A stretch of DNA of 37,340 bases from a virus: the UHGV virus genome UHGV-0142298; one strand, written 5' to 3'. Under the pieces are notes generated by a model that did not search any database, was not told where the DNA came from, and was given only the letters and a program-made list of their open reading frames with translations. Position 1 is the first letter of the stretch, and every line of letters starts with the position of its first letter. Both the position numbers and the translations under genes were made by a program. Shown here in pieces: positions 1 through 37,340 of this stretch.

Positions 1-43
1 GCTTCCGGCAACTCGTGAGTAAAAAGATTCGGTATCAGAAGAG

Positions 44-1120
44 GTGAGTATGGCTAACGCCTGGCTCAGATTATGGCATGACATGCCAAATGACCCTAAG
101 TGGCGAACAATTGCCAGGGTGTCAGGGCAGCCAATTGCAACAGTGATGGCAGTGTATATCCACCTCCTGGTGAGCGCGTCACGAAATGTCACGCGAGGTC
201 ACATTGATGTCACGACAGAAGATTTGGCAAGTGCGCTCGACGTGACAGAAGAGGTAATTGATTCAATTTTGCAGACGATGCAGGGGCGGGTACTTGATGG
301 TGATTTAATCACTGGATGGGAAAAACGCCAGGTGCTGAAAGAGGACAACGGTAATATTTCGCAAACCGCAAAATCTCCGGCAGAGCGCAAGAGGGCGCAG
401 CGAGAGAGGGAAAGAAAGCGGGAACAAAATGGCGATTGTCACGGCGAGTCACGAAATGTCACGCACATGTCACGACGAGTCACGACAGATAAAGATACAG
501 ATAAAGATACAGATCAAGAAGATCAAAACACTATGGTCCATGGCGTAAAAAACGCCGCGAACCAGGCAGGGGATGTTCAGACCGTCAATCTTGGTCAGCC
601 AGCAGGCACGACACCGGAAGCCGATTCAGCGTATGCGCTGAAAGCCGATTCGGGCGCTGTGCAGCAGGTGATGACCGCAAGGCAGGAGCAATCACACCAA
701 CTTCAGCAGCCTGAAGCCGATTCCGCCATTCAGCGGGAAGCCGATCGGGTAGTCCCGGAAAACACCGGGCAGCCTGTGGGACGAGTGGATTATCCTGATG
801 TGTTCGAACAGGTCTGGCGGGAATACCCGTTGCGTGCCGGGGCAAACCCGAAGAAATCCGCTTTCAGTGCCTGGAAGGCCAGATTACGCGAGGGGGTGCC
901 ACCAGAGGCCATGCTGGATGGCGTGAGGCGTTACGCAAGATACCTGGCGGCTACCGGGAAAACGGGAACGGAATTTGTTCAGCGAGCGACGACGTTTTTT
1001 GGACCGGACCGGAATTTTGAAAACCCCTGGTTGCTCCCGGTAAGCGGTACGAACAACCAGCGTTGTGTGAATCATATTTCTGAACCGGATACCGAAATTC
1101 CACCGGGCTTCAGGGGGTAA
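44..1120 (+). CDS. Phage replication initiator / replisome organizer (O-like), origin iterons inside the gene
   Basis: 358-aa ORF at the left of the late arm; two clusters of GTCACG motifs at about 10-bp spacing lie inside the coding sequence, as ori does inside lambda O; acidic low-complexity linker (DKDTDKDTDQEDQ). Domain family recalled, not searched. Confidence 0.6.
   Translation: MSMANAWLRLWHDMPNDPKWRTIARVSGQPIATVMAVYIHLLVSASRNVTRGHIDVTTEDLASALDVTEEVIDSILQTMQGRVLDGDLITGWEKRQVLKEDNGNISQTAKSPAERKRAQRERERKREQNGDCHGESRNVTHMSRRVTTDKDTDKDTDQEDQNTMVHGVKNAANQAGDVQTVNLGQPAGTTPEADSAYALKADSGAVQQVMTARQEQSHQLQQPEADSAIQREADRVVPENTGQPVGRVDYPDVFEQVWREYPLRAGANPKKSAFSAWKARLREGVPPEAMLDGVRRYARYLAATGKTGTEFVQRATTFFGPDRNFENPWLLPVSGTNNQRCVNHISEPDTEIPPGFRG
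178..214. repeat. Iteron cluster 1 (4 x GTCAC[G/A] at about 10-bp spacing), candidate ori
   Basis: GTCACG at 178, 188, 209 and GTCACA at 198; the 15-mer TCACGAAATGTCACG recurs at 448-462. Confidence 0.55.
438..484. repeat. Iteron cluster 2 (5 x GTCACG at about 10-bp spacing), candidate ori
   Basis: GTCACG at 438, 448, 458, 469, 479, followed by a tandem GATAAAGATACA repeat at 488-512. Confidence 0.55.
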
Positions 1121-1160
1121 GTGTGTATTTCAGGTCATGAGGTAATTTTCAGGAGGACTT

Positions 1161-1586
1161 GTGGCAAAAGTTTTTACACAAGAAGAGCGAGAAAAAATTA
1201 AGGGGCAGGTTGTTGAACTTGTACGTCTGAGTGGTCGCGAGACGTTACGGGCTCTGGAGGCTAAAACCGGTGCATCAAGGTATTACATAAGCACTCTCGC
1301 CAGAGAGCTGGTTGCCAGCGGCGATGTATACAACTCTGGTTACGGATTATTCCCGTCTGAACAGGCTCGTAAGGACTGGCAAAATGCCCGCAAAAAACTC
1401 TCAAGGGCAAAGCTGAAGAAAAAAACATCTGTGGTTGATCCGGACCTTATCTGGTCATTACCTGACGGAGAAATACGTCGCTACGACAGTCGTCTAAACA
1501 TAATCTGTCGCGAGTGCCGGAAGAGCGAAGTTATGCAGCGCATACTGGCATTTTATCAGGGAAATGTTTGGTATTTATTGAAATGA
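1161..1586 (+). CDS. Hypothetical basic protein in the replication module (GTG start)
   Basis: 141-aa ORF beginning at GTG 1161 with AGGAGG 4 nt upstream (1152-1157); occupies the slot where a helicase loader would normally sit but is too small and has no Walker motif. Confidence 0.4.
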   Translation: MAKVFTQEEREKIKGQVVELVRLSGRETLRALEAKTGASRYYISTLARELVASGDVYNSGYGLFPSEQARKDWQNARKKLSRAKLKKKTSVVDPDLIWSLPDGEIRRYDSRLNIICRECRKSEVMQRILAFYQGNVWYLLK

Positions 1587-1826
1587 CGAGATTAAAGAGC
1601 ATTAGTTCAGATATTAATTGACACTTCGGTTGCATAAGACTAGAACTAGTGTGATTGGCATCTTTGTACCAAAAACGGACATTACAGTGTATGGTTAATT
1701 CTGCCTGTCAAATAACTTACATTCATCAAATGATCGAAATTATGACTTAGCTCAACAATTAGGTTTAGCATGGGTCATATGACTAGAGTGTAGCAACTTT
1801 CTGCTATAATTTAATAAGGATAAAAA

Positions 1827-2054
1827 ATGCCAGCTTATGCTAATAAAGGCGGTAATTCGGGTATAGTGTTTTATGAGATTACTCCAGATGCTATCACAGT
1901 ACAGTTTAAAGATGGATGGAAATACGTTTACGATTCTACAAAACCAGGGGCTTCAACGGTCTCTAGGATGAAAGAGTTAGCCCAGGCTGGGCATGGGCTA
2001 AATAGTTTTATTAGTAGTGTGGTTAAGAAAAATTTCTCACGTAAATACCTTTAA
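1827..2054 (+). CDS. Small KTSC-like domain protein (cargo gene)
   Basis: 75-aa ORF in an AT-rich island; TATAAT at 1805-1810 upstream; sequence style (FYEITPDAITVQFKDGWKYVY) recalls KTSC-domain proteins. Confidence 0.45.
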   Translation: MPAYANKGGNSGIVFYEITPDAITVQFKDGWKYVYDSTKPGASTVSRMKELAQAGHGLNSFISSVVKKNFSRKYL

Positions 2055-2207
2055 TTTTAATTGAGGGTGGGAAGGACTATCACCCTCATAATTCTTCACC
2101 ATTCAATCAAGAGCAATTCAAGGTGATTTGCTCTGTACATAGTCGGTTAGTTAGCACTTCGTAATTTATTGAATAGAAGGCTTTTGGAACAGTATCTTCA
2201 CTCGTGC

Positions 2208-2456
2208 TTATCGCCCAGCAGATTTAGCAAGAATAGTCTCGAGCATTTCTGGTACGTTGCCTTTAGCATTGATAGTTGCTGTTCGGTAAGCTAGTTGATT
2301 TTTTGAGAGATTGATTCCTGTAAGTGCTTCAATTTCGTTGCAGGCCTTACCCCATTCTACCCAGTTTTCAGACAAAAAAGATTCAAGATGATCCGCAAAT
2401 ATAGCAATATCATTAGTAACTGTTGCAGCTGGAATATAGACTATGCGAAAAGCCAT
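2208..2456 (-). CDS. Hypothetical protein
   Basis: 82-aa minus-strand ORF in the AT-rich island; no recognised motif; weak RBS. Confidence 0.25.
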   Translation of the reverse strand: MAFRIVYIPAATVTNDIAIFADHLESFLSENWVEWGKACNEIEALTGINLSKNQLAYRTATINAKGNVPEMLETILAKSAGR

Positions 2457-3079
2457 TGGTTGACTACTTCAATGTATCCTGTATCAACAATGAAAATGTC
2501 CGTTCTTCGCTCACAGAATTAGTGCGACAGCTTCGCACCAAGAGCTGACATTGTAATATCCGACAGGCTATTGCCTGTCAGTTAACAGTTACGTGTTATA
2601 AAAGGTCAGGCGGGATCCTGACTAGGTGTGTTTAAAGAAGTGCTGGTGGTGAGCGGGTGTTGTGTCCAATTTCCACAGAAAAAAATCTGAGAAACTATAC
2701 CCAATAGTTGTATTGAATCACTGACGAGACAGCCTCATATTTATCAGGACTGGTGTACTTCCAATTCAGGAGGTTGTCGTGCTGGTTCTCAAATGTGCGC
2801 TAGCTATTGCGGCTGTAATGGCAATTTATTGTCTTGCTGTTGTTCTTACGGATCGCCTTTCTGATTGATTTTATATTGGCGAGGTGACGTGAGTTAAGTA
2901 GAATTGCTGCGGGTGCTTGAGGCTATCTGCCTCAGGCATGAACACCAACGGCAGATAGAGAAAAGCCCCAGTTAACATTACGCGTCCTGCAAGACGCTTA
3001 ACATTAATCTGAGGCCAATTTCATGCTAGACACATGTAGGTTAGCCTCTTACGTGCCGGAAGGCAAGGAGAAGCAGGCT

Positions 3080-3235
3080 ATGAAGCAGCAAAAGGCGATG
3101 TTAATCGCCCTGATCGTCATCTGTTTAACCGTCATAGTGACGGCACTGGTAACGAGGAAAGACCTCTGCGAGGTACGAATCCGAACCGGCCAGACGGAGG
3201 TCGCTGTCTTCACAGCTTACGAACCTGAGGAGTAA
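3080..3235 (+). CDS. hokD: Hok/Gef-family membrane toxin (type I toxin)
   Basis: 51-aa product MKQQKAMLIALIVICLTVIVTALVTRKDLCEVRIRTGQTEVAVFTAYEPEE has the Hok signature (TM helix, LTRK.LCE.R, EVAAF..YE); the ORF track extends it upstream to 3023 (mok-like leader frame); intrinsic terminator follows. Confidence 0.8.
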   Translation: MKQQKAMLIALIVICLTVIVTALVTRKDLCEVRIRTGQTEVAVFTAYEPEE

Positions 3236-3299
3236 GAGACTAGGCGGGGGAGAAATCCCTCGCCACCTCTGATGAGTCAGGCATCCTCAATGCACCCGC

Positions 3300-3326
3300 G
3301 CTTAACCCGCTTCGGCGGGTTTTTCT
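3300..3326 (+). terminator. Intrinsic terminator downstream of hok
   Basis: AACCCGC-TTCG-GCGGGTT hairpin followed by a T-run. Confidence 0.6.
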
Positions 3327-3336
3327 AGCATCTACC

Positions 3337-3376
3337 TGGTTGACAAAGTCGATGTTAAATGGAAATATGGTTGACA
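3337..3376 (+). promoter_or_regulatory. Direct repeat TGGTTGACA x2 (31 bp apart) overlapping -35-like TTGACA boxes; candidate promoter/operator of the 3402-5158 operon
   Basis: TGGTTGACA at 3337-3345 and 3368-3376, immediately upstream of the ATG at 3402. Confidence 0.35.
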
Positions 3377-3401
3377 CCAAAACAACAAGGATATTACGGT
3401 C

Positions 3402-4016
3402 ATGCAGAATTTATCTCAACAGTTGTTAGAAGCATATGACAAGGAGTGCCGCAAAGAGCTTTCGATCGCGTTAGCACAGGCTTATCTTCATTCGCATATG
3501 AAGGCAAAAGAGTTTGGTTCTTTTTGGGCTCAAGCACAGTCATATTTGCGCTGGTTTTATGCCGATGCATTGCTTGAGAATGCGGCTAAGCGTGTGGGGC
3601 TGGATTTTGAAGTCGGTAGCAATGCTGCTAAAAATTGTAAACACATTGCGATTCACTCGAACAACTGGAAAATGACGGCACATCATTTATCGGGTAATGC
3701 GCCACTTCCTAAGCAGGCATTGTATAGAGCTGTTTACGCTAATCAAAATTATGAATTGAATTTTGGGGATGAAAATGCCGACTCCCTGGATGGGAGAGCG
3801 TCTGGTGGACATGTTTATATGTTACATGATGGCAGTAATCAGCACTTGTCCAAACTGAATTTAACTGTTCCTTCTTCGGATAATTACGGGATTCTTTATA
3901 CTGAGTCTTTACCAATTATGACGATGGTAGAAGTTGAAGCAGAAAATGTGGATTCTGAGATTGAAGATAAAATCAAGATTCTTACCGAACAAATAATTAA
4001 ATCACAGCAATCATGA
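3402..4016 (+). CDS. Hypothetical protein, first gene of a two-gene cassette (candidate effector/partner of the HTH-peptidase)
   Basis: 204-aa ORF; its stop overlaps the next start in ATGA (4013-4016), implying translational coupling; no recognisable domain or TM segment. Confidence 0.55.
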   Translation: MQNLSQQLLEAYDKECRKELSIALAQAYLHSHMKAKEFGSFWAQAQSYLRWFYADALLENAAKRVGLDFEVGSNAAKNCKHIAIHSNNWKMTAHHLSGNAPLPKQALYRAVYANQNYELNFGDENADSLDGRASGGHVYMLHDGSNQHLSKLNLTVPSSDNYGILYTESLPIMTMVEVEAENVDSEIEDKIKILTEQIIKSQQS

Positions 4017-5158
4017 GCATGAATATCGCACAAACACCATTTACTGATAAATCGTTTAATCCTCGTCGCCTTGAGGAGGCAAGAGAGGCAAAAGGGTTGA
4101 CGATGGCTGAACTTGCCAGAGTGCTCAATATTTCAAGACAAGCTATTTCGTCATTTGAGAAGGGGTTGAAGTCTCCCTCTGCTGATACACTTTCTGCAAT
4201 AGCCAAGGTGTTAGGATTTCCAGAACGATTTTTCTTAGCCTCCAGTGCTTCTCCATCTCTGGAGGGGGCGATTCATTTTAGAAGTCGTTCAACTGCGACC
4301 AAAAAGGCTCGAGTTACAGGGAAAACACGTGGGCGTTGGGCGGCATTAATATTGGATGAATGTCTAAAATATGCTCAATTACCAGATGTGGTTCTGCCTG
4401 AATTCGATATTATTGATTTTGAGGTTCTGTCTCTATCTGATATTGAGGATATGTCCACCCAATTAAGGCGTTTTTGGGGGTTAGGTGATGGTCCAATACT
4501 CAATTTAACTAGACTTGTTGAAAATAAAGGAATCGTGGTTTCTCATTTACCTTCTGGTGAGAAAGTTGATGCCTTTTCGTTCTGGCATAATGGGCGGCCT
4601 TTAATTATGTTAGATAGCTCGAAGACGGCTGTTCGCATGCGATTTAGTCTTGCTCATGAACTTGGCCATTTAATTATGCATAGGGCAGTGGAGGATGACT
4701 ACCTGAATGATAAAGAATTATTCGACCTGGTGGAGTTGCAGGCCGATTATTTTGCCTCCAGCTTTTTAATGCCAGCCACCACTTTCGGGCGTGAATTTTA
4801 TAGTCCAAATTTATCAGCGTTAGAACGATTAAAACTACGTTGGATTACATCTATCGGTAGTATTGCCATGAGGAGTCATAGCCTTAAGTTAATCAGCGAT
4901 AATCAGAAAAGCTATATATTTAAGCAATTAGCGCCATTCCATCGTAGGGAGCCGTTAGATGATGCAATCCCAAAAGAAGAGCCTGAGTTACTTAATAAGT
5001 TACTTTTACTTCTTGATAAGCATTCAATCATAAAGGTAACTGAGTTAACTGATATCTTTGCTCTTCCCTTAAATGAGTTATCTGCAATTACACGATTTAA
5101 AGAATCAGATATGATTCATTCTGACAATGTTATTTCATTTACCATAAAACAAAAATAA
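4013..5158 (+). CDS. HTH-XRE DNA-binding domain fused to an ImmA/IrrE-type (M78-like) zinc metallopeptidase
   Basis: N-terminal HTH (LTMAELARVLNISRQAISSFEKG); central HEXXH motif in SLAHELGHLIMH with a downstream acidic/aromatic segment (ELQADYFASSFLMP) typical of ImmA/IrrE peptidases. Confidence 0.75.
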   Translation: MSMNIAQTPFTDKSFNPRRLEEAREAKGLTMAELARVLNISRQAISSFEKGLKSPSADTLSAIAKVLGFPERFFLASSASPSLEGAIHFRSRSTATKKARVTGKTRGRWAALILDECLKYAQLPDVVLPEFDIIDFEVLSLSDIEDMSTQLRRFWGLGDGPILNLTRLVENKGIVVSHLPSGEKVDAFSFWHNGRPLIMLDSSKTAVRMRFSLAHELGHLIMHRAVEDDYLNDKELFDLVELQADYFASSFLMPATTFGREFYSPNLSALERLKLRWITSIGSIAMRSHSLKLISDNQKSYIFKQLAPFHRREPLDDAIPKEEPELLNKLLLLLDKHSIIKVTELTDIFALPLNELSAITRFKESDMIHSDNVISFTIKQK

Positions 5159-5167
5159 TTCTCATTC

Positions 5168-5195
5168 ATACCCGCCTCGGCGGGTTTTTGTTTTA
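5168..5195 (+). terminator. Intrinsic terminator after the HTH-peptidase gene
   Basis: CCCGCC-TC-GGCGGG hairpin plus TTTTTGTTTT; same hairpin family as the terminator after hok. Confidence 0.6.
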
Positions 5196-5505
5196 CGTAT
5201 TCTGGTTTACAATCCACAGGCCAGCCTGAACAACTGGCACCTGCTGCGCCAGCAGAGACAACCGATGGCGCACGATACCAAATTACACAATTCTGATGAT
5301 TCTGCCGTCTTTGCCAGCAGGCACGGGCGGCGCTCTCACGCATTTAAATCTGATTGGTACCAGCATCCCCCATGCACTGAAGAACAGGCCGAATGGCTGA
5401 TTCATTCTTACCGCAGGCGCGGGTTCGAGGTTAAGAAAGCTCTCAGTCTCGACTATCGGCACTGGATAATCTCTGTCAGGCTGCCTTATTCCGAACGCCC
5501 ACCAC

Positions 5506-6153
5506 GTGCGTCCCGCACTTTCCAGCAACGGATCTGGAGGTAACGTGCGGGTATTACTTAGACCTGTTCTGGTGCCAGAGCTTGGGCTGGTGGTCCTTAA
5601 ACTAGGCCGTGAATCCATGCCGGTATTCCACAATACCCGGGTACTGGTGGAGCCGGAACCGAAAAGCATGCGTAATCTGCCGTCCGGGGTCGTTCCTGCC
5701 GTTCGCCAGCCGCTGGTGGAAGACAAAACATTGCTGCCGTTTTTCAGTAACGCACGGGTGATTCGTGCTGCTGGTGGTGCTGGTGCATTGTCTGACTGGC
5801 TGTTGCGCCATATTAAATCCTGCCAGTGGCCGCACGGCGATTATCATCACAGCGAAACCGTCATTCACCGTTATGGTACCGGCGCAATGGTGTTGTGCTG
5901 GCACTGCGACAACCAACTGCGTGACCAGACATCCGAATCACTCGAGCAACTTGCTCATCAAAACCTGTCAGCATGGATGATTGACGTCATCGGTCACGCA
6001 ATAAGCGGTACGCAGGAGCGTGAATTATCTCTGGCTGAATTATCCTGGTGGGCGCTCCGCAATCAGGTGGCGGACGCGCTACCGGAAGCGGTATTACGTC
6101 GTTCGCTGGGATTACCAGCGGAAAATTCATACTATATTAGGAATAGTCCATAA
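5506..6153 (+). CDS. Hypothetical Cys/His-rich protein in the position of a late-gene regulator (possible Q-like antiterminator); start uncertain
   Basis: 215-aa ORF from GTG 5506 (alternative ATG 5620); contains HGDYHH...CWHCDNQ; a second frame (5265-5543) overlaps upstream, so a frameshifted or longer gene is possible. Confidence 0.3.
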   Translation: MRPALSSNGSGGNVRVLLRPVLVPELGLVVLKLGRESMPVFHNTRVLVEPEPKSMRNLPSGVVPAVRQPLVEDKTLLPFFSNARVIRAAGGAGALSDWLLRHIKSCQWPHGDYHHSETVIHRYGTGAMVLCWHCDNQLRDQTSESLEQLAHQNLSAWMIDVIGHAISGTQERELSLAELSWWALRNQVADALPEAVLRRSLGLPAENSYYIRNSP

Positions 6154-6243
6154 CAGAAAAATTGTCAGTGATGACGTCAGAAAGGCAATTTATTCCGTGC
6201 ACTACACAGTTTATGTGTTAATGAATTAGTCAAGGGGGAGGAT

Positions 6244-7203
6244 ATGATAAAAAAACCTGTGATTGGAATCAGCGGTTGTTTGGCCGGTTCTGCTGTTCGT
6301 TTTGATGGTGGTCACAAAAGAGCTGACTTTTTAATGGACAAATTAGTGGAATGGGTAACATTCAGACCAGTATGTCCGGAAATGGCTATAGGGCTGCCAG
6401 TTCCGCGTCCTGCTCTACGTCTTGTGCGCTCGAAGCAAGGAAATATACGGATGTGTTTCAGCCACGACCAGAATGAGGATGTGACAGAGAGAATGACAGA
6501 GTTTAGTCGTTCTTATATGCACAAATTAAAGGATGTATCGGGGTTTGTGGTTTGTGCTAAATCTCCCAGCTGTGGCATGGAGCGCGTGCGTGTCTATGAT
6601 GAAAATGGTAATCGAGGTCGTAAAGATGGAGTGGGACTATTTACGAGCACTTTGATGGAAAAGTTTTCCTGGCTACCGGTTGAAGAGGATGGGCGATTAC
6701 ATGATCCAGTGCTTCGTGAGAATTTTGTTGAAAGAGTTTTTGCTTTGCATGAGCTCAATCACCTTTACAAGGAGAAATTATCAAGAAGAGAGTTATTAGC
6801 TTTTCATAGTCGTTATAAGCTTCAGTTGTTGGCGCATAGTCAGGCAGGCTATAAAGATATGGGACCATTTGTGGCTGCAATACACGAGTGGGCGGACCTT
6901 GAATCATACTTTGAGGTGTATCGTGATAAGCTGATGGCGATTCTCAGAAAACCTGCATCACGTAAAAATCACACGAATGTGCTGATGCATATACAGGGGT
7001 ATTTTAGTAATTACTTAAGTACACGCCAGCGTAAAGAGTTGACCGAGGTTATACTTAACTATCGCTTTGGCACATTGCCTCTTCTTGCGCCGTTGACTCT
7101 GCTGAAGCATTATCTGGGTGAGTATCCTAATGATTACTTGCTTACACAGAATTACTTCGATCCCTATCCGGAAGAACTGGCTCTAAGACTGATGGTGAAT
7201 TAA
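6244..7203 (+). CDS. DUF523/DUF1722-like fusion protein (TudS-like thiouracil desulfidase family candidate)
   Basis: 319-aa ORF with RBS GGGGGAGG; N-terminus KPVIGISGCLAGSAVRFDGGHK resembles the DUF523 Cys-containing signature; family assignment is from memory. Confidence 0.6.
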   Translation: MIKKPVIGISGCLAGSAVRFDGGHKRADFLMDKLVEWVTFRPVCPEMAIGLPVPRPALRLVRSKQGNIRMCFSHDQNEDVTERMTEFSRSYMHKLKDVSGFVVCAKSPSCGMERVRVYDENGNRGRKDGVGLFTSTLMEKFSWLPVEEDGRLHDPVLRENFVERVFALHELNHLYKEKLSRRELLAFHSRYKLQLLAHSQAGYKDMGPFVAAIHEWADLESYFEVYRDKLMAILRKPASRKNHTNVLMHIQGYFSNYLSTRQRKELTEVILNYRFGTLPLLAPLTLLKHYLGEYPNDYLLTQNYFDPYPEELALRLMVN

Positions 7204-7600
7204 CTGTATGCGATATCATCTGAAAGTGATGAGTTCCTGTATGCAGGATATTTACAATCGTAAAAACTACACTATGATACCCATAGTGTCAGTTTGTATA
7301 AAAATCCTGTTCACGCTGAAGAAAACATTGAGATGCAATTTAATGTTGGTAAACATACCAGCCCCAAAAGATTTTATTCAATCTGTTTTTATATGAAGAT
7401 ATTTCAAGTGAATATTAAGAGTATATAATATTATTATTGCACGCAGCTATTATAATATAACAGATTAGTTTAATGATTTGTTTTTTGTGAGTTAAACACA
7501 TGGTTTTATAGTTGTGATGCAATGAGATTTTCCTTATTGTTGAACTGGCGAATATTGATTTTCCACCTATACTTACCTGGTGTAACCCCAGTGATATCAG

Positions 7601-8323
7601 GTGGATAATATGCCATACATATGTTCTGTCATTTTGGTGTTGAACTCGTTTGGTGTCCGAATTGGTAAAGAAGATATTTTGTTTAAAAAAGGAAGTGCTG
7701 TCCTCATCGAATACAATTTAAAAGATCTTTTTTCGTCAAATACAGATCATCTAATGATCGTAGATGTTGAGGAGAAAACAGTTAATGATTTCTTTAAAAA
7801 CTACACACTCTCACCTTTTTCTGTAAGAAGGTTTTATCCGTCATACTTGATAGTAGAATGTGAAGATTTTTCATTGTTAAGGAACTTGGTTGCATGCTTG
7901 AATTGTGATAGCAAAACCGTGGATGTAGTTAGAAATCAAATATCACTTGCATGTCTTGCTGTCTTATCTTCAGAGAAAATAGTGCAAAGTTTTTTGTTCG
8001 GAAGTCTTAATAGCTTAGGTTGTAAAGTTAAGGCTATTATTCACTCGGATATCTCAGCGTCATGGAGACTTTGTGATATATCTTCAAGATTATATATGAG
8101 CGAGAGTTTGTTAAAAAGAAAATTAAAAGACGAAGGATTATCGTTTAGTAAATTAATTCTTGAAGAACGAATGATGATGGCGCAAAGATTATTGATCTAC
8201 AGTAACCATACTGTCGGCAAGGTGGCGGGAATATGCGGGTATGACAATGCATCATATTTTGTAAGTGTTTTTAGAGGATATTTTGGTGTGCCTCCGCACC
8301 AATATTTATCAAGATTTTCTTAG
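7601..8323 (+). CDS. AraC-family transcriptional regulator (cargo gene)
   Basis: 240-aa ORF in a very AT-rich island; C-terminal AraC-type HTH (VGKVAGICGYDNASYFVSVFRGYFGVPPHQY). Confidence 0.75.
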   Translation: MDNMPYICSVILVLNSFGVRIGKEDILFKKGSAVLIEYNLKDLFSSNTDHLMIVDVEEKTVNDFFKNYTLSPFSVRRFYPSYLIVECEDFSLLRNLVACLNCDSKTVDVVRNQISLACLAVLSSEKIVQSFLFGSLNSLGCKVKAIIHSDISASWRLCDISSRLYMSESLLKRKLKDEGLSFSKLILEERMMMAQRLLIYSNHTVGKVAGICGYDNASYFVSVFRGYFGVPPHQYLSRFS

Positions 8324-8389
8324 AAGATATGATGTGATGGCATTTTATAAAGTTATTTTTTGAAGTGTAAGATTATACGATATTTTTAG

Positions 8390-8425
8390 CTACGCCAGAA
8401 TAATTGCTGGCGTTTTTCTTTTTGA
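8390..8425 (+). terminator. Intrinsic terminator upstream of the lysis cassette (tR'-like position)
   Basis: ACGCCAG-AATAATTG-CTGGCGT hairpin followed by TTTTTCTTTTT. Confidence 0.55.
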
Positions 8426-8513
8426 ATAGATGTTCGGGCCTTACGCTAATGTAACTTCTTTCCTTCTTCGAACCAAACCGTGTACACCATCCGTTATCTG
8501 CGGAGGTGAGGCT

Positions 8514-8729
8514 ATGAAATCCATGGATAAGTTAACAACGGGCATCGCCTACAGCACCTCTGCAGGCAGTGCTGGCTACTGGTTTTTACAGTTGCTCGAT
8601 AAAGTCACGCCCTCACAGTGGGCGGCAATAGGTGTATTGGGTAGTCTGGTATTTGGCATGCTGACGTATCTGACAAACCTTTATTTCAAGATTAAAGAAG
8701 ACAGGCGTAAGGTTGCGAGAAGAGAGTAA
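8514..8729 (+). CDS. essQ: Class II holin (phage 21 S-type pinholin-like)
   Basis: 71 aa from [10 protein letters not shown] with two TM segments and a charged C-terminus ([13 protein letters not shown]); directly upstream of a SAR endolysin. Confidence 0.75.
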
Positions 8730-8733
8730 TCCA

Positions 8734-9285
8734 ATGACTCAAGACTATGAACTGGTTGTGAAAGGAGTTCGCAATTTTGAGAATAAAGTGGCGGTAACTG
8801 TAGCCTTACGGGACAAAAAACACTTTGACGGTGAAATTTTTGACCTGGACATCTCGCTGGACCGTGTTGAAGGTGCCGCGCTGGAGTTTTATGAGGCAGC
8901 AGCCAGAAGGAGCATCAGACAGGTCTTCCTGGATGTTGCTGCCGGGTTATGTGAAGGGGATGAGCAGTCGCCGGAAAAGCGCCCCATAATTTTAGAGGCG
9001 CAGAATGTGTGGATAACCTACAAAGGAAAGCTACCGGGAAGAATTACTGGTTCTCTGAAGACGCCACCGACGGCATTGCGGTCAGAAAAAGATGATATTG
9101 AATCGCCCATTGAAAAACTGGAGGGCAGCGTCGCTGATCTGAATAAAAAATTGTCGGTGCTGATTCCTTCTGAAGATGAAAAAAAACGCCGCGATGAGCA
9201 GTTTGCGGCGTTTTACGATTATTGCATTGAAGTTACTCGCAGGAATTTTGTGAAGATTTTTGAGGAGGGTAAATCTCTTCAGTAA
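8734..9285 (+). CDS. Hypothetical protein inserted between holin and endolysin (YdfR/DUF1327-like N-terminus, extended C-terminus)
   Basis: ORF from MTQDYELVVKGVRNFENK; sits where ydfR lies in Qin-type lysis cassettes but is about 80 aa longer; start may instead be 8713. Confidence 0.45.
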   Translation: MTQDYELVVKGVRNFENKVAVTVALRDKKHFDGEIFDLDISLDRVEGAALEFYEAAARRSIRQVFLDVAAGLCEGDEQSPEKRPIILEAQNVWITYKGKLPGRITGSLKTPPTALRSEKDDIESPIEKLEGSVADLNKKLSVLIPSEDEKKRRDEQFAAFYDYCIEVTRRNFVKIFEEGKSLQ

Positions 9286-9493
9286 GCTTATTGGCGGACG
9301 CTGCAATTAATTCAGGAAGGTCCGCAAGGTCATCTGTCAGTGGATATGATGAAAAATCGGCGGCAGTTCTGTTAAGAAGCGCTTTAACTAATTCCTTTTC
9401 CTTCTCCGGCAACAAGTTGATTAGAGCTACGACTGCTTGCCTGAGTGCGATTAAATCAGCAAAAGTTTGTTTAGGTAGATTTGTGTAATCCAT
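9233..9493 (-). CDS. Hypothetical small protein, convergent with the 8734-9285 gene
   Basis: 86-aa minus-strand ORF inside the lysis cassette, overlapping the 3' end of the upstream gene; no motif; could be spurious. Confidence 0.2.
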   Translation of the reverse strand: MDYTNLPKQTFADLIALRQAVVALINLLPEKEKELVKALLNRTAADFSSYPLTDDLADLPELIAASANKLTEEIYPPQKSSQNSCE

Positions 9494-9606
9494 AGTCGCC
9501 TCTGTGTTTATCAGATTGACATCCTCCTCCCGCCAGTGCCCATCACTGGTGAGGTAAGATTTAACATATCCGGGGATTTGAAGCCGATAAATCCTGATAA
9601 ATATCC

Positions 9607-10634
<1,028 letters not shown>

Positions 10635-10997
10635 ATTAATATTAAATCGGATTATTTTTAGCGCTGAATGTGAAATTTAAATAAAAAGGACTCTTCCATG
10701 AGTCAAAATCCTTGAAATCTTAAGGGTAAGATAAAAGGTCATTAGACAGAATGACACGTTTTATTAATAAATAAAGCTATTGTTTCATTCGTGTGTTTTT
10801 CTTTACAAAAGTAATCCTTGCTATGGTTGGTTAATCATGCGTTAATGGTGTTCTGGTTTGTTACAAAATTATCTGAAGCAGTCATTGTTATAATTTTATT
10901 ATTTGTACCTCTTGAGATTTCCTTGTTGGTTTTTCTCTCTGATATTTTTTTTCGGACCATTCTGCCCAAGGGCTAACTTCTTCAAAAGGTAATAATG

Positions 10998-11210
10998 ATG
11001 TCTAACAAAATGACTGGTTTAGTGAAATGGTTTAACCCTGAAAAAGGTTTTGGTTTCATCACGCCGAAAGATGGTAGCAAAGATGTGTTTGTCCATTTCT
11101 CAGCTATTCAGAGCAACGATTTCAAAACGTTAACTGAGAATCAGGAAGTCGAATTTGGTATTGAGAACGGACCTAAAGGCCCCGCGGCTGTTCATGTTGT
11201 GGCACTTTGA
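10998..11210 (+). CDS. cspI: Cold-shock protein (CspA family)
   Basis: [23 protein letters not shown]...VFVHFSAIQ contains the RNP1/RNP2 motifs of CspA-family proteins; long AT-rich leader upstream (10640-10995). Confidence 0.8.
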
Positions 11211-11409
11211 GGTAGATAATATTACAAACCATATTCACTTTAGATGCCCGTGTTGCCATGGTTCTCAGTATAGAACATCATCTTTTGATGTTTCTGACAG
11301 GAATCCTTTCGGGGCAAAATGTATCTTTTGTAAATCAATGATGATTACATTTGATAATATTTCACAATACTTAAATGTTAGCCGTCTATCGTTAGATTTA
11401 AGAAAGTGA
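11194..11409 (+). CDS. Possible small zinc-ribbon protein
   Basis: ORF with CPCCHG...CIFC spacing, ending just before a strong terminator; start unclear and overlaps the cspI 3' end. Confidence 0.2.
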
Positions 11410-11411
11410 AA

Positions 11412-11440
11412 ATGAAGGCTCCTTCGGGAGCTTTTTTTCT
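11412..11440 (+). terminator. Intrinsic terminator
   Basis: GAAGGCTCC-TTCG-GGAGCTT hairpin followed by a T7 run. Confidence 0.65.
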
Positions 11441-11481
11441 TAGTGTCTAGTCGATGGATACTCACATAATACGGTAACATT

Positions 11482-11712
11482 ATGAAAAAAATAATAGTTT
11501 TTTTTAACTCTGAACCAGCAATGGTAGTGCCAGTGATGACCGGAGTTAACACCATCATGCGTGAATATCCAAATGGCGAAACAACACACCTCACTGTAAT
11601 GGCTGCAGGGTTTCCATCTCTGACCGGAGATCATAAAGTCATTTATGTAGCAGCGGATCGACATGTAACTTCAGAAGAAATTCTGGAAGCAGCAATGAGA
11701 CTCTTGAATTGA
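11482..11712 (+). CDS. Hypothetical protein
   Basis: 76-aa ORF in the AT-rich post-lysis accessory region; no motif. Confidence 0.35.
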   Translation: MKKIIVFFNSEPAMVVPVMTGVNTIMREYPNGETTHLTVMAAGFPSLTGDHKVIYVAADRHVTSEEILEAAMRLLN

Positions 11713-11884
11713 TTTGATTCTAATGCATTGATAATAAATGATAATCATCTTTATCTGTTTGTGTGAAATTTAGACCGTCGTATGTTGATTATTGCGATGT
11801 TTCATCTTATCTTTTATACGTTTGCTCCATATAATTGACACTACTGTGTACCAGGAAAGTCATAACAGACTAAAAGAGGAAATG

Positions 11885-12058
11885 ATGAACATTGAAGAGT
11901 TAAAAACAAAAACAGAAGCAGATATTTCTGAATATATAACAAAAAAAATCATTGAGCTTAAGAAAAAGACCGGGAAAGAAGTTACCAGTATCCAGTTTAC
12001 TGCACGGGAAAAAATGACTGGTCTTGAAAGCTATGATATCAAGATTGATTTAATCTAG
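11885..12058 (+). CDS. gnsB: Gns-family small protein (GnsA/GnsB-like)
   Basis: 57-aa product MNIEELKTKTEADISEYITKKIIELKKKTGKEVTSIQFTAREKMTGLESYDIKIDLI matches the remembered Gns pattern; RBS AGAGGA upstream. Confidence 0.5.
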   Translation: MNIEELKTKTEADISEYITKKIIELKKKTGKEVTSIQFTAREKMTGLESYDIKIDLI

Positions 12059-12351
12059 TCTGTTTAGTATTAGCATCAATTTCTCATCAGATGCTATTCA
12101 ACAATACAAATTACCCATAAACCTCGTTTTTACGGGGTTTTGTTATATTTAAACATTACCGAATAGGTATAAATCTCGATTGTCGATGGTATTGGTTGTG
12201 TGACAATACCTAGTCTTTCCGGTATGCCTGATGAGAATACAAACGACAGATTATGTAAGGGAAACGCGCTGAATCTTTAACTCTTTCATGCTGAGTGATT
12301 TGACGTTATATTTTTAGCCGTAAGTGAAGAGCAAACGCATGGAGCGACAAA

Positions 12352-12558
12352 ATGCATAAAGATCAATACACTGATGCCCCCTCCCAGGAGCAGGTTCGTG
12401 TAAAAACTATGCTTAATAGCACCATTTCGATGGGTTACCCGGATGTTGTAATTGCATGTATAGAACATCAAGTGTCTCTGGAAGCATTCAGGGCAATTGA
12501 GGCCGCGTTAGTAAAGCACGATAAGAATACGAAGGATTATTCCCTGGTGGTTGACTGA
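12352..12558 (+). CDS. Hypothetical small protein (YbcW/YnfN-like prophage family)
   Basis: 68-aa ORF with RBS GGAG; pattern [20 protein letters not shown]...LVKHD recalled from small lambdoid prophage genes near the lysis/terminase junction. Confidence 0.45.
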
Positions 12559-12914
12559 TCACCATAACTGCTAACCATTCTGACCATTTCACAAGTGACA
12601 GAGTCAATATCGTATTCTGTCACTGTCAGGCTAATACAGCAATGCAATTCAACTACAGCAATGCCTCGTATTTAGGTGAATTTACAATATCGTCCAGTTC
12701 GGATGCCGGCTGCATTTCTGAAGATAAGGCATTTCGGTTCTCGTATTTTCCCCTCATGCTCGTCAGTCCTGCGCGTAGTAAGAAACAGGACACTCACACT
12801 AATTTGTGTGGGCATGCTGTGATGTCCTTCTGAATTATCCCCATGCCATTATGTAAAGCTCTGTTACAGATGCTCGTCACGGTTGTCAGGCTGTCGGGTC
12901 CTCCCAGTGGGGGG

Positions 12915-12950
12915 CCCTGCCACGGGGCGGGAGCGTCGCGGAAAAAGGCT
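12915..12950. other. Candidate cos site (cosN-like GC-rich core upstream of terminase)
   Basis: CACGGGGCGGGAGCGTCGCGG resembles the lambda cosN context (ACGGGGCGGCGACCTCGCGGG); AT-rich cosB-like tract follows up to the terS start. Confidence 0.3.
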
Positions 12951-13108
12951 AGTTTTTGCATTTCCATGGCGGCGGCAGCATGTTTGGTAATTTATTGATA
13001 ATTAAAAGTTATTTCCCTTTTCACCTGTACAATATTTTTTTCTTCCTGTCATTAGACCAGTTTGCAATTAATTGAAATATATAAATAAACCTGATTTTCA
13101 CCTGCCAG

Positions 13109-13648
13109 ATGGAGTTGCTTATGTCAAATGTGAGCGGGATCGGTGATGCTTATTACTGGAGTGTTTTTAAAATCGCCGAGGCCTTTGGGCTTCACCGGGA
13201 CACAGTAAAAAAACGGCTCCTCGCGGCCAACACTCCTGTGGCTGCGACTGTCAGGGGGAACCCCGTTTACGCCCTGCAGCATGTCGGGCCCGCCCTGTTT
13301 AGTGTGAAGCATGAGGCAGCAGACTCTGTTCATGATCCATCCCGTATGGAGCCGAAAGAGAGAAAGGACTGGTACCAGTCTGAAAATGAAAGGATCAAGC
13401 TGGAAAAGGAGCAGCGAAAACTCATCCCAGTTGATGAAGTAGTCATCGTCTATTCGTCCATGAGAAAGGCTGTCGTCCAGGTTCTGGAGACAATTCCGGA
13501 TGTTCTTGAACGCGATTGCGCTCTGACTCCTCAGGCCGTCGGCGTTGTACAGCAGGCCATTGATGACCTGCGATACACTCTTCAGGAAAAATCCTACGAG
13601 GCTTGTGCTGCTGAATTAATTCCTGATGAGGAAGGAGAGAGTCTCTAG
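13109..13648 (+). CDS. Terminase small subunit
   Basis: 179-aa ORF immediately upstream of the large terminase, downstream of the cos-like sequence. Confidence 0.6.
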   Translation: MELLMSNVSGIGDAYYWSVFKIAEAFGLHRDTVKKRLLAANTPVAATVRGNPVYALQHVGPALFSVKHEAADSVHDPSRMEPKERKDWYQSENERIKLEKEQRKLIPVDEVVIVYSSMRKAVVQVLETIPDVLERDCALTPQAVGVVQQAIDDLRYTLQEKSYEACAAELIPDEEGESL

Positions 13649-13656
13649 GAGGAATA

Positions 13657-15756
13657 ATGGGTTTTTCATCAGCCCGAAATTTGGGAAGGGACATATCGGC
13701 AGGATTTTCCCCACCACGTCGCATGCCGATTTCGGAGGCTGTTAAAAAATTCATGCGTGTTCCCAAGGGGGCTGGTAACTCGGTGCCATGGGATCCTGAA
13801 CTGACACCCTACATCATTGAGCCCATGAACTGCCTGGCATCGCGTGAATACGATGCGGTGATTTTTGTTGGTCCTGCGCGAACAGGGAAGACCATTGGTC
13901 TGATCGATGGATGGATTGTCTATACCATCGTTTGCGATCCTTCGGACATGCTCGTTGTGCAGATGACCGAAGATAAGGCCCGCGAGCATTCTAAAAAGCG
14001 CCTCGACAGAACGTTCAGAAGCAGTGCGGCGGTAAAGAAAAGAATGAGTCCACGTCGTAACGACAATAATGTCCATGATAAGACGTTCAGGGATGGCTCG
14101 TTCCTTAAAATTGGTTGGCCCTCGGTCAACATTATGTCGTCGTCGGATTACCGGTTTGTCGCCTTAACCGATTACGACCGTTTTCCGGAGAATATCGACA
14201 GCGAGGGTGATGGTTTCTCCCTGGCCTCAAAACGTACCACCACATTTATGTCCGCCGGGATGACTCTGGTGGAGAGCTCGCCGGGACGTGACATCTGCGA
14301 CAGCAAATGGCGACGTAAGTCGCCTCATGAAGCGCCACCGACGACTGGTATTCTTTCCCTTTACAATCGTGGTGACCGCCGCCGCTGGTACTGGCCATGT
14401 CCGCACTGCGGTGAATATTTTCAGCCAGCTATGGATGCCATGACCGGCTACCGTAATGAACCGGATCCCTTTAAAGCCAGTGAGGCGGCGTATCTACTTT
14501 GCCCGCACTGCAGCGGCATTATCACTGCGGAGAAAAAGCGTGAGCTCAATAGTGCAGGAGTCTGGTTGCGTGAAGGTCAGGTCATTGATCGTAACGGCAA
14601 CGTTTCCGGTGAACCGCGCCGCTCCCGTATCGCCAGTTTCTGGATGGAAGGGCCAGCTGCTGCGTATCAGACCTGGGCGCAACTGGTTTACAAATTACTG
14701 ACTGCAGAACAGGAGTATGAAGCGACAGGAAGCGAAGAAACACTCAGGGCGGTTATCAACACCGACTGGGGATTGCCTTATCTTCCTCGTGCCAGCATGG
14801 AGCAACGAAAAAGTGAACTGCTTGAGCAGCGGGCAGAGCCAGTTCCTTCCTGCAGTGTGCCGGATGGCGTTAATTTCCTTGTGGCGACAGTGGATGTGCA
14901 GGCGGGACGTCATCGCCGTTTTGTGGTTCAGGTAACTGGCTATGGCAGTCGTGGCGAACGCTGGATTATTGATCGTTACAATATCACGCAGTCATTGCGC
15001 AGTGACTGCGACGGGGAGAGCCAGCGAATTGATCCGGCCAGCTATCCGGAAGACTGGGATGTCCTGCTGACGGATGTTTTTCATAAAAGCTGGCCGCTGG
15101 CCTCCGATCCTTCTCAACAAATGCGACTGATGGCAATGGCGGTGGACTCCGGCGGTGAAGACGGGGTCACTGATAATGCCTATAAATTCTGGCGTCGTTG
15201 CCGTCGTGATGGCCTTGGTAAACGTATTTACCTGTTTAAGGGCGACAGCATCCGGCGCGCAAAACTGATCACCCGTACATTCCCTGATAACACCGGACGA
15301 ACGGGCCGACGGGCGCAGGCCGCAGGTGATGTGCCGCTCTGGCTTCTTCAGACGGATGCACTGAAAGACCGGGTGAATAACGCGTTATGGCGTGACTCGC
15401 CAGGTCCCGGCTATGTGCATTTCCCTGACTGGCTGGGGAGCTGGTTTTACGACGAACTGACGTATGAAGAGCGGAGCAGTGACGGGAAATGGAGTAAGCC
15501 GGGTCGCGGTGCCAACGAAGCTTTTGACCTGATGGTGTATGCCGAGGCTCTGGTCATTCTGCATGGATACGAAAAGATCCGCTGGCCGGATGCACCGGAG
15601 TGGGCGAGCCGGGAAACCTGGCTGGAGTGTGTCCCGGACAGTACCGAACCGTCACCCTCACCGGAACCGGTATCCACGCCTGTTAAAAAACAAAAACGGA
15701 AGAAAACAGTAACTGACGATGTTAACCCCTGGCTGACTTCCGGAGGATGGTTATGA
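13657..15756 (+). CDS. Terminase large subunit (lambda gpA family)
   Basis: 699 aa; Walker A-like VGPARTGKT; size and position match gpA. Confidence 0.85.
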   Translation: MGFSSARNLGRDISAGFSPPRRMPISEAVKKFMRVPKGAGNSVPWDPELTPYIIEPMNCLASREYDAVIFVGPARTGKTIGLIDGWIVYTIVCDPSDMLVVQMTEDKAREHSKKRLDRTFRSSAAVKKRMSPRRNDNNVHDKTFRDGSFLKIGWPSVNIMSSSDYRFVALTDYDRFPENIDSEGDGFSLASKRTTTFMSAGMTLVESSPGRDICDSKWRRKSPHEAPPTTGILSLYNRGDRRRWYWPCPHCGEYFQPAMDAMTGYRNEPDPFKASEAAYLLCPHCSGIITAEKKRELNSAGVWLREGQVIDRNGNVSGEPRRSRIASFWMEGPAAAYQTWAQLVYKLLTAEQEYEATGSEETLRAVINTDWGLPYLPRASMEQRKSELLEQRAEPVPSCSVPDGVNFLVATVDVQAGRHRRFVVQVTGYGSRGERWIIDRYNITQSLRSDCDGESQRIDPASYPEDWDVLLTDVFHKSWPLASDPSQQMRLMAMAVDSGGEDGVTDNAYKFWRRCRRDGLGKRIYLFKGDSIRRAKLITRTFPDNTGRTGRRAQAAGDVPLWLLQTDALKDRVNNALWRDSPGPGYVHFPDWLGSWFYDELTYEERSSDGKWSKPGRGANEAFDLMVYAEALVILHGYEKIRWPDAPEWASRETWLECVPDSTEPSPSPEPVSTPVKKQKRKKTVTDDVNPWLTSGGWL

Positions 15757-15965
15757 ACCAGAATGATATCGAAGCCATGATTCAGCGTTATACGGAAGCT
15801 GAAATGGCGGTGCTGGACGGAAAATCCGTCACCTTTAATGGTCAGCAGATGACCATGGAAAACTTATCTGAGATCCGGCAGGGACGGCAGGAGTGGGAGC
15901 GCCGCCTTGCGGCTCTGATTACACGACGACGGGGGCATCCCGGGTACCGGCTGGCGAGGTTCTGA
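15753..15965 (+). CDS. Head-tail joining protein (gpW-like)
   Basis: About 70 aa; start overlaps the terminase stop (ATGA), RBS GGAGG; C-terminal RRRG.PG motif as in lambda W. Confidence 0.65.
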   Translation: MNQNDIEAMIQRYTEAEMAVLDGKSVTFNGQQMTMENLSEIRQGRQEWERRLAALITRRRGHPGYRLARF

Positions 15966-17473
15966 TGGCAATTCTTGATGATGTGATTGGCGTTTTTTCA
16001 CCAGGATGGAAAGCGGCAAGGCTGCGTTCCCGGGCGGTGATCCAGGCTTATGAGGCCGTAAAAACGACGCGGACACACAAAGCCCGGCGGGAAAACCGAA
16101 CTGCCGACCAGTTAAGCCTCTACGGGGCCGTGTCGTTACGTGAGCAGGCCCGTTACCTTGATAACAACCACGATCTGGTCATTGGTGTATTTGACAAGCT
16201 GGAAGAACGGGTGGTGGGGAAAAACGGGATTATTGTCGAGCCACATCCGGTATTACGCAATGGGGCCATTGCCCGTGATCTGGCAGCGGAGATACGCACC
16301 CGATGGAGTGAATGGTCTGTCAGTCCGGAAGTTACCGGGCAGTTTACCCGTCCGATGCTGGAACGTCTGATGCTGCGTACCTGGCTGCGCGATGGTGAGG
16401 TGTTTGCCCAGATGGTTTCCGGGCGCATAAACAGCCTGACGCCTTCTGCCGGTGTTCATTTCTGGCTGGAGGCACTCGAGCCAGACTTTATTCCCATGAC
16501 CAGTGATGAGAGCAACAGGCTGAATCAGGGCGTGTTTGTTGATGACTGGGGGCGTCCCGAAAAATATCTGGTGTATAAAAGTCGTCCTGTATCCGGACGG
16601 CAGATGGAAACCAAAGAAGTGGATGCAGAGCGAATGCTGCATCTTAAATTTGTTCGCCGTCTGCACCAGATGCGCGGGACGTCTTTATTGTCCGGTGTGC
16701 TGATCCGCCTCAGTGCCCTGAAAGAATATGAAGATTCTGAGCTGACTGCAGCAAGGATCGCTGCTGCTCTGGGGATGTACATCCGCAAAGGCGACGGACA
16801 GAGCTATGAAACGGATGGTAATGACAGCAAGGAGAATGAACGCGAGCTTACCATTCAGCCAGGCATTATTTACGACGATCTGAAACCCGGCGAAGAAATC
16901 GGAATGGTGAAGTCGGATCGCCCCAATCCTAACCTTGAAACTTTTCGTAATGGTCAGTTGCGTGCCGTGGCGGCGGGCAGTCGTCTGAGTTTTTCCAGTA
17001 CAGCGCGCAACTATAACGGCACTTACAGCGCCCAGCGTCAGGAGCTGGTTGAATCCACTGATGGCTACCTGATCCTGCAGGACTGGTTTATTGGTGCCGT
17101 CACCCGCCCGATGTATCGTGCCTGGCTGAAACAGGCTGTGGCATCCGGTGTTATCAGGCTACCCCGCGATCTTGACCGTTCTTCACTGTATACCGCGGTG
17201 TATTCCGGACCGGTGATGCCGTGGATTGACCCTGCTAAGGAGGCTGAGGCCTGGAAAATTCAGATTCGTGGTGGAGCGGCGACAGAATCAGACTGGGTAC
17301 GTGCAGGTGGTCGTAATCCGGATGATGTCAAACGTCGGCGCAAGGCAGAAATTGATGAAAACCGCAAGCTGGATCTGGTATTTGATACCGATCCGGCCAG
17401 TGATAAAGGAGGCAGCAGTGCCGCAACGAAACGACAGGAGCCGCAGCACACCGACGACCAGTCCGAAGAATAA
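15965..17473 (+). CDS. Portal protein (gpB family)
   Basis: About 500 aa from MAILDD; start overlaps the W stop (TGATG); size and order as lambda B. Confidence 0.8.
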   Translation: MAILDDVIGVFSPGWKAARLRSRAVIQAYEAVKTTRTHKARRENRTADQLSLYGAVSLREQARYLDNNHDLVIGVFDKLEERVVGKNGIIVEPHPVLRNGAIARDLAAEIRTRWSEWSVSPEVTGQFTRPMLERLMLRTWLRDGEVFAQMVSGRINSLTPSAGVHFWLEALEPDFIPMTSDESNRLNQGVFVDDWGRPEKYLVYKSRPVSGRQMETKEVDAERMLHLKFVRRLHQMRGTSLLSGVLIRLSALKEYEDSELTAARIAAALGMYIRKGDGQSYETDGNDSKENERELTIQPGIIYDDLKPGEEIGMVKSDRPNPNLETFRNGQLRAVAAGSRLSFSSTARNYNGTYSAQRQELVESTDGYLILQDWFIGAVTRPMYRAWLKQAVASGVIRLPRDLDRSSLYTAVYSGPVMPWIDPAKEAEAWKIQIRGGAATESDWVRAGGRNPDDVKRRRKAEIDENRKLDLVFDTDPASDKGGSSAATKRQEPQHTDDQSEE

Positions 17474-17486
17474 TTCCTGGTTCAGG

Positions 17487-19445
17487 ATGCAGGCTGGTCA
17501 CCAGAGTGACGCGGATATTTATATTTATGACGAGATTGGTTTCTGGGGTGTTACAGCGAAGCAGTTTATCAGTGATCTGAATGCACTGGGCGATATCACC
17601 CACATTAATCTCCATATCAATTCACCGGGTGGCGATGTCTTTGAAGGCATCGCCATTTTTAATGCGCTGAAAACACATGGTGCGTCCATTACCGTTTATG
17701 TCGACGGTGTGGCGGCGTCAATGGCGTCGGTCATTGCGATGGTGGGAAACCCGGTCATTATGCCGGAAAACACCTTCATGATGATTCATAAACCATTTGG
17801 CTTTACGGGCGGTGATGCGGAGGACATGCGCACCTATGCCGACCTGCTCGATAAGGTTGAGGCGGTTCTGTTACCCGCTTATGCACAGAAAACCGGGAAA
17901 ACCACCGATGAAATTGCTGCCATGCTGGCGGATGAGACCTGGATGTCCGGTGCCGAATGTCTGGCACATGGATTTGCTGATCAGGTGACGCCAGCCGTTA
18001 AGGCAATGGCATGTATTCAGTCAAAACGTACAGAGGAATTTAAAAAGATGCCGGAATCCATTCGAAACATGATTACTCCGCCACGCAACAGTGCTCCACG
18101 CGTACAGGATGATGAACCTGCAGCCTCCCGGACGCCAGTGCAGGCAGCAGCACCCGTGGTGGATGAAAACAGTATCCGTGCGCAGGTACTGGCAGAGCAA
18201 AAAGCGCGTGTAAACGGTATTAATGATCTGTTTGCCATGTTTGGCGGGCGTTATCAGACGCTGCAGGCTCAGTGTCTTGCCGATCCTGAGTGTTCGCTGG
18301 AGCAGGCCCGCGAAAAGCTGTTGAACGAGATGGGGCGCGAGTCCACGCCATCCAATAAAAATACACCGGCTCATATTTATGCTGGTAACGGTAATTTTGT
18401 GGGGGACGGGATCCGCCAGGCGCTGATGGCGCGTGCCGGATTTGAAAAAACCGAACGTGATAATGTCTACAACGGGATGACCCTGCGTGAATATGCCCGT
18501 ATGTCACTGACTGAACGGGGTATTGGGGTTTCCGGTTATAACCCGATGCAGATGGTCGGTGCGGCGTTCACCCACAGTACGTCTGACTTCGGTAATATTC
18601 TGCTGGATGTTGCGAACAAAGCCATTCTGCAGGGCTGGGAAGATGCTCCTGAAACCTATGAACAATGGACGCGGAAAGGTCAGTTGTCTGATTTTAAAAT
18701 TGCCCATCGTGTGGGTATGGGGGGCTTCAGTGCTCTGCGTCAGGTGCGTGAAGGGGCGGAATATAAATACGTCACCACCGGAGATAAACAGGCCACTATT
18801 GCACTGGCGACCTATGGCGAGCTGTTCAGTATCACCCGTCAGGCCATTATCAATGATGATCTGAATATGCTGACCGATGTCCCGATGAAACTGGGCCGTG
18901 CGGCGAAATCCACTATTGCCGATCTGGTTTATGCCATTCTGACGTCTAACCCGAAAATCTCCACAGATAATGTAAGTCTGTTCGATAAAGCGAAACATGC
19001 AAACGTACTGGAGAGCGCTGCAATGGACGTGGCATCGCTGGATAAAGCCCGCCAGTTGATGCGCGTTCAGAAAGAGGGGGAGCGTCATCTGAATATTCGT
19101 CCTGCGTTCGTACTGGTACCGACGGCGATGGAGTCTGTTGCTAACCAGGTCATTCGCTCCTCAAGTGTCAAGGGGGCTGACATTAACGCCGGTATTATTA
19201 ACCCGGTGAAAGATTTTGCGACCGTTATTGCAGAGCCTCGTCTTGATGATAACAGCCAGACCACCTTCTACCTGGCTGCGTCAAAAGGCTCCGATACGAT
19301 TGAAGTGGCTTATCTCAACGGTGTGGATACGCCATATATTGATCAGATGGAGGGCTTCAGTGTGGATGGCGTGACAACGAAAGTGCGTATTGACGCCGGT
19401 GTCGCGCCAGTTGATCACCGCGGTCTGGTGAAATGTACGGCGTAA
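17487..19445 (+). CDS. Fused prohead protease (ClpP/S14-like) and major capsid protein
   Basis: N-terminal ClpP-like region (IYIYDEIGFWGV...INSPGGDVFEGIAIFNAL...AASMASVIAM) in one ORF with a long C-terminal capsid-sized domain; no separate scaffold or capsid ORF follows. Confidence 0.75.
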   Translation: MQAGHQSDADIYIYDEIGFWGVTAKQFISDLNALGDITHINLHINSPGGDVFEGIAIFNALKTHGASITVYVDGVAASMASVIAMVGNPVIMPENTFMMIHKPFGFTGGDAEDMRTYADLLDKVEAVLLPAYAQKTGKTTDEIAAMLADETWMSGAECLAHGFADQVTPAVKAMACIQSKRTEEFKKMPESIRNMITPPRNSAPRVQDDEPAASRTPVQAAAPVVDENSIRAQVLAEQKARVNGINDLFAMFGGRYQTLQAQCLADPECSLEQAREKLLNEMGRESTPSNKNTPAHIYAGNGNFVGDGIRQALMARAGFEKTERDNVYNGMTLREYARMSLTERGIGVSGYNPMQMVGAAFTHSTSDFGNILLDVANKAILQGWEDAPETYEQWTRKGQLSDFKIAHRVGMGGFSALRQVREGAEYKYVTTGDKQATIALATYGELFSITRQAIINDDLNMLTDVPMKLGRAAKSTIADLVYAILTSNPKISTDNVSLFDKAKHANVLESAAMDVASLDKARQLMRVQKEGERHLNIRPAFVLVPTAMESVANQVIRSSSVKGADINAGIINPVKDFATVIAEPRLDDNSQTTFYLAASKGSDTIEVAYLNGVDTPYIDQMEGFSVDGVTTKVRIDAGVAPVDHRGLVKCTA

Positions 19446-19465
19446 ACGTCGCAGACAACAACTCT

Positions 19466-19492
19466 GATGGCCCGTAAGGGCTTTTTTTGTAC
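19466..19492 (+). terminator. Weak intrinsic terminator after the capsid gene
   Basis: Short GC stem GCCC-GTAA-GGGC followed by a T7 run. Confidence 0.4.
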
Positions 19493-19531
19493 CTGAAATC
19501 AGCCCCTGAACGGGGCTGTGCGGAGACAGTT

Positions 19532-19855
19532 ATGGCAAAGAATTTTGTAGAAGAAGGAAAAACGGTGGCGATTGTTGCCAGTGCAGCCATCAGCAGCGGA
19601 GAGCTGGTGCAGGTGGGTGATGTTTTTGCGGTGGCGCTGACCGATATTCCACAGGGTGAAACAGGCGACGGCATGACCGAAGGTGTGTTTATGCTGCCTA
19701 AGCTGAAAACGGATGACATGAAAACGGGTAAGAAGGTTTATCTGAAGTCCGGAAAAGTTCAGCTGACTAACAGCGGCTCTGATCCGCTGGTCGGGGTTGT
19801 CTGGGCAGATGCCGGAACCAGTGCAGAAGAAGTGCCGGTAAAACTCAATGTCTGA
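19532..19855 (+). CDS. Head completion/decoration-type protein (hypothetical)
   Basis: About 107 aa from MAKNF; between capsid and head-tail joining genes. Confidence 0.45.
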   Translation: MAKNFVEEGKTVAIVASAAISSGELVQVGDVFAVALTDIPQGETGDGMTEGVFMLPKLKTDDMKTGKKVYLKSGKVQLTNSGSDPLVGVVWADAGTSAEEVPVKLNV

Positions 19856-20123
19856 TCCCTTTTCCCGGCTGGCAGCGCGTATGGATGCGATCACGGTCAG
19901 AAAGATGGGAAAGACAGCCTCGATTAATGATGTCGATATGACTGTGATCCCGGGAGAAACACTGGCAGAGCTGAATGCTCTGTCCGGACCTGCGGTCTCT
20001 CTGGTGGTGTTTTCTTCGGGATACCGCCCACGGCGCGGGGATCGCGTTGTTTATGACGGACAACAATGGACGGTCACACGGCATGAACGCTTTAACGGTA
20101 AGCCAATGATCTTTATTGAGTAA
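19848..20123 (+). CDS. Head-tail joining protein (FII-like)
   Basis: 91 aa; C-terminal RRGDRVVYDGQQWTV resembles the FII pattern; position matches. Confidence 0.5.
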   Translation: MSDPFSRLAARMDAITVRKMGKTASINDVDMTVIPGETLAELNALSGPAVSLVVFSSGYRPRRGDRVVYDGQQWTVTRHERFNGKPMIFIE

Positions 20124-20134
20124 AGAGGTGTGGG

Positions 20135-20725
20135 ATGAAGGGGCTTGAGAATGCCATCCGCAATCTGAACAGCCTTGATACCCGTATGGTGCCACAGGCC
20201 AGCGCATGGGCGATAAACCGTGTGGCACAGAAAGCGGTCTCGGTTGCCACCCGGCAGGTTGCCGGGAATACCGTTGCGGGAGATAACCAGGTGAAAGGGA
20301 TCCCCCTGAAACTGGTACGTCAGCGTGTCCGGGTGTTTAAAGCCAGTCCGTCAGGAAAAATGACGGCCAGGATCCGCGTTAACCGGGGCAATCTGCCCGC
20401 CATCAAACTGAACACAACACGGCGGCGTGCTGGTGAAGGACTGAGAGTGGGAAAATACTTTTTCCGGGGGGCATTTGTTCAGCAACTGGCGAATGGCCGC
20501 TGGCATGTTCTGAGGCGTCTTCCTGAAGCGCGTTTTGCAACAGGGCATGACCATCAGGGCAGGCCAAGAAAAAATCGTCTTCCTGTGGAGGTAGTGAAAA
20601 TCCCGCTGTCCGGACCGCTGACACAGGCATTTGAAGATGCCCGCGACCACATCATTGCTGCGGAAATGCCGAAACAGCTGGGGTATGCACTGAAACAACA
20701 ACTGAGGTTATGGCTGACCCGATGA
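20135..20725 (+). CDS. Minor tail protein Z-like
   Basis: 196 aa; size and position as lambda gpZ. Confidence 0.55.
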   Translation: MKGLENAIRNLNSLDTRMVPQASAWAINRVAQKAVSVATRQVAGNTVAGDNQVKGIPLKLVRQRVRVFKASPSGKMTARIRVNRGNLPAIKLNTTRRRAGEGLRVGKYFFRGAFVQQLANGRWHVLRRLPEARFATGHDHQGRPRKNRLPVEVVKIPLSGPLTQAFEDARDHIIAAEMPKQLGYALKQQLRLWLTR

Positions 20726-21123
20726 ACCGACATACACAAATCCGCCAGGTCGTACTGGCACGCCTTCGGGAACAGTGTGGAGACAGCGCCACGTTTTTTG
20801 ACGGGCTTCCGGCATTTATTGATGCGCAGGAACTGCCTGCCGTGGCGGTGTGGCTGAGTGATGCTCAGTACACCGGAAAAATGACGGATGAAGATGACTG
20901 GCAGGCTGTTCTGCATATTGCCGTCTTCATCCGGGCACAGGCACCGGATTCAGAGCTGGATATGTGGATGGAGAGCACCATTTTCCCGGCCCTGAATGAT
21001 GTACCGGCACTTTCCGGACTCATCGACACCCTGAACCCACTCGGTTTTAACTATCAACGTGATAATGAGATGGCCACCTGGGCGATGGCGGAAATCACGT
21101 ACCAGATCACGTACACGAATTAA
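20710..21123 (+). CDS. Tail terminator protein (gpU-like)
   Basis: Strong resemblance to lambda U (ATFFDG.PA..DA.E.PAVAV.L..A.YTG...D.D.WQA.LHI.VF..AQ.PDSELD.WMES). Confidence 0.75.
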   Translation: MADPMNRHTQIRQVVLARLREQCGDSATFFDGLPAFIDAQELPAVAVWLSDAQYTGKMTDEDDWQAVLHIAVFIRAQAPDSELDMWMESTIFPALNDVPALSGLIDTLNPLGFNYQRDNEMATWAMAEITYQITYTN

Positions 21124-21133
21124 GGAGGTGGTA

Positions 21134-21877
21134 ATGACCACACCAAATCCACTGGCAAAGACGAAAGGTGCGGGGACGACGTTCTGGATGTATACCGGCA
21201 ACGGCGATGCGTTTGCGAACCCTTTGTCGGACACTGACTGGCTGCGTCTTGCGATGGTGAAGGATCTGCAACCTGGCGAAATGACCGCTGATGCAGAAGA
21301 TGACACTTATCTCGATGATGAAGATGCAGACTGGAAAACGACAACCCAGGGGCAGAAATCCGTTGGTGATACTTCGGCGACGCTGGCCTGGCGTCCGGGT
21401 GACAGCGGGCAGAAAAAACTGGTTCAGTTGTTCGACTCCGGTGAAGTCTGCGCGTTTCGTATCAAATATCCCAACGGCACTGTTGATGTTTTCCGTGGCT
21501 GGCTGAGCTCACTGGGTAAAACCATTGCCTCAAAAGACGTGATGACCCGCACTGTGAAAATCAGCGGTGTGGGGCGTCCGTATCTGGCAGAGGAAGGCAC
21601 TGAAACCGTGAGCGTTACCGGGCTGACAGTATCACCGGCGTCTGCCAGTGTAAAAGTGGGAGCAACCACCACGCTGACCTTTACAGTAAAACCTGACGGA
21701 GCCAGTGACAAAGCGATCAGTGTGCATTCGTCAGATCCACAGACTGCCACGGTTACCCTGAACGGACTTGTGGCCACGGTAAAAGGCGTGAAGCAGGGCA
21801 GTGTCAGCATTGTGGGCATGACCGCTGACGGGAATTTTGTGGCTGTGACTGCGGTGACTGTCAGCGCAGCAGGTTAA
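21134..21877 (+). CDS. Major tail protein (gpV-like) with C-terminal Ig-like (Big_2-type) domain
   Basis: RBS AGGAGG upstream; C-terminal Thr/Val/Ser-rich beta-strand segment typical of Ig-like decoration domains; followed by a hairpin terminator. Confidence 0.8.
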   Translation: MTTPNPLAKTKGAGTTFWMYTGNGDAFANPLSDTDWLRLAMVKDLQPGEMTADAEDDTYLDDEDADWKTTTQGQKSVGDTSATLAWRPGDSGQKKLVQLFDSGEVCAFRIKYPNGTVDVFRGWLSSLGKTIASKDVMTRTVKISGVGRPYLAEEGTETVSVTGLTVSPASASVKVGATTTLTFTVKPDGASDKAISVHSSDPQTATVTLNGLVATVKGVKQGSVSIVGMTADGNFVAVTAVTVSAAG

Positions 21878-21895
21878 CAGGACGATACTCATCAT

Positions 21896-21922
21896 TTGCC
21901 CCGGTTATGCGGGGCTTTTTTG
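21896..21922 (+). terminator. Intrinsic terminator between V and G
   Basis: GCCCCG-GTTAT-GCGGGGC hairpin plus TTTTTT. Confidence 0.6.
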
Positions 21923-21934
21923 CAGGTGGAGAAC

Positions 21935-22662
21935 ATGATGTTTCTGAAACAGGACACGTTTAATTATGAAAAACAGTCCGTGGTGCTCAGTGAGCTGTCC
22001 GGGCTGCAGAGAATTGAATATCTGACGTTTGTTCAGCAGCGAACGGCAAAGTTTGATGCCGTGGAGGGAGAACTGCCGGAGGCTGAACGACAGATTGCTT
22101 TTCTGCGGATGGGGATGGATATCAATGCCTGGCTGGTTTCCCGCTCACTGTGGAATGCGGATCAGTCTAAGGATGTAGAGACGCTTTGCGCATCCGTTAT
22201 TACAACATGGTCGTATGATGCCCTGGGTGCGGGGGCGGAGATGGTTCTGTCGCTGAGCGGTATGGGGGCCATTGATAATGCCGTGGATGATGAGCATGAG
22301 GCGCTGACGCCGGAAAAGTCCTGACGCGGGAAATGCAGTTTGTCATGCGGCTTGCCCGGGAGTTCCGGCGGGCAGACTGGCGGCGGATGCTGTCGGAAAT
22401 GTCGGCCACTGAGCTTGGTGAGTGGGGCGATTATTTCCGGATGCAGAGCTTCAGTGATGTGTGGATGGATGCGCAGTTTGCCTCGCTGAAGGCATTGATC
22501 GTGAGAATGGTGTCCGGCAGCAGTGATGCTGCGGTGGCTGATTTCAGCCTTTTACCGGAAGAGAACGGGATACCGGAGCGAACGGACGAAGAACTGATGC
22601 ATCTTGGGGAAGGTATTTCCGGAGGTGTGCGTTATGGACCAGATAGCCAACCTGGTCATTGA
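21935..22662 (+). CDS. Tail assembly chaperones G and G-T (T in the -1 frame, expressed by programmed frameshift)
   Basis: G frame MMFLKQDTFNYEKQSVVLSELSGLQRIEYL resembles lambda G and stops at 22324; the -1 frame continues to 22662; GGAAAAG-type slippery stretch at 22312-22318. Confidence 0.65.
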
Positions 22663-25600
22663 TTTGGGGATTGATGCGGCAGAGTTTAAAAATGAAATTC
22701 CCCGTATCAAAAACCTTCTGAATGGTGCAGCCAGCGATGCAGAACGGTCTTCTGCCCGTATGCAGCGTTTTATGGAGCGTCAGACTCAGGCCGCCCGGCA
22801 GACAACGCAGGCAGCTTCTTCGGCTGCAACAGCCGCATCCGTCCATGCGCAGACGGTGGAGAAGAACGCACAGGCTCATGAACGCATGGCCCGCGAGGTG
22901 GAGAAAACCCGCCAGCGCATGGAGGCACTGAGCCAGAAAATGCGCGAGGAACAGGCGCAGGCCATCGCTCTGGCGGAGGCTCAGGATAAAGCGGCTGCTG
23001 CGTTTTATCGTCAGATTGACAGTGTGAAACAGGCCAGTGCGGGGCTGCAGGAATTACAGCGTATTCAGCAGCAGATCCGACAGGCCAGAAACAGTGGCGG
23101 GATTGGTCAGCAGGATTATCTGGCGCTGATTTCTGAGGTTACGGCGAAAACCCGTGTTCTTACGCAGGCTGAGGCAGAGGCTACCCGACAGAAAGTGGCG
23201 TTTATCCGTCAGCTTAAAGAGCAGGCAACCCGCCAGAATCTTTCTTCTTCTGAGTTGCTTCGTGCCAGGGCTGCCCAGCTGGGGGTAAGCAGTGCTGCAG
23301 AAGTGTATATCCGCAAAATGGAGCGGGCAGGAAAAGCCACGCATTCGCTGGGTCTGAAAAGTGCAGCGGCCCGCCAGGAGATAGGCGTTCTGATAGGTGA
23401 ACTGGCCCGCGGCAATTTAGGGGCGCTGAGGGGATCCGGGATAACGCTGGCTAACCGTGCCGGATGGATAGACACACTGATGTCACCGAAAGGCATGATG
23501 CTGGGCGGGGTTATTGGCGGTATTACCGCGGCCGTCTATGGTCTGGGTAAAGCCTGGTATGACGGTCAGAAGGAGGGGGAAGAATTTAACCGCCAGCTGT
23601 CGCTGACGGGGCATTATGCCGGAGTCACTGCCGGGCAGCTGTGGACGCTCAGTCGTGCTATTTCCGGGAATGGTATCACGCAACATGCTGCAGCCGGTGC
23701 GCTGGCTCAGGTGGTGGGGAGTGGTGCATTTCGTGGAAACGATATCGGTATGGTGGCGAGAGCAGCCGCACAGATGGAGCGATCGGTTGGCCAGTCGGTC
23801 AGCGATACCATAAATCAGTTTAAGCGGCTGAAGGATGATCCTGTAAATGCCGCGAAGTCTCTGGACAATGAGCTGCATTTTCTTACTGCCACTCAGCTTG
23901 AGCAGATACGCGTCCTTGGAGAGCAGGGGCGGTCCAGTGATGCGGCACGGATAGCCATGTCTGCACTGGCAGAGGAAACCGGTCGGCGTACTGCGGATAT
24001 TGATAATAACCTCAATGCGCTGGGCAGTACGCTGCAAACTTTGTCTGACTGGTGGAAGCAGTTCTGGGATGCGGCCATGAATATTGGTCGTGAAGATTCG
24101 CTGGATGCGCAGATTGCCACTTTGCAGGAGAAAGTGTCGCGGGCGAAAAGACTCCCCTGGACGGCATCATCTTCTCAGGTTGAATACGATCAGCAGCGTC
24201 TTAACGATCTTCAGGAGAAAAAACGCCAGAAGGATTTGCAGGATGCAAAAGAGCAGGCAGAGCGGAATTATCAGGAGCAACAGAAACGCCGTAATGCTGA
24301 AAATGCTGCACTGAACCGGATGAATGAAACGGAAGCTGCACGACATCAGCGTGAAATTGCGCGTATTAATGCCATGCAGTACGCCGATCAGGCTGTCAGG
24401 GATGCGGCGATACAACGTGAAAATGAACGTTACGAGAAAGCCCTGGCATCCGGTAAGAAAAAAACACGCGAAACCCGTAATGATGAGGCCACCCGGTTAT
24501 TGCTGCAGTACAGTCAGCAACAGGCACAGGTGGAAGGACAGATTGCTGCTGCCAGACAGTCAGCAGGCATTGCCACGGAAAGGATGACAGAAGCGCATAA
24601 ACAGCTCCTGGCTCTGCAGCAGCGCATCAGCGACCTGGACGGGAAAAAACTGACGGCAGATGAAAAGAGTGTGCTGGCCCGTAAAGATGAACTGATTCAG
24701 GCACTGACGCTGCTGGATGTAAAACAGCAGGAGCTTCAGAAACAGACGGCACTCAACGAGCTGAAGAAAAAAACAATTCAGCTGACCAGTCAACTGGCTG
24801 AAGAAGAGCGCGCTCAGCGTCAGCAACATGACCTGGATATCGCCACGGTGGGTATGGGTGATCAGCAGCGACAGCGATATCAGGTACAACTGAGTCTTCG
24901 CCAGAAATACCAGCAACAGCTGGAGCAGTTGAGGCGGGATAGTGAGCAGAAAGGGACATATAACACGGATGACTACAGAAAGGCCGAGCAGGCGCTGACG
25001 GAGAGCCTGAACCGACAACTGAATGAGAATCGCCGTTACTGGCAACAGCTTGAAGTTGTGCAGGGTAACTGGAAAAACGGAGTCCTGCGTGCATTTCAGG
25101 ATTTTACCGTGGATGCAGATAATACGGCAGAAACAGCAGAACAGGTGTTCTCGTCAGCCTTCAGCAACATGGGAAATGGCCTGGCAACTTTTGTCACTAC
25201 CGGCAAACTCAATTTCAAATCCTTCACCTCTTCTGTGCTGTCAGATATGGCGAAAATCCTGGCGCAGGCAACCATGATGAAATCGATAAAAGGGATTGGC
25301 AGTGTACTGGGATTTGATCTCAGCAGCCTTTCCCTGAATGCCAATGGGGGGATTTATCAGTCTGCTGATTTGAGTCGTTACAGTGGCACGGTGGTTAACC
25401 GTCCGACGTTTTTTGCTTTTGCAAAAGGCGCGGGTGTGATGGGGGAAGCGGGACCTGAAGCCATTCTGCCATTGCGTCGTGGTGCTGACGGTAAGCTGGG
25501 GGTTGTGGCGGATATTGGGGGTTCAGGTATGGCGATGTTTTCCCCGCAGTACAACATCGAGATCAATAACGATGGCACGAACGGGCAGATAGGTCCGGCT

Positions 25601-25699
25601 GCCCTGAAGGCGGTTTATGACCTCGGGAAAAAAGCGGCAGCGGACTTTATGCAACAGCAGGCCCGTGATGGTGGTCGGTTAAGTGGAGCATATCGGTAA
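22634..25699 (+). CDS. Tail tape measure protein (gpH-like)
   Basis: About 1020 aa, highly alpha-helical, Gln/Ala/Arg-rich; located between G-T and M. Confidence 0.85.
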   Translation: MDQIANLVIDLGIDAAEFKNEIPRIKNLLNGAASDAERSSARMQRFMERQTQAARQTTQAASSAATAASVHAQTVEKNAQAHERMAREVEKTRQRMEALSQKMREEQAQAIALAEAQDKAAAAFYRQIDSVKQASAGLQELQRIQQQIRQARNSGGIGQQDYLALISEVTAKTRVLTQAEAEATRQKVAFIRQLKEQATRQNLSSSELLRARAAQLGVSSAAEVYIRKMERAGKATHSLGLKSAAARQEIGVLIGELARGNLGALRGSGITLANRAGWIDTLMSPKGMMLGGVIGGITAAVYGLGKAWYDGQKEGEEFNRQLSLTGHYAGVTAGQLWTLSRAISGNGITQHAAAGALAQVVGSGAFRGNDIGMVARAAAQMERSVGQSVSDTINQFKRLKDDPVNAAKSLDNELHFLTATQLEQIRVLGEQGRSSDAARIAMSALAEETGRRTADIDNNLNALGSTLQTLSDWWKQFWDAAMNIGREDSLDAQIATLQEKVSRAKRLPWTASSSQVEYDQQRLNDLQEKKRQKDLQDAKEQAERNYQEQQKRRNAENAALNRMNETEAARHQREIARINAMQYADQAVRDAAIQRENERYEKALASGKKKTRETRNDEATRLLLQYSQQQAQVEGQIAAARQSAGIATERMTEAHKQLLALQQRISDLDGKKLTADEKSVLARKDELIQALTLLDVKQQELQKQTALNELKKKTIQLTSQLAEEERAQRQQHDLDIATVGMGDQQRQRYQVQLSLRQKYQQQLEQLRRDSEQKGTYNTDDYRKAEQALTESLNRQLNENRRYWQQLEVVQGNWKNGVLRAFQDFTVDADNTAETAEQVFSSAFSNMGNGLATFVTTGKLNFKSFTSSVLSDMAKILAQATMMKSIKGIGSVLGFDLSSLSLNANGGIYQSADLSRYSGTVVNRPTFFAFAKGAGVMGEAGPEAILPLRRGADGKLGVVADIGGSGMAMFSPQYNIEINNDGTNGQIGPAALKAVYDLGKKAAADFMQQQARDGGRLSGAYR

Positions 25700-26028
25700 T
25701 GGAGACGTTTCACTGGAAAGTGCGCCCGGATATGAATGTGGTATCAGAGCCGAAAGTGGTGACAGTGAAGCTGGGCGATGGTTATGAACAGCGTCGTGCG
25801 GCGGGACTGAATAACCAGTTGTCGACTTACAGCGTGACGATACGTGTTCGTAAATGTGAACACCCATCTTTAAAAGCCTTTCTGGAACGGCACGGTGGCG
25901 TCCGTGCATTTCAGTGGACGCCACCTTATGACTGGAAACCGATCAGGGTGGTTTGTCGTAAATGGTCGGCAAGCGTGGGGGCGCTGTGGGTAACCATAAC
26001 GGCAGATTTTGAACAGGTCGTGGCATAG
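25699..26028 (+). CDS. Minor tail protein M
   Basis: 109 aa, close to lambda gpM (FRWKV.P.M.V...P.V..V..GDGY.QR...GLN..L.TYSV). Confidence 0.85.
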   Translation: METFHWKVRPDMNVVSEPKVVTVKLGDGYEQRRAAGLNNQLSTYSVTIRVRKCEHPSLKAFLERHGGVRAFQWTPPYDWKPIRVVCRKWSASVGALWVTITADFEQVVA

Positions 26029-26037
26029 GAGGCTCTG

Positions 26038-26736
26038 ATGCAGGATATTCCACAGGAAACACATCATGAGACGACACGCCTCACTCAGTCAGCCCAGGTG
26101 GTGCTCTGGGAAATCGATCTGACAGAGGTCGGTGGTGAACGTTATTTTTTCTGTAATGAGCAGAACGAAAAAGGTGAGCCGGTTACCTGGCAGGGGCGGC
26201 AGTATCAGGCATACCCCATTCAGGGGACGGGATTTGAACTGAACGGCAAGGGCAGTGCTGCCCGTCCGACACTGACGGTTTCTAACCTGCACGGAATGGT
26301 CACCGGGATGGCGGAAGACCTGCAGAGTCTGGTCGGCGGAACGGTGGTCAGGCGTAAGGTTTACGCCCGTTTTCTGGATGCGGTGAACTTCGTCAACGGA
26401 AACAGCGACGCCGATCCGGAGCAGGAGGTGATCAGCCGCTGGCGCATCGAGCAGTGCAGCGAACTGAGTGCGGTCAGTGCCTCCTTTGTACTGTCCACAC
26501 CGACGGAAACGGATGGTGCCGTTTTTCCGGGGCGCATCATGCTGGCTAATACCTGCACCTGGACCTATCGCGGTGATGAGTGCGGTTATCACGGTCCGGC
26601 GGTCGCGGATGAATATGACCAGCCGACGTCCGATATCACGAAGGATAAATGCAGCAAATGCCTGAGTGGTTGTAAGTTTCGCAATAACGTCGGCAACTTT
26701 GGCGGCTTCCTTTCCATTAACAAACTTTCGCAGTGA
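26038..26736 (+). CDS. Minor tail protein L
   Basis: 232 aa, lambda gpL length; Cys cluster near the C-terminus. Confidence 0.85.
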   Translation: MQDIPQETHHETTRLTQSAQVVLWEIDLTEVGGERYFFCNEQNEKGEPVTWQGRQYQAYPIQGTGFELNGKGSAARPTLTVSNLHGMVTGMAEDLQSLVGGTVVRRKVYARFLDAVNFVNGNSDADPEQEVISRWRIEQCSELSAVSASFVLSTPTETDGAVFPGRIMLANTCTWTYRGDECGYHGPAVADEYDQPTSDITKDKCSKCLSGCKFRNNVGNFGGFLSINKLSQ

Positions 26737-27485
26737 ATCCCATGACAGAGACAGAATCAGCGATTCTGGCGCACGCCCGGCGATGTGCGCCAGCGGAGTC
26801 GTGCGGCTTCGTGGTGAGAACACCGGAGGGGGAAAGATATTTTCCCTGCGTGAATATCTCCGGTGAGCCGGAGGAGTATTTCCGGATGTCGCCGGAGGAC
26901 TGGCTGCGGGCAGAGATGCAGGGTGAGATTGTGGCGCTGGTCCACAGCCACCCCGGTGGTATGCCCTGGCTGAGTGAGACCGACCGGCGGCTGCAGGTGC
27001 AGAGTGATTTGCCGTGGTGGCTGGTTTGCCGGGGAGCGATTCACAAGTTCCGCTGTGTGCCACATCTTTCCGGGCGGCGCTTTGAGCACGGGGTGACGGA
27101 CTGTTACACGCTGTTCCGGGATGCTTACCATCTGGCGGGGATTGAGATGCCGGATTTTCATCGCGAGGATGACTGGTGGCGTAACGGTCAGAATCTCTAT
27201 CTGGATAATCTGGAGGCCACAGGGCTGTATCAGGTGCCGTTGTCAGCGGCGCAGCCGGGCGATGTGCTGCTGTGCTGTTTTGGTTCATCGGTGCCGAATC
27301 ATGCCGCCATTTACTGTGGTGACAGCGAGCTGCTGCACCATATTCCTGAACAACTGAGCAAACGAGAGAGGTACACCGACAAATGGCAGCGACGCACACA
27401 CTCCCTCTGGCGTCACCGGGCATGGCACGCATCTGCCTTTACGGGGATTTACAACGATTTGGCCGCCGCATCGACCTTCGAGTGA
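26733..27485 (+). CDS. Tail assembly protein K (JAB/MPN plus NlpC/P60-like)
   Basis: HSHP metal-binding motif and Cys/His of the NlpC/P60 part; overlaps L (ATGA) and I. Confidence 0.8.
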   Translation: MNPMTETESAILAHARRCAPAESCGFVVRTPEGERYFPCVNISGEPEEYFRMSPEDWLRAEMQGEIVALVHSHPGGMPWLSETDRRLQVQSDLPWWLVCRGAIHKFRCVPHLSGRRFEHGVTDCYTLFRDAYHLAGIEMPDFHREDDWWRNGQNLYLDNLEATGLYQVPLSAAQPGDVLLCCFGSSVPNHAAIYCGDSELLHHIPEQLSKRERYTDKWQRRTHSLWRHRAWHASAFTGIYNDLAAASTFE

Positions 27486-28030
27486 AAACGGGGTCCGAAG
27501 CCATCCGGGCGCTGGCCATGCAGATCCCGGCGTTTCGTCAGAAACTGAGCGACGGCTGGTACCAGGTACGCATTGCCGGGCGTGATGCCGGTGAAACCGA
27601 ATTGTCTGCCCGTCTTAATGAGCCGCTGGCAAATGGTGCCGTGATCCACATCGTGCCGCGTCTGGCGGGAGCTAAAAGTGGCGGTGTGTTTCAGGTGGTG
27701 CTGGGGGCGGCGCTGATTGCGGTGGCATGGTGGAACCCTGTGGGCTGGCTGGGAGCCGCGGCTGTATCGGGTATGTATGCGGCAGGGGCCAGTATGATCC
27801 TGGGCGGAGTGGCGCAGATGCTGGCACCGAAAGCCAGGACGCCCACGGCAGCAAGTACAGATAACGGCAAACAGAACACCTATTTCTCCTCACTGGATAA
27901 CATGGTTGCCCAGGGCAATGTTCTGCCGGTTCTGTACGGTGAAATGCGCGTGGGGTCACGCGTGGTTTCTCAGGAGATCAGCACGGCAGACGAAGGGGAT
28001 GGTGGTCAGGTTGTGGTGATTGGTCGCTGA
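27383..28030 (+). CDS. Tail assembly protein I
   Basis: N- and C-termini almost identical to remembered lambda gpI (MAATHTLPLASPGMARICLYGDLQRFGRRIDLRVKTG...QNTYFSSLDNMVAQGNVLPVLYGEMRVGSRVVSQEISTADEGDGGQVVVIGR). Confidence 0.85.
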   Translation: MAATHTLPLASPGMARICLYGDLQRFGRRIDLRVKTGSEAIRALAMQIPAFRQKLSDGWYQVRIAGRDAGETELSARLNEPLANGAVIHIVPRLAGAKSGGVFQVVLGAALIAVAWWNPVGWLGAAAVSGMYAAGASMILGGVAQMLAPKARTPTAASTDNGKQNTYFSSLDNMVAQGNVLPVLYGEMRVGSRVVSQEISTADEGDGGQVVVIGR

Positions 28031-28090
28031 TGAAAAACGTTTTATGTGAAACCGCCTCCGGGCGGTTTTGTCGTTTATGGAGCGTTAGGA

Positions 28091-31000
28091 ATGGGTAAAG
28101 GCAGCAGTAAGGGGCATACTCCGCGCGAAGCGAAGGACAACCTGAAGTCCACGCAGTTGCTGAGTGTGATCGATGCCATCAGCGAAGGGCCGGTTGAAGG
28201 TCCGGTAGATGGATTAAAAAGCGTGCTGCTGAACAGTACGCCAGTGCTGGACATTGAGGGGAATACCAACATCTCCGGCGTCACGGTGGTGTTCCGGGCC
28301 GGTGAGCAGGAGCAAACACCGCCGGAGGGATTTGAATCCTCCGGCTCCGAGACGGTGCTGGGTACGGAAGTGAAATACGACACGCCGATCACCCGGACCA
28401 TCACGTCGGCAAACATTGACCGACTGCGTTTTACCTTCGGCGTGCAGGCACTGGTGGAAACCACCTCAAAGGGGGACAGGAATCCGTCGGAAGTCCGCCT
28501 GCTGGTTCAGATACAACGTAACGGTGGCTGGGTGACGGAAAAAGACATCACCATTAAAGGCAAAACCACCTCACAGTATCTGGCCTCGGTGGTGGTGGGT
28601 AACCTGCCGCCGCGCCCGTTCAATATCCGGATGCGCAGGATGACGCCGGACAGCACCACAGACCAACTGCAGAACAAAACGCTCTGGTCGTCATACACCG
28701 AAATCATCGATGTGAAACAGTGCTACCCGAACACGGCACTGGTCGGCGTACAGGTGGACTCGGAGCAGTTCGGCAGCCAGCAGGTGAGCCGTAATTATCA
28801 TCTTCGCGGGCGCATTCTGCAGGTGCCGTCGAACTATAACCCGCAGACGCGGCAATACAGCGGTATCTGGGACGGAACGTTTAAGCCAGCATACAGCAAC
28901 AACATGGCCTGGTGTCTGTGGGATATGCTGACCCATCCGCGCTACGGCATGGGGAAACGTCTTGGTGCGGCAGATGTGGATAAATGGGCGCTGTATGTCA
29001 TCGGCCAGAATTGCGACCAGTCAGTGCCGGACGGCTTTGGCGGCACGGAGCCGCGCATCACCTGTAATGCGTACCTGACCACACAGCGCAAGGCGTGGGA
29101 TGTGCTCAGTGATTTTTGCTCGGCGATGCGCTGTATGCCGGTATGGAACGGGCAGACGCTGACATTCGTGCAGGACCGACCGTCGGATAAGGTGTGGACC
29201 TATAACCGCAGTAATGTGGTGATGCCGGATGATGGCGCGCCGTTCCGCTACAGCTTCAGCGCCCTGAAAGACCGCCATAATGCCGTTGAGGTGAACTGGA
29301 TTGACCCGGATAACGGCTGGGAGACGGCGACAGAGCTTGTGGAGGACACGCAGGCCATTGCCCGTTACGGTCGTAACGTCACGAAGATGGATGCCTTTGG
29401 CTGTACCAGCCGGGGGCAGGCACACCGCGCCGGGCTGTGGCTGATTAAAACGGAGCTGCTGGAAACGCAGACCGTGGACTTCAGCGTGGGTGCAGAAGGG
29501 CTTCGCCATGTACCGGGCGATGTCATTGAAATCTGTGATGATGACTATGCCGGTATCAGCATCGGTGGTCGCGTGCTGGCGGTGAACAGCCAGACCCGGA
29601 CGCTGACGCTCGACCGTGAAATCACGCTGCCATCCTCCGGTACCACGCTGATAAGCCTGGTTGACGGAAGTGGCAATCCGGTCAGCGTGGAGGTTCAGTC
29701 CGTCACCGACGGCGTGAAGGTAAAAGTGAGCCGTGTTCCTGACGGTGTTGCTGAATACAGCGTATGGGGGCTGAAGCTGCCGACGCTGCGCCAGCGTCTG
29801 TTCCGCTGTGTGAGTATCCGTGAGAACGATGACGGTACGTATGCCATCACTGCCGTGCAGCATGTACCGGAGAAAGAAGCCATCGTGGATAACGGGGCGC
29901 ACTTTGACGGTGACCAGAGCGGCACGGTGAATGGTGTCACGCCGCCAGCAGTGCAGCACCTGACCGCAGAAGTCACTGCAGACAGCGGGGAATATCAGGT
30001 GCTGGCGCGATGGGACACACCGAAGGTGGTGAAGGGCGTGAGCTTCCTGCTTCGCCTGACCGTGGCAGCGGATGACGGCAGTGAGCGGCTGGTCAGCACG
30101 GCCCGGACGACGGAAACCACATACCGCTTCAGGCAACTGGCGCTGGGGAACTACAGGCTGACAGTCCGGGCGGTAAATGCGTGGGGGCAGCAGGGCGATC
30201 CGGCATCGGTATCGTTCCGGATTGCCGCACCGGCAGCGCCGTCGCAGATTGAGCTGACACCGGGGTATTTTCAGATAACCGCCACGCCGCATCTTGCGGT
30301 TTATGATCCGACGGTACAGTTTGAGTTCTGGTTCTCGGAAAAACGGATTGCTGATATCAGGCAGGTTGAAACCAGCGCGCGTTATCTTGGTACGGCGCTG
30401 TACTGGATAGCCGCCAGTATCAATATCAAACCGGGTCGTGATTATTACTTTTATATCCGCAGTGTGAACACCGTCGGCAAATCGGCATTCGTGGAGGCTG
30501 TTGGTCGGGCGAGCGATGATGCGGAAGGTTACCTGGATTTTTTCAAAGGCCAGATAACCGAATCCCATCTCGGCAAGGAGCTGCTGGAAAAAGTCGAGCT
30601 GACGGAGGATAACGCCAGCAGACTGGAGGAGTTTTCGAAAGAGTGGAAGGACGCCAGTGATAAGTGGAATGCCATGTGGGGCGTCAAAATTGAGCAGACC
30701 AAAGACGGCAAACATTATGTCGCGGGTATTGGCCTCAGTATGGAGGATACAGAGGAAGGCAAACTGAGTCAGTTTCTGGTTGCCGCCAATCGTATCGCGT
30801 TTATTGACCCGGCAAACGGGAATGAAACGCCGATGTTTGTGGCGCAGGGCAACCAGATATTCATGAACGACGTGTTCCTGAAACGCCTGACGGCCCCCAC
30901 CATTACCAGCGGCGGTAATCCTCCGGCATTTTCCCTGACACCGGATGGGCGGCTGACGGCGAAAAATGCCGATATCAGCGGTAACGTGAATGCGAACTCC

Positions 31001-31486
31001 GGGACGCTCAACAACGTCACGATTAACGAGAACTGTCGGGTTCTGGGAAAACTGTCCGCGAACCAGATTGAAGGCGATCTCGTTAAAACAGTGGGCAAAG
31101 CTTTCCCCCGGGACTCCCGTGCACCGGAGCGGTGGCCATCAGGGACCATTACCGTCAGGGTTTATGACGATCAGCCGTTTGACCGGCAGATTGTTATTCC
31201 GGCGGTGGCATTCAGCGGCGCTAAACATGAGAGAGAGCATACTGATATTTACTCCTCATGCCGTCTGATAGTGCGGAAAAACGGTGCTGAAATTTATAAC
31301 CGTACCGCGCTGGATAATACGCTGATTTACAGTGGCGTTATTGATATGCCTGCCGGTCACGGTCACATGACGCTGGAGTTTTCGGTGTCAGCATGGCTGG
31401 TAAATGACTGGTATCCCACAGCAAGTATCAGCGATTTGCTGGTTGTGGTGATGAAGAAAGCCACCGCAGGCATCAGTATCAGCTGA
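28091..31486 (+). CDS. Host specificity / central tail fibre protein J
   Basis: About 1130 aa, N-terminus [24 protein letters not shown] as lambda J; followed by a terminator. Confidence 0.9.
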
Positions 31487-31504
31487 ATTTTATAACCCAT
31501 ATAC

Positions 31505-31532
31505 GGGCGCCAGAAATGGCGCCTTTTTTATT
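31505..31532 (+). terminator. Intrinsic terminator after J
   Basis: GGGCGCC-AGAAAT-GGCGCC hairpin plus TTTTTT. Confidence 0.65.
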
Positions 31533-31553
31533 GCAGAAAAGCGAGAGGTAATT

Positions 31554-32153
31554 ATGCGTAAAGTTTGTGCAGCCATTTTGTCCGCAGCCATCTGTCTGTC
31601 CGTATCCGGTGCGCCTGCATGGGCATCTGAACATCAGTCCACGCTGAGCGCGGGGTATCTTCATGCCTCGACGAACGTTCCCGGCAGCGATGATCTTAAC
31701 GGGATTAACGTGAAATACCGTTATGAGTTTACGGACACACTGGGGCTGGTGACGTCATTCAGCTATGCAGGAGACAAGAATCGCCAGCTTACCCGTTACA
31801 GCAATACCCGCTGGCATGAAGATTCCGTGCGTAACCGCTGGTTCAGCGTGATGGTGGGGCCGTCTGTGCGCGTGAATGAATGGTTCAGCGCGTATGCGAT
31901 GGCGGGTATGGCTTACAGCCGTGTGTCGACTTTTTCCGGGGATTATCTCCGCGTAACTGACAATAAGGGGAAAACGCACGATGTGCTGACCGGAAGTGAT
32001 GACGGTCGCCACAGCAACACGTCTCTGGCGTGGGGAGCTGGCGTGCAGTTTAACCCGACCGAATCCGTGGCCATTGATATTGCTTATGAAGGCTCCGGCA
32101 GTGGTGACTGGCGCACTGACGGTTTCATCGTGGGTGTCGGTTATAAATTCTGA
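31554..32153 (+). CDS. lom: Lom/Ail-family outer membrane beta-barrel protein
   Basis: 199 aa with signal peptide, alternating-residue beta-strands, C-terminal GYKF; position after J as in lambda. Confidence 0.85.
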
Positions 32154-32178
32154 TTAGCCAGGTAACACAGTGTTATGA

Positions 32179-32207
32179 CAGCCCGCCGGTTCAGGCGGGC
32201 TTTTTTG
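32179..32207 (+). terminator. Intrinsic terminator after lom
   Basis: GCCCGCC-GGTTCAG-GCGGGC hairpin plus TTTTTT. Confidence 0.65.
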
Positions 32208-32217
32208 TGGAGTGGAT

Positions 32218-34623
32218 ATGGCAGCAGTAAAAATCTCAGGTGTGCTGAAAGATGGTGCGGGAAAACCAATACAGAACTGCACTATTCAACTGAAGGCAAA
32301 GCGTAACAGCACCACGGTACTGGTGAACACGGTGGCTTCTGAAAATCCGGATGAAGCCGGACGTTACAGCATGGATGTTGAGTATGGCCAGTACAGCGTC
32401 ACCCTGCTGGTTGAAGGTTTTCCGCCTTCACATGCCGGGACCATTACCGTCTATGAAGGCTCCAGACCAGGTACGCTGAATGATTTTCTCGGTGCCATGA
32501 CGGAAGATGATGTCATGCCGGAGGCATTGCGTCGTTTTGAGGCAATGGTGGAAGAAGTGGCACGCAACGCCGAAGCCGCCTCTCAGAGCGCAGCGGCGGC
32601 AAAGAAATCCGAAACTGCAGCGGCATCATCAAAGAACGCGGCGAAAACCTCAGAAACGAATGCAGCTAATAGTGCACAGGCGGCAGCGACCTCAAAGACT
32701 GCATCGGCAAACTCCGCGACAGCAGCCAAAAAATCAGAAACCAACGCGAAAAATAGCGAGACAGCCGCAAAGACGAGCGAAACCAACGCAAAGTCCAGCC
32801 AGACGGCAGCGAAAACCAGCGAAACGAATGCCAAAGCCAGTGAAACTGCGGCAAAAAACAGCCAGGTTGCAGCAGCCCAAAGCGAGAGCGCGGCAGCCGG
32901 TTCTGCGACTTCAGCAGCTGGATCAGCAACTGCTGCGGCTAACAGCCAGAAAGCTGCGAAGACGAGTGAAACTAACGCAAAGTCCAGCCAGACGGCAGCG
33001 AAGACCAGCGAAACGAATGCCAAAGCCAGTGAAACTGCGGCGAAAAGCAGTCAGGATGCAGCGGCCCAAAGCGAGAGTGCCGCAGCCAGTTCTGCAAGCG
33101 CGGCGGCTGCTTCTGCCACTGCATCAGCTAACAGTCAAAAAGCAGCAAAAACCAGTGAAACCAACGCAAAGGCGAGCGAGACTGCGGCGGCGAACTCGGC
33201 GCAAGCATCGGCAGCAAGCCAGACAGCAGCTAAAGCAAGTGAAGACGCAGCCAGAGAGTATGCAAGCCAGGCAGCGGAGCCGTATAAACAAGTTTTGCAG
33301 CCGTTGCCCGATGTGTGGATACCGTTTAATGATTCACTGGATATGATTACGGGCTTTTCGCCATCATATAAAAAAATTGTTATTGGCGACGATGAAATAA
33401 CAATGCCTGGCGACAAGATTGTAAAGTTTAAACGCGCATCGAAAGCAACTTACATTAATAAATCTGGTGTGCTGACAGAGGCTGCCATTGACGAGCCACG
33501 ATTTGAACGTGATGGCCTGCTTATTGAGGGGCAAAGAACTAACCTGCTAATCAATTCAACAAATCCGACTAAATGGAACAAGTCGTCAAATATGATCTTA
33601 AGTGCATCAGGTGTAGATGATTTCGGATTCCAGTACGCAAAATTTACATTAAAACCAGAAATGGTAGGGCAAATTTCAGCGATTAACATAGTAACCGTTT
33701 CCGGCAGTAAAGGTTTTGATGTAACAGGCGGAGAAAAGTATGTAACCATATCATGCAGGGTGCAAAGTGGCACTCCAAATTTAAGATGCCGATTACGATT
33801 TGAAAACTATGATGGTTCTACCTACACATTCTTAGGTGACGCTTACTTAAATACGACAGATTTATCTATTGATAAGACGGGTGGTGCCGCTAATCGCATT
33901 ACTGCAAGGGCTGTTAAAGATGAAGCAAGCAAATGGATCTTTTTTGAGGCGACAATTAAGGCACTTGATACAGAAAATATGATAGGTGGAATGGTTCAGT
34001 ATGCCCCGGCAAAAGGAGTGGGCACTGGCGCGGATGATTATATTTATATTGCGACCCCTCAAGTTGAAGGTGGGGCGTGCGCTTCATCGTTTATTATAAC
34101 AGGCGCATCCCCTGTAACACGCGCCAGCGATATTGTAACGGTCCCCATTTCTCTAAATTGGTGCAATCCCGCTATTAGTTCATTAGCAGAAGTTAATACC
34201 AATTGGGATGAATCGCCAAACAAAGAAGGTAGCGCACGTATTCTTAATATTTCCACTACGGGAGATACAACTGAAATTGCAGATGAAAGTTATATGTATT
34301 TGGGGTATACATCTTTGGGAGCACGCGCAATCATTACAAATGGTAAAGGCACTAAAATAGAATATAAAAGCGTTATAGAACGACCAGAGAGAAAAAGTAT
34401 TATCGGCTTTAGATTCACAGAAAGTCGAGAATTGTGTGTTGTGGTTAACGGTAATATTGGTGCTAAGGTAGTTTCTCCTTATAAAAAACACAAATATACA
34501 GGAGGCTTCATTAATATTGGTGGTCAATCATCATCCGGCAACCGTCACCTATTTGGACACGTTCGAAATCTGCGTATTTGGCACAAGGCATTGACTGATG
34601 CTCAGATGGGGGAGTCAATCTAA
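32218..34623 (+). CDS. stf: Side tail fibre protein (Stf-like) with internal repeats and a divergent AT-rich C-terminal receptor-binding region
   Basis: N-terminus MAAVKISGVLKDGAGKPIQNCTIQLKAKRNSTT matches lambda Stf; middle part is imperfect AAKTSETNAKASETAAK repeats; base composition drops sharply from about 33300. Confidence 0.8.
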   Translation: MAAVKISGVLKDGAGKPIQNCTIQLKAKRNSTTVLVNTVASENPDEAGRYSMDVEYGQYSVTLLVEGFPPSHAGTITVYEGSRPGTLNDFLGAMTEDDVMPEALRRFEAMVEEVARNAEAASQSAAAAKKSETAAASSKNAAKTSETNAANSAQAAATSKTASANSATAAKKSETNAKNSETAAKTSETNAKSSQTAAKTSETNAKASETAAKNSQVAAAQSESAAAGSATSAAGSATAAANSQKAAKTSETNAKSSQTAAKTSETNAKASETAAKSSQDAAAQSESAAASSASAAAASATASANSQKAAKTSETNAKASETAAANSAQASAASQTAAKASEDAAREYASQAAEPYKQVLQPLPDVWIPFNDSLDMITGFSPSYKKIVIGDDEITMPGDKIVKFKRASKATYINKSGVLTEAAIDEPRFERDGLLIEGQRTNLLINSTNPTKWNKSSNMILSASGVDDFGFQYAKFTLKPEMVGQISAINIVTVSGSKGFDVTGGEKYVTISCRVQSGTPNLRCRLRFENYDGSTYTFLGDAYLNTTDLSIDKTGGAANRITARAVKDEASKWIFFEATIKALDTENMIGGMVQYAPAKGVGTGADDYIYIATPQVEGGACASSFIITGASPVTRASDIVTVPISLNWCNPAISSLAEVNTNWDESPNKEGSARILNISTTGDTTEIADESYMYLGYTSLGARAIITNGKGTKIEYKSVIERPERKSIIGFRFTESRELCVVVNGNIGAKVVSPYKKHKYTGGFINIGGQSSSGNRHLFGHVRNLRIWHKALTDAQMGESI
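32560..33250 (+). repeat. Imperfect tandem and long direct repeats inside stf
   Basis: About 150-bp near-identical direct repeats (roughly 32770-32920 and 32950-33100) built from shorter repeat units. Confidence 0.7.
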
Positions 34624-34904
34624 TGAAAGATTTAACACTCAAATTTGCCGACAGGGCCGACTTTTCGGCCTTTATGGGAAGTATTGGCTATTATAATGAC
34701 GAGTCGATGCAGGATGATATTCTGATTGATGTGATAGGTAACGTGTACAAAGAAACCGGAGAGCTGACTGAAGATGGCGAACCGGTATGTGTTAAGGAAG
34801 ATGGATATTTTGTAAACGTGCGCATCATTAAGGATACGCAAATATCGTCATTATTCGATGAATACGCGGTTGCTGTTGAGCATCAACTTCGTGGCTGGAT
34901 GTGA
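34623..34904 (+). CDS. Hypothetical small protein coupled to stf (possible fibre chaperone)
   Basis: 93-aa ORF whose ATG overlaps the stf stop (TAATG); acidic; does not resemble lambda Tfa. Confidence 0.4.
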   Translation: MKDLTLKFADRADFSAFMGSIGYYNDESMQDDILIDVIGNVYKETGELTEDGEPVCVKEDGYFVNVRIIKDTQISSLFDEYAVAVEHQLRGWM

Positions 34905-34913
34905 GGTAGAGAA

Positions 34914-35618
34914 ATGGCTACATCAACAGTAATTCCGGGAGACATCACCACGCTGAAGGGAGATGTTAGTAAAGCAAAGGAAGATATTTCCTCTATTAAC
35001 GGAAAAGTATCAACGCTTCAGACTGATATGGCCAGTGCAAAGCAGGATATCAGCACCAGATACACAAAAACTGAAGTTGATAATAAGCTGAAAAACAAAG
35101 TGGAAGTGAACGATCTGGAAAGTGGTCGTTATGGCGGAGATTTTTACCCGCTGACTGGCCGTGAAGCGTTTTATTTATGGGGATTGGGCACAACTACAGC
35201 GGCGGCAAATCTTTATCTTAATCCTGACCCTGCAATTTCGTCTGTGCTGCGGTCAACATCGTCTATCCGCTATAAACATTCAGTAGAGACGATAGATTCA
35301 GAGCACGCCGATCTCATTTTCAGGATGCGCCCTGTGTGGTACAGGTCGCAATGCGAAAATGACAGGCGTGACTGGGGATTCTATGGATTGATTGCCGAGG
35401 AAGTTGGAGAAATTGCCCCTCAGTTTGTTCACTGGCGACCAGCCAACGAAGATGATGCACCGGAAACCATTTCCAGCAATGGCCTTGTTGCCGAAGGTGT
35501 AATGTACGAACGTCTGGTTGTTCCACTGATTCACCATATCCAGAAGCTGACTGAAAGAGTTGATGAACTTGAGTCAGAATTAAAGTTGTTATCCGTTTCC
35601 CGAAGCGATATCGGATAA
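34914..35618 (+). CDS. Fibre-like protein with C-terminal intramolecular chaperone domain (peptidase S74-like)
   Basis: N-terminal coiled-coil; C-terminal segment SSIRYKHSV...WGFYGLIAEEVGEIAPQFV...YERLVVPLIHHIQKLTERVDELESELKLL fits the S-D-x-R-x-K ... IAQEV ... LLIEAIKEL pattern of auto-cleaving fibre chaperone domains. Confidence 0.55.
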   Translation: MATSTVIPGDITTLKGDVSKAKEDISSINGKVSTLQTDMASAKQDISTRYTKTEVDNKLKNKVEVNDLESGRYGGDFYPLTGREAFYLWGLGTTTAAANLYLNPDPAISSVLRSTSSIRYKHSVETIDSEHADLIFRMRPVWYRSQCENDRRDWGFYGLIAEEVGEIAPQFVHWRPANEDDAPETISSNGLVAEGVMYERLVVPLIHHIQKLTERVDELESELKLLSVSRSDIG

Positions 35619-35628
35619 AGGAGGCGTA

Positions 35629-35922
35629 ATGGATATAACACCTTTCCTTCATGCACTTTGTGCTGTGGCTGCGCAGGTACTGGTTGGTCTTTTTACCGGA
35701 AACTGGGCTTACGGGGCGATAGCTGGTTGTACGTTCTTCATTGCGCGTGAACATACCCAGGCAGAATATCGCTGGATTGAAATGTTCGGGCATGGCAAGC
35801 GAATGAATATGCCGTGGTGGGGCGGTTTTGATCCGCGAGCTTGGGATGTGGCAAGCCTGATGGATTTTGCTGTGCCGGTGGTGGCGTGTCTGCTGGTCTG
35901 GCTGTTGGTTAATCGTGGGTGA
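35629..35922 (+). CDS. Small predicted membrane protein
   Basis: 97 aa with hydrophobic segments at both ends; RBS GGAGG upstream. Confidence 0.35.
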   Translation: MDITPFLHALCAVAAQVLVGLFTGNWAYGAIAGCTFFIAREHTQAEYRWIEMFGHGKRMNMPWWGGFDPRAWDVASLMDFAVPVVACLLVWLLVNRG

Positions 35923-36149
35923 AAAAAGGTGAGCTGTATATGCAACGGAGGAAGAAACCTCGTTGCGGGAAGCCTTGAAGAAGTATCGGGTGTTGCTGAA
36001 CCGTGTTGATACGTCAACTGCACAGGATATTGAATGGCCAGCACTGCCGTAGGGTAAAACATATAAATTCTATAATTAGATGTATCTTTCCATTTACGGC
36101 AAGGAAGGGGGCTTGGAAGACGTAAGGCATCTCACACCGAGATTATTTT

Positions 36150-36740
36150 TTATATGTCAGGTGTCTGAAGTTTTGCTTTGGCTCTTAAAATGGTTTGCCG
36201 CGAGGTTTTGAATTCCCGGGCAATGGCACTTATACTTACACCTGACTTAATCCGTTCGAATACCACCTGTTTCTGTTCTTCATTTAACACAGGTGGTCGA
36301 CCAAAACGTTTCCCTGCGCCCCGGGCTCTTACTATCCCGGAATGAGTGCGTTCAAGTAAAAGGTCTCGTTCAAATTCAGCGACTGCTGAAATTACTTGCA
36401 TCATCATTTTTCCTGTTGGACTGGTCAGGTCAATGCCCCCCAATGCTAAGCAATGCACTCTGATACCTGTTTCGGTCAGTTGTTCCACTGTTTTCCTGAT
36501 ATCCATTGCATTACAACCAAGGCGATCCAGTTTTGTCACAATCAATTGATCACCACATTTCAGGCGAGCAAGCAACCGGTTAAAACCAGGACGCTCACTG
36601 GTTGCTGCTGAGCCGCTAATGTGTTCTTCGATTATTTGCTGAGGTTTGATTTTAAAACCTGCACTTTCGATTTCCCGGCGTTGATTTTCGGTGGTCTGAT
36701 CCAGCGTTGATATCCGACAGTAAGCAAAAATTCGAGACAT
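36150..36740 (-). CDS. Serine recombinase (DNA invertase/resolvase family)
   Basis: N-terminal catalytic motif ([12 protein letters not shown]), central conserved block, C-terminal HTH; 196 aa, typical invertase size. Confidence 0.8.
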
Positions 36741-37056
36741 AGTGAGACTCTATACGAAATTGGTGTTCATATCATAATGCATCTCAGAAAATAATTTTGA
36801 TTATTTTTGTGCATGTTTGTATGTACACGTTCGAAAATAAACGAATGCGTATGCAACCCCGTAATTTTGGTGAGACCCAAAATCGATTTTGTGAAAAATG
36901 GCTTTAACTCGGTTTGTTTTTCGAGTTCCGGGCGGACTCAAGGAAGAAGAATAGTGTTGCGTGTTATTTTAACCAGATTTCAAGTTGTTTGGTCGTGGAA
37001 AAGTGGAGCAAAATGTTGTTAAAGTGGAAAAATGATAAAAAAGTAAGTTTATTATA

Positions 37057-37323
37057 TTACATTTTACCATTTAAATTTTGGTTGTCTTTAAGAACTGATA
37101 TCGCTGTTTGTAATAATTCTTTGTTATCCAGCCATGATTTTTTCTTTATGTTTCCTTCAATGTAATCAAGCAATGTTCTGGTATTGATAGGTCTTCCCTG
37201 TTTTGCTACTTCCACTACAGCATCCCCTAGGATAATTCTGACTTCAGGAAGCTGCGCAGGGAACCACTTTAGGGTGTCTTTTGATTTCATGAATATATTC
37301 CTTAAAATATTATTGATTTTCAT
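37057..37323 (-). CDS. Hypothetical small protein upstream of the invertase
   Basis: 88-aa minus-strand ORF (alternative start about 37290) separated from the invertase by a 316-bp AT-rich gap. Confidence 0.3.
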   Translation of the reverse strand: MKINNILRNIFMKSKDTLKWFPAQLPEVRIILGDAVVEVAKQGRPINTRTLLDYIEGNIKKKSWLDNKELLQTAISVLKDNQNLNGKM

Positions 37324-37340
37324 TGCGATATTGTATGTCT

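Follow-up and report, generated by a model that had tools for sequence, protein, structure and literature searches.

How does the 3′ end of a lambdoid side-tail-fiber locus compare with previously described two-protein fibers? In IrisVonRoten (Tequintavirus, BASEL Bas32), Gp24 has been modeled as a distal fiber attached to the proximal fiber Gp22 (BASEL 2025, PMC11990801). In DT57C and DT571/2 the fiber consists of LtfA and LtfB: LtfB is attached by way of LtfA, using a short conserved N-terminus, auto-cleaving S74 domains form the C-termini of both proteins, and these accounts mention no small gene separating ltfA from ltfB (PMC4728585, PMC10713586). The stretch of DNA analyzed here (the window, 37,340 nucleotides; UHGV virus genome UHGV-0142298) belongs to an E. 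coli lambda-like prophage in which a cassette sits 3′ of the side-tail-fiber gene stf. The initial annotation reported three ORFs 3′ of stf; all of them lie at the positions that it gave, close-packed on the + strand. The features of the locus are as follows.

32212..34623, + strand: stf, side (proximal) tail fiber, 803 aa (Pfam, PDB and PHROG matches)
33274..34623, + strand: exchangeable module at the Stf C-terminus, residues 355-803 (homology, GC content, variability)
34623..34904, + strand: orf93, small acidic protein, 93 aa, stop-start overlap with stf (phrog_1361)
34914..35618, + strand: orf234, putative minimal distal fiber protein, 234 aa, with a C-terminal auto-cleaving chaperone domain (Pfam S74)
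34914..34958, + strand: N-terminal motif MATSTVIPGDITTLK of orf234, presumed docking peptide (common to downstream proteins)
35256..35276, + strand: predicted auto-cleavage site T115|S116 of orf234, with K121 at +5 (conservation, T5 pb1 geometry)
35259..35615, + strand: intramolecular chaperone (S74/ICA) domain, orf234 residues 116-234 (PDB profile search)
35629..35922, + strand: orf97, predicted three-helix membrane protein, 97 aa (phrog_1443, AlphaFold2)
35933..36052, + strand: 3′ relic of tfa, 39 aa (Caudo_TAP match)
36150..36740, − strand: pinQ-type serine invertase (Pfam Resolvase and HTH_7)

The gene order gp22-gp23-gp24 of IrisVonRoten is that of stf-orf93-orf234: Gp23 is a homologue of orf93 (38% identity), and Gp24 starts with the N-terminal motif found in orf234 and ends in an S74 domain. 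Gp24 differs in having 574 aa and two receptor-binding domains ("T-shaped"), whereas in orf234 only ~50 residues separate the coiled coil from the cleavage site, and the locus of this lytic, T5-like phage has no orf97 homologue. The same order of fiber, 92-aa gene and S74 protein is found in Drexlerviridae (KarlJaspers bas06_0037/36/35; SECphi27 gp81/80/79), whose S74 proteins have the length of orf234 and, lambdoid phages and prophages aside, are its closest relatives. Drexlerviridae fibers, however, have an N-terminal attachment domain unlike that of lambda Stf, their loci lack the membrane gene, and their S74 protein is annotated as a putative chaperone, on which we found no experiments. 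With LtfA and LtfB the likeness is in the two-protein layout, any homology of the LtfB N-terminus to the orf234 motif being conjectural, and LtfA bears an S74 domain, unlike Stf of this prophage. T5 pb1 and the K1F endosialidase end, like orf234, in a domain that has a Thr-Ser scissile bond and a lysine at +5, but there the domain is preceded by a large body, receptor-binding or enzymatic, several hundred residues long, compared with a mature chain of ~115 aa in orf234. Lambda Stf-Tfa has the same Stf N-terminus at the same locus, and orf93 takes the position and coupling of tfa; unlike Tfa, orf93 has no Caudo_TAP similarity, and only the short relic of tfa persists here.

We consider it reasonably probable that this stretch forms the distal part of a side-tail-fiber cassette that is modular and encodes two fiber proteins, with a separate membrane-protein gene at its end. 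The cassette would have replaced the 3′ end of stf together with tfa in a lambdoid prophage at the Qin site. Stf would be the proximal fiber, with its hypervariable, lectin-like C-terminal module as the putative main receptor binder, and orf93, translated in step with Stf, would act on or with this module in the role that Tfa plays for lambda-type fibers. The S74 chaperone domain at the C-terminus of orf234 is recognizable in the protein, as is the cleavage motif; trimerization through the former, and self-cutting between T115 and S116 by the Ser116-Lys121 pair, are the predicted chemistry. The mature subunit of ~12 kDa would then comprise a docking peptide, a ~55-residue coiled coil and a ~50-residue tip, and the conserved N-terminal peptide would anchor it on the Stf trimer, where it would form a short, conserved cap or distal branch. 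orf97 would represent a gene family that arose in cells and was captured by phages time and again behind receptor-binding genes.

The three ORFs have the signals and the conservation of functioning genes. The ATG of orf93 overlaps the stop of stf (TAATG), in line with the initial annotation, which called the gene coupled, and GGGGGAG lies upstream; the Shine-Dalgarno sequence of orf234 is GAGG and the ribosome-binding site of orf97 is AAGGAGG. All three are under purifying selection, with dN/dS values, measured against prophage alleles, of 0.28 for orf93, 0.089 for orf234 and 0.087 for orf97. It could be argued that they are decaying debris of mosaic exchange at the stf-tfa-pin locus, since the locus is a mosaic (GC break, tfa relic, orphan pin) and orf234 aligns with the C-terminal end (positions 1147-1384) of a 1385-aa fiber family, phrog_3299. 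The ORFs are nevertheless intact and selected, with good ribosome-binding sites on each, and plaque-forming lytic phages carry homologues of the same length, so that this explanation is effectively refuted. No sigma-70-like promoter was detected on the + strand in the stf-to-orf97 interval, and the single terminator-like match, a weak one, lies within stf; judging from these missing consensus promoter and terminator matches, orf97 is probably co-expressed with the late operon. Scanning the region against Rfam and for tRNA genes gave no matches, and a literature search found no experimental work on the orf93, orf234 or orf97 proteins.

Stf consists of an N-terminal tail-attachment domain, a shaft of Ala/Ser/Thr-rich repeats, and a C-terminal module of ~450 aa. 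Residues 5-134 match Pfam phage_tail_N (E=5.5e-67), residues 5-97 match the "Tail fiber protein" of PDB 9e7m, residues 437-638 match NCBIfam GTA_spike_fiber, and phrog_1419 matches over the full length. Aligned with the end of the IrisVonRoten proximal fiber, the C-terminal module is 50% identical across 455 positions; it is 51% and 41% identical to the fibers of VogelGryff and KarlJaspers, respectively, with a near-identical 80-aa stretch. GC content falls from 0.549 in the part of stf encoding residues 1-354 to 0.411 in the module. Sequence comparison shows the low-GC block formed by the C-terminal 450 aa of Stf, orf93 and orf234 to be a gene-for-gene homologue of lytic lateral-fiber loci, its counterparts being those of Drexlerviridae, Seuratvirus and T5-like phages. 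The module is hypervariable between prophages, distinct alleles of the Stf C-terminus having a median identity of 48%, compared with 96% for orf234; it is probably the part chiefly responsible for receptor binding. Such strong conservation of orf234 beside a varying Stf is unlike that of a typical receptor-binding protein, and would fit a generic helper too.

The constant partner of this Stf type is orf93. It is acidic, as first described (pI 4.19; 19 D+E versus 8 K+R), matches phrog_1361 (E=2.7e-44), and is 38-53% identical to the gene directly 3′ of the KarlJaspers, IrisVonRoten and VogelGryff fibers. Its homologues occur in 181 phage records, directly after the fiber gene at every locus inspected, and at 79 of 79 interpretable prophage loci orf93 is retained with or without the distal gene; where the distal gene is missing, its dN/dS is 0.32. 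Among 1.84 billion representative proteins we found no fusions, all significant full-length homologues being stand-alone proteins of ~90-100 aa, and three long proteins gave short, weak repeat matches. Pfam, NCBIfam and the PDB contain no relatives, and no match to the Caudo_TAP profile was found; given the lack of a Pfam or NCBIfam match, orf93 may work like Tfa and yet is not a member of the Tfa family. The AlphaFold2 model is too poor for use in a structure search (pLDDT 46.5), and the alignment is shallow (82-97% identity). Alleles of orf93 covary with both Stf and the N-terminus of the distal protein, a pattern confounded by linkage. From its position, coupling and constancy, orf93 is probably a substitute for Tfa, dedicated to this fiber as an adaptor or assembly factor. 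For so abundant a family, we found no published study.

The claim that Tfa has been replaced holds: none of the three ORFs contains a Caudo_TAP domain, and the 3′ relic of tfa just downstream, which covers Caudo_TAP positions 95-130 of 131 (E=1.2e-13) and is labeled in RefSeq "tail fiber assembly protein, missing N-terminus" (partial), indicates that Tfa was really displaced. The relic marks the putative right-hand junction of the cassette replacement. In contrast, the trio does not behave as the unit that the initial annotation made of it, the 93-aa gene being tied to Stf, the S74 gene optional and exchangeable, and the membrane gene apart. Across 80 prophage loci, 79 of them interpretable, the distal gene is of the 234-aa type in 35, of the 346-aa type in 21 and absent from 23, and both types are found behind the same Stf/orf93 type. 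Nor is the arrangement unusual, as had been thought, because the order of stf C-terminus, 92-aa gene and S74-protein gene is common among lytic coliphages. The observation is real, and the fiber layout is confirmed as one already known from those phages, which makes the finding largely ordinary and overturns no current idea on fiber assembly. It does show that temperate lambdoid prophages and strictly lytic coliphages (T1-like, Seuratvirus and T5-like) exchange one and the same lateral-fiber cassette, composed of a lectin-tipped proximal fiber, a 92-aa partner and a plug-in distal fiber that bears a self-cleaving chaperone domain. Its exchange boundaries are clear (mid-stf, the first ~8-20 codons of the distal gene, and tfa), knowledge that serves host-range prediction and the building of chimeric fibers.

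An S74 domain had been suspected at the C-terminus of orf234, and a profile search bears this out: residues 116-172 match PF13884 Peptidase_S74 (E=4.7e-6; 27.2 bits, gathering cut-off 22). In a PDB profile search the best match was the DT57C LtfA C-terminus (E=6.2e-8), with MYRF (1e-4) and the distal subunit of the S16 long tail fiber (2e-3) also found. The Pfam match begins exactly at the predicted scissile serine, and among 11 homologues S117 never varies, while S116 and K121 are nearly invariant. Cleavage of T5 pb1 takes place at Thr1263|Ser1264 with Lys1269, a spacing identical to that in orf234 (PMC4690869), and the S74 domain of orf234 is predicted to be freed after trimerization. Over residues 7-56, orf234 weakly resembles trimeric coiled coils (P22 needle, E=0.0046; Lpp and fibritin, E=0.15-0.5). 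Homologues of the same size, 57-62% identical, occur in many lytic Drexlerviridae. The motif M-A/V-T-x-T-x-IP-x-DIT-x-LK opens every downstream protein of these cassettes, six otherwise different proteins that include those of 346 aa (Tritos), 388 aa (VogelGryff), 574 aa (IrisVonRoten Gp24) and 225 or 235 aa (Drexlerviridae), and all downstream proteins possess an S74 domain. As this motif is common to all of them, orf234 is best read as a minimal distal fiber subunit with a mature part of ~115 aa, rather than as a trans-acting chaperone.

Could orf234 instead be a non-virion, trans-acting folding chaperone of Stf, derived from a fiber tip, in which the S74 domain nucleates trimerization of the Stf C-terminus? 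The mature part would indeed be very small, orf234 is 91-100% conserved beside hypervariable Stf C-termini, and the BASEL annotation of the Drexlerviridae homologues is "putative lateral tail fiber chaperone". However, characterized S74 domains fold and cleave their own upstream chain (T5 pb1, PMC4690869), and the motif and gene position are shared with the large receptor-binding-domain proteins of Tritos, VogelGryff and IrisVonRoten. Phage 21 has the same Stf type and orf92 with no distal S74 gene, as do 23 of the 80 prophage loci, and that phages with this Stf type work without orf234 argues against an essential trans-acting chaperone. We regard the chaperone explanation as quite improbable. 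Of the two possibilities first offered for this protein, a short second fiber or a trans-acting chaperone, the former is thus better supported by motif and gene position, and the latter is the one that phage 21 speaks against.

orf97 is hydrophobic and, in keeping with its description as a membrane protein, AlphaFold2 predicts three helices (residues 4-23, 26-52 and 74-96; mean pLDDT 90.7). It belongs to phrog_1443, a family with the invariant motif REHTQAEYRWI...MPWWGGFD. Its GC content of 0.527 is unlike that of the low-GC fiber block, it is absent from the inspected Drexlerviridae, Seuratvirus and T5-like cassettes, and on these grounds of composition and distribution orf97 is not part of the fiber cassette. 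Homologues are found in 75 phage records and many genomes, and this abundant family, too, appears to lack a published study. A holin, prompted by the context of a Comamonas prophage, was considered and rejected, the family being ~60% conserved across classes and present in non-phage contexts as well; lambda-type phages, moreover, encode their lysis genes elsewhere. A defense system was likewise rejected, as there were no PADLOC matches.

For orf97, the best guess is that it acts on the cell envelope. The initial annotation had suggested superinfection exclusion, and a superinfection-exclusion or receptor-masking protein tied to fiber genes would suit a membrane protein in which a polar loop is strongly conserved, and whose genes immediately follow those for receptor binding in lambdoid, P22-like, P2/HP1-like and large lytic phages and in phage-plasmids. 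The P22-like copies lie between the tailspike gene and int. In P22 that interval is the usual site of lysogenic-conversion genes. Yet orf97 remains ~60% identical next to receptor-binding proteins that have nothing in common, which rules out specificity for one receptor; non-phage chromosomal copies exist in Aeromonas and Alphaproteobacteria; and orf97 seems coupled to the late genes, without its own promoter. Neither PADLOC, Pfam nor NCBIfam gave a match for orf97, its model gave no informative fold match, and it has no lipobox such as Cor/Llp-type exclusion lipoproteins carry, Cys11 being neither conserved nor preceded by one. We give exclusion or masking a low, though not negligible, probability. 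A broader and distinctly speculative reading, to which as a whole we give little credence, joins the two small proteins. The orf97 family would be an uncharacterized, enzyme-like inner-membrane family that came from cells, was captured by phages of at least five unrelated architectures and was placed directly behind their receptor-binding genes, and its late co-expression would alter a conserved envelope process, such as how LPS, O-antigen or some other surface glycan is displayed; orf93 would represent a new class of assembly factor, unrelated to Tfa, for lectin-tipped fibers. If true, infected cells would be shielded from progeny and from superinfecting phage by a generic means that does not depend on the receptor.

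The adjacent pin gene raised the idea of an invertible segment, which was rejected: close to the locus there is no core of the AAACCNNGGTTT type, as in gix or pix sites (the window contains one match, at 12119, which is no more than chance would give), there are no inverted repeats longer than 22 nt and none that are meaningful, and the minus-strand ORFs gave no family matches that would indicate a reverse-strand fiber cassette. The pinQ-type invertase is apparently an orphan at this locus. The entire 5.2-kb stretch is found in 108 complete E. coli genomes.

What kind of fibre locus follows stf, the 803-aa side (proximal) tail fibre gene, in which three plus-strand ORFs of 93, 234 and 97 aa (orf93, orf234 and orf97) succeed one another? 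It is an already described design, that of the two-protein lateral fibre, in a lambdoid version, together with two uncharacterised small families, orf93 and orf97. Proteins of the same length as orf234 and 57-62% identical to it are found by tblastn in many lytic Drexlerviridae, and KarlJaspers and SECphi27 share the gene order of the window: lateral tail fibre, overlapping 92-aa gene, and a protein with a Peptidase_S74 (S74) auto-cleaving intramolecular chaperone domain. A homologue of orf93 is present in 181 phage records, covering lambdoids including phage 21, Drexlerviridae, Dhillonvirus, Seuratvirus, T5-like and, partially, rV5-like phages, and lies directly 3' of a fibre gene at every locus inspected. 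The downstream (distal) protein varies in size, from 225-235 aa in Drexlerviridae and 234 aa in the window to 346 aa in Tritos, 388 aa in VogelGryff and 574 aa in IrisVonRoten Gp24; each of those compared (225-574 aa) opens with the motif M-A/V-T-x-T-x-IP-x-DIT-x-LK and closes with the S74 domain. In the BASEL authors' model, IrisVonRoten Gp24 forms a 'T-shaped' distal fibre joined to the proximal Gp22, whose C-terminus carries a protruding galectin-like domain (PMC11990801). For DT57C it was shown genetically that LtfA and LtfB make up a two-protein fibre, with LtfB, the second protein, held by its short conserved N-terminus (PMC4728585; PMC10713586). Over its C-terminal 450 aa, Stf shares 41% identity with the KarlJaspers fibre, 50% with IrisVonRoten Gp22 and 51% with that of VogelGryff, and one stretch of 80 residues is nearly identical between Stf and these lytic-phage fibres.

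The window represents a lambdoid E. coli prophage, in which the features around the three ORFs are:
28046-31486, + strand, J
31554-32153, + strand, lom
32212-34623, + strand, stf, followed by the three ORFs
35933-36052, + strand, 3' relic of tfa (Caudo_TAP), 39 codons and then a stop, found by translating the spacer between orf97 and pinQ
36150-36740, - strand, pinQ-type serine invertase, after the three ORFs

The initial annotation had placed all three ORFs correctly and had also been right that orf93 is coupled to stf: its ATG overlaps the stf stop codon (TAATG) and is preceded by a G-rich ribosome-binding site. Only 9 nt separate the orf93 stop from the orf234 start, and 10 nt the orf234 stop from the orf97 start, which is preceded by AAGGAGG. 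Against alleles of other prophages, dN/dS is 0.28 for orf93, 0.089 for orf234 and 0.087 for orf97, which shows all three to be real genes. No plus-strand promoter-like site is found between stf and orf97, and the only terminator-like match from stf to orf97 is weak and within stf. A strong terminator-like hairpin lies between lom and stf (32180-32201, +; 8 pairs, 7 of them G-C, then a T run), so that stf and the three ORFs presumably need antiterminated late transcription. Rfam families, tRNA genes and recognisable minus-strand genes are absent from the region. The whole 5.2-kb stretch is carried by 108 of 5426 complete E. coli genomes; in a RefSeq chromosome 99.9% identical to the window the sequence continues into ydfK, ynfT and a truncated ydfJ, the site of the Qin prophage.

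The three ORFs had been viewed as an unusual trio replacing the tail fibre assembly chaperone gene tfa. Tfa has indeed been displaced, but not by all three. The tfa relic aligns to the final 36 positions of Pfam Caudo_TAP (E=1.2e-13), is annotated in RefSeq as a partial tail fibre assembly gene, and marks the junction at which the fibre cassette recombined on its right-hand side. The GC content is 0.549 in stf codons 1-354, 0.411 in codons 355-803, 0.422 in orf93, 0.455 in orf234 and 0.527 in orf97. The fall within stf is sharp, at 33274, and coincides with the start of homology to lytic-phage fibres, which puts the left-hand junction of the imported cassette there. Together, the GC profile and the relic indicate that an imported block replaced the 3' half of stf and most of tfa; orf97, where GC has recovered, lies outside it by composition. 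Neither gix/pix crossover sites nor an invertible fibre segment are detectable near the pinQ-type invertase gene, apparently an orphan remnant of an older stf-tfa-pin arrangement. Upstream of the block, the stf shaft (32633-33189) is made up of direct repeats of 21, 42 and 189 nt that encode Ala/Ser/Thr-rich units of the SETNAK type, and repeat number explains most of the length difference between Stf variants of roughly 800 and roughly 680 aa.

With orf97 as a handle, we retrieved 80 E. coli prophage loci from IMG/VR: 35 are laid out as in the window, 21 have a 346-aa distal gene, 23 have stf, the 92-aa orf93 homologue (orf92) and orf97 without any distal gene, and one is truncated. Among the window-type loci Stf is hypervariable over its last 450 aa, where distinct alleles share a median 48% identity, whereas orf234 is 91-100% identical and the medians for orf93 and orf97 are 88% and 98%. 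At loci without a distal gene the orf92 alleles are under purifying selection (dN/dS 0.32). From these allele patterns and layouts we conclude that the Stf C-terminus is probably the main specificity determinant, that orf93 would serve Stf and not the distal protein, and that the latter is an optional, exchangeable add-on, the 234-aa version of which would contribute something constant. Three of the IMG/VR loci (L023, L031 and L066) differ from the others in a divergent 89-aa orf93 allele, always accompanied by the same Stf C-terminal ending (...NLRFWNRALSDTQLKEYV) and by distal proteins opening with MVTKT and not MATST, whether 227 or 346 aa long. This linkage suggests that recombination has broken the distal gene just within its conserved N-terminal motif. 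In L168 (RefSeq NZ_CP127316.1), an intact stf at 3119-5122 is labelled by the RefSeq pipeline a pseudogene 'missing C-terminus' and its last ~400 nt are unannotated, likely because the lectin-type C-terminal module was not recognised.

The S74-like C-terminus proposed for orf234 is borne out by a profile search: residues 116-172 score above the gathering threshold for Pfam Peptidase_S74. In the aligned segment V111-L-R-S-T115-S116-S-I-R-Y-K121, S116 and K121 hardly vary, and the predicted site T115|S116...K121 has the same arrangement as Thr1263|Ser1264 with Lys1269 in T5 pb1, where cleavage is blocked by a Ser-to-Ala replacement (PMC4690869). Against the PDB, the family profile matches the DT57C LtfA C-terminus (E=6.2e-8), and also MYRF and the S16 long tail fibre distal subunit. 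The predicted products comprise residues 1-115 (12.4 kDa) and 116-234 (13.8 kDa). The mature protein would consist of the docking motif, a run of heptad-like repeats that weakly match trimeric coiled coils, and ~50 further residues. The same tip and chaperone unit also ends much longer fibres (phrog_3299 and others). By every test that sequence can address orf234 appears to be a member of the S74 group, its cleavage and its attachment to the fibre being predictions.

Whether this protein is a short second fibre or a trans-acting chaperone had been left undecided. We favour a virion-attached distal subunit as the probable role, because the N-terminal motif and gene position are shared with larger proteins that have clear receptor-binding bodies. 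Working phages such as phage 21 do without the gene, which argues against an essential Stf chaperone. Its small size and strong conservation would suit a chaperone acting in trans, which is an unlikely alternative.

It is orf93, coupled and constant, that would fill the place of Tfa, yet it is not a Tfa. The protein is small and acidic, as described (pI 4.19), and has no relatives in Pfam, NCBIfam, PADLOC or the PDB. Among 1.84 billion representative proteins only 61 clusters match, all stand-alone proteins of ~90-100 aa or fragments, apart from short weak repeat-stretch matches in three long proteins; there are no informative fusions. With a pLDDT of 46.5, the AlphaFold2 model cannot be relied on. 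Its coupling to stf, its constancy and its position make a fibre assembly factor or adaptor the probable role of orf93.

The hydrophobic orf97, which AlphaFold2 folds confidently into three helices (pLDDT 90.7), agrees with the small membrane protein first proposed. Its family is strongly conserved, 57-68% identical from E. coli to Aeromonas and Comamonas, with an invariant segment, REHTQAEYRWI...MPWWGGFD; E41, H42, Q44 and D68 are among the residues that do not vary. Fold searches return nothing specific, no known exclusion family is matched, and the lytic-phage cassettes inspected have no homologue. In a P22-like phage the gene sits between tailspike and int, and it is also found directly behind receptor-binding genes in a phage-plasmid, in Cobetia phage Carin-5 and in lambdoid prophages of Citrobacter and Comamonas. 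P2/HP1-like prophages from Aeromonas and Leclercia show this placement too: there the gene abuts or overlaps an S74 fibre gene within the tail operon. A species-level genome scan found 70 loci, ~15 of them in prophage tail contexts and many at ordinary chromosomal sites, where the upstream gene encodes Pirin, DNA ligase or DAHP synthase. The family is best regarded as one of cellular membrane proteins, captured time and again behind receptor-binding genes. Since those neighbours differ completely, any target must be generic; a role in exclusion or envelope modification is a guess. Seven homologue loci (L014, L013, L012, L015, L016, L017 and L009), from P22-like, large lytic, phage-plasmid, P2/HP1-like and lambdoid backgrounds in several genera, have the gene right after tailspike or fibre genes, and in Aeromonas and many Alphaproteobacteria it is an ordinary chromosomal gene.

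Follow-up and report, generated by a model that had tools for sequence, protein, structure and literature searches.

The serine recombinase gene near the right end of the UHGV virus genome UHGV-0142298 is very probably a relic of a small Tn3-family transposon, left with no substrate in cis and probably encoding a weak recombinase at best. The gene is pinQ, well known from E. coli prophages, and its product is the orthologue of K-12 PinQ. The gene is already known; what is added here is its recognition as a Tn3-family transposon remnant in which both the active site and the res site are compromised. Comparison of the locus with its relatives at the sequence level shows that the gene descends from a transposon, where the transposon-derived cassette begins and ends, that a target in cis is absent and that an active-site arginine has been replaced by cysteine. 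The 37,340 nucleotides analysed are referred to below as the window, and the features discussed are collected in Table 1. The original prediction for this DNA had placed a serine invertase at 35923-36780; an intact recombinase gene does lie in that interval, although the interval also takes in intergenic DNA and a tfa remnant.

Table 1. Features of the pinQ locus and of the adjoining tail genes (coordinates of the window).
Feature	Coordinates	Strand	Basis
J, lambdoid prophage gene	28046-31486		ORF, Pfam, PHROG
lom, lambdoid prophage gene	31554-32153		ORF, Pfam, PHROG
Side tail fibre module, none invertible	32212-35922	+	ORFs, Pfam, PHROG
stf, side tail fibre gene	32212-34623	+	ORF, Pfam, PHROG
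Small ORFs after stf: 93 aa; 234 aa (fibre domain, S74 chaperone domain); 97 aa (membrane)		+	
tfaQ 3' remnant, last 36 codons, 111 nt	35942-36052	+	K-12 tfaQ alignment, translations, RefSeq
Decayed right terminal inverted repeat, abutting/overlapping the pinQ stop codon	36104-36152	-	Alignment of relatives
pinQ, 196-aa small serine recombinase, intact ORF	36150-36740	-	ORF, Pfam, K-12 alignment
pinQ codon 76, TGT (Cys), at the R71 position of Tn3/gamma-delta (motif LDRLG-R, second Arg of LDRLGR)	36513-36515	-	
pinQ codon 11, catalytic Ser (= gamma-delta S10), kept	36708-36710	-	
res remnant upstream of pinQ	36752-36855	-	Half-site matches at the distances found in relatives
Site III-like half-site TTTCGTAT	36752-36759		
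Degenerate site II half TTTCTGAG	36783-36790		
Degenerate site II half GCACAAAA	36803-36812		
Site I right half TTTCGAAC	36829-36836		
Site I left half, unrecognisable	36844-36855		
ydfK (YnaE/YdfK family cold-shock protein)	37057-37290	-	RefSeq on identical locus, PHROG 2718

The locus corresponds to the right end of a lambdoid prophage of the Qin site. A 2.7-kb query taken from the right end of the window was matched over its full length in 283 complete genomes of E. coli (identity up to 99.9%), and pinQ is the RefSeq name of the recombinase gene in these near-identical genomes. In a 99.9% identical genome the prophage occupies ydfJ, which is the Qin site, and only about 0.7 kb of it extends past the window, the order being ydfK, ynfT and then the split ydfJ. 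No fibre cassette is therefore concealed there, and the suggestion that the target of the enzyme might lie beyond the window was not borne out for the rest of the prophage. In derivatives of strain EC0026B the 34.6-37.3 kb region is split by IS2, so that the match falls into two pieces over 4.1 kb. A PADLOC search of five neighbouring proteins gave zero matches.

The tfaQ remnant lies between the 97-aa ORF and pinQ, with the stf-93aa-234aa-97aa module upstream of it; its counterpart in the 99.9% identical genome has the RefSeq annotation partial tail fiber assembly protein. As only 36 codons of tfaQ are left, an older stf-tfa pair must have been replaced by recombination, with a breakpoint at about 35941. 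In phage HannyBb (PinQ 100% identical) and phage Turner (99%), the fibre genes are followed directly by pinQ and then by small ORFs and int/att. The presence of the same stf-tfa-pinQ layout in these isolated phages indicates that the arrangement is native to functional phages and is no decayed oddity of K-12. The stf gene of a near-identical genome (locus 9619-11622) is a RefSeq pseudogene without its C-terminus, with an end equivalent to about 34221 in the window, where the stf ORF runs for 803 uninterrupted codons to 34623. The 234-aa ORF (34914-35618, plus strand) matches only the last ~240 of the 1385 positions of fibre family phrog_3299; over its first 32 residues it aligns with the N-terminus of a different fibre family. 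The product resembles a small independent fibre bearing an S74 intramolecular chaperone domain, and its counterpart in HannyBb is 343 aa long.

No invertible fibre segment is available to pinQ in cis: none lies in the window, and none in the ~0.7 kb by which the prophage extends past it. The 32.2-35.9 kb region is filled by plus-strand genes, and its minus-strand ORFs are all short and overlap these genes, which agrees with the earlier remark that it holds no convincing minus-strand ORFs; the proposal that the enzyme is orphaned likewise stands. Inverted-repeat crossover sites, thought worth seeking on both sides of the gene and also past the window, did not emerge, as only chance-level pairs occur within 7 kb. 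Such pairs were 17-28 nt long and 70-88% complementary in the 30.0-37.3 kb part of the window, and the equivalent region and prophage end of the 99.9% identical genome gave chance-level pairs only. The best pair (34740-34756 / 36815-36831) matched at 15/17 positions, and the inverted junction that it would produce, constructed in silico, was found in 0/5426 complete E. coli genomes. Din-type crossover patterns (the e14 pixL 26-mer, AAACCNNGGTTT and TCNNNAAACC) gave nothing above chance across the whole 37-kb window, from which 26-bp inverted crossover sites with an AAACC-NN-GGTTT core are also absent. Res-type dimer and half-site patterns were likewise at chance level across the window except for the res remnant itself, with no intact dimer site elsewhere. 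A crossover-like half-site had been pointed out just after the membrane-protein gene. This sequence, GAAGAAACCTCG (its actual position being 35951-35962), is coding DNA of the tfaQ remnant, in which it encodes E-E-T-S; no dyad partner was found for it, K-12 has AAATC instead of AAACC at the same spot, and it was rejected as a crossover half-site.

The pinQ product has a Resolvase domain (PF00239, E 2.5e-36) and a C-terminal HTH_7 domain (PF02796, E 3.8e-11), with sub-threshold matches only in NCBIfam, and 194/196 of its residues are identical to those of E. coli K-12 PinQ. The protein is indeed a serine recombinase encoded beside a fibre module, as had been predicted, but its kinship is with the TnpR family and not with the fibre-flipping invertases. 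It shares 72-84% identity with TnpR-like proteins of Tn3-family transposons and plasmids, 38% with each of PinE and Gin, which are 78% identical to one another, and 33-37% with the gamma-delta and Tn3 resolvases (gamma-delta 33%). The recognition helix SRQTILRAK (T-S-R-Q-T-I-L-R-A) is of the type found in the TnpR relatives, the Din type being VSTLYK (G-V/L-S-T-L-Y). A Gin/Cin/Pin/Hin-type invertase was rejected as an identification for PinQ, given the 38% identity, the TnpR-type helix and the lack of crossover sites. By descent, pinQ is a Tn3-family tnpR.

Proteins 78-85% identical to PinQ are common outside prophages of this kind, and more than 1800 plasmids carry them. On one plasmid of Klebsiella and one of Shewanella, such a relative is encoded divergently from a transposase of the Tn3 family ("ISSba14 family"), with about 160 bp between the two genes. 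Two further cluster representatives, with 78% and 80% identity to PinQ, were sampled at 12 places: at 8/12 the complete gene of a 994-aa DUF4158+DDE_Tnp_Tn3 protein stood 159 bp away, and at three more a truncated DUF4158 fragment of it was left. Divergent pairs of a tnpR whose product is 78-85% identical to PinQ and, 159 bp away, a gene for such a 994-aa transposase are carried by Klebsiella, Shewanella, Hafnia-type and E. albertii contigs. Grouping with transposon resolvases, which the original prediction had named as the outcome that would count against an invertase, is thus what the relatives display. The 5' end of tnpA is still present beside IncI/K-type plasmid copies and one copy from a Yersinia plasmid, and in Erwinia plasmid pEA29 a relative lies near parA/parG.

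In E. albertii, an 84% identical gene belongs to a minimal element of ~3.8 kb, found both on an IncFII plasmid and within the thi operon of the chromosome. Its terminal inverted repeats are 57 nt long and start with GGGG, and the target duplication that flanks it is 5 bp long (TTCAA). Terminal inverted repeats and a 5-bp target duplication are hallmarks of Tn3-family transposition. In E. albertii GCA_028622655.1 (locus 2818-6642) the element consists of tnpA, res and tnpR only, and the second copy is on an IncFII plasmid. This ~3.8-kb transposon appears to have been recently mobile.

Remnants of such an element can be recognised on both sides of pinQ. In the E. albertii, Shewanella and IncI-plasmid relatives, an identical inverted repeat of ~50 nt begins at the tnpR stop codon, and the flanking sequences cease to agree precisely where its GGGG tip is reached. 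Both the window and K-12 match this right inverted repeat at ~70% identity, and the homology again ends at the tip. A second terminal inverted repeat (IRL) was not found in the window at up to three mismatches, a weak test because the decayed right repeat would itself fail at that threshold. On the other side of the gene, the 159-bp tnpA-tnpR spacer of the relatives contains three subsites made of GTCCGAAA/TTTCGGAC half-sites. These are a site I-like dyad of 24-26 bp at about -133/-117, nearest tnpA, a site II-like dyad of 30-32 bp at about -93/-71, and a third res element at about -53/-40. In Tn3 the order is also site I, site II, site III and then tnpR.

The half-sites upstream of pinQ keep the spacing of the relatives with 1-3 mismatches, and site II lacks the CG core in both halves. 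The two halves of site I agree at ~5/12 positions in the window vs ~9/12 in the relatives. The 5' homology to the transposons stops within res site I, beyond which the DNA toward ydfK is phage DNA; nothing aligns with tnpA upstream of the res remnant, and by ydfK, the phage gene upstream of the cassette, the transposon homology is already over. The flank alignments thus define a cassette, at ~36104-36855, composed of the right terminal inverted repeat, tnpR, res sites III and II, and half of site I. A perfect 14-bp palindrome, CAAAATCGATTTTG, is located at 36878-36891, between ydfK and the res remnant and just beyond the transposon-homologous region.

A scan for promoters and terminators around pinQ gave weak consensus matches only. 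The 165 bp upstream of the gene (36741-36905) are ~97% identical to the corresponding positions 1-164 of a sister prophage allele whose product is 85% identical, and the synonymous divergence between the coding regions of these two alleles is 0.22. Regulatory constraint could account for this upstream conservation, as could recombination that made the flanks mosaic.

The active site of PinQ has changed at a catalytic position. Of 13 positions compared in the catalytic pocket of gamma-delta/Tn3 resolvase, 11 are identical in PinQ (Y6, R8, S10, Q14, Q19, R45, D67, R68, E118, R119 and R125, in resolvase numbering). At the D36 position the whole PinQ/TnpR-like clade has Glu, and the R71 position is changed in PinQ alone. 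Among the 120 best homologue cluster representatives, 112 have Arg at the R71 position, and Cys is found there only in the prophage PinQ/PinR clade and the sister prophage allele (85% identical). Of E. coli records, 2550 contain an exact copy of a 60-mer around the TGT codon, and not one contains its CGT version. The R71A and R71K mutants of Tn3 resolvase gave no detectable recombination and cleaved DNA ~1000-fold more slowly, the mutants being described as "not inert" (PMC2794168).

One E. coli genome, GCA_910593615.1 (locus 5780-6591), has a prophage pinQ allele with Arg at position 76. This allele is a mosaic, in which the proximal promoter and the 5' part of the coding region are identical to E. 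albertii tnpR and the remainder is of the PinQ type, a structure that indicates gene conversion between transposon and prophage copies. The dN/dS ratio is 0.37 between the two Cys-bearing prophage alleles, 0.13-0.15 when PinQ is compared with transposon or plasmid copies, and 0.04-0.08 when those copies are compared with each other. By these ratios, selection on prophage pinQ is relaxed.

In the simplest history, a small Tn3-family element would have inserted just downstream of tfa in an ancestral lambdoid phage, and a deletion that stopped on one side at res site I or close to it would then have removed the tnpA side. The survivors at ~36104-36855 are the right terminal inverted repeat, tnpR (now pinQ) and the tnpR-proximal part of res; the transposase gene, the left end and the working crossover site, res site I, have been lost. 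With these gone, pinQ is left without a substrate in cis and can neither flip fibre genes nor resolve anything at its own locus. PinQ would be a weak recombinase at best and may act mainly by binding the residual subsites over its own promoter, in an autoregulation such as resolvases exert. Any physiological effects of PinQ would probably be exerted in trans. A point against a mere relic is that Cys76 may leave residual activity, as the "not inert" behaviour of the Tn3 R71 mutants would allow (PMC2794168). The gene is also intact in thousands of genomes with dN/dS below 1, and this, together with the 97% conserved 165 bp upstream, suggests a retained function.

A role in trans has been described for the K-12 protein. 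Overproduction of K-12 PinQ raised inversion of the P segment of prophage e14 from ~30% to 88% (Kirigo et al., NAR 2025, PMC12529663). According to that paper, the inversion creates a chimeric fibre protein, StfE2, which blocks adsorption of phage T2, deletion of pinQ lowered both inversion and survival of T2 infection, and the effect of PinQ was absent without e14 or without the inverted repeats (PMC12529663). PinQ might accordingly be an active invertase that works in trans on Din-type segments of other prophages, such as the e14 P segment in K-12, and so produces StfE2. These experiments concern a protein 99% identical to that of the window; they speak for some kind of activity of the protein, and they fit the option, already raised by the original prediction, that the target lies elsewhere. 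The crossover site of the PinQ/TnpR clade (26 bp, inner ...CGAAAAC-NN-GTTTTCG...) is, moreover, similar to Din-type sites: clade half-sites (xCCGAAAAC) resemble the pix half-sites (TCCCAAACC / CTCGAAAACC) and both types of site are 26 bp long, which makes binding of PinQ to pix sites plausible. Direct inversion by PinQ nevertheless seems rather doubtful. The P segment is locked in a pinE mutant, which implies that native PinQ and PinR leave it uninverted when PinE is missing, and the text consulted reports no experiment with catalytically dead PinQ or with PinQ in a delta-pinE background (PMC12529663). The protein has Cys at the catalytic R71 position and a recognition helix of the TnpR and not the Din type, and the window has no Din-type site. 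Taken together, the sequence features of PinQ call for caution over direct catalysis of e14 inversion. The K-12-type P segment with pinE is covered to at least 80% in 170/5426 genomes (288 records at at least 99% identity), and pinQ-type genes occur in 2733 genomes, about half of the complete E. coli genomes; inversion of a segment so much rarer than pinQ cannot be the general role of the enzyme.

Alternatively, PinQ and PinR could be catalytically crippled resolvases (R71C, fixed in E. coli prophages) that have been exapted as sequence-specific DNA-binding proteins and repress their own promoters through the residual res subsites; the effect described for the P segment would then be non-catalytic, for instance through binding to pix or partnering with PinE. 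This is offered tentatively. A transcriptional repression effect attributed to PinR in a 2022 preprint is weakly in line with a DNA-binding role. That PinQ is still a working resolvase, with a diverged functional res upstream, serving to resolve phage or prophage multimers or to recombine two prophages with the cassette, such as Rac and Qin, is improbable. The tnpR-res descent, the preserved spacing of the subsites and the high conservation of the upstream region in the prophage clade would suit such a function, but the site I dyad has been lost (~5/12 vs ~9/12), site II is without its CG cores, R71 is Cys, and lambdoid phages do not need dimer resolution. In the BLAST survey of the 2025 paper, inversions were found in e14 only and not in Rac or Qin (PMC12529663). 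Still harder to sustain, and very unlikely indeed, is an origin as a fibre-switching invertase that lost its invertible segment in an exchange of the fibre module, with the tfa remnant as the scar. The remnant does show that the upstream fibre module was replaced, and pinQ is placed relative to the fibre genes as pin, gin and cin are; the identity to Din invertases is, however, only 38%, a Tn3-family terminal inverted repeat and res remnants flank the gene, and in K-12, in Rac-type prophages, in HannyBb and in Turner pinQ comes immediately after tfa and a second fibre set is absent. A relic of a Tn3-family transposon thus remains the preferred account of pinQ.

The labels "DNA invertase" and "Pin" on this common prophage gene imply a switching of fibres that is impossible for pinQ here. 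The anti-phage mechanism published in 2025 rests on PinQ as an active invertase (PMC12529663). That report does not mention the kinship with TnpR, the fixed Cys76, the TnpR-type helix or how seldom pinQ carriers have the P segment (PMC12529663); if it is true that PinQ and PinR are non-catalytic, the published mechanism would need revision. More broadly, the case of pinQ illustrates how fragments of mobile elements turn into fixed passengers of the "moron" regions of phages.

Among known systems, the Din family (Gin of Mu, Cin of P1, PinE of e14, and Hin) resembles PinQ in being composed of small serine recombinases with a C-terminal HTH and in the placement of its genes after phage tail fibre genes, and Gin is the best PDB sequence match of PinQ (105 bits vs 83 for gamma-delta resolvase). 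PinQ differs from this family in sharing only 36-38% identity with it, in having another recognition helix, and in lacking an invertible segment or 26-bp inverted crossover sites nearby. With the gamma-delta and Tn3 resolvases it shares the fold and the catalytic residues apart from R71, and the tnpA-res(I, II, III)-tnpR logic of these elements is found in its relatives; at 33-37% identity, the PinQ clade forms a separate deep branch of TnpR.

To PinQ and PinR of E. coli lambdoid prophages (PinR being encoded by the Rac prophage) the protein of the window is near-identical in sequence, and its gene shares their conserved position between tfa and ydfK/ynaE. K-12 PinQ itself (b1545, Qin prophage) has the same tfa-pinQ-ydfK position at the ydfJ-proximal end of the prophage, the same Cys76, and the same non-coding DNA upstream and downstream. 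Compared with K-12 Qin, the prophage in the window has had its fibre module replaced and its tfaQ truncated, and it is far more complete, with J, lom and the tail genes present. On the transposon side, the nearest system is the TnpR of ISSba14-type elements, which are minimal (~3.8 kb) in E. albertii and carry passengers in Klebsiella/Hafnia plasmids. These proteins agree with PinQ in 78-85% identity, in the recognition helix, in the junction between the gene end and the terminal inverted repeat, and in the order and spacing of the res subsites. What separates the pinQ locus from them is the loss of tnpA and the left inverted repeat, the lost dyad of site I, the change of the catalytic Arg to Cys, and a dN/dS ratio 5-8 times higher.
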